NCBI GenBank assembly: GCA_049659625.1
Contig: JBASPX010000045.1
Span: forward strand, 96,317 to 160,316
Direction: 5' to 3'
Source: Candidatus Saccharicenans sp.
GTDB lineage: Bacteria; Acidobacteriota; Aminicenantia; Aminicenantales; Saccharicenantaceae
Length of the DNA stretch: 64,000 nt
Within the stretch, counting starts at the first letter, position 1, and each line of letters starts with the position of its first letter. A program made the position numbers and the translations under genes. Of this stretch, positions 1-64,000 are shown piece by piece. The notes beneath the pieces are model-generated. The model was given only the letters and a program-made list of their open reading frames with translations. It did not search any database and was not told where the DNA came from.

Positions 1-635
1 ACCAGCGGGTTAAGGATGAGCGTGGTGCCCATTCCCGTCTTGACGACGTGGTTGACGGAGAAACCAGAAATGTGATCGCCAGTTATGACCTGATCGAAAT
101 CGTTCGTTCGACCAACAGGGAATTCGCCCTGAGCGAAGAATCGGCCCTGCTCGATTACTCTGAGGTCATCGGCAAGATTCAGGTCGGAAGGGCCAGAATT
201 GCTGAGATAATTCTCGAGAGAGCATCGAAAATAACTCCCGAATTCGGAGTCGAACTCAAAGACGTTCGCATAAAAAGGGTCAATTATGTCGACGAAGTGC
301 AGAAAAAAGTTTTCGACCGGATGATCGCTGAAAGGAAAAGGATCGCTTCTCGCTACCGTTCTGAAGGAGATGGCCGCAGTGCTGAGATCAGGGGACAGAA
401 GGAGAGAGAACTCAAGATAATAACCTCAGAAGCTTACCGCCGGGCGCAGGAAATCAAGGGGAAGGCTGAAGCTGAAGCCACCAGAATCTACGCCGAAGCT
501 TACAACCTCGACCCGGAATTTTATCAGTTCCTGAAGACCCTGGAGACTTACCGCCAGACTCTGGCCCAGAGGACCTGGCTCATTCTGACTACAAATTCTG
601 AATTTCTTAAATATCTCAAGTCAACATCCCGGTAG
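1..635 (+). CDS. hflC: HflC/HflK-type band-7 (SPFH) protein, 3' portion. The ORF is open to the window edge, so it is partial at the 5' end.
   Basis: The reading frame is open from nt 3 with no upstream stop. The C-terminal segment AEAEATRIYAEAYNLDPEFYQFLKTLETY is typical of HflC. Confidence 0.65.
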   Translation, partial: QRVKDERGAHSRLDDVVDGETRNVIASYDLIEIVRSTNREFALSEESALLDYSEVIGKIQVGRARIAEIILERASKITPEFGVELKDVRIKRVNYVDEVQKKVFDRMIAERKRIASRYRSEGDGRSAEIRGQKERELKIITSEAYRRAQEIKGKAEAEATRIYAEAYNLDPEFYQFLKTLETYRQTLAQRTWLILTTNSEFLKYLKSTSR

Positions 636-673
636 CAGGAACTTTACTCTTAGAAACTGCTCAAGCGGTAGAC

Positions 674-1750
674 TTAAAAACGGCCGGCGGCCAGAAGACG
701 GTCGGAGAAGGCGAAAAGAGCTGGTGTTCCTCCGGTGTGGAGGAAGAGGATTTTTTCGCCGGACGAAAAATGCTTTTTCCTGGCCAGGTCCACCAGCCCG
801 ATCATCGCCTTGCTGGTGTAGACCGGGTCCAGAACAAGTCCTTCTTTCTGCATCACCATTTTTATCATCTCTATTATTTCTGAATTAATTATCCCGTACC
901 CTTCCCCGAGATAGTCATCATAAAGAATAAAATCTTCCTCCTTCAGGGTTAAATCCAGCGAAAGCATATCCCGAAGTTCCAGGGCAATTTTTTTCACCAG
1001 CGGCAGGAATTCTTCCCTGGAGTCAGAAACGCAGATGCCAGCGATAGCTGTCTTCAGGCCAAGAGCCCTGGCACCGACCAGAAGTCCGGCCTGGGTGGCT
1101 CCGGAACCGGAAGCCACAACTATCCAGTCAGGCATTCCGCTTTCTGAGAGCTGCCGGTAAACTTCTATCATCGACTGGAAGTAGGCCAGTGCTCCCAGCG
1201 GTTTTTCCATGTGGCCACCGGTAGCTGAACCCCCTACGGAAACCATGTAGGGACGATGTCCCCCGGCTTTTTCCGCGTCGGCAATTTCTTCCAGGCAGCG
1301 AAAAGCTTCTTCCTGAGCGAGTGATTTACCTTTCGTTCTGGCCTCGAAAAATCTTATGTCGGCATCAAGTAGTTTTTCGAGAAGGATGTTTCCCTGGTCG
1401 ACCTGAGAAAGCTCATAAGTCCTGAAAAGAACGAGAATCGGTCTCAGTCCGTAGCGGCGGGCGGCAGCCGCCGTTTGCAGACACCAGTTTGACTGGAGAC
1501 TTCCCCAGGTTATGATGGTGTCGGCTTTTTTACTCAGAGCGTCGGCAATGATGAACTCAAGTTTTCTGGATTTATTCCCTCCAAAGGCCAGACCGGTCAG
1601 GTCCTCGCGCTTGACGAGAAGTTCTCCCAGACCGAGCTCTTTGGCCAGATTTTCCAGACGGTGTACCGGGGTCGGAAGATTCACCAGTTTTACCCGCGGA
1701 AATTTTTCGATGATTTTTTCCAGATACCCGGGGTCGTAAGAATCCATGTT
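674..1750 (-). CDS. PLP-dependent enzyme of the ACC deaminase / D-cysteine desulfhydrase family.
   Basis: Family-typical N-terminus (LPTPVHRLENLAKELGLG..KREDLTGLAFGGNKSRKLEF) and a glycine-rich PLP loop (SVGGSATG). I use the internal Met (MDSYDPGYLEK) as start because the 395-aa ORF extension would run into the upstream gene. Confidence 0.7.
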   Translation of the reverse strand, partial: NMDSYDPGYLEKIIEKFPRVKLVNLPTPVHRLENLAKELGLGELLVKREDLTGLAFGGNKSRKLEFIIADALSKKADTIITWGSLQSNWCLQTAAAARRYGLRPILVLFRTYELSQVDQGNILLEKLLDADIRFFEARTKGKSLAQEEAFRCLEEIADAEKAGGHRPYMVSVGGSATGGHMEKPLGALAYFQSMIEVYRQLSESGMPDWIVVASGSGATQAGLLVGARALGLKTAIAGICVSDSREEFLPLVKKIALELRDMLSLDLTLKEEDFILYDDYLGEGYGIINSEIIEMIKMVMQKEGLVLDPVYTSKAMIGLVDLARKKHFSSGEKILFLHTGGTPALFAFSDRLLAAGRF

Positions 1751-1764
1751 ACCCTTCCTGCGAC

Positions 1765-3369
1765 TCAGGCTTCCTCCACCACGCCGTAACCTAAGGCCGA
1801 AGCCAGCTGGTAAACTCCGGGTTTCAGGTCGCCGTAAAAAGTAACCCGGTGCCAGCCCCATTCATCCCACATGGTAAAGAGTTTTTCCATGTCGCCCAGC
1901 GGTTCGGCCACAAGTTTTGTACGGCAGGCACGGTCGTCAAAAGAGTTGCCGGTGGCTTTCGCCTGATGCATCAGAATAGCTTTTTTATTATGGTCAATTT
2001 CAACGCTGGTGGTCAGGTATCCTGAGGGCAGGATCGAGCGCACGGAAGCTCCCTGTCGATCCTCGGAATGGGTAAGAATTTCCACCGGGTTTGATGGACC
2101 TTCCGGTCCAAAAACCCGGGAGGGGGCGACGCAGTGAGCATATATTATTCTGCGTTCAGCCAGGTCAATCACCGGGTCAGAGATGTAACCCGGACGTCCA
2201 CCGGTCATTATGCCAAAAGCCACCATGGTGGCCGTCGACCTCAGGTCGGCTTCGCAGGCCCCGACCAGTCCCTGGTTGTTCAGCTCATAGAAACCCAGAC
2301 AGGGATAAGCGTGGATATGACCGCCGTAAAAACCGCCAAGACAGTTTATGGTTATGGCCCTCGCCCGGTGTTTTTCCAGCAGGTTTTTCATGCCGAGATA
2401 CATGGCGGCTGAGTTCACCAGCTCGGAAAATTTAACATCTCGCACCAGCGAGGCCTGACTTTGCCATTTTCTGGCAATTTCTCTGGCCTGTTCCCTGTCG
2501 GCACTTTCCCAGGCAGCATTCAGTTCGGAAAACGGAAGGTTAAGCACCGGGATTCCGGCGATTTCACCCGGCTCTCCGCCACGATGGTCGCGGAAAAGCA
2601 AAATCGGCGAGTTTTTCATGCGGTAAATCGTTTCTTCCGCCGGGAGAAGATTGAGCGGGTCTGGATAGCATTTAAGATAGCCAGGGCGAGGCGTGATGGT
2701 TTGACGGATTCCGGTGATTAATTCTGAAAAACTGGCTGTTGAAGCAGAATTCCTGAAAGTTTTAAAAGCCCTGACGGCGGCTACCAGATGGTCCGGGTTG
2801 GAAGAACAGATGAACCCGAAATTCTCTTTCTTCTTCCGGATAAGGTCGGCTGAATAGACCAGAAATCCCCCGCTCCCGCCATACTGGAAATCGACGTAAA
2901 GAACGGGCTTTCCGGTCTCCACCGCCGGTTGAACCACCCGATTCCAGCAATTAAGCTGAAAAACGACGTATCCATCTATGTTTTTCTCTCTGTCCGCCTC
3001 GAGTATGGTGGCGGTTTCTTCAGGACCGCTGACCGTTGAAATCAAAAAAGAAAATTCCGGCAGCCGTTTTTCCAGAATCGAAACATATTTTTCGATAACC
3101 GGGCGAAAATCAAACCCGAGGTTGGGCCAGTCCGGGCGGTCCTGTTTCAGGGCGTGCAGGGCAAAAAACAACCTGAGCTTAATTTCCTTCTTGACAGGAA
3201 GGGAGGTTAAATCCAGCAGAGATACATTCTGCGCACCGGAGAGGCCGCGAGCAGAAAACAGCCCGGCAGCAAGAAAAGCGCAGCGCCCGCATCGGCTGAA
3301 AAATTCCCTTCTTCTTAATAATTCCCGATTTTCTTCCTGTTTCTGTTCTAAAGATTTTTTTCTATCCAT
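1765..3369 (-). CDS. Tat-signal exported protein of unknown function, 534 aa.
   Basis: Twin-arginine motif RRREFFSRCGRCAFLAAGLF near the N-terminus. It sits 14 nt upstream of the PLP enzyme on the same strand. I cannot assign a family; the ACEADL segment only loosely resembles sugar-isomerase folds. Confidence 0.5.
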   Translation of the reverse strand: MDRKKSLEQKQEENRELLRRREFFSRCGRCAFLAAGLFSARGLSGAQNVSLLDLTSLPVKKEIKLRLFFALHALKQDRPDWPNLGFDFRPVIEKYVSILEKRLPEFSFLISTVSGPEETATILEADREKNIDGYVVFQLNCWNRVVQPAVETGKPVLYVDFQYGGSGGFLVYSADLIRKKKENFGFICSSNPDHLVAAVRAFKTFRNSASTASFSELITGIRQTITPRPGYLKCYPDPLNLLPAEETIYRMKNSPILLFRDHRGGEPGEIAGIPVLNLPFSELNAAWESADREQAREIARKWQSQASLVRDVKFSELVNSAAMYLGMKNLLEKHRARAITINCLGGFYGGHIHAYPCLGFYELNNQGLVGACEADLRSTATMVAFGIMTGGRPGYISDPVIDLAERRIIYAHCVAPSRVFGPEGPSNPVEILTHSEDRQGASVRSILPSGYLTTSVEIDHNKKAILMHQAKATGNSFDDRACRTKLVAEPLGDMEKLFTMWDEWGWHRVTFYGDLKPGVYQLASALGYGVVEEA

Positions 3370-3486
3370 TCTTAGCCTCTTGACCGATTAAGTCATAAAA
3401 ACAATAATTCTTTTCTGGATTTTATGTCAAGGCTAAGGTGAAAACTAACAATTTATGAAATTTTTAGACAAATTTCGACTAAAATA

Positions 3487-3515
3487 TTGACAGATCAGAA
3501 GAAAACGCTTAATAT
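3487..3515 (+). promoter_or_regulatory. Putative sigma70 promoter: TTGACA, 17 bp spacer, TAATAT.
   Basis: A -35 TTGACA at 3487-3492 and a -10 TAATAT at 3510-3515. The predicted TSS lies about 2-8 nt before ATG 3524 and there is no Shine-Dalgarno, so the transcript may be leaderless. Confidence 0.3.
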
Positions 3516-3523
3516 TCAAAGAA

Positions 3524-4690
3524 ATGAGTTTATTGGCTGAAAACATTACAGTTAGAGCGGCCAGTCGCTTTCTGCTGGCAGCCCTTCTTATATTATTCTG
3601 TTTTGAAGCTCCGCTTATTTCTCAGACGACCGTTGCTAAAAAGAACGAACAGCAAATTGTGCTCACTGAAGAATCCGCTCCTGATCGGATGGGAATTTCG
3701 ATTCTTCCGATCGTTTACTATACTCCCGAGACAAGAATGGCCTTTGGACTGGGAAGTCTCCTCACCTACCGTTTTGGACTTCTTTTCAAAGAAGCCAGAC
3801 CGAGCACTCTTTTTCTGGGAGCGATTTACACTCAGGAAAAACAGTTTATCTTTCAGATAAAACCGGAAATCTATCTTCAGAACAACACTTTTTTTCTTTC
3901 GGGAAATTTTCTGGCTGAGAGGTTTCCCACAAACTTCTGGGGAATCGGGCCGGACACAGACGATTCGCTGGAAGAGTCCTATACTCCTCAGAGATACCTG
4001 GCAGAACTCGGGATTCAGAGAAAGCTCGGCCACAATTTTCCTCTCTATATTGGCCTTAGATACAGGCTGGAAAAAACCAGCATCTTAAAGACAGAACCTG
4101 GAAAGCTGCTCGACCAGGGGCTTGTCCCCGGGAGCCAGGGCGGATTTCTTTCCGGTCCGTCCTTCATCCTCAACTTTGATCAAAGGGATAACATTTTCTA
4201 CCCGGCCTCAGGACTGTATTTACAGGCAAATATTGCCTGGAACGACCATCTGTTTGGCAGCGATTTTGATTTTATAAATTTTAAGCTTGACCTCAGAAAT
4301 TATTATGAAGTGGCCAGAGAACAGATACTGACGGTTCAGGCTCTGTTTGAAAGCAACAGCGGAAACGTTCCTTTTTATCATCTGGCTCAACTTGGAGGAG
4401 ATTCCCTGCTGCGGGGTTTTTACAGCGGAAGGTACCGGGAAAAGAACCTGGCCGCTTTTCAGGCGGAATACCGTTTTCCTGTCTGGAAAAGATTCAGCGC
4501 GGTTGTTTTCGGTGCGATGGGCAGCCTGGCGGGACGGTTGAAGGATATTTCTTTTGACAATTTGAAGTATGCGGCCGGCTTCGGGTTCAGGTTCAAAGTG
4601 ATTCCCAGAGAAAAGGCCAATCTGAGAGTGGATTTTGCCTTTGGACCGGGAACCTACGGAATTTATTTCAAGGCCGGTGAGGCTTTTTAG
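3524..4690 (+). CDS. Omp85/BamA-TamA-family outer-membrane beta-barrel (Bac_surface_Ag domain) with no POTRA domains.
   Basis: Signal peptide, barrel motifs (GGDSLLRGFY, EYRFPVW, AAGFGFRF) and a terminal aromatic residue (..GEAF). At 388 aa it is barrel only. Confidence 0.7.
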   Translation: MSLLAENITVRAASRFLLAALLILFCFEAPLISQTTVAKKNEQQIVLTEESAPDRMGISILPIVYYTPETRMAFGLGSLLTYRFGLLFKEARPSTLFLGAIYTQEKQFIFQIKPEIYLQNNTFFLSGNFLAERFPTNFWGIGPDTDDSLEESYTPQRYLAELGIQRKLGHNFPLYIGLRYRLEKTSILKTEPGKLLDQGLVPGSQGGFLSGPSFILNFDQRDNIFYPASGLYLQANIAWNDHLFGSDFDFINFKLDLRNYYEVAREQILTVQALFESNSGNVPFYHLAQLGGDSLLRGFYSGRYREKNLAAFQAEYRFPVWKRFSAVVFGAMGSLAGRLKDISFDNLKYAAGFGFRFKVIPREKANLRVDFAFGPGTYGIYFKAGEAF

Positions 4691-4789
4691 ATGAATTTCC
4701 CCTCCGGGAACTTATGCCTTCCATAACTGATCTGCGCCGGGTCTCATCCTTCCCTGAGTTTTCAGTTTATGAACTGAAATCGGCGAATA

Positions 4790-5692
4790 TCAACTCTGGC
4801 CGCACCCGGTCTTGATTTCGGCCGGGTTTTCTTCAGGCAACCAGAAGCCATGAGAGATGCAGGTCGTGGGACAGACCTGTTCGCACTTCAAACATCTGAT
4901 GCAGCTGGAACTGTCAGGGTTCTGATAAATCCTGATCTCAACCGGACAGACCCGGTAACAGGCGTCGCAGACGATGCAGTCTTCGTTCTTCACCTTCATC
5001 CGGAAAAAGCTCCAGCGATTAAAAAACCCGAGAATCGTTCCGAGAGGACAGACGGTGCGGCAGAATGGCCTCTGGGAAACGGCCATCCAGAGGAGAAATA
5101 AAATAAGCAGCACGGTTTTCCAGGCAAACAGCCAGCCGAGTTGATCCCTGATGGCCGGGTTCAGCAGCGCCAGAAATATTCCGGCCTCAAGAGTTCCTGC
5201 CGGGCAGACCCACTTACAGAACCAGGGCCAGCCGAGTCCCGAGGCGTCAACGATAATAAAAGGGAGAAGGATGACAAAAAGCGACAGAATCAAATATCTC
5301 AGATGGGTTAGAATCCGGGGAATCTTTATCTTCGGCAGAGGAATTTTATAGATAATCTCCTGGAGCAAACCAAAAGGACAGAGCCAGCCGCAGGGCAACC
5401 GTCCTCCTACCACACCCATAAGCCCGAGACTTCCCGCCACATAAAGGCCGATTTTTTTCTGACCCGAAGCCAGGTTATAGCGCAGGGAACTCAGAGCATT
5501 CTGCAGAGCTCCTATCGGACAGGCGCCAGCAGCCGCCGGGCAGGAGTAACAGTTAAGAGCCGGAAGACAGATTCCTTTGGTCGGAGCCTGGCTGATGTTT
5601 CCGCGGGCAGCCGAGAGAAAATCGGCATTAAAACCCACCGCCGCGGCCACCTGAAACAATCTTCGTTTCACTTCAGCGTGCAGTGCTTTCAT
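4790..5692 (-). CDS. Membrane-bound 4Fe-4S polyferredoxin of the NapH/MauN/NosR C-terminal type.
   Basis: Multiple transmembrane segments. Two CxxCxxCxxxCP motifs (CIVCDACYRVCP and CIRCLKCEQVCP) plus further Cys pairs. Confidence 0.7.
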   Translation of the reverse strand: MKALHAEVKRRLFQVAAAVGFNADFLSAARGNISQAPTKGICLPALNCYSCPAAAGACPIGALQNALSSLRYNLASGQKKIGLYVAGSLGLMGVVGGRLPCGWLCPFGLLQEIIYKIPLPKIKIPRILTHLRYLILSLFVILLPFIIVDASGLGWPWFCKWVCPAGTLEAGIFLALLNPAIRDQLGWLFAWKTVLLILFLLWMAVSQRPFCRTVCPLGTILGFFNRWSFFRMKVKNEDCIVCDACYRVCPVEIRIYQNPDSSSCIRCLKCEQVCPTTCISHGFWLPEENPAEIKTGCGQS

Positions 5693-5840
5693 CGCCCTCT
5701 ACCCTATCCTATACCGATACATTCAAGGCAGACCGTGGCCGCCTTCTGCCATACCACCTTAAATTCTCCAGCAAAAAGTCCAAGCGCTATCAGAACCGCC
5801 GATAAAGCCAGAATGATGAAGGCTGTAAGTTTTCTTCTGC

Positions 5841-6749
5841 TCATCTTTCTTCTCTTCTCCCCGTTTCCACCGGAAGTTCATCCCGGTTGCTCCATTCATT
5901 GAAACTGCCGTCGTAAAGCCTGACATCCGGATATTTCAGAAGATATTTAAGAGTAAGATACGTATGGGAAGCCATCAACCCCTGGCCGCAGGAAACGATT
6001 ATGGTTTTATCCGGAGTGATACCCAGAGCTCTGAGATTTTCAGCCAGAAATTTGAGGTCCTTCCAGCTGCCGTCTTCTTTCAGGAAGGATGCCCAGAAAA
6101 TGTTTATGGCTCCCGGAATGTGTCCGTTTCTCTTCCAGTTTCCACGCTCCCCTGAATAGAGCTCAGCCGGACGGACATCGAGCAAGACGGTTTTTTCCGG
6201 ATTCCTGTTTTTTACCTGGTCAAGAGTGACCCTCACGGTTTCGTCCGGAACCACTCTTCTGCCATAACCTTTCCTTTCTATTGCCGGATAATCCCGGGAG
6301 ACCGGACGGTTCTCGCTCTTCCAGCGGTTGAAACCCCCGTCCAGGATGGCCCAGTTGCTGTGACCGAAATAATCAAGAGCCCAGGCCAGATAGGTTGCCC
6401 GATAATTATTTACCTCCGTGTATATGATGATGGTGGTTTTATGGTCTATGCCCATCTCTTCGAGCAAACGCACAAAAACTTCCAGCGGCAGAAGCCGGCC
6501 CGGAACTCCCCCTGATGGCCAGCGGAGGGCAGTTTCATCCAGATAAACCGCTCCGGGGATATGTCCTGCCCAGTAATCTCGGATATCCGCTCTCATATCG
6601 ATGATTCTCAGGTCCTTTCTTGATAGATTTGTCTGAAGCCATTCAGCCAGAACCAGCCGGCTGTCGGCAGTCTGGCTGTAAAGCTGGCAGATAACCCCGG
6701 CCAAAATCGTCAACCAGACAGATAAGCTTTTTAACATTCTCTTTTTCAT
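5841..6749 (-). CDS. Periplasmic tandem-rhodanese sulfurtransferase (thiosulfate/3-mercaptopyruvate sulfurtransferase family).
   Basis: Signal peptide, two rhodanese domains, and the active-site loop SCGQGLMAS. Confidence 0.8.
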   Translation of the reverse strand: MKKRMLKSLSVWLTILAGVICQLYSQTADSRLVLAEWLQTNLSRKDLRIIDMRADIRDYWAGHIPGAVYLDETALRWPSGGVPGRLLPLEVFVRLLEEMGIDHKTTIIIYTEVNNYRATYLAWALDYFGHSNWAILDGGFNRWKSENRPVSRDYPAIERKGYGRRVVPDETVRVTLDQVKNRNPEKTVLLDVRPAELYSGERGNWKRNGHIPGAINIFWASFLKEDGSWKDLKFLAENLRALGITPDKTIIVSCGQGLMASHTYLTLKYLLKYPDVRLYDGSFNEWSNRDELPVETGRREER

Positions 6750-8821
6750 CTGCAGGCCTCCGTTGAGTTTATGCTGCGGTCCTTACCTGCCCTGTTTCCA
6801 TTTACCCAGGGAAAACAGGTAATTCTCAACCTGGCGCAGCCCATCGGAATCAATCTGATATCTTCTTCCGCTGCTTCCGTCAGAACCGGACTCGGTGGAA
6901 CCCGGCCGACCATCCTGCCCTCTTCCTTCCACTGAGGCAACCTTTTCGCCCGGGCCTTCAAAACAAGCGGAGCTCTTTCAGAAGAAAAGGGCTGATAGCT
7001 TACCGGCCTTTTCTCCATCAGTTCGATTCCTTTTTCCGGTTTTTGCGGGTCAAGCACAAGAGCGTAATTCCAGGGCGAGGCGGGAAGAATCTCCCAGGCC
7101 GGCCAATCATCTGTGCCGCCTGCTCTCTTCCATTCTTCCTTTATCTCCAGCGAATACCAGAGAGGCCCCCGCCTGACGGAAGCTGCCTGCCCGAGGCCTG
7201 GCCAGAAATGAACTTTGACTGGCTGGTCGAGCACAAGCGTTATCCGGTCGCCATTTTTCCAGAATCTGCAAACAGCCGCATACTCTCCAGGATTTTTCAA
7301 CTCAACCTCTCTGCTGCCGTTAATAGAGAGCCAGGCTTTTTCCGCCCATCCGGGCAAACGGAGGTAGACAGGAAATTCGACCGGTTCTTCCAGGTAGAGG
7401 GTGAGGTCAATTCTAGTCTCAAACGGATAGTCGGTATCCTGAATGATCCTCGCGGGAATTCCTTTCTCTCCAGCTTTGAAAACGACCGTCGATGGACCGT
7501 AAAAAATCGCGGCTATGCCGCCATCGGGTGTGGCCAGCCAGAGATGTTCAACGTAATAAGGCCAGCCGAAAGCCACGTTATGCTGACAGCATCGATATTT
7601 CCAGGGGTCGTAGGAAACCAATGTTCCGGAATTCTGGAAATCATGTTCACCCGAACTGTCGCAGGAAATAAGGTTGGCTGCCGTCAGGTAATGCAACGCT
7701 TTCAGATCAGGTGTCAGAGCCGCCGGCAGAGAATTCAGAGCTATCTCTTCCGCCCGGTCAGCCTGAACCACCTCTCCCGTTATTTTCAGTAGAGACTCAA
7801 AACTGTTCATGAATTCGACCATGGTGCAGGTCTCGGCTCCCTGCCGGGGGTCGCTGTAACCAGGTCTTATGTTTTCATCAGCTCCGAACATACCTCCCGG
7901 CTGCTGGCCGTAAGAATCCATCACCTGACGGTAGTTACTTTCCACCGCTTCCAGAAGTCTTGCGTCTCCGCTTTGCTGAAAATAAACGGCCGGATATCGA
8001 AAACCCATGGCTATGTTAACCCCGTGGTAAAAGGAACTTTCTTTCCAGTTGCGATCACGCTCGGGAGTGAGGATGGGCGAAGCCCAGTCAGCTGTCCGCC
8101 TGTAGATTTTATGACCGAGTTCCAGCAGCCATTTCTCACCCGTCCGATTATAAAGCCAGTAAACGCTTTCCAGGTTTTCTCCGGCCCGCAATTTCTGCCA
8201 GCTTCCCGGGAAGAGCTTTTCCTCGGGCATCTGGAGCTGAAACCGGAAATAACCGGTCATAAAATCCAGAACCCGGCGGTCGGAAGTAAACTCATAATAA
8301 CTCTGCAGGCAGGCCAGCGCCACCATGTTAGGCCAGAGGTCGTTGTTAACTTTATTCTCTACCGGCCCGAAATATCCATCCGGCTGCTGGCTTTTCAAGA
8401 TGGCTTCCACCCATTTCCTGGAAGTGGCTATCATTTCAGGATCCTTCAGGAGATAACTGAGGTCGAGATATCCCTTCAGCCAGTAGGGCATCTCTTCCCA
8501 GCCCTTCCCTTTCAGGGTTAACCAGCCGGAATCTTCCCTGAGAAAAGGAGATATATCTTCCAGCCTGCCGGTCAGGCCCTCAGCCATGAGTTTCAGCTGA
8601 CTGAGGAGCCAGCCCCTGGGTTCTATCTGCCCTGGAGGAAGCTTAACGAGAGCATTCGGCTGTAGAGGCGGTTTGTTGCCCGTATAAAAAGGACTAAGCC
8701 GGTCAGATGGTGGAGTTTTTACCGTTTTAATTTCCATTCTAACGTTACTCCCGGAAGAAATGAAAGAAAGAGCAAAAAGCAGCCACAAAAAAAAGAATAC
8801 ATATTTGAATCGGGTCTGCAT
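6746..8821 (-). CDS. Secreted glycoside hydrolase of family 127/146 type (beta-L-arabinofuranosidase-like).
   Basis: Signal peptide. ETCTMVEF and RCCQHN segments fit the Glu/Cys...Cys-Cys zinc-ligand pattern of HypBA1-type GH127. This is a motif-level assignment only. Confidence 0.55.
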   Translation of the reverse strand: MQTRFKYVFFFLWLLFALSFISSGSNVRMEIKTVKTPPSDRLSPFYTGNKPPLQPNALVKLPPGQIEPRGWLLSQLKLMAEGLTGRLEDISPFLREDSGWLTLKGKGWEEMPYWLKGYLDLSYLLKDPEMIATSRKWVEAILKSQQPDGYFGPVENKVNNDLWPNMVALACLQSYYEFTSDRRVLDFMTGYFRFQLQMPEEKLFPGSWQKLRAGENLESVYWLYNRTGEKWLLELGHKIYRRTADWASPILTPERDRNWKESSFYHGVNIAMGFRYPAVYFQQSGDARLLEAVESNYRQVMDSYGQQPGGMFGADENIRPGYSDPRQGAETCTMVEFMNSFESLLKITGEVVQADRAEEIALNSLPAALTPDLKALHYLTAANLISCDSSGEHDFQNSGTLVSYDPWKYRCCQHNVAFGWPYYVEHLWLATPDGGIAAIFYGPSTVVFKAGEKGIPARIIQDTDYPFETRIDLTLYLEEPVEFPVYLRLPGWAEKAWLSINGSREVELKNPGEYAAVCRFWKNGDRITLVLDQPVKVHFWPGLGQAASVRRGPLWYSLEIKEEWKRAGGTDDWPAWEILPASPWNYALVLDPQKPEKGIELMEKRPVSYQPFSSERAPLVLKARAKRLPQWKEEGRMVGRVPPSPVLTEAAEEDIRLIPMGCARLRITCFPWVNGNRAGKDRSINSTEACR

Positions 8822-8960
8822 TTTCGTGTCCTCAGTTCATTTAATCATAAGCCAGGAATTTTTCCAGTCAGATTTTACATCAATCGGAAGAATCCCGCGA
8901 ATGAACTCTTCCCCGTCCACATGACTGCAGCCGGCAACTTTATGGCCATAATCCAGAAGC

Positions 8961-9575
8961 TCAAATCTGCACTTCGTATATTCTCTTCGTTTTTTCAAAT
9001 TTCAATTCCGGGTTAAATACCCATGAATGGAGAGCCACACTTCGTGGATAAGGGAAAAAGCGGCAGCGGAAAAGAAAGTTCTGCGGGTAATATCCCTTCG
9101 TCCATTCTATAACTCCAATCAGTCCCCGCCCGCCCAGATAACGCAGTAAGTAATTAATCAGCCAGATTTTTTCTTCGGCGGATAGATTTGCTAAGTGCAG
9201 ATGGTTTAACCAGGCCCAGCGTTCAACTTTCTTTCCGATATGGTCATGAATGAGATAATTCAGGACCGCTGCCAGCCGCCCGTCTTTTTTAACTGCCAGC
9301 GTTACGGAAACATCCGGGCAGATAAGCTCTTTTTCCAGCTCTTCCACCGACTGCCATACCCGGGCCAGTTCCACCCGGCCTGAATAAGAGTTGAGAAGAC
9401 TCATCACTTCGTTAAAATTCTCAGGCTTCAGTTCTTCCACCTCCAGTTGATGGTCTTCCATAGGGCGCGGAAGACGGTCGGCTCCCCAGAGCTTGATCAG
9501 CGCTTTTTCCCAGCCTTTCAAACCTTCAGAATAAGCCACCCGTTCGAGATCAAGAATGCGTCCGAGAACGTACAT
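8961..9575 (-). CDS. Second GNAT-like acetyltransferase domain protein, possibly the C-terminal half of a split two-domain GNAT.
   Basis: The ORF begins at an ATG overlapping the stop of the upstream GNAT. The same-frame stop TAA abuts an A9 run. Confidence 0.5.
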   Translation of the reverse strand: MYVLGRILDLERVAYSEGLKGWEKALIKLWGADRLPRPMEDHQLEVEELKPENFNEVMSLLNSYSGRVELARVWQSVEELEKELICPDVSVTLAVKKDGRLAAVLNYLIHDHIGKKVERWAWLNHLHLANLSAEEKIWLINYLLRYLGGRGLIGVIEWTKGYYPQNFLFRCRFFPYPRSVALHSWVFNPELKFEKTKRIYEVQI

Positions 9576-10047
9576 TTTTTTTTATGAATTGAAGCGGCTG
9601 TCCTTCTTCACGGAATTTTTCGATCAGACGGGTGGAAGCATGTCCGGATTCCAGATAGAGAAGCGCAAAGTCATAACGGGTAATTTTCTGGTTAATCCTG
9701 ACCGCTTCTCTGATGACAGCACTGGCCAGTCCCTTTCTGGCATATTCCCGCCGGCTGACCAGCAGGCAACTTAAAATTGCCCGGTAAATTTTTCCCTGAT
9801 AGTTAAAGTGCCGGGGGATGTTGGCCAGGAAGGCCAGAATTTCTCCGTCCTTATAAGCAGCCACAAAGTGTCTTGGGTCACCCGCGATGCGCTGAAGGTA
9901 CCTGACAAATTCCGGACGGTAAAGGTTGGGAAAAGAGGAAAGGCCGTATTCTTCCCGCCAGGAATGATGTGCCATCCTCTCCAGCGCATCCAGATCCCCC
10001 CGGAAAGGTTCCACAGAAATTCCGCTGAGTTCAGAATTGATAAACAT
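9550..10047 (-). CDS. GNAT family N-acetyltransferase.
   Basis: Acetyl-CoA binding region of GNAT type: LLVSRREYARKGLASAVIREA. Confidence 0.7.
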   Translation of the reverse strand: MFINSELSGISVEPFRGDLDALERMAHHSWREEYGLSSFPNLYRPEFVRYLQRIAGDPRHFVAAYKDGEILAFLANIPRHFNYQGKIYRAILSCLLVSRREYARKGLASAVIREAVRINQKITRYDFALLYLESGHASTRLIEKFREEGQPLQFIKKNVRSRTHS

Positions 10048-10303
10048 ACTTCTCTCCCTTGAAAAAAGTCTGATCAGGGTCAGGTCTTGAAGTCTTATCT
10101 TCTTTCAGCGCCTCCAGCATGGTGCCAGCCTGAGCTGAGGTTAATTGTCTTTCATTATAACGATTTTTTCAGGCAGCACAAATTAAATCAAATAACATCC
10201 GTTAAATAAAATTCAGTTAGGCGCTCGACTATCCGGCCCAGAGCGGCGACCAGAATGAAAATTTTTAGAATTCAGCGGGCTATTTATTTACAAAAAAATA
10301 TTG

Positions 10304-10312
10304 TGCTATAAT
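10304..10312 (+). promoter_or_regulatory. Extended -10 promoter element TGcTATAAT.
   Basis: TG at 10304-10305 and TATAAT at 10307-10312. It lies about 60 nt upstream of an AAGGAG/TTG start at 10373. Confidence 0.4.
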
Positions 10313-10372
10313 GCCACTCTAAATTTTGAATATATTAAGCTGATTGATTATTCCAGATTGAAGGAGTTTCCT

Positions 10373-12487
10373 TTGATCGACAATCGCCTTTATAAACATC
10401 CAATCCTCCCGGTTGAAGAAAAACCTCTTTTCACCTTTTATTTTCAGGGTAAAGAGCTGAAAGCCAGAGAGGGCGAAACCATTGCTTCCGCCCTTTTTGC
10501 CAACGGTATCAGAATATTCAGCTACCACCACTGGGACGGAGCTCCCCAGGGAATTTTCTGCGCCAACGGTCAGTGTGCTCAGTGTCTGGTTCTGGCTGAC
10601 GATTTTCCGGTGAAATCGTGCATGGAGTTGATCCGGCCCGGGATGAAGATTGAACCGGTCGTCGGGTTGCCCGAACTTCCCGCGGTGAATCCGGAAGAAA
10701 TTCCCGAGTTCAAACCGATCGAAGAGCTGGAAGTATCGGTTTTGATCATCGGGGGTGGACCGGCCGGTCTGTCTGCCGCCATCGAACTCGGCCAGCGCGG
10801 AGTGGATTGTCTGCTGGTTGACGATAAACATCGTCTGGGCGGGAAGCTGGTGCTTCAGACTCACCGCTTTTTTGGTTCGGTGGATGCGGTTTTTGCCGGA
10901 ACCAGAGGCATAGACATCGCCACCAGGCTGGAAAATGAAATCAAAAAATTCCCGAACGTCAGAGTCTGGCTGCGCAGCACGGCGCTGGCTGTTTTCAGCG
11001 ATAAAAAAGTCGGAATACTTAAAGAAGGAACAAAGTACGTCCTGGTGAAACCGAAAATCCTGCTCGTGGCCACCGGTGCCCGGGAAAAGTCCTTAGCCTT
11101 TCCGGGAAATGACCTGCCGGGAGTCTACGGGGCAGGAGCCTTTCAGACTCTGGTCAACCGGGACCTGGTCAGGCCGAGCGAGAGGTTGTTTATCGTCGGT
11201 GGAGGCAATGTCGGTTTGATCGCCGGCTATCACGCGCTCCAGGCCGGGATCCAGGTGGTCGGGCTGGTGGAGGTTATGCCGGAGGTTGGCGGATACAAAG
11301 TTCACAAAGACAAACTGGCGAGACTTGGCGTTCCCATTCTTACCTCCCATACGATTCTCAGCGCCAACGGAAAAGATTCAGTGGAATCGGTGACCATCGC
11401 CAGAGTGGACGAAAAATTCCAGCCGATCCCCGGTACTGAAAAAACCATCAAGTGCGACACGGTCCTGATCGCCGTCGGTCTTGATCCGGTCAATGAATTT
11501 TACCTGAAAGCCAGAGAGTTCGACCTTCCGGTTTACGCCGCCGGAGACGCCGAAGAAATAGCCGAAGCTTCCGCCGCCATTTTTTCGGGCAAAATCAGAG
11601 GACTGGAAATTGCCCGGGCGCTGGGAGTTTATACAGGAGAAATCCCGGAAGACTGGTACCGAACAGCAGAAATACTGAAATCACGTCCTGGACCGACCTA
11701 TTCTGAACAATACCCTGAAAAGGAAGAGGGCGTATATCCGGTCATCCACTGCCTTCAGGAGATTCCCTGCGATCCCTGTTCGGCTGTCTGTCCGAGAAAG
11801 CTGATTGAGGTGGACCGCAGCGATATCAGAAAAATTCCAGTCTATTATGATGAAAAGGATGGTAAAGGCTGCAGCGGATGCGAGCGTTGTGTGGTCTTCT
11901 GCCCGGGGCTGGCTATAACCTTGGTGGATTACAGAAAAAATCCGGAATTTCCAGAGGTCACCATCCCGTTTGAATTCTTAAAAGAAACCATCAATCCCGG
12001 GGATGAAGTCATCCTGGTTGACATTTCCGGTCAGGAACTGGCCAGAAGCCGGGTAAATTCAGTCAAATCGATCAAAGGTAACGACCGGACCATTCTGGTA
12101 AAAGTTTCGGTGCCAAAAGCTGTGGCCAGAAAAGTGAGCGGTTTAAGAATTCAGCCGGACATCATGGAAATCGAAGAAAAATACCAGTCGCGAATCCCGG
12201 ACGAAGCGATCATCTGTCGCTGCGAGCGGGTTACTGCCGGGGAAATAAGAAAACTTATAAGGGAGGGAGTGAGGGATATAAACGAAATTAAGGCCATAAC
12301 CAGAGCCGGTATGGGTCCGTGCGGAGCGAAGACCTGCACGCCGCTGGTTCACCGCCTTTTCAGGGAGGAGGGAGTTCCGGAAAGCGAGATAATCGACCAA
12401 CCGAAAAGACCGCTCTTCATAGAGGTCCCGCTCGGTCTGTTCGCCGGGCTGGAAAAACAGAAGGAGACCGGAAATGAGCCGCGCTGA
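10373..12487 (+). CDS. Large subunit of a heteromeric FAD-dependent dehydrogenase (opine oxidase OoxA, HcnA-HcnB fusion, or proline dehydrogenase alpha type). It carries an N-terminal 2Fe-2S, an FAD/NAD(P) Rossmann fold, two 4Fe-4S motifs and a BFD-like 2Fe-2S.
   Basis: CANGQCAQCLV (2Fe-2S), VLIIGGGPAGLSAA (dinucleotide fold), CDPCSAVCP and CSGCERCVVFCP (4Fe-4S), and CRCERVTAGEI (BFD-like). I prefer the TTG at 10373 with an AAGGAG RBS over the TTG at 10301 that lies inside the promoter element. Confidence 0.7.
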   Translation: MIDNRLYKHPILPVEEKPLFTFYFQGKELKAREGETIASALFANGIRIFSYHHWDGAPQGIFCANGQCAQCLVLADDFPVKSCMELIRPGMKIEPVVGLPELPAVNPEEIPEFKPIEELEVSVLIIGGGPAGLSAAIELGQRGVDCLLVDDKHRLGGKLVLQTHRFFGSVDAVFAGTRGIDIATRLENEIKKFPNVRVWLRSTALAVFSDKKVGILKEGTKYVLVKPKILLVATGAREKSLAFPGNDLPGVYGAGAFQTLVNRDLVRPSERLFIVGGGNVGLIAGYHALQAGIQVVGLVEVMPEVGGYKVHKDKLARLGVPILTSHTILSANGKDSVESVTIARVDEKFQPIPGTEKTIKCDTVLIAVGLDPVNEFYLKAREFDLPVYAAGDAEEIAEASAAIFSGKIRGLEIARALGVYTGEIPEDWYRTAEILKSRPGPTYSEQYPEKEEGVYPVIHCLQEIPCDPCSAVCPRKLIEVDRSDIRKIPVYYDEKDGKGCSGCERCVVFCPGLAITLVDYRKNPEFPEVTIPFEFLKETINPGDEVILVDISGQELARSRVNSVKSIKGNDRTILVKVSVPKAVARKVSGLRIQPDIMEIEEKYQSRIPDEAIICRCERVTAGEIRKLIREGVRDINEIKAITRAGMGPCGAKTCTPLVHRLFREEGVPESEIIDQPKRPLFIEVPLGLFAGLEKQKETGNEPR

Positions 12488-13631
12488 GTACGACGTGATT
12501 GTCATCGGAGCCGGGAGCGTCGGAACTCCGACCGCTCTTTTTCTGGCGCAGAAAGGATTCAAGGTTCTGGTGATTGACAGAAATCCGAGTCCAGGACAGA
12601 GCTCAAACAAACGAGCTATCGGCGGGCTCAGGGCCACCCATTCAGACCCGGCGAAGATCAGACTCGGACTGAGAAGTCTGAAAATTTTTTCCACCTGGAA
12701 AGAAACCTACGGAGACGATATCGAGTGGCTGCAGGGCGGCTATTGTTTTGTCGCTTACCGGGAAGAAGAAGAGAAAACTCTGAAAAGCGTTCTTCCCGTT
12801 CAGAAAAAATACGGGTTGAAGATAGACTGGCTGGAGGCTGACGAGCTCAGGAAGCTCCTCCCCGATTTAAATCCTCGCGGCCTTCGTGGCGGCACCTATT
12901 CCCCGGAAGACGGACATGCTTCTCCCCTGCTGGCGGTGGAGGCATTTTACCGCCATGCGCTGAGAGCCGGAGCAGAGTTCAGATTCAGAGAAAATGTGCG
13001 GGAGCTGGTTATAGAAGGTGGAAAAATCAGGGGGCTTGTCACTGAAGCCGGCCGGTACGCCGCTCCCGTGGTCATCAATGCCGCCGGCGCCTGGGCAGCT
13101 GAAATTGCCAGAATGGCCGGCATGGAGATTCCGGTCAAACCTGACTCTCATGAAGCCGCGGTCACCGAGCCGGTAAAAAGGTTTTTTGACCCGATGATTG
13201 TCGACCTGCGTCCGGTAAAAGGGTCTGCCAATTATTATTTTTATCAGCATGCCACCGGCCAGATAATTTTCTGCATCACCCCGAGCCCGAGCATCTGGGG
13301 ATTCGACGAGAGGGAAACGAGCGAATTCCTGCCGATGGTCTCGCGCCGGATGATTGAGCTGATGCCCAGGCTGCAGAACATCAGGGTCCGAAGAACCTGG
13401 CGTGGGCTTTACCCGATGACACCTGACGGTTTCCCCATCGTCGGCTGGTCAAAAGAAGTTGAAGGTTTCCTGCTGGCAGTCGGCATGTGCGGCCAGGGTT
13501 TTATGCTCGGTCCCGGAGTGGCCGAACTGCTGACCAGACTGGTTGCCGGTCAGCCCGGCCCGGATGATGAGGAAATTCTCTCCTATCTTTCGCCATACAG
13601 AAATTTTGTCAGCGAAGAAAAACTGAAGTAA
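12474..13631 (+). CDS. Small subunit, a DAO-family FAD-dependent oxidoreductase (OoxB, HcnC or sarcosine oxidase beta-like).
   Basis: DVIVIGAGSVGTPTAL dinucleotide motif. A 14-nt overlap with the upstream gene and an AAGGAG RBS indicate an operon. Confidence 0.8.
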   Translation: MSRAEYDVIVIGAGSVGTPTALFLAQKGFKVLVIDRNPSPGQSSNKRAIGGLRATHSDPAKIRLGLRSLKIFSTWKETYGDDIEWLQGGYCFVAYREEEEKTLKSVLPVQKKYGLKIDWLEADELRKLLPDLNPRGLRGGTYSPEDGHASPLLAVEAFYRHALRAGAEFRFRENVRELVIEGGKIRGLVTEAGRYAAPVVINAAGAWAAEIARMAGMEIPVKPDSHEAAVTEPVKRFFDPMIVDLRPVKGSANYYFYQHATGQIIFCITPSPSIWGFDERETSEFLPMVSRRMIELMPRLQNIRVRRTWRGLYPMTPDGFPIVGWSKEVEGFLLAVGMCGQGFMLGPGVAELLTRLVAGQPGPDDEEILSYLSPYRNFVSEEKLK

Positions 13632-13644
13632 AAAAGGTTTCTGT

Positions 13645-14403
13645 TTATCTTAGAATAATCTTCCGTCCTTCAGTTTCTATCACCTGAAGAGGATAATCGT
13701 AAAGCTCGGCCAGAAGCTCTGTCCGGAAGACATCGGGCATTTCTCCGGCAGCCAGCACCTTTCCGCTTTTTATCATCACTAAGAAATCAGCCAGTCGCGG
13801 AACAAGGTCCAGGCTGTGAAGCGAACAGATAATAGTCTGCTGTCTTTCGCTTGAAAGTTTCTTAAGAAGCTCCACTATTTCCATTTCGTGTTTCAGGTCG
13901 AGAAAAGTTGTCGGTTCATCGAGTATGATGATTCTTGAATCCTGAGCGAGAGCTCTGGCCATGAGCACTATCCGTCTTTCCCCGCTGCTGAGCTCCATAT
14001 ACTTCCTCGAAACCAGCTTTTCGATTCCCAGGTAAGCAATTATTTCTTCCACCTTCCGGTAATCATCCCTGGATGGCGAGGAAAAAAGGTCCAGGTGCCC
14101 GCTTCTGCCCATCAGGATAAAATCGAAAACCTGAAAATTCAGGGCTGCGCTGTGTTCCTGCGGAACGTAACTGACAAGAGCCGCCCTTTCCCGGGAGCTG
14201 AGTCTGGCCAGGTCATAACCATCGATGAAGACCGTTCCGGGCGGGCATTTGATCAGGCCGGTAATAGCTTTCAGAAAAGTCGATTTTCCAGCTCCGTTCG
14301 GACCGATTATGACCGAAATCCGTTTCTCCTGGAAATAAAGCTGATCAACCTGAAGCTGGAAATTTTCGTAACCAAGCCTGAGTCCAGAAACTCTGACGTC
14401 CAC
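13645..14403 (-). CDS. ABC transporter ATP-binding protein of the iron-chelate/cobalamin type (FecE/BtuD-like).
   Basis: Walker A GPNGAGKST, the ABC signature LSSGERR, and Walker B IIILDEPT. Confidence 0.85.
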   Translation of the reverse strand: MDVRVSGLRLGYENFQLQVDQLYFQEKRISVIIGPNGAGKSTFLKAITGLIKCPPGTVFIDGYDLARLSSRERAALVSYVPQEHSAALNFQVFDFILMGRSGHLDLFSSPSRDDYRKVEEIIAYLGIEKLVSRKYMELSSGERRIVLMARALAQDSRIIILDEPTTFLDLKHEMEIVELLKKLSSERQQTIICSLHSLDLVPRLADFLVMIKSGKVLAAGEMPDVFRTELLAELYDYPLQVIETEGRKIILR

Positions 14404-14405
14404 CT

Positions 14406-15437
14406 TTAACTCCAGCTGTGGCGAGTTCTTTTAATCAGATAGAGAAAGAATGGAATGCCCACCAGGCTGGTGATTATTCCCGCGGGAAGCTCATACGGAG
14501 AAAAAACTCTGATCAGGTCATCAGCCAGAATCATCAGGCCTGCCCCGAAACCGGCAGAAAGCGGTATAACCAGCCTGTTATCTGCTCCGGCCATCCCTCT
14601 GACCGCATGGGGAACGATAAGACCAACCCAGCCGATTATTCCGGCCACAGAAACCACCGCAGAAGTAACCAGGGTGGCCAGACAGATGATCAGCATTCTC
14701 TCTCTTTTTACGGAGAGGCCGAGTGCCCGGGCCTCGTCTTCGTTCAGACTGAGGACGTTAACCCTCCAGCTCATTTTTATCATTAAAAACAATCCGGCGA
14801 TGACCAGAGGAGCTGACCAGAAAAGGTCATTCCAGGTGACCTGGGAGAAGCTCCCCAGCAACCAGAAAAAAAGCGCCTGCAGAGCGTAAGGGCTGGCCAC
14901 AAACTCCACGGCTGAAAGCAAAGCCTGAAAAAACGCCGAAACTACAATACCGGTCAGGAGTACCGAAAGGGTCGTATTCCTGGCGCCCTCAGCCAGCATC
15001 AGCACGAGAGAAACGGCCAGCAATCCGCATCCGAAAGCCAGAACCTGGGGCGGGAAAAGGCGGCCGAGGAGAACCAGAGAAACAGCCGCGCCGAAACCTG
15101 ACCCGAAAGAGACACCAAGAACGTATTCGTTAACCAGAGGATTTCTGAAGATTGACTGTAACGAAGCTCCGGAAACAGAGAAGGCCGCTCCGGCCAGAAG
15201 GGCTAAAAGCAACCTCGGCAGTCTGATATTCCAGACAATGTTGGTTATGTTTTCCGGAAGAACCTCCGGATTCGAACCGCTTATTTTAGAAATAAAAACT
15301 TTTAATACCTGGGCCGGCGTAACACTGACTGTTCCCAGACTCAGAGAAATCAGAAACAGGATCAAAGGGAAAAAAGCAGCCGCCAGATACAACCAGCATT
15401 TTTTTCTGTGGCTAATTCTGAAACCACTCATAAGCAT
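14406..15437 (-). CDS. FecCD/BtuC-family ABC permease.
   Basis: About 9 transmembrane segments with the FecCD conserved regions. It is 3 nt from the ATPase gene. Confidence 0.8.
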   Translation of the reverse strand: MLMSGFRISHRKKCWLYLAAAFFPLILFLISLSLGTVSVTPAQVLKVFISKISGSNPEVLPENITNIVWNIRLPRLLLALLAGAAFSVSGASLQSIFRNPLVNEYVLGVSFGSGFGAAVSLVLLGRLFPPQVLAFGCGLLAVSLVLMLAEGARNTTLSVLLTGIVVSAFFQALLSAVEFVASPYALQALFFWLLGSFSQVTWNDLFWSAPLVIAGLFLMIKMSWRVNVLSLNEDEARALGLSVKRERMLIICLATLVTSAVVSVAGIIGWVGLIVPHAVRGMAGADNRLVIPLSAGFGAGLMILADDLIRVFSPYELPAGIITSLVGIPFFLYLIKRTRHSWS

Positions 15438-16470
15438 CTATTTTAGCACACAGCTTCTCGAACAGGCCGGGACGACCATAGAAAAAATAAAAAATTCTTT
15501 CCCCCAGCATAATGATAGAATTTCTCTCAACCTGACCTTTCTGAAAAAGTTCCGCCAGATAATGGCTTTCCACCAGAACCAGCGCCGGGTCCCACCAGTA
15601 CCAGAAACCGAAGGTGTAATAAACTTTTCTCTCTCTTACGGCTTTTAAAGATTGAAGCCTGACATCTGAAAGAACGCTTCCCACGCTAACCTGCCTTTCT
15701 TCGGGTGGATAGTTTCCCTGCACCAGAATAATATCAGGATCCAGGCTGAGCAGAGTTTCCAGGTTCAGAACAACTGTGTCGGAACCCTGGTGAACCCTCT
15801 TGAATCGGCCGGCCAGGTTTATTCCACCGGCCAGGTCCACCGGCTCATAATTAAAAGGAGACCTTAAAATAGAACCCCAGAAACTGAGATAAACGCGCGG
15901 CTTATGTCCGCGAAAAGCGCTCTTCTGCCTGACCAGATTAATTTCCGCCTTCATGAATTGAACGATTTCCTTCCCGCGCTTCTGGCTTCCGGTTATGGCG
16001 GCTAAGATTTCAATCTCCTTCAGTAGACGTTCTATACTTCCTGTCGAGCTCAGGCTCACCACCGGACATTTCAATTTCCGCGTAAGCTGAGTTACAAGGT
16101 TAAGCTCTGAAGGAGAAACCAGCACCACGTCTGGTTCGAGCTGGATAATACGTTCGATGTTTACATCCTCGCCGGTTATCGACACCACCGGGATTTTTTC
16201 CACATCCGGGAATATGATTCGCATCAGGTGGTCATAGCGGGACGGAAACCTGTCAACGGCCACCACCCGGTGCTCACTGTTCAGGGCTGCCAGAATTCGC
16301 AGTAGTTCCGGCTGCAGACAGACAATCCTTTCCACCCTGTCCGGAATTTTCACCCGTCGTCCGAGATTGTCTTCAACCGTTATCTCACAGGCGCCGGCAG
16401 ACGAAGCCCGAAAAAGAGTAAACAACAACAGAAAACAGGATAAAATTTTGTCTATTTCTTTTTTCAGCAT
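15412..16470 (-). CDS. Periplasmic substrate-binding protein, class III (BtuF/FhuD-like).
   Basis: Signal peptide and an IVCLQPELLRILAAL-type N-lobe typical of cobalamin/siderophore-binding proteins. It is the first gene of the three-gene importer operon. Confidence 0.75.
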   Translation of the reverse strand: MLKKEIDKILSCFLLLFTLFRASSAGACEITVEDNLGRRVKIPDRVERIVCLQPELLRILAALNSEHRVVAVDRFPSRYDHLMRIIFPDVEKIPVVSITGEDVNIERIIQLEPDVVLVSPSELNLVTQLTRKLKCPVVSLSSTGSIERLLKEIEILAAITGSQKRGKEIVQFMKAEINLVRQKSAFRGHKPRVYLSFWGSILRSPFNYEPVDLAGGINLAGRFKRVHQGSDTVVLNLETLLSLDPDIILVQGNYPPEERQVSVGSVLSDVRLQSLKAVRERKVYYTFGFWYWWDPALVLVESHYLAELFQKGQVERNSIIMLGERIFYFFYGRPGLFEKLCAKIDAYEWFQN

Positions 16471-16541
16471 TAAATTCTCTCTGCCACTACCTGTAAGCGA
16501 CAGAAAATTAAATTAGATTAAAACCGGCAGCGGGCGAGTCT

Positions 16542-18668
16542 CTACCTACCATGGTTTTTCTCAAGAGCTTCCAGCAATTTTTCGGCCGCAGGAATTATGG
16601 ACAGCAGACATTCACCCTGTGGCTCTTTTATCTCTTTAAGTCTCTGCTGGTTGAATTTTACCCAACCGGCTTCCGGTTTGCGGCCCTTTTCAAAAAACTC
16701 AAACGTTTTCTCCATGATCAGGACAGTCTCTCCTAAATTATCGGCAAGGGGAAGTATCTCTTTGAGGGCTGGCACTCTACCGGCCAGGCTGGCGGCGGAG
16801 GGGATGATCTTTTTGTAACTGTCTAAATAATTTTTTATCTCCTTCAAGTTCTCCTTCCGGGAGGAATTCAGGTAATTCTCAACCAGCTTGCGGAATTTCC
16901 TTCCCTCCAGGGATTCGGGAAAACAGCAATCCACAAAACGGGTAAGCGGTGAAAGTGAGGTATACTTCTTCCCCAGACTGTGCCTGGCATAGCCCTTGAC
17001 CGGTTCGCTTATCGTGGCCAGCTTTAAAAGTGACTCGAATTCCTCCTGGCTGTAATTTACCGGGTTGACCAGCCGTCTGAGCATCATCCTCTGATTGCGA
17101 AGATGCTGCGCCCCGAGCTCCTCCAGCTGTACAGAAATCGCTTCCAGCCGCCGGTACATATCATCCACATCGGCTATTTCCTGTGGCGACCAGAGCCTTT
17201 CGGCAATTGCCGCCGTCCGCGGCCAGATTCTCGAATCCACCGTCTCGTGTGTAACCAGTTCCGCCCACATGGTGGCTTCACCTCCAAGAATAAGTTTCTT
17301 TTCCTCTTCGGTAAGCGGAGAATCAGCCGGAATCGGGTCATTCAGATAATGTCTCTCGGCCGGCTCACAGAGATCGATATAGTATCCGCTGGACAAAATT
17401 CCCTGATAACCTTTCCGGGCTCCGTCCACCAGTGCCTGCGTGCCCCTCCAGGATTGAATTACAATATCCTTCGGCAGTCCGGGCTGGTAAATTTCGTCCC
17501 AGCCGACCATCTTTTTGTTGTGCTTGGTAAGAATTCTCAGGATCTCTTTATTGAAGTATGCCTGAAGCGCATGGTTATCAGGCAGGTTATGCTTCTTCAT
17601 GAAAGCCTGTATCCCGGGATTTTCTTTCCAGTGAGTTCCTTCCACCTCGTCGCCACCGATATGCATGTAAGGATCAGGAAACAGCGCGGCCATCTCCCGG
17701 AAGAATCTGTCAAAAAATCTGTAAACGGCGGGGTTGGCCGGGTTAAAGACCGGATGAAAAACTCCAAATCCTCTTTCAATCCGGTAGGGACCTGGAGCGC
17801 TGGCGTACTCTGGGTAACCAGCGAACCAGCTGGTGGAATGGCCTGGAATGTCGAACTCCGGCATCACCCTGATGCCCAGGTCCGAGGCAAAATTGATGAC
17901 ATCTCTGATCTGCTCCTGCGTGTAATACATTCCGTCGGAACCGAGCTGATGAAGTTTCGGGAAAGTTTTGCATTCAACCCTGAAACCCTGGTCTTCGCTC
18001 AGATGCCAGTGAAGAACATTAAGCTTGACGGCAGCCATGGCCAGCAGGTTTCTCTTTATGACTTCAAGCGGCATAAAATGGCGGCAGGAATCTATGAGGA
18101 GACCGCGCCAGGTGAACCTCGGTTTATCTTTGATCAAACAGCACGGGAAATAATAACCCTGATCATCAACGGAAAGCAGTTGCAATAATGTTTCCAGTCC
18201 TCTTAGAATTCCCAGGTCGGTAGCGGCGCTCAACTCTATCCGTTCGGCTTTAACGCTCAGGGTATAGGACTCGTCTTCTCCTGGAACCAGCTGTCCCGTG
18301 CGCTGGTACTTATAAACCAGCCGGGTTTCCGGTTTCAGACTCTGGTCAGCCAGATAATCCTGTTCAAGAAAAAGGCCGGTTCTTCCGGCCAGCCTTAACA
18401 TAAATCTGGAAACAGCTTTAAATGCCCGGCTTCCCGGCCGCGCCTCACCTCCAGCCTGGAATTTTTCATTGATCCTGAATTTGCCCGCTTCAAACTGAAC
18501 GCTGGCCGGCCAGGGCATCAGCGCCGGAAAATCAGTTTCGGCCTTATTCACCGCGGTCGCTCCGCTCAATGAAGGGAAGGCTGCAAGAAAAAGAATGAGG
18601 GACATTAACTGTGCAAAAAATTTTTTTGAATTAAAAATTCCGGGAAGTCTGACGGCAGAACTTCTCAT
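16542..18668 (-). CDS. GH20 beta-N-acetylhexosaminidase, secreted.
   Basis: HWHLSEDQGFR, MPEFDIPGH and HIGGDEV catalytic-region motifs. A long n-region signal peptide and an AGGGAG RBS precede ATG 18668. Confidence 0.85.
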   Translation of the reverse strand: MRSSAVRLPGIFNSKKFFAQLMSLILFLAAFPSLSGATAVNKAETDFPALMPWPASVQFEAGKFRINEKFQAGGEARPGSRAFKAVSRFMLRLAGRTGLFLEQDYLADQSLKPETRLVYKYQRTGQLVPGEDESYTLSVKAERIELSAATDLGILRGLETLLQLLSVDDQGYYFPCCLIKDKPRFTWRGLLIDSCRHFMPLEVIKRNLLAMAAVKLNVLHWHLSEDQGFRVECKTFPKLHQLGSDGMYYTQEQIRDVINFASDLGIRVMPEFDIPGHSTSWFAGYPEYASAPGPYRIERGFGVFHPVFNPANPAVYRFFDRFFREMAALFPDPYMHIGGDEVEGTHWKENPGIQAFMKKHNLPDNHALQAYFNKEILRILTKHNKKMVGWDEIYQPGLPKDIVIQSWRGTQALVDGARKGYQGILSSGYYIDLCEPAERHYLNDPIPADSPLTEEEKKLILGGEATMWAELVTHETVDSRIWPRTAAIAERLWSPQEIADVDDMYRRLEAISVQLEELGAQHLRNQRMMLRRLVNPVNYSQEEFESLLKLATISEPVKGYARHSLGKKYTSLSPLTRFVDCCFPESLEGRKFRKLVENYLNSSRKENLKEIKNYLDSYKKIIPSAASLAGRVPALKEILPLADNLGETVLIMEKTFEFFEKGRKPEAGWVKFNQQRLKEIKEPQGECLLSIIPAAEKLLEALEKNHGR

Positions 18669-18687
18669 TTTTCATCTCCCTGAAAGT

Positions 18688-18734
18688 CATTAAAAACAAC
18701 TCCGGCAGCGGGCGCCACTTTCCCGCCCGCCGCC
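18688..18734 (-). terminator. Rho-independent terminator candidate downstream of the BNR-repeat gene.
   Basis: An 11-12 bp GC-rich stem (GGCAGCGGGCG / CCGCCCGCCGCC, one mismatch) with an 8-nt loop. On the minus strand it is followed by UUGUUUUUA. Confidence 0.45.
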
Positions 18735-18757
18735 AGATCGGGATAAGCAAAAATTAT

Positions 18758-21700
18758 TTATTTATACAGCGGATCCGGACTCACCCTGACCGTCCGGCTC
18801 ATTACCTCTTTGCCGTCTACCATCAGGATGACTTTATACAGCCCGGGGTCGACCATTCTTGGCCCGAAACGGCCAGACCCGAACTGTCCGGCCGGTTGTT
18901 CTGCCCGACGGTTTAAACTCCAGAATACTCTCTGAACTCCAGCCGAGACCGGACCGTTAATTTCCTGAACGACAGCGCCGTCAAAATCCCTGACCACCAG
19001 AGATACTTTCGAAGCCTGGTTTTTCAAATAATAATAGATATTCACTCCGACCGGAGGATTCGGAGCGCTGGCAAATTCACCGTAAGACTGGCCTCGCCGG
19101 TCATTCATCTGCCAGAGAATTCCTTCCTGAATCTCAAACAGATGGGCATCCTTCTTCAGGTTCTCCTCGGTAAACTCTTTGAAAGGATAGATGTCTATGA
19201 TGTAGATGCCACGCCCGTAAGTGGCCACCACCAGGTCACGGTCTCTTTTCTGAATGGCCAGGTCGTGGATGACCACATCCGGAACCTGGGGACCGGTCAG
19301 TCGCATCCAGTTTTTGCCCTGATTGAAAGTCACATAGAGTCCATAATCCGTGGCTAAATACAGAATATTCGGATTGTGCGGGTCTTCTTCGATGTCATTG
19401 GCCGGGTTGTTCATCCCGCCGGAAATGTCTTCCCAGGTTTTGCCCAGGTCTCTGGTGACGTAAACATAAGTTTTATCTTCGTTGTGGGTGCGGTAGCCAG
19501 AATAAACCACATAACAGGTGTACGCATCATGCTGACTCGGCAGGACTCTGACCACCCAGCGATCATAAGGAATCAGGGCTCCCTTTATGCCCGGTTTTGG
19601 TTTTCCTTTAGAATCGTAGAAACTGGCAGTGATGTTCGTCCAGGTATTACCGAAATTCGTGCTCAGCTGCAGATTGCCGTCATCGGTTCCTGCCCAGTAA
19701 ATCCCGGGCTTTTTCGGGGACTCGGCAAAAGTATAGATGGTGGCATACTGAAGGTTGGTCTTTTTGGAAAGATTAATTCTTTCCTTATCCTGCTTGCTGA
19801 GGTCGGGCGAGATTATTTCCCAGGTACCGGGGTCGCCGTGGCTCAGCGAGCGGTGGACGAACTGTGAACAGACGAAAACAATTCCTGGATTGTGCGGCGA
19901 AAGATAAATGGGCGCATTCCACTGAAAACGCAAAGGCGGGGCTCCGGCGGCTTCTTCCTCCGGAGTGTATCTCGGAGCCAGAGAAATGCTTTCGCCCGTC
20001 TTGAAATTCATCCGCCGGGAGGCTCCGAACTGACTTTCCCAGTAAATGAATTCCGGGTTCCACCAGTCGCGCACCACATAAAAACCGTCTCCTGACGGCA
20101 GGTAGAGCCAGTCAGCCGGATAAACTCCGTTGGGATTCCGGGTACGGGACGGGCCGAACCAGCAGCCGTTATCCTGCGTTCCACCCATAACGTTGTACGG
20201 TAATTCGTTATCAACCCAGACGTCGTAGAACTGCTGGGCCGGGATCGTTTCCTTCTGCGACCAGTGCTGCCCTCCATCCCAGCTCTCGCTCAAACCGCCG
20301 TCGTTGGCGTTGAGGATGTGTCTGGAATTGAGCGGATCTATCCAGACCGCCCTGGAATCCACGTGACATTTTTTGTTTGCCTCCCAGCTGGCAAACTGGA
20401 ACGTCCGGCCGGCATCGCGCGAAATGACCGTCCTGGTCTCGGGAGCTATCAGCACCTTATCGTCATTCGGGTCCACGGCTAACCGGCCGTAGTATCCGGC
20501 TTCCACCTGGTTAACCACTTCACTTCCACCCATCATCCGGTACTCGGTCATCCTTTTCCAGGTCTCTCCCTGGTCTTCTGAACGATATATAACACCGGAC
20601 TTTTTCACCGGCTGCATCACCCGGAGGGCTTCGGCGTAAAGGATATCCAGCAGGCAGCGGTTCAGGGTCTGGTAGCGTCCTTTAATCTGATCATAATCCC
20701 GGGCCAGATTCTCTCCCTCCTTTAACAGATCCAGCACATCCTTTCTTTCTTTATAAACATTCTTCGCCTTGCTGAAAACAGAGGCCGGATTAATTTTTAA
20801 CTTGACCAGCAAATTCACATCAGCCACCACGTTCTGAAGGTTATCGATAAGAAAGGCTTCGTTCTTGATGTACTTTTCGTCAAAAGTCAGGCTACCGATG
20901 AAATTCTTGCTGACCGAAACCTGAGCCCGGTCCCTGATGGTGAAGTTAACAGGGTCAAACCCTGAGGATTCAGCCAGCAGCGCTGTCAGCACCAGCCGGT
21001 TCAGTTTCAGCAGATCCTTCTCCCCTTCCTCAGCTCTTTTCAGAATTTTTTCGGTTTCTTCTACCGCAGAAAGTCCATTCTCATCCCCGGAATAAATCTT
21101 TCTGGCAGCAGCCAGCAAAGGTTTCCAGTTGACGGCTGACTTTTTTAGCAGGTCAGGGTCGCGCACCAGGTCGTTCAGTTTGTTCACCAGGTCCTCGACT
21201 TTATCCGCTCTGATATGTTCGAACCTGACGTGTTTGAGTAATTCAGGTTTTATCCTGTATTCCTTAAATCTGTTGAGATAAAAGCCGTCACGAAAGAGAG
21301 CTCTCTGGTTGTAAAGCGCTGCCCCTTCTCTTTCGCTCAACCCCAGGTTAACTTCTTCGTCCAGGCGCAGATAGACAATTCTGGGATTCTTCGGGAAAAT
21401 AGCCAGACCGTTTCTGCCGGTTTTAAGACGGTCAAGGTCAGGAAGACCGTTTGTTAATTTTTTCCAGGTCCTGCCTCCATCGGTTGTCTTCCAGAGATGA
21501 TTTCCCGGTTGCCGGTCGAGAAAGGTCCAGGTTCTTCTGTAAATCTTGTAAGCGGCGGCAATCACCACGTCCGAATTCGTCGGGTCCATGACAAAATCGC
21601 CCACCACCCTGTCCTTGAGGTCGAGAACCCTGGTCCAGGTCTTGCCCCCGTCAGTCGATTTGTAAAGGCCGCGCTCGCAGTCCTGGTCGGTATCGTCATA

Positions 21701-22267
21701 CAATTTTCCTTCAGCCGCCACGTAAACTATGTCCGGGTTTTTTGAATCCACTTCAATTTTGTTTATGAAGTAACTTTTTTCGAGACCGAGATGAGACCAG
21801 GTTTTACCGCCGTCAGTGGATTTCCACACGCCGTTACCACGAAAAGCCATCCGGCTGTGTATCGGCTCTCCTGTTCCCAGGTACAGTATATCAGGGTTCG
21901 AAGGCGCGATGGCCAGGTAACCCATGCTCTGATTGCCGTATTTTTCAAATATGGGTTCAAAATGAGTTCCGCCATCGACTGTTTTCCAGACACCACCAGA
22001 AGCAGTAAGAACATAATAAGTCTGGCTCTGTCCGGGAGGAACAGCGATGTTGGTGATCCGTCCGGAGAAAGACCAGGGGCCGATATGGCGCCAGGTAAAA
22101 AGTTCCAGGTCTTTCGCCGTCAGCGGGATTTTATCCGAAAAAACAGCTTTACCGGCGCTTTCCTTATCCTGCTGAAGACCGAGGCTTAGACCTGAGAGCA
22201 GGAGAATCAGCAGAACAACAATTCCAGGAAAACGCCAGTGTCTTTGAGCCTTAATCCTTTTCTCCAT
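18758..22267 (-). CDS. Giant secreted BNR/Asp-box repeat protein of 1169 aa (Sortilin/VPS10- or GH74-like beta-propellers) with a central alpha-helical insertion.
   Basis: At least 6 S/T-x-D-G-G-x-T-W boxes (TDGGKTW, TDGGRTW, WDGGQHW and others). There is a signal peptide, and a roughly 260-aa repeat-free Lys/Glu/Leu-rich segment in the middle. Confidence 0.7.
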   Translation of the reverse strand: MEKRIKAQRHWRFPGIVVLLILLLSGLSLGLQQDKESAGKAVFSDKIPLTAKDLELFTWRHIGPWSFSGRITNIAVPPGQSQTYYVLTASGGVWKTVDGGTHFEPIFEKYGNQSMGYLAIAPSNPDILYLGTGEPIHSRMAFRGNGVWKSTDGGKTWSHLGLEKSYFINKIEVDSKNPDIVYVAAEGKLYDDTDQDCERGLYKSTDGGKTWTRVLDLKDRVVGDFVMDPTNSDVVIAAAYKIYRRTWTFLDRQPGNHLWKTTDGGRTWKKLTNGLPDLDRLKTGRNGLAIFPKNPRIVYLRLDEEVNLGLSEREGAALYNQRALFRDGFYLNRFKEYRIKPELLKHVRFEHIRADKVEDLVNKLNDLVRDPDLLKKSAVNWKPLLAAARKIYSGDENGLSAVEETEKILKRAEEGEKDLLKLNRLVLTALLAESSGFDPVNFTIRDRAQVSVSKNFIGSLTFDEKYIKNEAFLIDNLQNVVADVNLLVKLKINPASVFSKAKNVYKERKDVLDLLKEGENLARDYDQIKGRYQTLNRCLLDILYAEALRVMQPVKKSGVIYRSEDQGETWKRMTEYRMMGGSEVVNQVEAGYYGRLAVDPNDDKVLIAPETRTVISRDAGRTFQFASWEANKKCHVDSRAVWIDPLNSRHILNANDGGLSESWDGGQHWSQKETIPAQQFYDVWVDNELPYNVMGGTQDNGCWFGPSRTRNPNGVYPADWLYLPSGDGFYVVRDWWNPEFIYWESQFGASRRMNFKTGESISLAPRYTPEEEAAGAPPLRFQWNAPIYLSPHNPGIVFVCSQFVHRSLSHGDPGTWEIISPDLSKQDKERINLSKKTNLQYATIYTFAESPKKPGIYWAGTDDGNLQLSTNFGNTWTNITASFYDSKGKPKPGIKGALIPYDRWVVRVLPSQHDAYTCYVVYSGYRTHNEDKTYVYVTRDLGKTWEDISGGMNNPANDIEEDPHNPNILYLATDYGLYVTFNQGKNWMRLTGPQVPDVVIHDLAIQKRDRDLVVATYGRGIYIIDIYPFKEFTEENLKKDAHLFEIQEGILWQMNDRRGQSYGEFASAPNPPVGVNIYYYLKNQASKVSLVVRDFDGAVVQEINGPVSAGVQRVFWSLNRRAEQPAGQFGSGRFGPRMVDPGLYKVILMVDGKEVMSRTVRVSPDPLYK

Positions 22268-23033
22268 GATGCCTCCTTAAATTTTTGGTTATTTCCAGGA
22301 AATATTTTTTTCTATCTCCGGGAAATTTTTCCAGCGCATAGCGGACAGTCACGCCAGGCAGACGCCAGCCGTTTTCAGACAGGAATTTTTCCAGTCGGGT
22401 GCTATCAGTTTTTCCGGCTTCCCGCAGCAACCAGCCGGCAGCTTTCGCCACCAGGTTATCTGCAGGAGACTGAGAGAGAGCTTTTTTTACCATGCTGAAA
22501 ATCCGGGCTGTTGATTTTTTTGTTCTTGCGGTTTTAACAACCGAGACGAGGGCCCCTCTCCTCAGGAAGACGTTCGACTCACAGCACCAGAGTTCGAGTT
22601 CTTTCATGGCTCCGGGGTTTCTTTCAACCAGCGGATATATCACCTCAAGCGAAAAGGTGTCGATGAGCGCCCAATTGTCGAGATAACCGCTTCTCAGCCA
22701 TCTTCTAAAAATCTTCAGATGGCTTTTTCCAAGCTGGGAGCTGAACTGGGCGAGCAGGAGAAGCCCGCACATCCGGCTTTCCAGTCCGCTCGACTTCAGC
22801 AGGGCTTCGGTCAATTCAAGTACCTGGCCAAGACTCCAGGATTTCAACTGATTACGGTAAATTTCTTTCGCCAGCTGTCTCAAAACCGGAGTTCTTACTC
22901 CATAGCAGCAAATTTTATCCGGAAATAACCTCTGTATGGATTCTGCCACCTCAGGGCTGGACAGGTGAAGGAGACGGTCGACGATATCTTTTTTTACGAA
23001 CTCTATATTTTTTATTTTTTCAACTTCAAGCAT
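22251..23033 (-). CDS. DNA alkylation repair protein (AlkC/AlkD HEAT-like repeat family).
   Basis: HEAT-like repeats and a length and pattern typical of the DNA_alkylation family. It overlaps the downstream BNR gene by 17 nt. Confidence 0.65.
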   Translation of the reverse strand: MLEVEKIKNIEFVKKDIVDRLLHLSSPEVAESIQRLFPDKICCYGVRTPVLRQLAKEIYRNQLKSWSLGQVLELTEALLKSSGLESRMCGLLLLAQFSSQLGKSHLKIFRRWLRSGYLDNWALIDTFSLEVIYPLVERNPGAMKELELWCCESNVFLRRGALVSVVKTARTKKSTARIFSMVKKALSQSPADNLVAKAAGWLLREAGKTDSTRLEKFLSENGWRLPGVTVRYALEKFPGDRKKYFLEITKNLRRHHGEKD

Positions 23034-23161
23034 GAACGCGACTTTTACATTTTATACATTTACGATTATTCAGACAACAAAAAAACATACTTTCACTGCT
23101 ATTTTAATCTCGAATTAAGATAGATATTTTCTGGCTGAATCTTTGCTTTCTGAAAGATTTT

Positions 23162-23383
23162 TTACTTCTGGCTTTCGGTTTCCTTCCGGCCTATGGTGGA
23201 AATGCCCAGCGGAACGTACAGAGGACAGAAGCCGAACAGGCTGGTGGCTATGAAAACCACTGCCAGAATCGCCAGGATGTAAGCTAACGTCCCCTTAACC
23301 AGGCCAGCAAAAACCAGCACGGCCATGACGATGGCCAGAATAGTTCTTATCGTCCGGTCAGCCGCACCCATATTCTTTTTCAT
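23162..23383 (-). CDS. DUF2892/YgaP-like small membrane protein.
   Basis: A 73-aa protein with two transmembrane helices and the CPLY motif typical of DUF2892. Confidence 0.55.
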   Translation of the reverse strand: MKKNMGAADRTIRTILAIVMAVLVFAGLVKGTLAYILAILAVVFIATSLFGFCPLYVPLGISTIGRKETESQK

Positions 23384-23501
23384 CCTGCCCTCCTTTCATC
23401 AAACTTTTTTCTGGATTTTAATTTTATGATAACAGAAAATTAACCTGCCTGAAATAAATTTTTTTAGATAAAAAAACAGGATTCTATAAGGAAGGAAGAA
23501 G

Positions 23502-23936
23502 ATGGATAAAATCAAAGTTCTCTTCATATGTGACGACAACAGCCTGAGGAGCCCTATGGCCGAAGCCTGGTTGAACCATCTGGGTGCAGGAAAATTCCTG
23601 GCCCGAAGTGCAGGCTTTGAAGCCGCACCCCTCAATCCTCTGGCCGTAAAGGCCATGGCGGAAGTCGGCCTGGATATTTCCGGCCATCAACCGACAAAGG
23701 TTTTCGACCTTTACCTTTCAGGCGAACTATTTGCCTTTGTCATCACCCTTTGCCACCCGGCCAGTGCCGAACGCTGCCCGATTTTTCCAGGAGTGACCAG
23801 AATGACCAGCTGGCCGATGTCCGATCCCACCCGGGATGACCTTCCGGAATCCGAAAAAATGGACCGGGTGAGAGAGATAAGAGATCAAATCAGGGAAAGA
23901 ATTGAAACTTTTATAAAAAACGTGCGGCTGGAATAA
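23502..23936 (+). CDS. LMW protein-tyrosine-phosphatase / thioredoxin-coupled arsenate reductase (ArsC) family.
   Basis: CX5R P-loop: VLFICDDNSLRSPMAEAW. Preceded by an AGGAAGGAAG RBS. Confidence 0.7.
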   Translation: MDKIKVLFICDDNSLRSPMAEAWLNHLGAGKFLARSAGFEAAPLNPLAVKAMAEVGLDISGHQPTKVFDLYLSGELFAFVITLCHPASAERCPIFPGVTRMTSWPMSDPTRDDLPESEKMDRVREIRDQIRERIETFIKNVRLE

Positions 23937-23941
23937 AACGA

Positions 23942-25017
23942 TTAGCCGGAGTGTTTACTTAGAAGATCCCTTCTTGCCGCCTCCATCAGCAGGAAGAAAG
24001 CCTGACCTTCTGTGGCCACCCCGGGCGATTGAAACAGCGGTGAACCGCAGACATCGTTAACATAGCCGTAAGAATCAACTTTTTTATGCACCGCCTCCCT
24101 CATCATCTCGGCCTTACTCAGATACTTCCGGTCCAGCCATCCAAGCTGTACATTGCGGTATATGGTGTAGGCCAGCATCTGGGCAAGATTTGTTTCCACA
24201 AAGCTCCGGGGATTGTCGAGAACGTCATGGAACAAACCGTCCTTGCGTTGATAACGGAGACAGCCGTCGAGGAGATTCTTTATGTATTTCCTCAGTTTTG
24301 CTTTTTCTTCTTTCATCTCTTCCGGCAGAGCCCGCAGGACTCTGGTCATCCCGGCCGCCGCCCAGCCGTTGCCGACGCCCCAGAAATCCTGTCTTTCAAA
24401 TTTCTTTTCCTGGTAGTCATAGATGTGAGAAAAGAGTTTTTTCTTTTCATCCCAGAGATATTTTCTTAACCCTTCAACCTGAAAAATGGCTTCACGGTAG
24501 TGGCCCATGACGGCCAGAAACGGGGGCACATATACATAGAATCAATCCAGAGTTGCTGTTTATTATCCAGATGAAAGATTACTCCATCATGGGTTCTGGG
24601 AGCTGTTTTTAAGAAATATTCCGCCTGTTTTCTGGCCGCTTCCAGCAGCCGTCCGTCTGAAAGCACCCGGCCGGCGTAAAGAACGGCTTCGCCGTTCGCT
24701 CCCGGGTCGGTCACCCCGTGGTTGTCGCAGACCTGCCCGAGCCTTCCGTCGTCCCACTGTCTGAGAACAGCTTCCCTGGCCATCATGATTACCAGATTTT
24801 CCTCACCGAGTTCCAGAAGGGCCTGAGCCGCAACACCCTGCTCCCAGGCATGGCGCTGCATGGTCAGCATCGCCATCTTAACCCGGTTGATGACTTCTCC
24901 AAGTCCCGTACCGCTGGAGCTCGCGCTTTTTACATCTCTTCCGGGAAGGCCGGAAGAATACTTCACCGGAAGAAGACCACCGGCCAGCATGGTCAGAAAA
25001 AAATTTCTCCTTTTCAT
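23942..25017 (-). pseudogene. GH105-family unsaturated rhamnogalacturonyl/glucuronyl hydrolase with a Tat signal, interrupted by a 1-nt frameshift in a G5/C5 run near 24522-24526.
   Basis: The upstream ORF ends ..QLWIDSMYMCPRFWPS and the downstream ORF starts (V)PPFLAVMGHY. One extra C would give WIDSMYMCPPFLA, which fits the GH105/GH88 WxDxxYM..PF region. The N-terminus has a Tat motif (MKRRNFFLTMLAGG). Confidence 0.55.
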
Positions 25018-25087
25018 TTTTTATCCTCATTCAGATGACTGCAGGCACAATTCTGTACTTTTCAATATTTTCTACCAATCGGAAACC

Positions 25088-25357
25088 TTATTTTTCCCCG
25101 GTTTCCTTTTCCACCACGATGGTCAGGTTTGAAGCCAGCGCCGCCACCGCTCCGATGGCTGCCCAGACCGGGGCAATCAGCGTGCCCACTATGCCCACGG
25201 TCAGGGGAATTTCCATAAAAGTCTTTCCGTCTTCTGTCTTGAAGATGATTCTACGGGCATTGCCTTCCCTTATGATTTCCTTAATTTTTTCCAGTATTTC
25301 TGACCCGGTTACTCTGAATTCTTCGAATCTGGTTTTTTCTGTCATTTTATACTCCAT
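25088..25357 (-). CDS. DUF4342-like small protein.
   Basis: An 89-aa protein with an EGNARRIIFKTEDGKTFMEIPLTVG core and a C-terminal hydrophobic helix. Confidence 0.45.
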   Translation of the reverse strand: MEYKMTEKTRFEEFRVTGSEILEKIKEIIREGNARRIIFKTEDGKTFMEIPLTVGIVGTLIAPVWAAIGAVAALASNLTIVVEKETGEK

Positions 25358-25372
25358 GAATAAAATTATTTC

Positions 25373-25909
25373 TTAATATTTTTCAGGAAACAGCTTTCTC
25401 AAAATTACCATCGACCCGGGTAACAGCTGACTGGAATCTATCTCCCTCCAGGCGGCGCTCTTAATCAACCAGCGTCCGTCAGATTTTTCCAGCTGGAAAT
25501 CAAAACGGTAATAGCTTCCGACAATTCCGACCAGCCGCCTCAGGCTTTCCGGCGGTCCGGAAGAAAGAAGGACGTCTGCTTCCGCTTCCGCCCTTTGACC
25601 ATCTATGTCTACATAAACATCGAGAAGATGAATGGCAATCCCGTGATAATTCTTGAAATAATAATCGAGCAATGCGGCCGTTTGCTCGAGGTCGCGCCCC
25701 TGAAAATCACGATAGTCAGGAGTCATAAAACTGAGAATTTTTCCTGATTCTTTTTTCTCCGCCTGACTGGCTATCGTCCTTAACCTTTCCTTTATCTCTT
25801 CTTTCTCATCAACTTTACCGCAGTCTGCCCAGATTAAAACTCCGGCCAGCACGAAAGCCATCAGGCATTTCAGGAACCTGCCGTCATCTCTCAAAAGCGA
25901 ATCATACAT
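25373..25909 (-). CDS. Hypothetical lipoprotein or secreted protein.
   Basis: N-terminal hydrophobic segment ending in Cys (LIWADCGK). No recognisable domain. Confidence 0.45.
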   Translation of the reverse strand: MYDSLLRDDGRFLKCLMAFVLAGVLIWADCGKVDEKEEIKERLRTIASQAEKKESGKILSFMTPDYRDFQGRDLEQTAALLDYYFKNYHGIAIHLLDVYVDIDGQRAEAEADVLLSSGPPESLRRLVGIVGSYYRFDFQLEKSDGRWLIKSAAWREIDSSQLLPGSMVILRKLFPEKY

Positions 25910-26035
25910 CTTCAGTGTCTCACTTATTTTCTTCCGGGCAAATCGGAAAAACCGACCCCTTCAAAAAAACATAGGAAATCTTAAATTATATCTTAAAATC
26001 ATTCTAAAATTATAATCATTATAAAAGACAACGTC

Positions 26036-27883
26036 TCAACCGGCAGAAACGCCTCCGCCACCACCGCCTCCTCCCCCTCCCCCGCTGAAGCCTCCTCCCC
26101 CACCCGAGGAATAGGCAGCAGCCCTCGCGCTGGCCTGGTTAAGAGCTGAAGCAGCTCTCTCAATCGAAGAGATGGCTGCGGAAATAGAATCGACCTGACG
26201 TCCGGCAACCGCCGCTCCCTGAATTCCCGCAACCCAGACCGCCGGCGCAGCCTGATCACTCTTGAGGACCCCGGGCAGCATCCGGATGAGTTTTTTTGCC
26301 TTTCCGAAAAGGATGGCAAAAACCAGATACTTCTCCCAGAGCCTGTATGCTTCAGGGGGAATTTCAGAAAACTCTGAAAAATCATCTAAAAATCTTTCCA
26401 GCGCCTTCCATAGCTCGTTTTCTCTTGCCCAGTCCTTATGCCGTCTCTTGAGCTTTGGACAGAGTACAAGGCTCATGACAAAAAGCACCGGTGACAGAGT
26501 GAGGACAGCCACGACCAGACTTACCGCCAGAAAAATGCGGCTCAGCCGCCAGCTGCGCGGTTCGACAAACCCGAGTTTTTTCCCTTCCTTAAACACCTCT
26601 TCCTGCCATTTACGGAACCAGCTCTGGTATTCCGCCGGATGCTTTTTTATATAATCCACCAGGTTATCCAGAGTTATCCGCTGTACCGAGCTCACTTCAC
26701 AGCCGGCCCGGGCAAAAAGGTAATCGAGCGTCTGTTTTTCCCAATCTCTGAGCGACGGATCAGTTTTATAATCTTTCTTAAGCTGAAAAACCGTCTGTTT
26801 TTTTGCTTTCGTTCCCGAGAGCGTCTTTTTTTCTATCTGCTCTTCTCCTATCGCCAGGTAGCCTCTGGTGGCCAGGTCAAAAATGGTGGCGGTAAAGGCG
26901 ACCGGCAGCGGCTTTTCTCCCTCTCTCATCAGCACCTGGACCAGAGCCGGCGGCAGCGCCGAAGGCATCTCCCGGAAATATTCCGGAATGTCGTCAAAGC
27001 GGTAATCCCGTCCGTACCTTTTCCAGAGATGAAAATAAACCAGAAGCCAGAGAAGCGGCCCGATAATCTGCCATCCAGTCCAGAGCAGCCCGACCTTTTT
27101 CAAGACCTCTGCCTGACGGGCTTCTCTCTCCTGAGCCTGCCTCACCCTCCGGATGGTTTCTTCCACGAAAGCGGCTTCCTCTTCTTTTATTTTCTCCAGC
27201 GTATAGCCTGAAGCCGGAACTCCCTGCACCATCCCGGCCGGCCAGACCACCCTTATTTCCAGAAACTGTCTGGCTGGAATATTGCTGGCTTCAAACCTCA
27301 CTGTCTTTAAGTCAACAATTTCCGCCCTTCCGGAAAGCGGTCCATGTCCGTAAACCAGAAGATCTTCTTTCCGGCTCACCGGTCCAGGCAGATGGACGAA
27401 AATCTCAGCCCTGGCTGTCGGCCGGTCCACCTCGCTTCCTATAACCTGCCAGTAGAGCTCGCTTATTTCCGGGTAATTTATTATCCCGTTCCTCACACGG
27501 TAAGTTATCCTGAATGTCCTTCGCTCGTTTCTGGCTGAAAATCGCCATCTTGCCCTGAACCTGCCGTCTTCTACCGTCGATTCCACCGGAAGGTCCCGCC
27601 CGTTTTCGTCCCTGACACGAAAATCCTCAATGCTGACCTGAAGGTCTAAATTCTTCCTGGCTCTCAACGGAATCCAGAGAGAAGCCCAGGAAAACTGTCC
27701 GCGGAACTCAAAGGTCAGGTATTCATCCACCTCAAAAGAACCGTCGCCGCAGATATGAATATCAGCTTTAAGTTCAGGGAAATAATAATTTTTGCTTTCA
27801 GCCGCCAGAAAAGATACTCCCGCTGCCACCAGCAGGAAGAATACCAGCCAGAAACGCCAGCTGATAGAGATTCTCTTTTTCAT
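26036..27883 (-). CDS. DUF2207 family membrane protein.
   Basis: Signal plus an extracytoplasmic N-domain, a transmembrane segment, a cytoplasmic region, a second transmembrane segment, and a C-terminal poly-Gly tail (SSGGGGGFSGGGGGGGGGGGVSAG) typical of DUF2207. Confidence 0.7.
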   Translation of the reverse strand: MKKRISISWRFWLVFFLLVAAGVSFLAAESKNYYFPELKADIHICGDGSFEVDEYLTFEFRGQFSWASLWIPLRARKNLDLQVSIEDFRVRDENGRDLPVESTVEDGRFRARWRFSARNERRTFRITYRVRNGIINYPEISELYWQVIGSEVDRPTARAEIFVHLPGPVSRKEDLLVYGHGPLSGRAEIVDLKTVRFEASNIPARQFLEIRVVWPAGMVQGVPASGYTLEKIKEEEAAFVEETIRRVRQAQEREARQAEVLKKVGLLWTGWQIIGPLLWLLVYFHLWKRYGRDYRFDDIPEYFREMPSALPPALVQVLMREGEKPLPVAFTATIFDLATRGYLAIGEEQIEKKTLSGTKAKKQTVFQLKKDYKTDPSLRDWEKQTLDYLFARAGCEVSSVQRITLDNLVDYIKKHPAEYQSWFRKWQEEVFKEGKKLGFVEPRSWRLSRIFLAVSLVVAVLTLSPVLFVMSLVLCPKLKRRHKDWARENELWKALERFLDDFSEFSEIPPEAYRLWEKYLVFAILFGKAKKLIRMLPGVLKSDQAAPAVWVAGIQGAAVAGRQVDSISAAISSIERAASALNQASARAAAYSSGGGGGFSGGGGGGGGGGGVSAG

Positions 27884-27968
27884 TTTTTCTCACTCATACT
27901 GTGCGCTTAAACCCGGAAATCATAAAAGAAGTTTACAGTCTTTCAGTCATACGTGTTTTTTTCAGGGA

Positions 27969-28319
27969 TCAGCGAGAGAGAACTTTCCGGTAAACATGTT
28001 CGAGCAGATGGACACGACTCTGCGGGTCGAGCTCAATAAATTCCAGACCCATCTCAAACACTTCCTCATCAAAAAGACTTTTCACCCAGCGAACTTCGGC
28101 TATTCCGGTGATCAATTTTTTCGATTCGCTCAGAGCGATTTCCAGTCTGACCCTGGTTTTTACCGGAAGCGGCTGATCGGTCATGATTCTTAAACCGCCG
28201 ACCGAAATATCCCGGGAAAACGAATAAAAAGATTCTTCCTGGGGCTGGCCGCTCTCTCCCAGAACGTAAAGAACCACCTTGTTTTCCTCATCAAGCCTTT
28301 TTTCCCTTCTTTTTTCCAT
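27969..28319 (-). CDS. PilZ-domain c-di-GMP binding protein, about 116 aa.
   Basis: RxxxR (EKRREKR) and D-x-S-x-GG (DISVGGLRI) c-di-GMP binding motifs. The start is taken at the internal MEKRREKR; the longer ORF extension is low-complexity. Confidence 0.7.
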   Translation of the reverse strand: MEKRREKRLDEENKVVLYVLGESGQPQEESFYSFSRDISVGGLRIMTDQPLPVKTRVRLEIALSESKKLITGIAEVRWVKSLFDEEVFEMGLEFIELDPQSRVHLLEHVYRKVLSR

Positions 28320-28416
28320 GGTGCTGGAAATGAGAGACCTCCTTTGCCTTTTTTTCTTTTCTATCACAGCGAACAGAAAATAGCAATAAAATTTTTTCTG
28401 CCAGCTGAAGCAAAAG

Positions 28417-28443
28417 TTGACAAAAAAAGGTGAAAAAAATAAT
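28417..28443 (+). promoter_or_regulatory. Putative sigma70 promoter: TTGACA, 15 bp spacer, AATAAT.
   Basis: A -35 at 28417-28422 and a -10 at 28438-28443, about 40 nt upstream of ATG 28483, which has an AAGGAG RBS. Confidence 0.35.
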
Positions 28444-28482
28444 CTGCTTAATAAGAAAAATTTAAAGGAAAGGAGCGTGCGG

Positions 28483-29703
28483 ATGAGTGTTAAATTCAGG
28501 TTAAGCGCGATGATGTTCCTGCAATATGCCATCTGGGGGTCCTGGGCCCCGGTGCTGTCTGCTTACCTTCAGAATAATCTGGGGTTCAGCGGCAAGGAAC
28601 TCGGTATTATCTTCAGTCTCCTGCCTCTGGCCACCATCATCTCTCCCTTCCTCGGCGGTCAGATAGCTGATCGTTATTTCCCGAGCGAAAAGGTAATAGC
28701 CGTGCTGCAGCTGGCGGGTGGAGTGCTGCTCATCCTGATAGCCGGAGTCACCGATTTTCGTCTGATGGTCTGGCTGATGCTTTTTTATTGCCTGGTTTAT
28801 GCTCCCACTCTGGCCCTGACCAATTCCATCGCCTTCGTCAACCTGAAAGACCCGGAGAAAGAATTCGGTGCTATCCGGGTCTGGGGTACGATCGGCTGGA
28901 TTGCCGCCGGCTGGGCTCTGGCTGGCTGGCGCTGGCTGGTAAAGTCGCCCGAAGAAATTGCCATGAAGGGCGATACCCTGATTTTAGCGGGGATTTTTTC
29001 CATCATCATGGGCCTTTATTCCTTCAGTCTTCCCCACACCCCGCCGCAGAAAGAAGCGGCCAAGCCCTGGGCTTTTCTGGAAGCCCTGAAGATGCTCAGG
29101 GACAAAAACTTTCTGGTTTTTGCCATCATCTCTTTCGTTGTGGCCACCGAACTTCAGTTTTACTATGTTCTTACTTCTCCTTTCCTTACCCAGCATGTCG
29201 GGGTCAGTCAGAAATTGGTACCTTTTGTCATGACCATCGCTCAGATAGCCGAAATCTTCGTCATGGCTTTTATGCTCAGCTGGGCTCTTAAAAAATTCGG
29301 CATGAGAATGACCCTGACTCTGGGAATTTTAGCCTGGCCGATTCGCTACATCATTTTCGTCATCGGCCAGCCCTCCTGGCTGGTAATCGCTTCGCTGGCC
29401 CTCCATGGCTTCTGTTACGTTTTCTTCTTCACCGCCGCTTACATCTACGTCGACAACATCGCTCCACGTGACATCCGTCATTCAGCTCAGAGCTTAATCG
29501 CCACCATAATCCTCGGGTTTGGTAACTTCGTCGGCAGTCTTTTCTGCGGCTGGATTCAGGACCTCTTTACCAGAGACGGTGTGGTTAACTGGAGGGGAAC
29601 CTTCTTAGTGCCGACGGTGCTAACCCTGCTGTGTCTTATTGTTTTCCTGGCCTTCTTCCGGGAAAATAAAGCCGGCACCCGGACTGAAACTGCTACCGTC
29701 TGA
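28483..29703 (+). CDS. MFS transporter of the nucleoside:H+ symporter (NupG/XapB/YegT) family.
   Basis: Twelve transmembrane segments and an N-terminal region (FLQYAIWGSWAPVLSAYL) typical of the NHS family. Start chosen at the ATG with an AAGGAG RBS. Confidence 0.65.
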   Translation: MSVKFRLSAMMFLQYAIWGSWAPVLSAYLQNNLGFSGKELGIIFSLLPLATIISPFLGGQIADRYFPSEKVIAVLQLAGGVLLILIAGVTDFRLMVWLMLFYCLVYAPTLALTNSIAFVNLKDPEKEFGAIRVWGTIGWIAAGWALAGWRWLVKSPEEIAMKGDTLILAGIFSIIMGLYSFSLPHTPPQKEAAKPWAFLEALKMLRDKNFLVFAIISFVVATELQFYYVLTSPFLTQHVGVSQKLVPFVMTIAQIAEIFVMAFMLSWALKKFGMRMTLTLGILAWPIRYIIFVIGQPSWLVIASLALHGFCYVFFFTAAYIYVDNIAPRDIRHSAQSLIATIILGFGNFVGSLFCGWIQDLFTRDGVVNWRGTFLVPTVLTLLCLIVFLAFFRENKAGTRTETATV

Positions 29704-29753
29704 TCGGGCAAGAAATTTTTTAATAAAAAATAAAAATCAAAAGGAGAGCAAAA

Positions 29754-31010
29754 ATGAAGCAACGTAAAAAAACACTGGGTGTGGGTTTTATTGGCGGAGG
29801 CTTTATAACCAGATTCCATATAAGGTCCTGGGTCGGAGTTAGAAACGCCGACATCCTGGGCATTTACGACCCTGACCAGAAAAGAGCCGGTGAAGCCGCT
29901 TCGCTCTCCCGCAAATTAAAGGTGGGCGAAGCCAGGCCCTACAAATCGATCACAGAAATGGTGGCCGACCCGAACATCGACGCCATCTGGATCTGCTCGC
30001 CGAATTACACCCGGATTGAAGTCATGGAAGAGATTGCCGAAGCCGTCCTCAAAGGAAAAGGCGAATTAATCGGCGTAACCTGCGAGAAACCACTGGGTCG
30101 AAACGTGAAAGAAGCCAGGAAAATGCTCCAGCTGGTGCAGAAAGCCGGTCTGCTCGACGGCTACCTGGAAAACCAGGTTTTCGCTCCGGCAGTCGTCCGC
30201 GGCAAAGAGATCATCTGGGCACGCGGGGCCAGTCTCTGCGGCCGTCCTTACCTGGCCCGGGCAGCCGAGGAACACAGCGGACCGCATATGCCCTGGTTCT
30301 GGGAAGGTGAACTGCAGGGAGGTGGCGTGCTTAACGATATGATGTGCCATTCAGTGGAAGAAGCCCGGTTCATGCTGACGCCTCCCGGAGCCAGCCGGGA
30401 TGAACTGACGCCGGTGAAGGTTACCGCTTACGCCAGCTGCCTGAAGTGGCAGATCCCGGAATACGTCGAACACCTGAAACGCATCAGCGGCGGACGCCTC
30501 GATTATGCTAACCGGCCGGCGGAAGATTTCGCCCGCTCGGTTATCGAATACCGCGACAAACAGGGAAATATTTTAGTGGTTGAGACCACCACCTCCTGGT
30601 GCTACGTTGGAGCCGGACTGCGTTTGACCATGGAACTTCTCGGCCCCGAATATTCGCTCCAGATTAACACCTTAGACTCCGGACTGAAAGTTTTCTTCAG
30701 CCGCCGGGTGAAAGGAAAAGCCGGCGAAGACCTGGTGGAAAAGCAGAATGCCGAGGTCGGTCTGATGCCGGTGGTGGCCAGCGAGGAACATGAATACGGT
30801 TACACCAGCGAAAACAGGCATATGGTCGAATCGTTCCTTGAGGGCCGGCGTCCGATGGAAAACTTCAGCGACGGTGTGAACGTCACCGAACTGCTGATGA
30901 CCGCTTACATGAGCATCGAGAAAGATAAAACGATGCCCTTCCCGCCACCGGGGCTGGAGAATTTTGTGCCGGCCGTGGCTAAGGGCCAGTGGAACCCGAG
31001 AAAGAAATAA
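29754..31010 (+). CDS. Gfo/Idh/MocA-family NAD(P)-dependent oxidoreductase.
   Basis: N-terminal Rossmann motif GVGFIGGGFITRFH and the EKP motif of the family (CEKPLG). Confidence 0.85.
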   Translation: MKQRKKTLGVGFIGGGFITRFHIRSWVGVRNADILGIYDPDQKRAGEAASLSRKLKVGEARPYKSITEMVADPNIDAIWICSPNYTRIEVMEEIAEAVLKGKGELIGVTCEKPLGRNVKEARKMLQLVQKAGLLDGYLENQVFAPAVVRGKEIIWARGASLCGRPYLARAAEEHSGPHMPWFWEGELQGGGVLNDMMCHSVEEARFMLTPPGASRDELTPVKVTAYASCLKWQIPEYVEHLKRISGGRLDYANRPAEDFARSVIEYRDKQGNILVVETTTSWCYVGAGLRLTMELLGPEYSLQINTLDSGLKVFFSRRVKGKAGEDLVEKQNAEVGLMPVVASEEHEYGYTSENRHMVESFLEGRRPMENFSDGVNVTELLMTAYMSIEKDKTMPFPPPGLENFVPAVAKGQWNPRKK

Positions 31011-31067
31011 TCGCTCATCCGGCCATTGCTTAAAAATTAAGAAAAATATGTTTTGCCGGAGGCAAAT

Positions 31068-32561
31068 ATGAAACAAAAGAGAAGGACCTTTGTGTCTGCT
31101 TTGACGATTTTATGTCTGCTGGCCGCAAGCACCCTTTTCCTGACGCTTCAGACCAAGGCGCAGGAAAAGATCATCCCGGAAGAAATAAAAAGGCAGGTCA
31201 GCAGCACGGATTATTCTTCCGTCAGAATAAAAAAATTTCCGCTGGCGGTGCAGTGCTGGACCTACCGCGGCTACACTTTTTTCGAAGCGCTGGAAAAGGT
31301 TAAAGCTCTGGGTATAGATTACGTTCAGGCATATCCCGGACAGAGGCTTTCCAGGGATCTGCCGCCGAACGTCGTCTTCAACCATAACCTCGATGAACAG
31401 CACTTAAAGCTCGTGCGGGAGAAACTCAATTCTCTGAAGATGAGCGTGGTGGCTTATGGCGTGGTTGACACCGGCCGCACAGAAGAGGAAATGAGGAAGG
31501 TTTTCGATTTTGCCCGCAAACTGGGGATCCGGGTGATAGTCACCGAACCCCGCGATGAAGATTATCCCGTCCTGAACAAACTGGTGAAAGAATACGACCT
31601 CAGAGTGGCCATACACAACCACCCCGAACCCAGCAAGTATGCCCATCCGGCCACAGTCCTTAAATACCTGAAGGAAGCCGATGAAAGAATTGGCGTCTGC
31701 GCCGACACCGGTCACTGGATGAGAGGGAACCTGCTGCCGGTTGAATGTCTCAGAATGTTAGCCGGCCGCATCTATGACGTTCATCTTAAGGACCGTAGCG
31801 ATTTTGGCACGAAAAAGGCGGAGGACGTGGCTTTTGGAAGCGGTCGGGCAGACATCAGGAAGGTGCTGGCCGAGCTCACCCTTCAGGATTATGACGGCTT
31901 CCTGACGTTCGAGTACGAAAACGAAAAGGAGGTTATGACTCCGGAGCCAGCGATAAAAAAAGGAATTGAGTTCATAAGAAGTGTTACCTACTATGAAGGC
32001 TACGAACAGTTGCTCAGCCGGTATCGAGGCCGTTATGAAAAACACGGCTGGAATCATTACGGACCTGGCTATTTTGAACTCGACCCGAAGACCGGAATTC
32101 TGAAGTCTCAGGGCGGCATGGGACTGCTCTGGTACAGCCGGAAAAAATTCAGGGATTTTGTTCTCGAGCTGGAGTTTAAGTGTTCCCGCAAAGACACCAA
32201 TTCAGGCGTTTTTCTCCGTGTGCCGGAAGTCCCGACCAGCGACGATTACATCTATCATTCGTTCGAAATCCAGATTTATGACGCCGGTGAAGGCATCCAC
32301 ATGACGGGTGCAGTTTATGACGCCCAGGCTCCCGCTCGCCTGGCTTCAAAGCCAACCGGCGAGTGGAATCATTTCCGGATTTCCTTCATAGGTGACCGAA
32401 TAACCGTCGAGCTCAACGGGGAAAAGGTGGTCGACTGGAAAGCAGAACCCCGGGGCAAGGTAAAAGATTTTGCCCGGGAAGGTTACATCGGACTGCAGAA
32501 TCATGACAGCCTGTCTCCGGTCTACTTCAGAAACATCTACATCAAAGAAATCAACAACTGA
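31068..32561 (+). CDS. Secreted fusion of a sugar-phosphate isomerase/epimerase-like (xylose-isomerase-like TIM barrel) domain with a DUF1080 (3-keto-disaccharide hydrolase / LamG-like) domain.
   Basis: Signal peptide, possibly Tat (KRRTFVSAL). TIM-barrel region IHNHPEP..GVCADTGHW. The C-terminal DUF1080 pattern is GWNHYGPGY..LWY..FVLELEFK..NSGVFLR..EIQIYD..GLQNHDS. A GGAGG RBS precedes ATG 31068. Confidence 0.7.
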   Translation: MKQKRRTFVSALTILCLLAASTLFLTLQTKAQEKIIPEEIKRQVSSTDYSSVRIKKFPLAVQCWTYRGYTFFEALEKVKALGIDYVQAYPGQRLSRDLPPNVVFNHNLDEQHLKLVREKLNSLKMSVVAYGVVDTGRTEEEMRKVFDFARKLGIRVIVTEPRDEDYPVLNKLVKEYDLRVAIHNHPEPSKYAHPATVLKYLKEADERIGVCADTGHWMRGNLLPVECLRMLAGRIYDVHLKDRSDFGTKKAEDVAFGSGRADIRKVLAELTLQDYDGFLTFEYENEKEVMTPEPAIKKGIEFIRSVTYYEGYEQLLSRYRGRYEKHGWNHYGPGYFELDPKTGILKSQGGMGLLWYSRKKFRDFVLELEFKCSRKDTNSGVFLRVPEVPTSDDYIYHSFEIQIYDAGEGIHMTGAVYDAQAPARLASKPTGEWNHFRISFIGDRITVELNGEKVVDWKAEPRGKVKDFAREGYIGLQNHDSLSPVYFRNIYIKEINN

Positions 32562-32563
32562 CA

Positions 32564-35500
32564 CTAAAAGCCCGGAGTGATGGTGAACTGCCAGTGCCAG
32601 CCCTTCCCCGGGCGGCTGAACGGATAGACGTAGTCAAAGCCGAGCACCAGCACTCCAAAAAGGTTGGTTCTAAGTCCGACTCCGGTGCTGGATACCGGTT
32701 TCTTCTCGCCGCCAAACCAGCTGGGCTTCTCCCCGCCATACCAGGCGGTGCCGATGTCGTAAAAGGCCAGAAATTCCAGCGGCCAGACGCCATAGTATCC
32801 TCTGCCGATCCCGAGAACCCTGAAGACAGGAAACCTCAGTTCGACGTTGGCCACCAGCATTCTGGAGCCCAGCAGGCGATTGAAATCAAAATAATCACTT
32901 GAGTTTTCATCAAACTCATTGTAATTGAAGCTGTTATAATCATATCCCCTGACCAGCGTTTCATAGCCGAGGAAAAGAGGCCAGAGACGTTGGTCGTTTC
33001 CTCCCTTTCCGTAGCGTCCATAATGCAGAACTCTGAAAGCAAAGGTGAAAGGTTTGGCCGGTATTATGTATCTCCGGTAATCAGCCAGCAGGCTGACGAA
33101 GTTCAGGTCTCCAAAGTTCGGCTGAACCTCGAGCAGGTAAGCCTGGCCGGTAATCGGACTGCAGGCACCGAAGAGCGAACTGTCGTATACCAGCGCGGCC
33201 GATACGTATCCGTATTTTATCGACGGAGGCGATGGCAGGTCGAGACGGTAAAGGTCGATCAGCATGAAATCGAGAGTGTAAATGTAACGTGTTAATCTCG
33301 AATTAAAGTCGATCAGATTAAAGCCTGCGGAAAATTCAACCCTTCTGAATACGTTAAACGGGTAGTAGGCAAAACCGCTCAGTTGATAGGCAATCTGACG
33401 GTTGAGATACTCTTCCTCAACGTAAACGGGAACGCCTCCCATTTCAGTGTAATAAGCGCCGTAAGAGCCATAAACATAAGGCACCCGCTGGAGGACCGCT
33501 CCCCAGTTCACCCGGTTTCTTGCGTTCATGTAGCCGACCAGAGCAAAACTGTCAATCAATTCGTAGTTGGTCTGGGCCATGGTCACCACTGTATGATAAC
33601 CGAGCATATCGCTCCAGAAAGCGGCTATGCCTCCGCCGGCGTAAGTCCCGTAGCGGTCAACGCCAACAGCCAGAGTGGGTCGGGTGATGTAGTCGAGAGA
33701 AAGTTTTGGCCGATAACCGGTTACAGGAAAGTCAGTTTCCCTCGGAAGTCCGTACAGAGGATTTCTTAACAGCCCGAGCAGGGCTCCTTCCGGCTGGGTT
33801 CTCGGCGGCAAAAGATTCAACGGTCTCTCTCCAAATTGAGCGATGGTCGGCTGTCCCTGGAGTTTTTCCGGTGAATCAATTAGATATATGGAGTAACTCC
33901 CGTTTTCATACACTGAAAGTGCCAGCCGCCGGCTGCCCTGAGAATAGGAAATAGCCGGGCTGAGCTCGGTTATCCCGCTGATGCCGGTAAACAGGTTGCT
34001 GAGCTGATAGATTTTCCCGTCCCTGAGGTCAACACGATAGAGGTCTGTTTTCCCGGTGTAATCAGAAAGGAAAAACATGCTCTGACCATCTTCTGACCAC
34101 TGCGGGTTGACATTCTTGCCGGAGGGAAATGCCAGAACTCTGGTAATCTGACCGGTTTCAACATCCAGCAAGCCCAGGTCGTAATTTCCGGGATCGAGCC
34201 ACTGCAGATTAGCGCTGAATCTTTCGGTGACAAAAGCTATCTTTTTGCTGTCTGGAGACCAAACCGGCTGTAGGTCGCCAAAACTATCTCTGGTCATCTG
34301 CTTTACCGTGTTATCTTCAAGGTCATAAATATAGATATCGGTTACCCCTCCAGAAAGAGCGGCAAAGGCAATTTTCTTTCCGTCCGGCGACCAGGATGGA
34401 TGCAGAATTTCTCCCAGCTCAGGAAAAGGAATTTCTCTTTCGATTTTCCCGGTCAGAGCATTCATGATGGTCAGCTGCGGCCGTCCCCTGCTAACGGTTC
34501 CAAGCACGATTCTCTGGCTGTCGGGCGCCCAGGCTCCGGCTGACCTGATGAATTGAATGCTCTCGAAATGGGGGTCTATGTCAGTTGAAGTGAGCTTCCT
34601 CAGAATCTTTCCGGTCTTCGGGTCTGCCAGATAGAGGTCAACCGAGAAAAGAGCTCGCGATGAAAAGAAAATCATGTGCTCCCCGTCCGGGCTTAAAACC
34701 GGGGAGATGTTGTAAGGGTTTTCTTCCAGGCCTTTGACCAGAAGACGTCCGAGACGATCCGGGGTTTCTGTCAGCGGAACCAGGCCTTTATAGGCTTCCT
34801 CCATTGATTTATGCCAGTCTTCAGAAAGCTTTTTAAGCGGTACTCCGAGAACTCCCTGAAGCACCGATTCATAGTCTCCACCCCGGGCAAGCATCCGGAA
34901 AATTTTGCCGATCATTTCATCTCCCCAGCGGCCGCCGATGTAAGCCCAGACTGCATGTCCGTATCTATAGGGGAAGTAACGGTAATAGTTCTCCAGCTTC
35001 CTGATCTGAGGCAGGTCTTTCCTCTTCCAGGTATCCCTCATCCACATTGAAGTCTGGGTGTCAACCGGCCCGATGGAGAGATATTCGGACAGACCCTCTA
35101 TCAGAAAGAGAGGGACCCTCAGCTCCGCCCCGGTGTATCTGGCCTGGTCCGAATGACCCTGACCGGCAATATCGTACTGAAAGGCGTGCACCAGCTCATG
35201 ACCGATGACATGGTCAGTTTCAGCCATGGAAACGCCGTACGGCAGAACTATTCTCCTCTTAAAGGATTCAGTCACGCCCCCTGTTCCTTCTCCCAGAGTC
35301 TCCGGGATGACGGTGGTTTGCTGAAATTCAGGGCTGCTGGAATAAATGATCAGGGCCTGCCGCCCCTTCAGTTCATGGTTGAAGATGCGGCTCAACCGGG
35401 CATACCAGCGCTCGGCCATCATCGCCGCCTGCTTTACCACTTCTTCATCTTCCTGGTAGAAATAGACATCAAAATGCCTGGTCTTCATTATTCTGAAATC

Positions 35501-35653
35501 AAATTTCCTGTACTGGACCTTGTTGCGGCCAAAATACTGAGCCTGAAGTGGAGCGAGCCAGACGAGCAAAAACAATGTTAAAAGCAAAGGAATAATCGCT
35601 GCTCGTTTATTTCTGAAAGAGTCCATTTGATTCCTCCTTCTTTTTTGTTTCAC
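32564..35653 (-). CDS. 1029-aa secreted fusion of a gluzincin (HExxH..E) metallopeptidase domain, a TolB-like PD40 beta-propeller, and a C-terminal Omp85-type beta-barrel.
   Basis: Signal peptide; HELVHAFQYD...FLIEGLSEY; PD40 repeats (LSPDGEHMIFF, WSPDGKKIAFA, WSPDSKKIAFV, WSEDGQSMFFLS). C-terminal barrel motifs LVRGYDY, VELRFPVF, FYDIGTAW and GVGLR, with a terminal ..ITPGF. These parallel the stand-alone barrel at 3524-4690. Confidence 0.7.
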   Translation of the reverse strand: MKQKRRRNQMDSFRNKRAAIIPLLLTLFLLVWLAPLQAQYFGRNKVQYRKFDFRIMKTRHFDVYFYQEDEEVVKQAAMMAERWYARLSRIFNHELKGRQALIIYSSSPEFQQTTVIPETLGEGTGGVTESFKRRIVLPYGVSMAETDHVIGHELVHAFQYDIAGQGHSDQARYTGAELRVPLFLIEGLSEYLSIGPVDTQTSMWMRDTWKRKDLPQIRKLENYYRYFPYRYGHAVWAYIGGRWGDEMIGKIFRMLARGGDYESVLQGVLGVPLKKLSEDWHKSMEEAYKGLVPLTETPDRLGRLLVKGLEENPYNISPVLSPDGEHMIFFSSRALFSVDLYLADPKTGKILRKLTSTDIDPHFESIQFIRSAGAWAPDSQRIVLGTVSRGRPQLTIMNALTGKIEREIPFPELGEILHPSWSPDGKKIAFAALSGGVTDIYIYDLEDNTVKQMTRDSFGDLQPVWSPDSKKIAFVTERFSANLQWLDPGNYDLGLLDVETGQITRVLAFPSGKNVNPQWSEDGQSMFFLSDYTGKTDLYRVDLRDGKIYQLSNLFTGISGITELSPAISYSQGSRRLALSVYENGSYSIYLIDSPEKLQGQPTIAQFGERPLNLLPPRTQPEGALLGLLRNPLYGLPRETDFPVTGYRPKLSLDYITRPTLAVGVDRYGTYAGGGIAAFWSDMLGYHTVVTMAQTNYELIDSFALVGYMNARNRVNWGAVLQRVPYVYGSYGAYYTEMGGVPVYVEEEYLNRQIAYQLSGFAYYPFNVFRRVEFSAGFNLIDFNSRLTRYIYTLDFMLIDLYRLDLPSPPSIKYGYVSAALVYDSSLFGACSPITGQAYLLEVQPNFGDLNFVSLLADYRRYIIPAKPFTFAFRVLHYGRYGKGGNDQRLWPLFLGYETLVRGYDYNSFNYNEFDENSSDYFDFNRLLGSRMLVANVELRFPVFRVLGIGRGYYGVWPLEFLAFYDIGTAWYGGEKPSWFGGEKKPVSSTGVGLRTNLFGVLVLGFDYVYPFSRPGKGWHWQFTITPGF

Positions 35654-35757
35654 TATCTGATATTATAACCCAAATTTCAGTAAACTGTTTCAACTTTAAT
35701 CCCCCGAACTATTTTGGGAAAATTCTGCCTTAACTGCCATCAAAACTGCTTTTTTTT

Positions 35758-35788
35758 CACCCTGAATGTGCTAATAATATCCAGGGTG
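35758..35788 (+). promoter_or_regulatory. Inverted repeat CACCCTG-N17-CAGGGTG overlapping a TGcTAATAAT extended -10-like element and the Shine-Dalgarno of the radical SAM gene.
   Basis: Seven-bp arms at 35758-35764 and 35782-35788. The right arm lies within the AGGGTGGA RBS, 6 nt before ATG 35795. Confidence 0.3.
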
Positions 35789-35794
35789 GATTAA

Positions 35795-36550
35795 ATGGTC
35801 AGAATAAGAGAAATCCAGGCAAAGAGCGTCCTGAACAGGTCAAAAATATTTGATTACTGTCTGAATCCTTACACCGGCTGCAGCCATGCCTGCCGCTACT
35901 GCTACGCCGGGCTTTTTATCCGCCGGTATTCAGGTCATACCGAACCCTGGGGTGAATTTGTCGATATCAAAGTGAACGCTCCGGAACTCCTGCGCCGCCA
36001 GCTGCCGAGAGCGAAAAAAGGCACCGTCTGGATTTCTTCTGTTTGTGATCCTTATCAGCCGGTAGAAGTTCGCTATCAACTGACAAAAAAATGTCTTGAA
36101 ATCATCCGACAGTTTGATTTTTCGGTTTTCATCCAGACCAAGTCCGACCTGGTGGTCAGGGATGTTGAACTGCTTCAGGAAATAAAGGAAATTGAAGTCG
36201 GGTTTTCCATCGCCACCGACGACGACCGAACAGCGGCGCTTTTCGAACCCGGCGCGCCCTCAATCAGCCGGCGCCTGCTGGCTCTGGAGAAAATCAAACA
36301 CAAAAACATAAAGACATTTGCCTTCATCGGACCGCTGCTGCCCCAGAATCCCATCCGGCTGGTCAACCTTTTGCGCGGTCTGGTGGACAGAGTTTTTATC
36401 GACCGGCTGAATTACGCCGATCAGTTTATGAATTTTTACCGGAATCATAACCTGACCCGATATGCCAGCCCGGAATTTTTCCAGAAAACATCCGCTCTTC
36501 TGGTCGAGGAGCTGAAGAGAAACCAGCTTGATTACGAATTGCTCTTCTGA
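35795..36550 (+). CDS. Radical SAM protein of the SplB / DNA-repair-photolyase (COG1533) family.
   Basis: NPYTGCSHACRYCYA, which is a CxxxCxxC cluster in the family-typical context. About 250 aa. Confidence 0.7.
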   Translation: MVRIREIQAKSVLNRSKIFDYCLNPYTGCSHACRYCYAGLFIRRYSGHTEPWGEFVDIKVNAPELLRRQLPRAKKGTVWISSVCDPYQPVEVRYQLTKKCLEIIRQFDFSVFIQTKSDLVVRDVELLQEIKEIEVGFSIATDDDRTAALFEPGAPSISRRLLALEKIKHKNIKTFAFIGPLLPQNPIRLVNLLRGLVDRVFIDRLNYADQFMNFYRNHNLTRYASPEFFQKTSALLVEELKRNQLDYELLF

Positions 36551-36687
36551 AGAAATCTTCAGTTTCATTGAAAAGGCCGGCGCCGTTCAGGTTCATAATG
36601 CTCTGGCCTCTCCGGCTGGCATTATTAAAACCCCATCAGAGAAAAAGGTTTGCATTGTCCGGGGGAAGTAAGTAAGATTTTTTTATC

Positions 36688-37989
36688 ATGCTTTTCAGGA
36701 CACTGCTGATAGCAGCCATTATCATCGTATTTTACTCGCTGGCTAAATGGCGGAAACTCTCGGTGGAATTGAGCCTGCTGGCCGCTACCATCGGGGGAGC
36801 TCTGGCCGGTTCCATTTTCAGCTCGCCGCCGCCCGCAGAAATCCCGAGACATCTGGTTGAAGGCTCGTTTACCTATCTTGATGTCATCCTGGTTTTTTTT
36901 ACGGCCACCCTGTTCATAACGATCATCCAGAAATCTGGAGGAGTTGACTTTGCCGTCCGCCGCACCGTCGTTCGTTTTTATCGTTCCCGATTCCTGGCCC
37001 TGTTACTGCTGATGGTGATTGTTCTTATTCCCGGCGCTCTCACCGGAGCCGGCAGCGTTTCTCTACTGGTGGTGGGAGCTCCGGTGGCCCTGGCACTCAG
37101 AGGTCTCGGGGTTGAGGAAAAGAAAATCCCGGCGATTCTTTTTATTCTGGCCGGGCTGGCCGCCGCCGCTCCTCCGGTAAACATCTGGGCTATGATGCTG
37201 TGCGCCGGCACGGCCATTCCCTATGTCGGTTTTGAACTGCCGCTCGGGCTTCCGGTCATCATCCTCGGCATCCTGACTGTGGCAATCCTCGGAAGAAGGA
37301 AAGGCGCGGCGGAAATAGATTCTTTCCTGGAAAAGATAACCCCGCATCCGGGGATGAACTGGCTCCGGCTGCTCCTGCCGTTTCTGGTGTTCTTCGGTCT
37401 GGTTCTCGCCTACCGGCTATTTCCGTTCAACTTCCCTGTGCTCGGACTTCCTCTGGAATTCCTCACAGCTTCTCTTGTAGCTCTGGTTCTGAGTCCGGTC
37501 AGGTTGAACTTAATAAGGGTCGCTTCAGAGACCCTGCGCAAGTTGCTGCCGCTTCTGGCCATCATGGTGATAGTTGGCATGCTGCAGCAAATTCTTTCAG
37601 CCAGCGGGGTCAAGGGACTTATTTCTTATTCTGTTCTTATCATTCCGCTTGGACTTCTTTTCTGCCTGTTGCCCGTGATCATACCGGTTTCTGAAGGCGT
37701 TTTAACCTACGGCGGAGCGGCCATAATCGGCATTCCGCTCGTCTGGTATCTCAACTCTCTTGGCTACCACGCGACCGTGGTCATCTCCGGGCTCAGCCTT
37801 CTCTGGCCCCTCGGAGATGGGTTGCCTCCAACCGCTCTGATCGGAAGGTTGAGCGTGATGGTTTCAGGATATCAGGGTAAATACTGGCAGTTTCTTAAAG
37901 AAACCTGGATTCCCTGGTTGATAATCACGGCTACCGGTATGTTGATGATCATTTTCAGCGCAAAGCTTAAATTCCTGGTAACGGGATGA
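36688..37989 (+). CDS. Polytopic membrane permease (ion-transporter-superfamily / TRAP DctM-like fold). Substrate unknown.
   Basis: More than 10 predicted transmembrane helices and a Gly/Ala-rich composition. No catalytic motifs. Confidence 0.45.
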   Translation: MLFRTLLIAAIIIVFYSLAKWRKLSVELSLLAATIGGALAGSIFSSPPPAEIPRHLVEGSFTYLDVILVFFTATLFITIIQKSGGVDFAVRRTVVRFYRSRFLALLLLMVIVLIPGALTGAGSVSLLVVGAPVALALRGLGVEEKKIPAILFILAGLAAAAPPVNIWAMMLCAGTAIPYVGFELPLGLPVIILGILTVAILGRRKGAAEIDSFLEKITPHPGMNWLRLLLPFLVFFGLVLAYRLFPFNFPVLGLPLEFLTASLVALVLSPVRLNLIRVASETLRKLLPLLAIMVIVGMLQQILSASGVKGLISYSVLIIPLGLLFCLLPVIIPVSEGVLTYGGAAIIGIPLVWYLNSLGYHATVVISGLSLLWPLGDGLPPTALIGRLSVMVSGYQGKYWQFLKETWIPWLIITATGMLMIIFSAKLKFLVTG

Positions 37990-38013
37990 TGCAAAACGGC
38001 AGGACGGTTAAAG

Positions 38014-38175
38014 ATGATAGCTAAAGTTGTCATGTTTATTTATTACCTGATAAGCGCTTTTTTTGTGGTCATCGTGCTTAAAAATTTCATCCAGGAAAAG
38101 GAAAGCCGGGACCGGGCGCTGCTTTATTTAATCGTGTTAATTCCTTTTATTCTCAGGCTTCTCCGGGTAAAGTAA
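38014..38175 (+). CDS. Possible 53-aa two-transmembrane small membrane protein. It is below the ORF-track length cutoff.
   Basis: ATG..TAA ORF (MIAKVVMFIYYLISAFFVVIVL...LIVLIPFILRLLRVK) between two same-strand genes. Weak RBS. Confidence 0.2.
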   Translation: MIAKVVMFIYYLISAFFVVIVLKNFIQEKESRDRALLYLIVLIPFILRLLRVK

Positions 38176-38186
38176 AGGATTTGGTC

Positions 38187-48286: not shown

Positions 48287-48435
48287 TAATAGTTGCGCTT
48301 TTTCTTCTGTTTGCTCACTCGACTTTAAAATTTTTTCCGCTCCACCGCCGGAAAAAAAATGGGAAGCAGCGATTTTTTTCACAAACAAATTGAATTTTTC
48401 CCCGAAATTTTATATTAATAATTCCTTATCGACCG

Positions 48436-49725
48436 ATGACAGACCCTGATATTATTCTCAGTCTTTTCAGCCGGCTCCGCCGGCGTTTCCCTGCTCTGGA
48501 AATCGATTCCAGCGGCCAGAAGCGTCTTTACCTGAATAGCGGAGCCGGAAGCCTGATGGTTGATTCTTCCGTCAGGGCCATGACCGAAGCCGGCCATCTT
48601 AATCCTATGCCCGGCCAGATAGCTTCTCCTGAAATAGCCACTGCGGATTTGCATAAAACGGTAAGACAGTTAGCCGCTGATTTTACCGGAGCTCGCCGTC
48701 CGGAAGAAATTTCTTTCCACTTTTCCACCACCGGGGCGCTTTTTAACCTGGCTTTCGCTCTGAGAAAACTATTCCAGCCGGGAAAAAACCTGCTGGTAAC
48801 CGACCTCGACCATTTCGCCAACATCACCCCGTGGGAAACCATAGGACGGGCCGGCGGCGCTGAAATCAGAACCGCTCGTTTAACTTCAGAGCTGACCCTC
48901 GACCTGAAAGACCTTCTAAGCAAGGTGGACAATAACACCGTGCTGGTGGCGCTAACCGGCGCCTCCAACGCTCTCGGAACAATCCTGCCACTGTCCGACA
49001 TTATCTCTGAAATAAAAAGAAAGTCCAGAGCGCTGGTGGTGGTTGATGCCGTTCATCTGGCTCCTCACACCCCGCTTGACGTTCAGGAATTCGGCTGCGA
49101 TTTCTTAGCCTTCTCCGGTTATAAAATTTTCGGTCCGATGATCGGAGTTCTGTATTCCAGGAGCGAAGCGCAGGAGCTGGCCTCTCCCTACCGGGTGGAA
49201 ACCAACAGACCTGATCCGCCGTACTGCTGGGAACAGGGAATGCTGCCAAACCAGCTGCTCGCCGGCTTAAAAGGAGCCTTCGATTACCTGATGGATGCAG
49301 GAAGTCAGGTAAAACCCGGAGACTCTCCGACTTACCCGCGAAAATTGTTCCTCCGGGCTATGGAGTCGATAAAAAAATACGAACTCGAACTCAGCCAGTA
49401 TTTTCTGGAAAGATGGAGAAGGATGGATTCCCCGCGGCTTAAGTTTTACGGAATTTCTGACCCGCGCCGGGCTCTTTCCAGGACTCCAACTTTCGCCCTT
49501 GAAATCCTGGGCATCGAGCCGGCTGAAGTTAAGAAGCAGTTCTGGGAAAACCACCGGATTCTTATCGCTGACGGCAACCATTATTCAGCTGTGGTGGTGA
49601 GACATCTCGGGAAGAAGGCTCTGAACAGAGTAAGTCTGGCTCATTACGACGGGCCCGATTCGATAGATCGCTTTTTTGACGGACTGGAACATATTATTTC
49701 TAAATTGAATAAATCGTCATCATAA
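48436..49725 (+). CDS. Class V aminotransferase-fold PLP enzyme (cysteine desulfurase / selenocysteine lyase-like).
   Basis: PLP-lysine region FLAFSGYKIFGPMIGVLYS, with overall SufS/CsdA-like organisation. Confidence 0.7.
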   Translation: MTDPDIILSLFSRLRRRFPALEIDSSGQKRLYLNSGAGSLMVDSSVRAMTEAGHLNPMPGQIASPEIATADLHKTVRQLAADFTGARRPEEISFHFSTTGALFNLAFALRKLFQPGKNLLVTDLDHFANITPWETIGRAGGAEIRTARLTSELTLDLKDLLSKVDNNTVLVALTGASNALGTILPLSDIISEIKRKSRALVVVDAVHLAPHTPLDVQEFGCDFLAFSGYKIFGPMIGVLYSRSEAQELASPYRVETNRPDPPYCWEQGMLPNQLLAGLKGAFDYLMDAGSQVKPGDSPTYPRKLFLRAMESIKKYELELSQYFLERWRRMDSPRLKFYGISDPRRALSRTPTFALEILGIEPAEVKKQFWENHRILIADGNHYSAVVVRHLGKKALNRVSLAHYDGPDSIDRFFDGLEHIISKLNKSSS

Positions 49726-49735
49726 GGAGTCAAAA

Positions 49736-50827
49736 ATGGCTAAATTCGAAGGAGTTAAATGGGCGCCCGGACAGATGCGTTATTTTCTCTACGACCGCAG
49801 CTTCGAGATGTTCGAAGCCGAAGCGAAAACCTACGCGGCCACCAGGTCAACCTACTACGCCAGCTTTCTCTGTTTTGAAGGGATAAGATATTTCTGCCGC
49901 CGGAACGAAAAAGGCAAGCTTGAACTGGTGTTCGTCAACTGGGACCAGAACCTCGAAAGGTTCAGACGAAGCATGGCCTTTAACCTCAGCCGGGAACAGC
50001 AGTCGATAGTGCCGACAGCACAGGAGCTTGAAGACCTGTTCATCAGAAAATTTTTCTCCCATCCGGCTCTGAGGTCGTACCTGGAAGAAATGGCGGATAA
50101 AGGGGCGCAGGGATATCTTCGTCCGTTCACCCTGGACGAAGAACATTCGATGGGGGTCACCTTTCCCAACTTCCCGTCGATAAGAGCTGTAACCTGCATG
50201 TACGACCGGTATCTGGGAGAGCCGTTCGTCGGAGTGGTCATTCCTCACCTGGTCAGAGCGCTGGGGGTAAACGGCACCGGCTGCCTGAAGCTTGGTATTA
50301 ATTATTTAATGAGCATCAAGGCAATCGACGAAGCCCGGGCGCTGGTTCCGGAAGCGGCCGCGGTTCTATTCCTTGATGACAGACCATACCTTCCGATCGA
50401 ACAGAGAGAAATCAGCGAGTGGGATTCTTCCTGCTGTCTTTTTGCCCTTGCCGACGGCACGGTGGTGAAGATACCGGAAAGCAACCTCATCCTGCCCTCG
50501 GTGACCATCAAAGGCATGGTCATCATTCTGAGAGAAATGGGAATAAAGGTGGAGGAAAGACCTTTCACCTACGGTGAGCTGCTGGAAAGAGTGCGGAAGA
50601 ATGAGCTGGTGACCGTGGCCAGTGTCGGGACCGCTGGAATCCTCAACCGCTGCGAAAAACTCGTCCTGGTGGACGCCTCGCTGAAAATAATCGGCGAGCA
50701 TCTGCCCCAGAAATCTCATCCGCTCTTTCAGAAACTGCGCGAGGTCAGGGAATATTACTGGAATGTTTACAAGGGAATCAGTCCGGCTCTTCCCGGTTTG
50801 AAAATCTTCAGGTACGAGATTGATTGA
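49736..50827 (+). CDS. Class IV aminotransferase-like PLP enzyme (branched-chain / D-amino-acid aminotransferase fold). Tentative.
   Basis: Length and C-terminal pattern (ESNLILPSVTIKGMVIILREMGIKVEERPF) resemble the class IV fold. Low certainty. AAGGAG RBS. Confidence 0.45.
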   Translation: MAKFEGVKWAPGQMRYFLYDRSFEMFEAEAKTYAATRSTYYASFLCFEGIRYFCRRNEKGKLELVFVNWDQNLERFRRSMAFNLSREQQSIVPTAQELEDLFIRKFFSHPALRSYLEEMADKGAQGYLRPFTLDEEHSMGVTFPNFPSIRAVTCMYDRYLGEPFVGVVIPHLVRALGVNGTGCLKLGINYLMSIKAIDEARALVPEAAAVLFLDDRPYLPIEQREISEWDSSCCLFALADGTVVKIPESNLILPSVTIKGMVIILREMGIKVEERPFTYGELLERVRKNELVTVASVGTAGILNRCEKLVLVDASLKIIGEHLPQKSHPLFQKLREVREYYWNVYKGISPALPGLKIFRYEID

Positions 50828-50949
50828 GCTATCAGAAAAACATTTATGAATTTCCCGCAAAACTCATCGGCGGAAACGACCGGAAAGATAAGGTAAACAT
50901 AACAGCAGTCGGAACTGCTGGGAAAATAATAAACAATAAAGGTTGACCG

Positions 50950-52248
50950 ATGTTCAGGAATCATCCGCGTTCCCTGGTGTACATCTTTCTCACCGAGATG
51001 TGGGAAAGGATCGGATTTTACACGCTGATGGCCATTCTGGTTCTTTACATGGACCAGGTTCTCGGCTGGAGCGATTCAAGCAAGGGTAACTGGTACGGTC
51101 TGTTCCTTGGTCTTTGCTACCTGTTTCCCCTGATTGGAGGCTGGCTCGGCGACCGGGTGTTAGGTCGTCTGAGAACTGTAAGAATCGGGGCGGTCCTGAT
51201 GGCTCTGGGTTACATCGGCCTGGCTCTTTCTTCAGTTTCACAGACGATAACCTTCAAGCTCGGACTCCTGCTGATAGCCATCGGGACAGGCATTTTCAAG
51301 GTTAACATGTCGGTGCTGGTGGGAAACATTTACCAGGATCGTCCCCAGCTCAAAGATGCCGGTTTTAACATTTTTTATATGGGAGTGAACCTGGGAGCGA
51401 TGCTGGCTCCCCTGATCGCCACCCTCAACAACGCGGTGTTTCACAGCTACCATCTGTCGTTCTGGGTTTCTGCTTTCGGACTGATTCTGGCTCTGACCAT
51501 ATTCCACTCCGGTAAAAGATATCTGGAACCGGCTGATGACCTGATTTCAAAAAAAACAGGTCTGAATAATCCCGAAGGTATCCAGACGAGCCATCCTGAC
51601 GAAAAGGAAGATACAGAAAATTTCCGTGAAAGAATAATCGCTCTGTCGATCCTTTTTTCCATCGTCATTCTCTTCTGGCTGGCTTTCTATCAGAATGGTT
51701 TCGCCCTGACCCTTTTCGCTGTCCGGTCCACCATGATCCTCAGCTGGCTGCGCCCGGAAACCTACCAGTTTTTCGAGCCGTTCTTCATTCTGGTGCTGAC
51801 TCCCCTGCTGCTCATGGTTTTCGCCAGATTGAGAGGTATCGGCAAAGAACCTTCCACACCGCGCAAAATCTTTTTCGGCATGATTTTCATGACTGGAGCC
51901 ATGCTGATCATGGTCGTGGCCTGCCTTCGTGGAGGCAATCAGGACGTTAACATCATGTCGCCGCTGTGGCTGATTTCCACTTATTTCGTGGTAACCATCG
52001 CCGAAATTCTGATCTCTCCGATGGGTCTTTCCTTTGTCTCCAAAGTGGCGCCGGCCAGAATCAGAGGTTTGATGATGGGCGGCTGGTACCTGGCAATTTC
52101 CCTCGGCAGCTACGGAAGCGGATTGCTCGGTAAACTCTACAGCCGTTTTCCCCACCATCAATTTTTCCTGATTCTGGCCGGGTTGCTGTCTCTGGCTGCC
52201 ATCCTGGTGCAGCTTTCGATGAAAAAGCTGGAAAAATATTCTCGCTGA
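50950..52248 (+). CDS. POT/PTR2-family proton-dependent oligopeptide transporter (MFS).
   Basis: ERIGFYTLMAILVLYM and GGWLGDRVLGRLRTVRIGAVLMALGY PTR2 signatures. Confidence 0.75.
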   Translation: MFRNHPRSLVYIFLTEMWERIGFYTLMAILVLYMDQVLGWSDSSKGNWYGLFLGLCYLFPLIGGWLGDRVLGRLRTVRIGAVLMALGYIGLALSSVSQTITFKLGLLLIAIGTGIFKVNMSVLVGNIYQDRPQLKDAGFNIFYMGVNLGAMLAPLIATLNNAVFHSYHLSFWVSAFGLILALTIFHSGKRYLEPADDLISKKTGLNNPEGIQTSHPDEKEDTENFRERIIALSILFSIVILFWLAFYQNGFALTLFAVRSTMILSWLRPETYQFFEPFFILVLTPLLLMVFARLRGIGKEPSTPRKIFFGMIFMTGAMLIMVVACLRGGNQDVNIMSPLWLISTYFVVTIAEILISPMGLSFVSKVAPARIRGLMMGGWYLAISLGSYGSGLLGKLYSRFPHHQFFLILAGLLSLAAILVQLSMKKLEKYSR

Positions 52249-52270
52249 GCATTAAATCAGGAGAAAGGCT

Positions 52271-53467
52271 ATGTTTGAAGAACACGTTCTGATTAAAGAA
52301 AAAACTTCTCAGGCGATAAAAATTCTGCAGGAACTCGACCTCGACTGCTGGATCACCTTCACCCGGGAAAGTGAAATCTGCGGCGACCCGGTGCTGGTGT
52401 TCCTGGCTCCCTCGCCCGTCACCTGGCATTCAGCCTTCATCATTACAGCAGACGGGCAGAAAAAAGCCATCGTCGGGCTTTACGATAAAAGATCCATAGA
52501 AGACACAGGTGCCTATGATTCTGTGGAAGGATACGTAACCGGGATAAAAGAACCTCTGCAGAAATTTTTAAGTTCGTTGAATCCCCGCCAGATCGCCATA
52601 AATTTTTCACGGACCAGCGAAATCTGCGACGGGCTGACCCATGGAATGTACCTGACGCTTTATGACTATCTTAAAGAAATCGGCCTGGAAAACAGACTGG
52701 TTTCAGCCGAGAGGTTAATCTCCGCCCTGAGAGAAAGAAAAACTCCGTATGAAATCCAGGCCATCAGAAAAGCGATAGAAGTCACCGAAGAAATTTTTCA
52801 CCTGGTGCAGAACTATATAGCTCCTGGCAGAACCGAAAAAGAGATAGCTGCTTTTATGTTGGAAGAAGTGAAAAAACGCGGTCTAAAAACCGCCTGGAGT
52901 CAGGCTACCTGTCCTGCGGTTTTTACCGGTCCGGACACCGCTCAGGCCCATTATGCCCCGACCGACAGGGTTGCCAGCCGGGGGCACATCCTGAACATGG
53001 ATTTTGGAGTCAAAGTGGAAAATTATTGTTCAGATATGCAGAGGACTTTTTACCTGCTGGAGGAAAACGAAACCTCAGCTCCATCGGAGGTGCGGAAAGG
53101 CTTCGAGACGATAGTGCGGGCAATCGAAGAAGCCAGAAAAGCCATGAAGCCCGGGGTGATCGGTCTGGAAATTGACAGAGTGGCCCGTGAAATCGTTACC
53201 TCTTCCGGCTATGACGAGTTCCCGCACGCTCTCGGCCATCAGGTTGGAAGATTCGCCCACGACGGAACAGCTCTTCTTGGCCCGGCCTGGGAGAAATATG
53301 CCGACAAACCGTTTCGTCCGCTCGAACCCGGGATGGTGTTTACGCTGGAACCCAGGCTAACCGTGCCCGGACGCGGCGTGGTGACCATCGAAGAGATGGT
53401 TCTGGTTACAGAAAAAGGAGCTGAATTTTTGAGCCACCCCCAGACCGAGCTGATTCTGATCGGTTAA
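52271..53467 (+). CDS. M24-family Xaa-Pro peptidase (prolidase / aminopeptidase P-like), cytoplasmic.
   Basis: HALGHQVGRFAHDG metal-binding region and the two-domain creatinase/prolidase layout. GGAGAAAGG RBS. Confidence 0.85.
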   Translation: MFEEHVLIKEKTSQAIKILQELDLDCWITFTRESEICGDPVLVFLAPSPVTWHSAFIITADGQKKAIVGLYDKRSIEDTGAYDSVEGYVTGIKEPLQKFLSSLNPRQIAINFSRTSEICDGLTHGMYLTLYDYLKEIGLENRLVSAERLISALRERKTPYEIQAIRKAIEVTEEIFHLVQNYIAPGRTEKEIAAFMLEEVKKRGLKTAWSQATCPAVFTGPDTAQAHYAPTDRVASRGHILNMDFGVKVENYCSDMQRTFYLLEENETSAPSEVRKGFETIVRAIEEARKAMKPGVIGLEIDRVAREIVTSSGYDEFPHALGHQVGRFAHDGTALLGPAWEKYADKPFRPLEPGMVFTLEPRLTVPGRGVVTIEEMVLVTEKGAEFLSHPQTELILIG

Positions 53468-53641
53468 GACATGGCTCTTATTTACCGGTCTCAAAAATAA
53501 TCCTGAAGGAAATGCTTCCCGCCTTTTGAATTCAGATCAGCTCCTGCAGACAGAAAAAAGGAATTCCAGCTTCCTAAGTTTTAACCTGATTCTGGAGTAA
53601 CTTAAATTCCTCGCAGAAATCAGCCATAAATTTCGACGGCC

Positions 53642-54606
53642 TCAATCTTCCCCGAATGGTTCTTCCAGGGAAAGAGCTTCCATCCCGCCGAGTATTCTCG
53701 CTCCGTTCTCGGTGACCACCATGCAGTCCTCAATTCTGATACCAAATTCGCCCGGCAGGTATATTCCCGGCTCGTTGGAAAAGGTCATCCCTGGCTGGAT
53801 TTTTAACTTGTTTCCAGCAACCAGATAGGGATATTCGTGTCCCTCCAGACCGATCCCGTGTCCCAGCCGGTGGCTGAAGTATTTATAGCCGGGACCAAAA
53901 CCTGCCTCCTCGATCACTTTTCTGGCTGCCCGGTCCACTTCCTCACAGGCCACACCCGGCCGGCAGGCTCTGAGTGCAGCCAGCTGCGCCCGTTTGACCG
54001 TTTCCCATATTTTTTTCTGAAGGTCAGTGGCCCGGCCGAAAACCAGAGTTCTGGTGACGTCGGAATTATAGCCTTCAACCCGGCATCCGCCATCGACCAG
54101 AATTATGTCTCCGCTTTCAAGATTTTTTCTCTTCCTCGATCCATGGGGATAAGAGGAAGCCGGACCGAAGGAGGGACTGCCTGAGCCTGCGACTCCCAGA
54201 CGGGCATGAGCTTCTCTGATGTAACCGGCAAGTTCTTCCTGAGTCATTCCTTCTTTGATTCTTCTGAAAGCTTCTCTGTAGGCCAGCTTGGTTATTCTGT
54301 TAGCCGCCTCCAGGCAGGTTATCTCTTTTTCCGTTTTCAGCCCGCGGCAGCCATCGGTAACAGCACTTCCGTCAACCAGCTCAAAATCGCCCGCGTCTTT
54401 TCTAAGCCCGTAGAAAATGAAACTTCTGGTCGACGGCTCCAGAGCTATTCTTTTAACGCGCGCATAATCACGGCCAGCAGTTTTGTTAACTTAGAGTCCT
54501 CTATTCCGGGTTTAACAGACCGGGTGCCGGCCAGAGCTGAAGCCAGTTTTCCGGCTGACAGGAGTATCAGGCTCCCGGCTTTTATAAAATCTCTTCTTCC
54601 GGCCAT
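53642..54606 (-). pseudogene. Decayed second M24 peptidase gene. A Tat-signal N-terminus lies in one frame and the remainder in another, with most of the N-terminal domain missing.
   Basis: The Tat ORF MAGRRDFIKAGSLILLSAG..MRALKE* occupies 54445-54606. The frame open from 54490 reads ..RIALEPSTRSFIFYGL..FELVDGSAVTDGCRGLKTEKEI.., which is the end of the M24 N-domain, then MTQEEL... through HRLGHGIGLEGHE in the catalytic domain. About 80 residues of the N-domain are absent. Confidence 0.5.
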
Positions 54607-54764
54607 GATTCATCTCCATTAAACCAATTTTAGTTTTGATAACTCAAAATCGAGCTGGCGTCAACAAAATTCTCTCTCATTATGCCTGGAGATTTTCACC
54701 CGCAACGAAAAATTACACTGATTTTCTATCTTTAAGACCTGATAATTTGTTCCTGTTCTTTTAG

Positions 54765-54778
54765 TTTAACCGGTTAAA
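54765..54778. promoter_or_regulatory. Perfect 14-bp palindrome TTTAACCGGTTAAA in an intergenic region; operator-like.
   Basis: Seen directly in the 195-bp spacer between the third C69 dipeptidase gene and the M24 remnant. No adjacent U-run. Confidence 0.2.
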
Positions 54779-54817
54779 AAAACTCTCTGCAGGATCTTAG
54801 CTGTCAACATAAAAGAA

Positions 54818-56455
54818 TCAAAAACCGCGTGAGTATTTTGCCCAGAAAAGCGCATAGAGCTCACGGTATTTCTGCATGGCCGCCCTGGCAAAATCTCCTG
54901 TGTACAGAGTGAGATACTGGTTTATGGTCAAAGGCTCGGCCTCGGGTTTTTTGCTGGCGGCTATTTCCAGAACTTTCTTCTCGACCATGGGCAGCTCGGC
55001 GAAAGCTTTCTCTTCAAAATATTTTACCGTATCTTCGATGATCTTCCGGTTTTCGCCCCAGCGCAGAATGGCCAGCCGGTTAGTCCGCCGGAACATCCAG
55101 GCTGCTGAATCCTCCCGGTAACCATGCTGACCGCAGACTTCAAACTCCGGCGGCAGCCCGGTCACGCCGGCAAAGATCGGAATTCTCGGGCTGAGGGCGG
55201 GATTGTCAAAAGCAAACCAGCAAACAGCGCCAACAGCCGGCGGCAGCCAGCTTCTGAGTTGAATGACTGTGGCGTAAGCGCAGGCGTTGATGGCGATCGT
55301 TCGCTGCGGGGTGATCGTCCCAGGTTTCAGCGTGTTGATCAGGGTAATCCAGTCCCTGGACATCCAGTTGCTGACCACCGGGCTTTTTTCCATCTCCTCG
55401 GAATTTCTCTTCTTGACCAGCAGGTTCCCGGTCATGTCGTACGGGGTGCCCTCGTATGTCTCACGGTACAGGCGAAGCACATCCCTCACAGAAAGCTTCT
55501 TCTCAGGCTTGACGGAAAAGGGAAGCTCCTCGGCGTTCATATCAAGCTTGAGGGAGGGAGCCAGCTGGCTGAAAACATAATATTCCCTGATGCTAAAAGG
55601 TTTCCGTCCGCTGTAGGCTTTCCAGAACTTAAAGGGTTCTCCTTTCTTCGGATCCCACCAGCCCATTTCCTCGGCCACCCGGAATACGTTGTCTGAAGCC
55701 AGGTAATGGTCGGGATCCTTCAAATTCAACTCTCCGATGCGCGGATTGTTGGCGGAAATACCAACATGGTCGTCAGGAATGCGCACGGCAGCCCAGACCG
55801 CGCCCTTTTCGAGCGGGCCGGCTCCGAAAATTTCAAAGTGCCAGACCTCGCGACTGTCAGCAATGGTCAGACATTCGCCGTAATCTCCATAACCGTATTC
55901 CTTCACCAGCTCTCCGGCCAGCTTGATGGCTTCCCTCGCGGTGCGGCATCTTTCCAGCATCACCCGCTCGAGCTCCTCTATCATAAACATGCCCTCGGGG
56001 TTGTAGAGCTCTTCCCTTCCGCCTATGGTGGTCTCACCTATAGCCAGACCGAATTCATTCATCGCAGGATAGGCGGTGTTCAGAAAAGCATAAGTCTCTG
56101 GAACCTCAGGTATTTCTCCTTTGAGAATCATACCCCTGATATCCCTGGGGTTTTCTGTGTGCATTCTGCCTTCGTACAGTTTATTGGTTTCTCCCTGCTT
56201 GTGCTGACGGCGCGGCACAATATTAACCCACTGCCGGTAATTGCCGTCGCAGGTATGGCAGGTGATGACCGAGCCATCAACCGTGGCCAGGCGCCCGACC
56301 ATGATGCTGGTACACCCCCAGCCTTCGTCCGTAAACTGCTCTTCATAAGAAGAGGTCTGAACTCCCGGCAGAGTCAAACCCAGCAGGACAAGGGCAGTAA
56401 AAAGAATGCTCAGGAGAAAATACCTTCGTCTGGATGATCCGGACATCACAAACAC
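54818..56455 (-). CDS. Secreted C69-family dipeptidase, paralogue 3 (more divergent).
   Basis: Signal peptide followed by GWGCTSIMVGRLATVDGSVITCH. Confidence 0.85.
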   Translation of the reverse strand: MFVMSGSSRRRYFLLSILFTALVLLGLTLPGVQTSSYEEQFTDEGWGCTSIMVGRLATVDGSVITCHTCDGNYRQWVNIVPRRQHKQGETNKLYEGRMHTENPRDIRGMILKGEIPEVPETYAFLNTAYPAMNEFGLAIGETTIGGREELYNPEGMFMIEELERVMLERCRTAREAIKLAGELVKEYGYGDYGECLTIADSREVWHFEIFGAGPLEKGAVWAAVRIPDDHVGISANNPRIGELNLKDPDHYLASDNVFRVAEEMGWWDPKKGEPFKFWKAYSGRKPFSIREYYVFSQLAPSLKLDMNAEELPFSVKPEKKLSVRDVLRLYRETYEGTPYDMTGNLLVKKRNSEEMEKSPVVSNWMSRDWITLINTLKPGTITPQRTIAINACAYATVIQLRSWLPPAVGAVCWFAFDNPALSPRIPIFAGVTGLPPEFEVCGQHGYREDSAAWMFRRTNRLAILRWGENRKIIEDTVKYFEEKAFAELPMVEKKVLEIAASKKPEAEPLTINQYLTLYTGDFARAAMQKYRELYALFWAKYSRGF

Positions 56456-56562
56456 TCCTTAAAATAAAAATTCCGGCTCTATTATCTTTTTTGCCACGGA
56501 GCAAGTCAAACTTATAGTCTCCATTGAGTTTATTATTAAAATGATTCAGGATAAAATTATGG

Positions 56563-57282
56563 TTGAAAGCCGAGGCCATGAGAATCAGTTTCAGCCAGCC
56601 AGTTTTCCTTCCCTGGGGAGGATTTTTTGGACGTTTGTTGCATTCGGACCTGATGATATTGCTTGACGGAACTCAATTTGCCCGCGGCTTCACCTTTGTC
56701 AACCGCAATCGACTGAAGGGACCGCAGGGAGAAATCTGGGTAACCGTGCCTGTAAAGAAAAAAGGGCTGGGTCTTCAGAAAATAAGTCAGCTGAAAATAC
56801 ATCAGCCGGATCGCTGGAGCGAAAAATTTCTGGGTCTGCTCAAACATTACTACCGGCATTCTCTCTTTTTTCACCTCACCGAAGAAGCTTTAAGAGAAAT
56901 TATCTGCCGCGCCGGAGACGATTTTTGCCGGCTGGCAGTTTCCAGCCTGAAATTCATGGCTCAGGCTTTCAGCATAAATCGTGAATTCATACTCCAATCT
57001 GAAACGCAGGTTGAAGGGAAAGGAAGCTCACTTCTGGTCTCTCTGGCCGTAAAGACCGGCGCCAGTGAGGTAATACTGCCGTACCTGGCCGACCGCCATC
57101 TTCAGATGAACCTTTTCCACGAAGCTGGTATAAAAGTGATTTTTCTGAAATACCTTCAGGAACCCTACCCTCAATTCTGGGGAAATTTCATCGGGAACCT
57201 TTCGGCCCTGGACCTCTGGCTTTGCTGCGGACCGCAGGGCTCGAGGAAAATCGCTAAGAGTTCCCGGCTGATCGATTCCTGA
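56563..57282 (+). CDS. WbqC-like family protein.
   Basis: N-terminal MRISFSQPVFLPWGGFF matches the WbqC signature M-x-x-x-I-x-Q-P-x-Y-L-P-W-x-G-Y-F. The real start may be the second ATG at 56578. Confidence 0.55.
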   Translation: MKAEAMRISFSQPVFLPWGGFFGRLLHSDLMILLDGTQFARGFTFVNRNRLKGPQGEIWVTVPVKKKGLGLQKISQLKIHQPDRWSEKFLGLLKHYYRHSLFFHLTEEALREIICRAGDDFCRLAVSSLKFMAQAFSINREFILQSETQVEGKGSSLLVSLAVKTGASEVILPYLADRHLQMNLFHEAGIKVIFLKYLQEPYPQFWGNFIGNLSALDLWLCCGPQGSRKIAKSSRLIDS

Positions 57283-57289
57283 GTTCCGG

Positions 57290-59860
57290 TCATTGAGGGA
57301 TAAGTTCAGAAGACTTCCGTCCGTCAGAAAACACCAGATATTCTCTGGTGAGAGCGTAAACCGCATTCTGCCAGCCCAGGAGATTGTCCACCACTTCCTG
57401 CACCCTGACCGGTTTTTCAGGATGAAAATCTATGAACAGCCACAGTTTATTCCCGTCATGGTTGATTTCCGCCCTGACCTTTTCCTGGTACAGATGGCTC
57501 AGCCGTTCCAGCGATTCAGGTGCCAGTCTTTTTTGCAGCTCTTCCGGAGAAGGAGCCTCAGGGTCGCTCAGGTCGAGTGAATAAACCATTTCAATTATGT
57601 CCTGAATTAAAGGCCGGCAACTGCTGGAACAACTCATCAGCCCACGGAATCTGAGCCCTTCCGGAAGGCAGGTATTAATTTCCCTCAGAAAATCATCCGG
57701 TTCGATAATTTCCAGAGCCCGGAACTCCATAGCCTCGGCTTTCGCCTGCATCCCGAGAGGTAGCGCGGGTCCATGAGTGATCAGCATTTTAGGGTGAAAC
57801 CCCCGGGAAAAAGCCATTTTCACCCCGGCCCGGCGCAGGCCCCTCTCAAGCTGATTCAGAAGGTCATTGTGAGAGATAAATCTGGCCGGACCTGTCTTTT
57901 CGTATATCGCCCGGTATCGGACCGGAACATCAACTTCCCGGGCTTTGTGGCCGGAATTAAGAAAAATAGCGGAAATATTTTTGATGTCTGACAGTGCAGC
58001 CTTGACTTCAGGCCTGTCGCAGGCAAGACAGCGAGCGCAATCCCGCTCCGGACATCCTTCGGTATACCTTGCCTCCAGAGCAGCTCTGAGCTCTTCCTTC
58101 AAGTAATTTTTTTTAAGACCGACGTTGACCACATCCCACGGGAGTTCGGCTTCGGGGCTGATCGAGCGGAGATAAATTTTATAATCTATCCCGGAAAGCT
58201 CAAAGGCTTTAAGCCACAGGTTAAAATCAAACTGATCGAGCCAGCCGTCAAAACGCGCTCCCAGACGGTAAGCTTCGAGAAGCGCTGCTCCCAGCCTCCG
58301 ATCGCCGCGGGAAAAAACCGCTTCCAGGATCGAAGCTTTGATCCGGTGTTCTTTGAGCTCCACCTTCTTCCAGCGGTCGATGTTGCTCTTGATGTATTCC
58401 TGTTTTTTCTGAAGCCTGTCTTCATCTTCCATCGGCAACCACTGGAAGGGAGTATGGGGTTTCGGAATGAAAGGAGATACGCTGAGGTTTATCCCCGGGG
58501 TGGCTTTAATTATTTTTCTTCCAAGTTCGATAAGCTGCTGGATTAAATTAATTATGGCTTTAAGGTCTTCGGCCGTCTCGGTTGGCAGGCCGATCATGAA
58601 ATATAATTTTAAAAGCCTCCAGCCATTCTCAAAGGCATACCGCGCTGCCCTTAAAAGTTCTTCGTCAGTTATTTTTTTGTTAATGACTCTTCTGAGCCTT
58701 TCGGTTCCCGCTTCGGGTACCAGGGTGAATCCCGTTTTCCTCACCCTGACTATTTCCTCCACCACCTTTCTCGAAAGTCCGCCAGGACGCAGCGAGGGCA
58801 GAGAAATAGATATTTTTTCTTCTTCCAGCACCGGCATCAGAGTTTCTATCGTCTGCTCAAGAAACGGGTAATCGCCGACTGAAAGGGCATTCAGCGAAAC
58901 ATCGTCGTAGCCTGTATCCTTCAATCCCTGCCAGATAACATCTACTGCCTGAGCCGCAGGACGGAGACGGTACGGGAAATACAGAACGGTTGCCTGACAG
59001 AAACGACAGTTCTGCGGGCAACCCCTGGCCACTTCCACCTGGAGGCGGTCAAAGACGCTCTGGATGTTCGGCACGACGAACTTATCCGGCACCTGAGCTT
59101 TTTCCAGCGGAAAGACCACTCTTTTTTCAATCCTTTCCGGAAAACCGGGCTGTGGTTTTGGAACAAGAAGATAGCTTCCCGGAACAGCAGCCGGCCGGTA
59201 AAAAGCCGGGAGGTAAATCCCTTTAATGTCAGAAAAACTTCTGATCAATTCTTCGCGGCTGCCAGCGCTGTCTCTGGCTTCCAGGTATCTATCTACAATC
59301 TCCAGAATCAATTCTTCGCCATCGCCAAAGGCAAAGATATCGATGAAATCAGCCAGAGGTTCTGGATTCAGCGCGGCCGGACCGCCGGCAATTATCAGCG
59401 GGTCGTGCCGTTGCCTTTCACGGCTGAGCAGCGGAATCCCTCCCAGCTCTAAGATGTTAAGCAAATTGGTGTGATTCAGCTCGTATAGAAGCGAAAAACC
59501 GACCAGGTCAAATTGATCGAGCGGAATTTTATTTTCCAGAGTAAACAGCAGAATTTTTGAGCGGCGTAACTCAGCTTCAAGGTCAGGCCAGGGCGCGTAG
59601 ACCCTTTCTGCCAGAACGTCAGGTCTGCGGTTGAGAATACTGTAAAGAATCCTCTGGCCGAGATAGGAAAGTCCTATTTCATAAACTTCAGGAAAAGCCA
59701 GGGCTATCCTGACCTTTGCCTCATTCGGGTTTTTTTTGATCTGGTTCCATTCACCCCCGATGTAGCGACCGGGCTTCTGCACCCGCCTCAGTAAAATTTC
59801 CAGAGTCTTTTCATCCACCGGTTGTATTTTTCTCAACGGTCTCATGGAAATCTCCGCCAT
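57290..59860 (-). CDS. Fused B12-binding-domain radical SAM protein (TIGR03960-like) and DUF2344 (TIGR03936-like), the rodA-associated radical SAM pair.
   Basis: N-terminal VQKPGRYIGGEWN, radical SAM cluster CPQNCRFCQ, and a C-terminal ARFISHNDLLNQLERGLRRAGVKMAFSRGFHPK segment typical of DUF2344. It lies directly downstream of rodA on the same strand. Confidence 0.7.
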   Translation of the reverse strand: MAEISMRPLRKIQPVDEKTLEILLRRVQKPGRYIGGEWNQIKKNPNEAKVRIALAFPEVYEIGLSYLGQRILYSILNRRPDVLAERVYAPWPDLEAELRRSKILLFTLENKIPLDQFDLVGFSLLYELNHTNLLNILELGGIPLLSRERQRHDPLIIAGGPAALNPEPLADFIDIFAFGDGEELILEIVDRYLEARDSAGSREELIRSFSDIKGIYLPAFYRPAAVPGSYLLVPKPQPGFPERIEKRVVFPLEKAQVPDKFVVPNIQSVFDRLQVEVARGCPQNCRFCQATVLYFPYRLRPAAQAVDVIWQGLKDTGYDDVSLNALSVGDYPFLEQTIETLMPVLEEEKISISLPSLRPGGLSRKVVEEIVRVRKTGFTLVPEAGTERLRRVINKKITDEELLRAARYAFENGWRLLKLYFMIGLPTETAEDLKAIINLIQQLIELGRKIIKATPGINLSVSPFIPKPHTPFQWLPMEDEDRLQKKQEYIKSNIDRWKKVELKEHRIKASILEAVFSRGDRRLGAALLEAYRLGARFDGWLDQFDFNLWLKAFELSGIDYKIYLRSISPEAELPWDVVNVGLKKNYLKEELRAALEARYTEGCPERDCARCLACDRPEVKAALSDIKNISAIFLNSGHKAREVDVPVRYRAIYEKTGPARFISHNDLLNQLERGLRRAGVKMAFSRGFHPKMLITHGPALPLGMQAKAEAMEFRALEIIEPDDFLREINTCLPEGLRFRGLMSCSSSCRPLIQDIIEMVYSLDLSDPEAPSPEELQKRLAPESLERLSHLYQEKVRAEINHDGNKLWLFIDFHPEKPVRVQEVVDNLLGWQNAVYALTREYLVFSDGRKSSELIPQ

Positions 59861-60952
59861 TCAGATAAAGGCAAAACGCCGCATCCTGACGTTCAGAACC
59901 AGACTCAGAGCCAGAAAGTTCGCCAGCAGGCTCGAGCCGCCGTAACTCAAAAACGGCACGGGAATTCCGGTTATCGGGAAAAGTCCCACTAACATCATCA
60001 CATTTATCAAGAACTGACAGCCAATCATCATCCCGACAAGAAAGGCCAGATAAACTCCGGCCCGGTCGGGGGAAATCCAGGCAGTTGAGAATATCCGGTA
60101 CATCAGCAAGGCGTAAAGGATGAAAACGGCCACCACTCCCAGAAATCCGATTTCCTCAGCTATAACTGCCATAATAAAATCCGTATGCCGGGCAGGAAGA
60201 AAACGCAACTGGCTCTGGGTACCTTTGTGATATCCCTTACCGGTAAGTCCGCCTGAACCGATGGCAATCTTTGACTGTCGCAGCTGATACCCGGCTCCCC
60301 GCGGGTCCTGGTCGGGTGTCATCAGGGTTTCTATTCTTTTTTTCTGATACTCTTTAAGGGCAAAATTCCAGCCAGCAAAACCAGAAAGGAGCAGGCCGAT
60401 CAGCAGAATGGCCACATATTTCTTTCTTATTCCGGCCAGAATATAAACTCCAAGTAATACTGGCATAAAAGTCAGAGCAGTTCCCAGGTCCGGTTGCAAA
60501 GCGGTGAGGATAGCCGGCACACCGACCACCAGTGAACTCAGAGCAAAAGTTTTGAAACTCATTTTATCCTCACGATAGCCGGAAAAAATCCTGGCCAGGA
60601 CCAGAATGACCACCACTTTCATCAGTTCAGAGGGCTGCCCCTGAAAAGGACCGATGACGATCCAGCTTCTGGTGTTGGCCACTTTCTTTCCGAACAAAAG
60701 CAAGCCCAGCAGTATGATGTTAAGAAACACGTAAAGGGGAAAGGAAATCGTCAGCAGGAATTTATAATCGATGAGTATGGCCACCATGGTGATAATAAGG
60801 CTTATTATCAACCAGATGATCTGTCGCCAGATATAATGGGAAGCCTGAAAATATATCGCGCTGTATAGAAAAACTATGCCGATAACCGAGATAATCACTG
60901 CCAGCAGGATGGTCAGTGAGTCAATTTCCCTGAATATTCGCCTGTCTAACAT
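59861..60952 (-). CDS. rodA: SEDS-family peptidoglycan glycosyltransferase RodA.
   Basis: FtsW/RodA/SpoVE topology and motifs, within the mreCD-mrdA context. Confidence 0.8.
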   Translation of the reverse strand: MLDRRIFREIDSLTILLAVIISVIGIVFLYSAIYFQASHYIWRQIIWLIISLIITMVAILIDYKFLLTISFPLYVFLNIILLGLLLFGKKVANTRSWIVIGPFQGQPSELMKVVVILVLARIFSGYREDKMSFKTFALSSLVVGVPAILTALQPDLGTALTFMPVLLGVYILAGIRKKYVAILLIGLLLSGFAGWNFALKEYQKKRIETLMTPDQDPRGAGYQLRQSKIAIGSGGLTGKGYHKGTQSQLRFLPARHTDFIMAVIAEEIGFLGVVAVFILYALLMYRIFSTAWISPDRAGVYLAFLVGMMIGCQFLINVMMLVGLFPITGIPVPFLSYGGSSLLANFLALSLVLNVRMRRFAFI

Positions 60953-62726
60953 ACTTTTCCCTGTAAGCCCTGAACAATTCCCCGGCTATCGGCGCTGCTG
61001 TCTGGCCGCCCATACCGCCGAATTCAACCAGGACGGCCACCACAATCTCCGGGTTATGCCTGGGAGCAAAACCGATAAACCAGGAATGAGTTTTGCCCGG
61101 CTCCATTCCTTTTCTGGCCAGCCTTTCGGCTGTCTCCCGACTGATGATCTGTGTGGACCCAGTTTTGCCGCAGACTTCAAAGCCGGGCTGATAGGCCCCT
61201 TTTCCCGTCCCCCCATCATTCACCGACCGCCACATACCCTCGATCACTTTTTCAAAAACGCTTTCAGGAATGTCCACCTTCTCCTCGAACCACACCTCCA
61301 TTTCGCCTTTTACCAGATGAGGCCTTATCCTGACTCCCTTCCTGGCAATAACCGCCGCCAGGCAGGCCATCTGCAGAGGGGTGACCAGCATCGGGCCCTG
61401 TCCGATGGCCACCGATATAGTCTCGCCTGGAAACCAGGGCTGGCCGAGAATCCTTCTTTTCCAGTCAGAACTCGGCACCAGACCCTCTTTTTCCCCCGGA
61501 AGGTCGACATCGGTCTTCTGACCCAGTCCCATTTTCCTGGCATAGGCGGCGATGGTATCGATCGACAGTCTGCGTCCCAGCTGATAAAAATATACATTGC
61601 AGGAATTCTTGATGGCTTCAGGCAGATTCTGGCTTCCATGCCCCGGTTTGAACCAGCAGCTGAATTCCTTGTTGAAAAGTTCGATTGAACCGCTGCAGAA
61701 AAAGGTGGTATTTTCGGTGACTATTTCTTCTGACAGCGCAGCTATGGCCATAACAGGCTTGAAAGTGGAACCCGGTGAATAAAGCCCACGGAGAACTCTA
61801 TTTTCCAGCGGCTTCCCCGGATCGTTGATCAGGTTGAGCCATTCATCCGCAGAAAAACGCGAAATAAAACGATTCGGGTCGTAGGAAGGAGAACTGGCCC
61901 AGACCAGGCACTCGCCGTTGCGAGGATCAAGAGCAACTATCGCTCCTTCCCTGCCTTCAAGAAGTTGCTCCGCCTTTTTCTGAAGGTCAAAGTCAATCGT
62001 CAATTCCAGGTTTTTGCCGGGCCTGGGGTCGATACGGCTGACTTCCTGCCTGGGACGACCCAGGCTGTCCACTATTTCCTGGATTTTCCCGTCAATTCCA
62101 GAAAGGTAATCGTTGTACTGCTTTTCCACTCCAGCCTTTCCCACCATTTCACCTGCTCGCCACCTTTTTTCCGGCTGGGTTTTGAGGTCATCGACCGAAA
62201 CTTCCTGAAGATAGCCGAGAACATGCGCAGCCGTCGACCCAAACGAATAATATCTTCTGGGTTCAACTTCCAGTTTTATCTCCGGAAATTCATCTTTTCT
62301 GGCTTCGATTATCGACACCTCTTCCAGCCGGAGATTGTCCATGATGACCACCGGCTCATAAGCGGGAAAGACTCTGTATCGCTCGATGCGTTTTTTCAGT
62401 TCTTCTTTCTTCAGATTCAGCAAAGGCTCAAGTCTGTCAATCGTTTTTTCATAATCTTTAACCGCTTCCCTCAACAGGAAGACCTTAAAACTCGGAATGT
62501 TGTCAGCGAGAATAACTTTCTGCCTGTCCAGGATAAGGCCCCTGGGAGCGGTTATTGGTATTTCTCTCAGGCGATTGGCTTCCGCCATCTTCCAGTATTT
62601 TTGATGGTCCAGGACCTGAATTTTCCAGTAAGCTACTGTTACCAGCAAAAGGAGTGCGGCCAGAAAATAAACGGTGACCCTGGCTCTTTTTATTACTGTA
62701 GAAAGATCTTCGTAAATTCTGGCCAT
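60921..62726 (-). CDS. mrdA: Penicillin-binding protein 2 (elongasome D,D-transpeptidase).
   Basis: N-terminal transmembrane segment plus SxxK (STFKPV), SxN (SCN) and KTG (KTGST) motifs. Confidence 0.85.
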   Translation of the reverse strand: MARIYEDLSTVIKRARVTVYFLAALLLLVTVAYWKIQVLDHQKYWKMAEANRLREIPITAPRGLILDRQKVILADNIPSFKVFLLREAVKDYEKTIDRLEPLLNLKKEELKKRIERYRVFPAYEPVVIMDNLRLEEVSIIEARKDEFPEIKLEVEPRRYYSFGSTAAHVLGYLQEVSVDDLKTQPEKRWRAGEMVGKAGVEKQYNDYLSGIDGKIQEIVDSLGRPRQEVSRIDPRPGKNLELTIDFDLQKKAEQLLEGREGAIVALDPRNGECLVWASSPSYDPNRFISRFSADEWLNLINDPGKPLENRVLRGLYSPGSTFKPVMAIAALSEEIVTENTTFFCSGSIELFNKEFSCWFKPGHGSQNLPEAIKNSCNVYFYQLGRRLSIDTIAAYARKMGLGQKTDVDLPGEKEGLVPSSDWKRRILGQPWFPGETISVAIGQGPMLVTPLQMACLAAVIARKGVRIRPHLVKGEMEVWFEEKVDIPESVFEKVIEGMWRSVNDGGTGKGAYQPGFEVCGKTGSTQIISRETAERLARKGMEPGKTHSWFIGFAPRHNPEIVVAVLVEFGGMGGQTAAPIAGELFRAYREKYVRQANIQGN

Positions 62727-62734
62727 CGACTATC

Positions 62735-63214
62735 TCAGACGCCCAGGTTCAACTTTTTGAAAAGTTTTATAAAAATTGAAGATAGAAGAGCAGTAAATCC
62801 GGCCTGCAAATAAACAGCCGGCCCTGTATACAGAAGTGCTTTTCCGAAAATAAGAGCGTAAAAAAAAGCCCAGATTATAAGCTGTATGAGGCTTACAGCA
62901 AGGGTCATAACAAAACACCGGTAAAAAGTTCCGACATCAATCCGGCGGCTGATCCAGCCGGCCAGAAACCCGGAGATGGTCAGGCTGAGTCCTCCAATGC
63001 CGAAAACGCTGTGGGATAGAGCATCCTGGATCAATCCGGCTGCTGTACCGACAACTGCCCCCTCCACCTCTCCATAGATGATGGCGATAAACACAACGGC
63101 GACAGCAAAAGCGTTGACCATGAGCACGAGTGAAGGATGCAGGGAACTCAGAAGCGCATGGAGTCCGGCAGCTGCTGTCAGTGCCAGAAATATCACAAAG
63201 CCCTTGCGAACCAT
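62735..63214 (-). CDS. mreD: Rod shape-determining protein MreD.
   Basis: A 159-aa polytopic membrane protein between mreC and mrdA. Confidence 0.65.
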   Translation of the reverse strand: MVRKGFVIFLALTAAAGLHALLSSLHPSLVLMVNAFAVAVVFIAIIYGEVEGAVVGTAAGLIQDALSHSVFGIGGLSLTISGFLAGWISRRIDVGTFYRCFVMTLAVSLIQLIIWAFFYALIFGKALLYTGPAVYLQAGFTALLSSIFIKLFKKLNLGV

Positions 63215-63217
63215 TGG

Positions 63218-63970
63218 CTACCTCAAGATTGAAGGCGCCTCTTTAATCACCGCCACCAGTTCCAGATCCTTCAGGCTGAAGTATGGTTTAACAGTTATTT
63301 TCTTAAAAACCCCTTCTCCGGAGGCCACTCTGATTATTCTTCCGACCCTGAGCCCTGGAGGAAAAACTTTATCAAACCCGGAGGTCTGAACTTCATCCCC
63401 TTCCTTTCCTCCCGGCGAACTCAACATTATATATTTTATCAGGCAATTTCCCTGTCCATCCCCCGAGAGAACGCCCGGCCAGCGTTCTTCAGAAAACACC
63501 ACGCCAACTCCACTTTCCTCTGAGGTCACCAGCAGAACCCGGGCTTCGTGCAGAGCCACCGGTTCAGCCGTCCGGCCGACGAGATTCCCGAATCGATCGC
63601 AGACCGGAAGATTTTTGACTATGCCGTCAGCGCTTCCCTTATTTATAATTACCGACCGGTAATAATTTGCCGTGTCAAAGGAGATTACCCTTGCCGGGAT
63701 AATATCCAGGCCAAGCATCCTCAGATTATTCTCGAGCTCGGACTGGCTTATATAGAGCCTCAATTTTTCCTGGAGAAGCCGGTTCTCCTGAGTGAGAAAA
63801 AAAACCTGCTTTTCAAGCTCAATGTTCTTTCTCGCCGCCTGCCGGAGATACTTAAGATTATTCCAGCTGGAAGAGACCAGGTTGATCAGACTGTTGACTC
63901 CCCTTATTATCGGTGTCGTCACCTGGAAAAAAATCTTCTCCAGAAAAGTCGTTTTGCTTCCTAGCGGCAC
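63218..63970 (-). CDS. mreC: Rod shape-determining protein MreC. The start may lie beyond the first in-window ATG.
   Basis: N-terminal coiled coil plus a C-terminal beta-domain pattern (GSADGIVKNLPV..GRIIRV). It sits 3 nt upstream of mreD. Confidence 0.75.
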   Translation of the reverse strand: MPLGSKTTFLEKIFFQVTTPIIRGVNSLINLVSSSWNNLKYLRQAARKNIELEKQVFFLTQENRLLQEKLRLYISQSELENNLRMLGLDIIPARVISFDTANYYRSVIINKGSADGIVKNLPVCDRFGNLVGRTAEPVALHEARVLLVTSEESGVGVVFSEERWPGVLSGDGQGNCLIKYIMLSSPGGKEGDEVQTSGFDKVFPPGLRVGRIIRVASGEGVFKKITVKPYFSLKDLELVAVIKEAPSILR

Positions 63971-64000
63971 CTGAAATGAGATTAAAAACAGATTGAACAG

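Follow-up and report, generated by a model that had tools for sequence, protein, structure and literature searches.

The three-gene unit

The stretch of Candidatus Saccharicenans DNA that was analyzed, referred to here as the window, is 64 kb long and contains a unit of three tightly spaced genes on the forward strand at 28483-32561. They encode a YegT-like transporter of the major facilitator superfamily (MFS), an oxidoreductase of the Gfo/Idh/MocA family (Gfo) and a protein in which a TIM barrel is fused to a DUF1080 domain. The initial annotation had drawn the Gfo gene directly 5' of the fusion gene, and the open reading frames (ORFs) are indeed found in these positions. The features of the locus are as follows.

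27969-28406, minus strand: PilZ-domain gene (PF07238, E 6e-13), divergent from the transporter gene
28483-29703, plus strand: YegT-like MFS transporter gene of the NHS family (PF03825, Nuc_H_symport), which opens the three-gene unit
29754-31010, plus strand: gene for a Gfo/Idh/MocA NAD(P)-dependent sugar oxidoreductase of 418 residues (PF01408 and PF22725)
31068-32561, plus strand: gene for the TIM-barrel-DUF1080 fusion of 497 residues (PF01261 and PF06439)
31068-31169, plus strand: Sec-like signal peptide of the fusion, residues ~1-34, MKQKRRTFVSALTILCLLAASTLFLTLQTKA followed by QEK
31230-31985, plus strand: TIM-barrel domain of the fusion, residues ~55-306, of the 3p6l/4kw2/3lmz subfamily, with intact metal-site residues
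32001-32552, plus strand: DUF1080 or '3-keto-disaccharide hydrolase' domain of the fusion, short type, residues ~312-495 (PF06439)

The fusion ORF spans 31053-32561. Its probable start is the ATG at 31068, which has a GGAGG sequence 5' of it. The unit is flanked by genes for the PilZ protein, a DUF2207 protein and a peptidase. PilZ homologs adjoin the MFS or the fusion gene in 25 loci in variable orientation and are thus a conserved neighbor; the tblastn match of the window's PilZ ORF to these homologs begins only at residue 43. Neither promoters (4 predicted, compared to 2.8 in shuffled sequence) nor terminators (11 compared to 7.6) were predicted between 27800 and 32900 at a rate better than chance.

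The exported fusion protein

The fusion protein begins with MKQKRR, which is followed by a hydrophobic run of ~20 residues and then by TKA/QE. A hydrophobic N-terminal signal is present in all 80 homologs compared, some of which have a lipobox Cys, in agreement with the export proposed in the initial annotation. The RR pair is replaced by KK, RK or K in the relatives, and the signal therefore looks to be of the Sec or lipoprotein type. For the same reason, a Tat signal on which the Gfo would hitch-hike out of the cytoplasm was rejected.

The AlphaFold2 (AF2) model of the fusion has a pLDDT of 91.6 and a pTM of 0.88. The high pTM suggests that the two domains are held in a fixed arrangement in the predicted structure, in which a lone helix of low confidence is placed at residues 2-33. 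The protein has 1862 homologs at E<=1e-10, and both domains are present in all of the best 120 of these. The fusion recurs in several protein clusters that are divergent from each other, and this speaks for the TIM and DUF1080 domains being functionally coupled. A search of the available literature for an already described TIM-DUF1080 fusion found none. A downstream gene of 713-796 residues that was taken for a second fusion-like gene in ~10 loci turned out to encode an S9 oligopeptidase, which had been grouped with the fusion because of a chimeric read-through ORF in one locus (L038).

Both domain assignments of the initial annotation are confirmed by Pfam, with scores well above the gathering thresholds. 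PF01261 (AP_endonuc_2) matches residues 75-305 (E 6.8e-22, 78.8 bits, cutoff 31.1). The H/D/H/E metal and base residues are retained and align with those of AL1, the TIM-barrel lyase of the Alistipes system described below. The domain belongs to an uncharacterized, 3p6l-like subfamily, the relation of which to known lyases is remote only. Its top match in NCBIfam, IolE, scores 35.9 bits, compared to a cutoff of 290.

The C-terminal part of the protein is a DUF1080 domain, as had been proposed: PF06439 (3keto-disac_hyd) matches residues 327-493 (E 6.5e-38, 131.1 bits, cutoff 26.8). In a Foldseek search the domain retrieved 3u1x (E 1e-14), the AL2 hydratase 8v31 (4e-13), BT2 (8tda, 2.5e-12) and 9fbe/8rr2, named '3-keto-glycoside eliminase/hydratase' (~1e-12), and it superposes on the characterized AL2, BT2 and 8rr2/9fbe structures. 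Residues N378-S-G, E400-x-Q402, D418 and Q477-N-H479 are invariant across the homologs, and the NSG, E-x-Q, YD and Q-x-H motifs as a whole are invariant or almost so. They correspond to the pattern reported to be conserved in BT2 (N134, E164/Q166, Y190 and Q273/H275). In domain and motifs, the DUF1080 part of the fusion matches the 3-keto-alpha-glycoside lyase/2-hydroxy-3-keto-glucal hydratase type.

The annotation 'family 16 glycoside hydrolase' is given in source records, and one DUF1080 protein is reported as an endo-xanthanase/lichenase, as far as the citing text of PMC9007349 relates. The fusion could then be a conventional GH16-like glycanase, or a DUF1080 enzyme resembling THTE_1561, with the Gfo and the MFS being unrelated neighbors. 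This is very improbable. The fusion lacks the catalytic motif of GH16, E-[ILV]-D-[IVAF]-[VILMF]0-1-E; its corresponding strand reads F-E400-I-Q-I-Y-D-A, and the same loss has been described for BT2. Furthermore, the three genes are kept together in the loci compared although their flanking genes change.

Gene order in related genomes

The order of genes was compared in 80 related, species-level fusion loci. The arrangements are listed below, where FUS is the fusion gene, GFO is the homolog of the Gfo gene in the window, TatGfo is a Gfo gene with a Tat signal and DoxX encodes a membrane protein.

MFS-GFO-FUS: 40 of 80 loci
DoxX-TatGfo-MFS-GFO-FUS: 11 of 80 loci
DoxX-TatGfo-FUS: 4 of 80 loci
DoxX-TatGfo-MFS-FUS: 1 of 80 loci
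MFS-FUS: 6 of 80 loci
GFO-FUS: 3 of 80 loci
FUS without partners: 15 of 80 loci, 7 of them at contig ends

The Gfo gene is located directly 5' of the fusion gene in 54 of the 80 loci and in a KSB1 contig, so that the pair is co-conserved elsewhere, as the initial annotation would have it. The MFS gene is upstream of the fusion gene in 58 loci, some of which have the Gfo gene in between. Eight loci that have enough flanking sequence lack any partner gene.

Immediately 5' of the other genes, 16 of the 80 loci have the DoxX gene and the Tat-signal Gfo gene, and so do KSB1 and a Gemmatimonadota genome. The KSB1 contig contains the complete five-gene cassette. In the Gemmatimonadota genome the order is DoxX-TatGfo-MFS-Gfo, and the TIM barrel is a separate protein that carries a Tat signal of its own. 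The Tat-Gfo proteins of the relatives share the motif RRD[IV]LK, and their top match in NCBIfam is BT_2158_fam glycoside 3-dehydrogenase (127-134 bits, E 1e-37 to 1e-39, cutoff 750). This best curated match ties the cassette to the oxidation-elimination-hydration pathway of Bacteroides and Alistipes. Together with the superposition of the DUF1080 domain on AL2 and BT2, it supports the link to oxidative (3-keto) deglycosylation that had been suggested earlier.

The same finding bears on another reading of the fusion, according to which the TIM domain isomerizes, epimerizes or dehydrates a keto sugar in the periplasm and the DUF1080 domain is no more than a CBM66-like sugar-binding module, the substrate being a free sugar or a derivative rather than a 3-keto-glycoside. 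We regard this reading as unlikely. The presence of a BT_2158-like Tat-Gfo in cis in the relatives points to 3-keto-glycosides, and the invariant N378, E400-x-Q402 and Q477-x-H479 of the DUF1080 domain are those reported to form the metal and active site in BT2.

A tblastn search of the 64-kb window identified neither a homolog of the Tat-Gfo nor a second Gfo that could be the periplasmic oxidase. Saccharicenans is also absent from the source names of the best 120 Tat-Gfo homologs, which is weak evidence. The first step of the pathway is thus unaccounted for here.

The adjacent oxidoreductase

The Gfo of the window matches PF01408 (E 1.7e-19, 71 bits, cutoff 24) as well as PF22725. The GxGxxG motif starts at residue 11 (G11-x-G-G-G-F), and this motif, the EKP motif (C110-E111-K-P) and the catalytic D195-M-M-C-H199 are all invariant among the aligned homologs. 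With the GxGxxG motif so close to the N terminus, a signal peptide would not fit, and neither the window protein nor any of ~54 homologs has one. As judged from its sequence, the adjacent Gfo is cytoplasmic.

The identity of the Gfo across the loci is 71-100%, which is higher than that of the fusion. The best 120 matches in the wider family are all from Aminicenantes (79-100% identity) and are therefore uninformative on function. The AF2 model of the Gfo, calculated from 21 close homologs, has a pLDDT of 44.9 and is unusable. The protein scores below every curated NCBIfam cutoff: its top match is IolG (69.5 bits, cutoff 355), it reaches 17.9 bits for BT_2158_fam (cutoff 750), and it has no match to NF058563 (BT_2159_fam) at E<0.01. 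Among proteins of solved structure, it is most closely related to 6jw6 and 6nor (E 1e-19 to 1e-18), which we take to be the aminoglycoside 3''-dehydrogenases KanD2 and GenD2 that oxidize the C3 hydroxyl of glycosides.

The model implicit in the initial annotation was that this Gfo produces the 3-keto-glycoside and that the fusion cleaves it, in which case the Gfo would have to be co-exported or the fusion would have to face the cytoplasm. Several observations are in line with this model. The two genes adjoin each other and are strongly conserved as a pair, the nearest solved relatives presumably oxidize glycosides at C3, the catalytic D-x3-H pair corresponds to Asp248/His252 of AL3, and the fusion of the window happens to carry RR in its signal. 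However, the Gfo homologs uniformly lack a signal peptide, and a Sec or lipoprotein signal on the fusion is unable to carry a folded partner. Furthermore, the oxidase role in the relatives is filled in cis by the BT_2158-like Tat-Gfo, a family to which the window Gfo bears little resemblance by score. The model is quite improbable, and this part of the earlier proposal is not sustained. Because the Gfo is cytoplasmic and the fusion is exported, the Gfo is unlikely to be a glycoside 3-dehydrogenase that supplies the fusion. We infer instead that it reduces an imported 3-keto sugar, making it a candidate 3-keto-sugar reductase.

The transporter

The MFS protein matches PF03825 (Nuc_H_symport) with an E value of 3.6e-113 and TIGR00889 with 311 bits, below the cutoff of 446. 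In a comparison with solved structures, E. coli YegT (8zoj, E 2e-69) came first, followed by NupG (1e-47). The NupG residues R136, T140, Q225, Q261 and E264 are retained, whereas N228, Y318 and D323 are changed to Y, H and V, respectively. Thus the ribose-contact triad R136/T140/E264 is present, but the base-contact residues N228 and Y318 are not. The Asp of the GxxxD protonation motif is replaced by Val in the window protein and in 52 of 52 homologs.

The suggestion that the transporter hints at a nucleoside substrate is therefore weak: the ribose contacts are kept, but the base contacts and the protonation Asp are lost, and the protein is YegT-like. A broader form of the idea, in which the three genes are a nucleoside or inositol catabolic cluster composed of an NHS nucleoside importer, an IolG-like dehydrogenase and an IolE-like dehydratase, has in its favor the PF03825 match, the retained ribose contacts and the fact that the top NCBIfam matches are IolG and IolE. 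The IolG, IolE and TIGR00889 scores, however, all fall far short of their curated cutoffs (355, 290 and 446, respectively). The TIM domain is exported, whereas IolE of the iol pathway is a cytoplasmic enzyme. In addition to the substitutions at N228, Y318 and D323, the scanned flanking genes of the unit include no nucleosidase, phosphorylase or further iol genes. Such a cluster is highly unlikely.

The proposed pathway

The three genes probably, although far from certainly, constitute the downstream half of an oxidative, non-hydrolytic route of glycoside cleavage of the BT2156-2159/AL1-4 type. In the first step, a glycoside would be oxidized at C3 in the periplasm, for which the relatives would use the Tat-exported Gfo encoded just 5'. 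The oxidase of Saccharicenans may be encoded elsewhere in the genome, or the 3-keto-glycosides may be supplied by other cells. In the second step, the exported fusion would cleave the 3-keto-glycoside by 1,2-elimination and then add water to the 2-hydroxy-3-keto-glucal so formed, giving a 3-keto-hexose. The metal-dependent TIM domain would carry out one of the two reactions, and the DUF1080 domain the other one or both. Fusing the domains would retain the reactive enone intermediate between two neighboring active sites. The 3-keto sugar would then be imported by the YegT-like MFS and, in the fourth step, be reduced by the cytoplasmic Gfo at the expense of NAD(P)H, giving an ordinary hexose that can be fermented.

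The cassette might also operate without a periplasmic oxidase of its own, which we consider rather unlikely. In one form of this idea, Saccharicenans would scavenge 3-keto-glycosides or 2-hydroxy-3-keto-glucal released by its neighbors, that is, it would be cross-fed on oxidized sugars. In the other form, the MFS and the cytoplasmic Gfo would constitute a transmembrane 3-keto-sugar/hexose redox shuttle, through which the NAD(H) that periplasmic glycoside dehydrogenases bind tightly would be coupled to the pool of NAD in the cytoplasm. A transporter that lacks the proton-coupling Asp but has the furanose-binding triad could suit 3-keto-glucofuranose, and the DoxX protein of the relatives could be a second route at the level of the membrane. 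Either form, if true, bears on how periplasmic glycoside dehydrogenases are re-oxidized in anaerobes.

Under the preferred reading, a downstream half of the oxidative route, the window unit resembles the oxidative "3-keto" pathway of glycoside cleavage in a reduced form with fused domains. That pathway has been resolved only recently, in gut Bacteroidota and Agrobacterium. The locus represents a compact, transferable cassette in the uncultured phyla Aminicenantes, KSB1 and Gemmatimonadota, in which domains of the lyase and hydratase types are combined in a single exported protein that is linked to a dedicated importer and a putative cytoplasmic reductase. If the proposal is correct, it would assign a function to a TIM subfamily whose structures (3p6l, 4kw2 and 3lmz) have been without one since 2010-2013, suggest the first non-nucleoside substrate for YegT-like transporters and supply the missing link from periplasmic 3-keto-hexose to central metabolism. 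DoxX would become a candidate partner that re-oxidizes Tat-exported Gfo dehydrogenases. Counts of CAZymes alone would miss the 3-keto route when glycan degradation in subsurface lineages is gauged.

Comparison with known systems

The closest parallel is the oxidation-elimination-hydration system for glycoside cleavage encoded by BT2156-BT2160 of Bacteroides thetaiotaomicron and AL1-AL5 of Alistipes (Nasseri et al., bioRxiv 10.1101/2024.03.25.586180; Liu et al. 2021, PMC8121099). That system has its TIM lyase and its DUF1080 lyase/hydratase in the periplasm and a second Gfo in the cytosol. The same folds are found in the window unit: a TIM barrel of the xylose-isomerase type and a DUF1080 domain with conserved active-site motifs, both of them exported, and a cytosolic Gfo, to which its relatives add the Tat-exported Gfo of the BT_2158_fam type. 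There are several differences, however. The TIM and DUF1080 domains of the window are on one polypeptide, and the TIM domain is from another (3p6l-like) subfamily. The cytosolic Gfo is analogous to AL4/BT2159 in position and compartment, but is not its ortholog. An NHS-family MFS importer belongs to the unit, the Tat-Gfo of the relatives comes with a DoxX membrane protein, the Tat-Gfo oxidase is wholly missing from the 64-kb window, and no SusR/DUF6377 regulator (AL5/BT2160) is present among the flanking genes scanned. Finally, the host is an anaerobic member of the Aminicenantes from subsurface or thermal habitats, not one of the gut Bacteroidota.

Single-domain counterparts of both halves of the fusion are known from the JCSG structures of Parabacteroides distasonis, which have no assigned function: 3p6l (BDI_1903), 4kw2 (BDI_1873) and 3lmz for the TIM barrel, and 3u1x (BDI_1869), 3imm, 3s5q and 3h3l for DUF1080. 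The locus tags BDI_1869 and BDI_1873 differ by just four, and the two genes may thus be an unfused pair.

The ycj cluster of E. coli similarly pairs a Gfo-family enzyme, the D-glucoside 3-dehydrogenase YcjS, with YcjR, a TIM barrel of the xylose-isomerase type that acts on 3-keto-glucosides and is named in its record (PDB 6wn6) as a 3-keto-D-glucoside 4-epimerase. The window MFS has the same fold and belongs to the same family as E. coli YegT and NupG (NHS family, TC 2.A.1.10). Unlike these, it has Val in place of the GxxxD Asp and different base-contact residues, and its partners are sugar-oxidoreductase genes, not nucleoside genes.

In Caulobacter, growth on lactose needs a transporter and a sugar reductase that adjoin lacABC (PMC9007349). 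The 3-keto-glycoside operon of Agrobacterium tumefaciens encodes GlycDH, the TIM β-eliminase AtOGE, the TIM hydratase AtHYD and a Gfo reductase, and the Gfo with NADH, AtOGE and AtHYD convert 3-keto-phlorizin to glucose in one pot (Bitter et al. 2023, PMC10628242). The route proposed for the window would follow the same order, in which elimination and hydration precede the reduction of 3-keto-glucose with NADH by an enzyme of the Gfo family, and would likewise employ a metal-dependent TIM barrel working on 3-keto sugars.

The three-gene unit

The unit consists of three genes, coding for a transporter of the major facilitator superfamily (MFS), an oxidoreductase (Gfo) and a two-domain protein (the fusion):

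28483-29703 (+), MFS protein, 406 residues; PF03825 Nuc_H_symport, E 3.6e-113
29754-31010 (+), Gfo/Idh/MocA oxidoreductase, 418 residues; PF01408, E 1.7e-19
31068-32561 (+), fusion, 497 residues; TIM barrel PF01261 at residues 75-305 (E 6.8e-22) and DUF1080 PF06439 at residues 327-493 (E 6.5e-38)

The ORF and Pfam analyses agree with the initial annotation, both in coordinates and in joining PF01261 to PF06439 in the fusion. The genes are separated by 50 and 57 bases, with an AGGAG or GGAGG site ahead of each. The unit is bounded at its 5' end by a divergent PilZ gene and at its 3' end by a convergent gene for a 1029-residue peptidase-MA/PD40 protein; the stop codons of this gene and of the fusion are two bases apart. 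The best-matching locus, from a Candidatus Saccharicenans MAG, has protein identities of 98% (MFS), 100% (Gfo) and 96% (fusion). Close homologs are nearly all from Aminicenantes MAGs.

The small PilZ gene (27969-28406, -; neighbor-gene cluster c4) adjoins the MFS or the fusion gene in 25 loci, in either orientation: the Saccharicenans clade has it divergent, other loci have it co-directional. A c-di-GMP regulatory link through its product is possible.

Compartments and proposed mechanism

The fusion starts with MKQKRR, followed by a hydrophobic segment and TKA/QE. A hydrophobic signal stands at the N-terminus of all 80 fusion homologs, in several of them with a lipobox cysteine. Because RR varies among the 80, the signal is of the Sec or lipoprotein type, not Tat. 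The GxGxxG of Gfo begins about eight residues after the start in every homolog. This leaves too short an N-terminus for a signal peptide, and Gfo is therefore cytoplasmic. The fusion and Gfo thus act in separate compartments, with MFS, encoded just upstream of the Gfo gene, as their obvious connector.

The likeliest mechanism, to which we give slightly better than even chances, is a three-step route: the fusion would cleave and hydrate periplasmic 3-keto-glycosides, MFS would bring in the 3-keto-hexose, and Gfo would reduce it.

The fusion protein

The nearest solved relatives of the DUF1080 domain are P. distasonis structures 3imm, 3s5q, 3h3l and 3u1x, all unannotated. The next matches (Foldseek E 4e-13 to 2.5e-12), all characterized, are the Alistipes protein AL2 (8v31), a '3-keto-glycoside eliminase/hydratase' (8rr2, 9fbe) and the Bacteroides protein BT2 (8tda, 3osd). 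N378-S-G, E400-x-Q402, D418 and Q477-N-H479 are invariant across 57 fusion proteins and Y417 is nearly so. These match by motif the conserved N134, E164/Q166, Y190 and Q273/H275 of BT2 (Nasseri et al., bioRxiv 10.1101/2024.03.25.586180). The GH16 catalytic motif was not found in the DUF1080 domain, which makes a conventional GH16-like glycanase highly improbable.

The TIM domain resembles AL1/BT1 only marginally (E 2e-3). In this marginal alignment the invariant H183, H185, D213 and H239 lie opposite AL1 H178 (metal), H180 (substrate), D211 (metal) and H237 (metal), and E282/E284 fall at the strand of AL1's catalytic Glu. The fold speaks for a predicted metal-dependent proton abstraction beside a sugar carbonyl and does not single out the reaction. 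A periplasmic isomerase, with DUF1080 as a mere binding module, is another reading of the fusion; beside the BT2-like motifs of DUF1080 we consider it unlikely, and prefer cleavage and hydration. An AF2 model of the whole fusion (pLDDT 91.6, pTM 0.88) suggests that the two domains are held in a fixed mutual orientation.

According to PDB descriptions, the nearest solved single-domain relatives, 4kw2 for TIM and 3u1x for DUF1080, are BDI_1873 and BDI_1869, at a distance of only four locus tags in P. distasonis. They may represent the unfused form of the pair.

A HMMER scan over 1.84 billion cluster representatives gave 322 matches at E<=1e-30. Several clusters with just 35-42% identity to the window fusion contain full-length TIM+DUF1080 proteins. 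Other architectures include TIM with two DUF1080 domains, and forms of ~1330 residues with N-terminal HEAT repeats, TIM and DUF1080. The domains have thus been joined repeatedly, which argues that both serve one pathway. Elaborate relatives are the homologous proteins P0375 and P0379 (~1330 residues), P0361 (674) and P0363 (1049); three or four tandem TIM barrels of the same subfamily also occur.

The transporter

MFS resembles E. coli YegT (E 2e-69) more closely than it does NupG (1e-47). In a published comparison, YegT lacks the NupG uridine-contact residues F143, Y318, F322 and N228. Aligned to NupG, MFS keeps the ribose contacts R136, T140 and E264, as well as Q225 and Q261, whereas N228 is replaced by Y, Y318 by H and the protonation residue D323 by Val. 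The Asp of the NHS-family GxxxD motif (NupG D323, YegT D315) has been described as the protonation site. This region reads LHGFC[YF]V, with Val (V313 in the window) for Asp in 52 of 52 homologs, the MFS genes of related loci L001-L079. NupG E264, the Glu partner of D323, is retained in the clade. The MFS clade may couple transport otherwise, or be a facilitator.

A transporter recognizing the sugar ring, not bases, would fit a sugar substrate. 3-Keto-glucose is reported to be largely a furanose (Nasseri et al., bioRxiv 10.1101/2024.03.25.586180), and we therefore speculate that a pocket of the ribose type could at least admit it.

The cytoplasmic oxidoreductase

Every score of Gfo against curated NCBIfam families is far under the cutoff.

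NCBIfam scores of the window Gfo
IolG: 69.5 bits, cutoff 355
Levoglucosan dehydrogenase: 54 bits, cutoff 650
BT_2158_fam: 17.9 bits, cutoff 750
BT_2159_fam: no match

The initial annotation had seen in the transporter a possible hint of a nucleoside or glycoside substrate. The Nuc_H_symport match would suit a nucleoside pathway and the IolG score an inositol one; with N228 and Y318 changed in MFS and IolG so far under its cutoff, we give either very little credence.

The best solved relatives of Gfo are 6jw6 and 6nor. The Asp39 that closes beta-2 points to NAD, not NADP, as cofactor. The EKP and D-x3-H catalytic motifs are present, the latter being the Asp/His pair also described for AL3 (Nasseri et al., bioRxiv 10.1101/2024.03.25.586180). 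That pair would suit Gfo itself as the oxidase, which its cytoplasmic location makes a rather improbable reading. We assign it instead as a putative cytoplasmic 3-keto-hexose reductase, on the basis of compartment, gene order and Agrobacterium precedent, not of sequence alone. In that precedent, 3-keto-phlorizin was converted to glucose in one pot by the Gfo of an A. tumefaciens operon with NADH, AtOGE and AtHYD (Bitter et al., PMC10628242).

Gene order and the five-gene cassette

A one-genome-per-species scan gave 558 fusion relatives, of which the best 80 loci were analyzed by tblastn. TatGfo denotes a Tat-signal Gfo/Idh/MocA oxidoreductase and FUS the fusion.

Gene arrangements in the best 80 of 558 loci
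MFS-GFO-FUS: 40
DoxX-TatGfo-MFS-GFO-FUS: 11
DoxX-TatGfo-FUS: 4
DoxX-TatGfo-MFS-FUS: 1
MFS-FUS: 6
GFO-FUS: 3
FUS alone: 15 (7 at contig ends)

The core genes remain grouped while the flanks vary: the Saccharicenans clade has DUF2207 and a peptidase there, other loci have dnaA/dnaN, ApbE or rnf genes. Identity across loci is higher for Gfo (71-100%) than for the fusion (57-96%). In 7 loci (L034, L037, L041, L065, L067, L075, L079; e.g. L041:6117-7694, -) the fusion is immediately followed, on the opposite strand, by a gene for an FGGY-family sugar kinase. Phosphorylating the hexose product would be a fitting role for this kinase, whose gene is absent from the window's own locus.

Sixteen of the 80 loci have, immediately upstream and in the same orientation, a gene for TatGfo, a protein of ~535 residues with a conserved twin-arginine motif, (G/R)RRD(I/V)LK..PVFG. 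Its top NCBIfam match by far is NF058561 BT_2158_fam, 'glycoside 3-dehydrogenase', at 127-134 bits (E 1e-37 to 1e-39), short of the 750 set as equivalog cutoff. It is preceded by a gene for a DoxX-family membrane protein of ~170 residues. The whole 64-kb window holds no homolog of TatGfo or DoxX. Saccharicenans is absent among the named best 120 TatGfo homologs, which is weak evidence.

A KSB1 contig carries DoxX-TatGfo-MFS-Gfo-FUS, with identities to the window proteins of 64% (MFS), 74% (Gfo) and 60% (fusion). A Gemmatimonadota chromosome (CP070722.1) has a TIM barrel that carries a Tat signal and belongs to another subfamily, then ApbE, DoxX, TatGfo, MFS (65%) and Gfo (69%). Cassette proteins are thus 60-74% identical across three phyla (KSB1 loci L082/L083 and Gemmatimonadota locus L081 versus the window), equal to the similarity inside Aminicenantes, which suggests horizontal cassette transfer, or mis-binned contigs.

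DoxX always precedes TatGfo in the three phyla (L024, L045, L046, L048, L051, L052, L056 (296-820), L058, L060, L064, L066, L069, L072, L077; outside Aminicenantes, L082:2443-2958 and L081:7462-8004). An ApbE flavin transferase gene adjoins DoxX in the Gemmatimonadota locus. DoxX could be the membrane or quinone partner through which the exported dehydrogenase is re-oxidized, a step that the published pathway leaves to be explained.

Surrounding genes

Other genes in the window include:

23942-25017 (-), GH88 (unsaturated glucuronyl hydrolase), split into overlapping ORFs of 183 and 195 residues in different frames
36688-37989 (+), 433-residue polytopic membrane protein without Pfam match
38181-39353 (+), AstE/AspA-like protein (succinylglutamate desuccinylase/aspartoacylase fold)
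39414-43552 (+), 50950-53467 (+) and 54818-56455 (-), three Peptidase C69 paralogs; a tandem of two precedes a DUF6305 gene

The GH88 overlap contains a C5 run near 24520; either the gene is a frameshifted pseudogene or the split comes from an assembly error. The membrane protein and AstE/AspA-like pair (clusters c3, c6) occur together near the fusion in 25-29 loci, in both orientations. Also encoded here are aminotransferases, a POT peptide transporter, an M24 peptidase and a protein with a beta-lactamase fold. GH127 and GH20 genes occur only here and there, and PUL-like organization is absent. The neighborhood is geared more to peptide than to glycan use.

Comparison with known 3-keto pathways

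The pathway type is already known, as is the Pfam architecture, under generic database names. Our literature search found no paper on the fused protein, the five-gene cassette or the three-gene reduced form. The present proposal carries the 3-keto route into anaerobic phyla that are uncultured, offers functions for an orphan TIM subfamily and YegT-like transporters, and brings to light an oxidase-less version of the pathway, which calls for explanation.

Lactose use by Caulobacter requires a transporter and a sugar reductase adjoining lacABC, for which the authors suggested 3-keto-galactose handling (PMC9007349). In the Alistipes/Bacteroides system, AL3/BT3 is a Tat-exported Gfo with tightly bound NAD that oxidizes glycosides at C3; AL1/BT1, a secreted TIM-barrel 'sugar phosphate isomerase', is a 3-keto-beta-glucoside 1,2-lyase with Co2+; AL2/BT2, a DUF1080 lipoprotein, is a 3-keto-alpha-glucoside lyase and 2-hydroxy-3-keto-glucal hydratase; and AL4/BT4 is a cytosolic Gfo not needed in vitro (Nasseri et al., bioRxiv 10.1101/2024.03.25.586180). 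The cassette described here has these same parts and an importer besides, with the two downstream enzymes of the periplasm joined in one protein.

Follow-up and report, generated by a model that had tools for sequence, protein, structure and literature searches.

The 64 kb window analyzed here, the whole stretch of Candidatus Saccharicenans DNA under study, carries on its minus strand a single open reading frame at 32564-35653 that encodes 1029 aa from a GTG codon. The protein has five parts: a signal peptide, a gluzincin zinc-peptidase domain, a six-bladed PD40 β-propeller, a linker of ~80 aa, and a 16-strand β-barrel. Its immediate neighbors are sugar-metabolism and radical-SAM genes unrelated to the fusion. 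The true start of the gene is probably not the GTG but the ATG at 35626 (M10), which would give a product of 1020 aa. We place it there because a Shine-Dalgarno sequence (GAAGGAGGA; 35632-35640, minus strand), read directly from the DNA, leaves 6 nt between the end of its GGAGG and the ATG, and because the closest homolog (97% identity) is itself 1020 aa long; M10 is also nearly invariant in an alignment of 47 homologs. From this probable start, residues 10-38 (35540-35626, minus strand) form the signal peptide that the preliminary description had assigned. Judged by eye, its n-region is rich in K/R, a hydrophobic core is present, and cleavage is predicted at LQA/QY, where A38 and Q39 are invariant. 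The mature N-terminus of the protein is ultra-conserved in the family, its AQYFGRNKVQY segment being invariant.

We consider it practically negligible that the fusion is an artifact, whether a mis-assembly chimera or a read-through joining peptidase, TolB-like and Omp85 genes that are in fact separate. Unusual length and composition are all that would suggest it, whereas single-ORF relatives of ~1000-1100 aa, at 43-97% identity, were assembled independently hundreds of times, across several phyla, the gene contains no internal stops, and its base composition is even along the whole length. HMM matches, the AF2 model and these homologs jointly bear out the single-ORF fusion of gluzincin, TolB-like propeller and Omp85 barrel that had been proposed from the sequence.

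The gluzincin (clan MA) domain spans residues 39-300 (34754-35539, minus strand). Its HELVH zinc-binding/catalytic motif (H152, E153, H156; residues 152-156, 35186-35200, minus strand) is invariant in the 47 homologs, as are E186 and E190 in the downstream EGLSE segment (35084-35098, minus strand), and these residues are at least 94% conserved across 52 diverse representatives. Lying ~30 aa past H156, E186 is the probable third zinc ligand by gluzincin spacing. HExxH paired with a Glu ligand further along, on a fold like that of thermolysin, is typical of clan MA gluzincins and is found here, and the N-terminus scanned by itself matched Peptidase_MA_2 at 32.9 bits (cutoff 32.4), so that the HELVH..E motif recognized earlier holds. 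The likewise invariant Tyr229 is a further candidate catalytic residue. The nearest structures for the catalytic domain are lugdulysin (M30), the M9 collagenases and the M1 aminopeptidases, at 10-15% identity; compared with these, our peptidase sits in the loosely defined Peptidase_MA_2/DUF6055/BSP sequence neighborhood. A search of the peptidase profile against PDB sequences returned nothing significant, the top rows (herpesvirus gL and TIM44, E~0.3) being noise. Of 53 representatives picked by their barrel only, 52 retain HExxH, and proteolysis therefore appears to be selectively maintained and coupled to the barrel. On these sequence features, the peptidase domain is likely to be catalytically competent.

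Pseudo-enzymes normally lose catalytic residues. In this family, HExxH, the downstream Glu and the candidate Tyr229 stayed invariant despite divergence to 34% identity, and among diverse representatives the peptidase segments are the best-conserved stretches of the whole protein. Both observations speak against the proposal of Heinz & Lithgow (PMC4104836) of an assembly platform, a BamA-BamB-like fusion in which the barrel is an insertase, the propeller a scaffold, and the peptidase-like domain binds without proteolysis. We regard this non-proteolytic role as very unlikely.

Residues 303-592 (33878-34747, minus strand) form a six-bladed TolB-like PD40 β-propeller. At least four PD40 repeats had been expected, and Pfam PD40 matches four times in the whole protein (E 8e-22). 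TolB is the best structural match of the middle domain, at 20-23% identity, and likewise has six PD40 blades. It also has an N-terminal α/β TolA-binding domain of its own, missing from our protein, and is a separate polypeptide, whereas our propeller is covalently joined to peptidase and barrel and stands outside any tol-pal operon, tol-pal neighbors being absent both locally and among 80 family loci. A full TolB equivalog was rejected, since TIGR02800 reaches 132.5 bits (cutoff 343) and covers propeller positions only. Peptidase S9, as public records label homologs, was rejected as a propeller-driven misannotation: the Peptidase_S9 catalytic domain has no match, and DPPIV_N (PF00930) matches propeller residues 439-477 only. 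The BamB propeller has eight blades. The six PD40 blades found here are TolB-like and unlike BamB, which weakens the comparison with a BamA-BamB fusion, although propellers as such are protein-interaction platforms (BamB; PMC13067283) and would suit an assembly role.

The propeller is followed by a linker without a POTRA (residues 593-673; 33635-33877, minus strand). POTRA HMMs gave zero matches at E≤10, whether to the last 428 aa or to six linkers scanned on their own, and a Pfam scan of the six linker sequences gave zero matches at the same threshold. In the AF2 model, residues 593-673 comprise one 7-residue helix and short strands (pLDDT 41-79) and contain no β-α-α-β-β unit; the stretch just before the barrel, residues 651-673, has pLDDT ~41-44 and an extra short strand at 660-665. 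Across diverse representatives of the family, no mature segment is less conserved than the linker (0.39). An alignment confined to Aminicenantes made it look highly conserved, which the diverse set reverses. A cryptic POTRA within the 80-aa linker was rejected on the model, the HMM scans and the low conservation, so that the earlier statement that no POTRA separates propeller and barrel is upheld. No POTRA therefore lies N-terminal to the barrel, as it does in BamA, TamA, TpsB and PlpD, and an assembly platform would have none for substrate reception.

The C-terminal residues 674-1029 (32567-33634, minus strand) form an Omp85-type 16-strand β-barrel with a terminal Phe; the AF2 model thus returned the barrel that the preliminary description had suggested looking for. 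Omp85 proteins such as BamA, TamA and FhaC carry two lid-lock motifs, (V/I)RG(Y/F) in loop 6 (L6) and (F/G)xDxG on strand 13. Both are present: the VRGY lid-loop motif at residues 901-904 (32942-32953, minus strand) is invariant in the 47 homologs, and FYDIG at residues 964-968 (32750-32764, minus strand), on predicted strand 13, has invariant F964, D966 and G968. In the diverse set, [VIL]RGY occurs in 46 of 53 representatives, with R902, G903 and Y904 at least 94% conserved, and (F/G)xDxG in 51 of 53. A BamA-fold barrel of 16 strands with both motifs places the domain in the Omp85 superfamily. The anticipated Bac_surface_Ag match was obtained for some relatives only. PF01103 misses this copy, both over its full length (E≤1) and over its last 428 aa (E≤10); it matches 4 of 16 relatives (best 4e-10) and is precomputed on many homologs. 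NCBIfam BamA TIGR03303 matches this copy (E 3.6e-6) and 13 of the 16 relatives. With TIGR03303, the family-level matches and a C-terminus that models as a barrel despite the PF01103 miss, we take the protein to be a divergent Omp85 member and not a non-member. The barrel profile gave no matches to PDB sequences at E≤10. Structural comparison puts the barrel nearer the BamA/TamA/Sam50 insertases than the TpsB translocators, and its BamA-like character in both fold and motifs is a point in favor of the assembly platform.

The window holds a stand-alone Omp85 barrel at 3524-4690, and the same barrel motifs had been attributed to it and to the fusion. The likeness is limited to (L/V)RG(Y/F) and E(L/Y)RFP, FYDIG and GVGLR not being literally shared, and the idea of close paralogy was dropped because pairwise BLASTP (E 0.8) and hhalign (E 0.053) were non-significant.

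The preliminary description could not place the architecture in a characterised family. Heinz & Lithgow (2014; PMC4104836) divided Omp85/TpsB proteins into ten subfamilies, one of which, the non-POTRA WD40-Omp85 ('WD40-like') group, very probably includes the 32564-35653 protein, given the identical architecture, the same template matches and the overlapping taxa. Table S3 of that study lists ~100 members with BamA/TamA-barrel, TolB and aminopeptidase/collagenase-type (gluzincin) matches and no POTRA; its main text treats the propeller only, the peptidase being a supplementary column. Entries of the 2014 list include Rhodothermus marinus D0MEQ5, Cytophaga hutchinsonii Q11Q40, Gemmatimonas aurantiaca C1A6X2 and Vibrio vulnificus Q8D6Z7. 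Our protein has the TolB-like propeller N-terminal to a non-POTRA barrel and the extra N-terminal gluzincin region. Module order (peptidase, propeller, barrel) is the same, size is similar, and the Pfam signature, PF07676 repeats with or without PF01103, is that of our family. The phyla in common are Bacteroidota, Ignavibacteria, Gemmatimonadota, Acidobacteria and Deltaproteobacteria. The architecture is no different, and Aminicenantes (Ca. Saccharicenans) are not named in the 2014 tables consulted. The locus is thus a new Aminicenantes example of an already catalogued family and no new kind of system. That family was catalogued but is experimentally uncharacterised as far as our literature search goes: for functional studies of any peptidase-propeller-Omp85 member it turned up nothing beyond the 2014 catalogue and incidental citations, and the introduction of a 2016 paper mentions the WD40-Omp85 name.

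A survey of the architecture across genomes, as had been suggested, found the family in at least 574 species genomes and ~2000 clusters at 50% identity. Candidate domain-loss variants among shorter barrel-profile matches were rejected as gene fragments because their N-termini fall within the propeller or the peptidase, with the possible exception of P0215. Around 80 loci, no TamB-, TpsA-, Tol- or Pal-like partner gene was found, and no neighbor family recurred in more than 8 of the 80. The soluble 560 aa are strongly depleted in Cys, with none in 37 of 52 representatives where ~6.5 would be expected. This depletion fits a periplasmic or a surface site alike and does not discriminate between them.

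We favor, at about an even chance of being correct, a reading in which this WD40-Omp85 member is an active zinc peptidase, anchored in the outer membrane and reaching into the periplasm with its soluble part, with a propeller for binding or gating and with envelope proteins as the targets of cleavage. Following Sec export and removal of the signal peptide, the 16-strand C-terminal barrel would enter the outer membrane, with the terminal aromatic residue as BAM β-signal, and would tether the gluzincin peptidase and the six-bladed TolB-like propeller, the two hanging as a unit off the inner face of the membrane. The propeller would bind substrates or partners, or act as a gate; unfolded envelope proteins or peptides would be cut by the peptidase. 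The whole might function, speculatively and by analogy with BepA for BAM, as a BAM-associated quality-control protease in one polypeptide.

The orientation assumed here draws on BamA/TamA homology and the AF2 strand count. In BamA, L6 connects strands 11 and 12. DSSP assigns 11 strands (674-881) ahead of the VRGY loop in our model and 5 behind it, as in BamA, which would put the N-terminus of strand 1 in the periplasm and hence the peptidase-propeller unit most likely on the inner face; we hold a periplasmic orientation to be moderately probable. Support also comes from the propeller, whose closest match is the periplasmic TolB, whereas the low-pLDDT stretch at 651-673 with its extra strand, the Cys-depleted soluble region and the PlpD barrel, which shows that export of an N-terminal enzyme can occur, count against it.

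The Cys depletion and the PlpD barrel belong to a different reading, in which the barrel, alone or with BAM, moves its own peptidase-propeller unit to the cell surface in the manner of type Vd (PlpD) secretion but with no POTRA, and the protease, exposed or released, digests extracellular proteins for nutrition. Cys depletion is a hallmark of autotransporter passengers, and the passenger-like region of our family is nearly Cys-free. The nearest catalytic structures are secreted endopeptidases (lugdulysin M30, collagenases M9), the absence of conserved partner genes fits an autonomous system, and the Saccharicenans/Aminicenantes lineage consists of polymer degraders, the window itself being rich in glycoside hydrolases and peptidases. 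PlpD, discussed in PMC4104836, is a precedent for an Omp85-type barrel preceded by an enzyme. Self-export would nevertheless have to proceed with neither a POTRA nor a recognisable pore-spanning helix, through a barrel closer to BamA/TamA/Sam50 than to TpsB translocators, and with fully conserved lid-lock motifs that hold L6 in the lumen. The six-bladed propeller and the 260-aa peptidase would have to cross unfolded, TolB-like propellers are typically periplasmic, and the poor conservation of the linker is unexpected if that segment is critical for translocation. With strand 1, by homology to BamA, beginning in the periplasm and with an insertase-like barrel, surface exposure is less parsimonious than the periplasmic reading, and we consider self-export somewhat unlikely. 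The broader claim, that WD40-Omp85 proteins constitute a POTRA-less self-exporting class, a new type V subtype providing an autonomous surface protease in many environmental diderm phyla, is unlikely.

Omp85 proteins are the universal builders of bacterial and organellar outer membranes, and to our knowledge what is known of them concerns almost entirely POTRA-bearing members. WD40-Omp85 is a large, widespread, POTRA-less branch that joins an intact zinc-protease motif to a BamA-like barrel. A periplasmic enzyme could give phyla in which BepA-type systems may be missing a built-in protease for envelope quality control; an enzyme on the cell surface would widen type V secretion. To the family the locus adds an active site obligately coupled to the barrel, the lack of partner genes, Cys depletion and the ultra-conserved mature N-terminus.

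Among known systems, BamA, TamA and Sam50 have the POTRA domains, and our protein has the enzyme and the propeller; the sequences are very divergent, and a conserved neighbor of the TamB or BamD kind is absent here. PlpD (type Vd) also has a hydrolase N-terminal to an Omp85-type barrel in one polypeptide. It is a patatin lipase with one POTRA between passenger and barrel and a passenger that reaches the surface, whereas ours is a zinc peptidase with a propeller; patatin and POTRA HMMs have no match in our protein and the barrel is insertase-like, in agreement with the initial view that the fusion is neither PlpD-like nor TpsB-like. The zinc metalloproteases BepA, YcaL and LoiP police OMP assembly at BAM (PMC13067283). 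By analogy with the favored periplasmic reading, they join an HExxH zinc protease to a protein-interaction module at the periplasmic face of the outer membrane, beside an Omp85 barrel. They are M48 enzymes on separate polypeptides with TPR or a lipid anchor, and the M30/M9/M1-like catalytic domain of our protein, with its propeller and barrel, counts against the BepA analogy. Finally, Metallo-Omp85 (PF00149; PMC4104836) is also a POTRA-less enzyme-Omp85 fusion, in that case of a calcineurin-like metallophosphoesterase, without a propeller, to a barrel of a different cluster.

The fusion gene occupies positions 32564-35653 of the minus strand as one uninterrupted ORF of 1029 aa counted from its GTG, in agreement with the preliminary description, and base composition along it was not unusual. 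The minus-strand sequence GAAGGAGGA lies upstream of the ORF, and its GGAGG core ends 6 nt 5' of an ATG at 35626, which corresponds to M10 of the listed ORF. Given this GGAGG, the near-invariance of M10 in homologs and the length of a 97%-identical Candidatus Saccharicenans homolog (1020 aa), the real product is most likely 1020 aa; residue numbers here follow the 1029-aa ORF. Inspected by eye, residues 10-38 resemble a Sec signal peptide, with a K/R-rich start, the hydrophobic segment IIPLLLTLFLLVWL and LQA/QY. The flanking genes are unrelated (a GFO/IDH/MocA oxidoreductase, a TIM barrel/3-keto-disaccharide hydrolase fusion and a radical-SAM protein), and the downstream neighbor (31053-32561, plus strand) is transcribed convergently towards it, the stop codons being 2 nt apart. 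That neighbor joins a xylose-isomerase-like TIM barrel to a 3-keto-disaccharide hydrolase domain and has a signal-like N-terminus. The window also holds two tandem Peptidase_C69 (dipeptidase) paralogs (39414-41111 and 41120-42886, plus strand; E = 1e-61 and 4e-64), a 1169-aa protein that contains Sortilin/Vps10 and BNR/Asp-box repeats (18758-22267, minus strand), and a membrane protein of 433 aa (36688-37989, plus strand), strongly hydrophobic and apparently polytopic, that had no Pfam match at E ≤ 1e-3.

The peptidase domain (residues ~39-300) matched Pfam Peptidase_MA_2 (E = 4e-7; 32.9 bits vs a gathering cutoff of 32.4 in a scan of the N-terminus alone), with weaker Pfam matches to DUF6055 and BSP. 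H152-E153-x-x-H156, E186 and E190 were invariant in 47 homologs and at least 94% conserved in 52 representatives, each only 34-52% identical to the query, bearing out the gluzincin HELVH..E domain proposed earlier. No solved peptidase structure was detectable for this domain in a search against PDB sequences. Y229 is part of an invariant F-P-Y-R and could be the transition-state tyrosine. A purely non-catalytic scaffold would be a poor fit with the invariant catalytic residues and is very improbable; judged by its sequence, the peptidase is probably catalytically competent. Among the same representatives, the best-conserved stretch of the family (0.76, as the mean share of the most frequent residue) was formed by the 16 residues that open the mature chain, AQYFGRNKVQYxxFDF (residues 38-53; 35491-35539, minus strand), which AF2 did not place (pLDDT below 50) and which might serve as an epitope for docking or strand augmentation, or else contribute to the active-site cleft. 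Second in rank (0.67) was the loop at residues 107-134 (35252-35335, minus strand), which carries GEGTGGVTESFKRR with the invariant GEGTGGVTE and was left unmodelled by AF2. Its 'GVTES' lies 23 residues upstream of H152, at about the position that GxMEN occupies in M1 aminopeptidases; this positional likeness hints at exopeptidase-type substrate anchoring and offers a lead.

Within the propeller (residues ~303-592, minus strand), Pfam identified four PD40 repeats (E = 8e-22), as many as had been claimed at the least, and the TolB model TIGR02800 matched partially (132 bits vs a cutoff of 343). The 80-residue linker from propeller to strand 1 (593-673) had no Pfam match within the C-terminal fragment, and six isolated linker sequences had none at E ≤ 10. 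In the AF2 model it forms one 7-residue helix and short strands, with no beta-alpha-alpha-beta-beta unit; the reported absence of a POTRA domain between propeller and barrel therefore stands. In the wider family the linker was the least conserved mature segment (0.39, with the barrel at 0.49 and the peptidase at 0.55), and the impression of a highly conserved linker, which came from an Aminicenantes-only alignment, was rejected on this diverse set.

The C-terminal Omp85 barrel (residues ~674-1029, minus strand) was upheld by evidence other than Bac_surface_Ag: Pfam Omp85 (PF01103) did not match the target, even at E ≤ 10 with the C-terminus isolated, and a 16-sequence profile of the region found no PDB sequence. 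NCBIfam BamA TIGR03303 did match (E = 3.6e-6, residues ~845-1014). Since TIGR03303 also matched 13 of 16 relatives (best 1e-11), Omp85_fam 12 and Pfam Omp85 4, these profile matches make homology to Omp85 secure despite the Pfam miss. The lid-lock motifs are invariant (VRGY 901-904 in a long loop; F964-x-D966-x-G968 on the next-but-one strand), and the chain ends in Phe. DSSP assigned 11 strands within 674-881, followed by the VRGY loop (882-930) and 5 further strands, which is the order of BamA, where L6 joins strands 11 and 12; an extra short strand (660-665) falls in a low-confidence stretch of the model. The preliminary description saw barrel motifs shared with a stand-alone Omp85 barrel (388 aa; 3524-4690, plus strand; Pfam Omp85 E = 5e-21), which has a signal-like N-terminus, lacks POTRA or any other N-terminal domain and corresponds to the 'noNterm' class of Heinz & Lithgow, itself functionally uncharacterised. 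The (L/V)RG(Y/F) and E(L/Y)RFP motifs do align, but profile-level alignment was confined to their surroundings (hhalign E = 0.053) and pairwise similarity was undetectable (BLASTP E = 0.8); on these alignments the common motifs read as superfamily hallmarks, not as a sign of close kinship.

The Omp85/TpsB superfamily has been split into ten subfamilies (Heinz & Lithgow, Front Microbiol 2014, PMC4104836), one of which, 'WD40-Omp85' or 'WD40-like', has a TolB-like N-terminal propeller and stands among the non-POTRA architectures. Table S2 of that study gives it PF07676 repeats with or without PF01103, and Table S3 lists ~100 members from Rhodothermus, Salinibacter, Cytophaga, Anaeromyxobacter, Sorangium, Geobacter, Vibrio, Gemmatimonas, Caldithrix, Ignavibacterium, Cloacimonas and others, with per-member Phyre2 matches to BamA/TamA (about 100%) and TolB (100%), a 'best aminopeptidase hit' column (1z5h, 4kxd, 4fgm, 3qnf or collagenase 4ar1/4ar9, about 99%) and empty POTRA columns. 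Because the architecture and template matches are identical and the taxa overlap, we are highly confident that the target belongs to WD40-Omp85. The preliminary description was largely right in its structural reading; the fusion, which it could not place in a characterised family, was named and tabulated in 2014, peptidase included. With this protein a known but functionally uncharacterised subfamily gains a new member, from Aminicenantes: the name was cited in a 2016 paper, full-text literature searches yielded neither functional nor structural work on it, and a 2026 BAM review (PMC13067283) does not discuss it.

In a word-indexed search at least 7999 matches, out of 8000 candidates, reached E ≤ 1e-5; the best 120 belonged to Saccharicenans, Aminicenantes and Acidobacteriota and were all ~1000-1050 aa except one 816-aa partial. 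At least 574 were confirmed among 600 candidates in species-representative genomes, and the best 80 of these matches, nearly all full-length (residues ~36-1029), came from Aminicenantes, Vicinamibacterales, Gemmatimonadota, Bacteroidota, Ignavibacteria and one Betaproteobacteria MAG. Homologs in both searches and in the barrel-profile search exclude an assembly artefact. Being seeded with peptidase motifs, the species-genome scan favors proteins with an intact HExxH; the test free of this bias was a barrel-only profile run against 1.84 billion cluster representatives, which gave 2025 matches at E ≤ 1e-3, of which 1219 reached E ≤ 1e-10 and 531 reached E ≤ 1e-30. By these matches, the barrel family forms a clade of its own and does not merge into ordinary BamA/TamA. 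Among the best 150 barrel-profile matches listed, 53 were at least 950 aa long, and these carried HExxH near residue 140 (52/53), [VIL]RGY (46/53), FxDxG (51/53) and an aromatic C-terminal residue (52/53). As far as sequences tell, the gluzincin active site has been kept over deep divergence and is obligately linked to barrels of this clade. Shorter matches were rejected as separate variants, their N-termini starting inside propeller or peptidase sequence as in fragments. One 422-aa match (P0215) has a signal-peptide-like N-terminus directly before the barrel and may be a barrel-only variant of the clade; a 1284-aa match (P0191), in which HELGH stands at residue 58 and the body is longer, may represent a variant architecture. 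No neighboring gene family recurred in more than 8 of 80 loci examined, and the gene works independently of any dedicated operon partner. Family members carry conflicting public names (peptidase S9; BamA/TamA family outer membrane protein; basic secretory protein-like protein; Tol biopolymer transport system component; DUF6055 domain-containing protein), and none reflects the three-module architecture; 'peptidase S9' is wrong, as DPPIV_N matches the propeller only and an S9 catalytic domain is absent.

The target is exported and has an Omp85 barrel and a TolB-like propeller, with neither a POTRA nor a partner gene. Because strand 1 of BamA/TamA starts in the periplasm and exactly 11 strands precede the VRGY loop, we infer that the soluble peptidase-propeller unit would be attached on the periplasmic side. 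The barrel is structurally nearer insertases than TpsB translocators, a likeness in the model that leans weakly towards the same orientation, which we favor on balance. Surface export, as a POTRA-less analogue of PlpD, would suit a soluble portion of 560 aa that is nearly Cys-free (0 Cys in 37/52 representatives vs ~6.5 expected) and whose nearest catalytic folds are secreted endopeptidases, and the low-confidence strand 660-665 leaves the entry of the chain into the barrel unsettled in the model; we nevertheless regard export as rather unlikely. With periplasmic attachment, the simplest model would be an outer-membrane-anchored periplasmic zinc peptidase whose propeller might bind or filter substrates or partners. 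Subfamily membership, catalytic competence and periplasmic orientation, taken as one statement, have roughly an even chance of holding jointly. The nearest functional analogy is with BepA, YcaL and LoiP, zinc metalloproteases policing OMP assembly at BAM (PMC13067283); these are M48 enzymes on separate polypeptides, unlike the target, and the likeness is one of analogy only.
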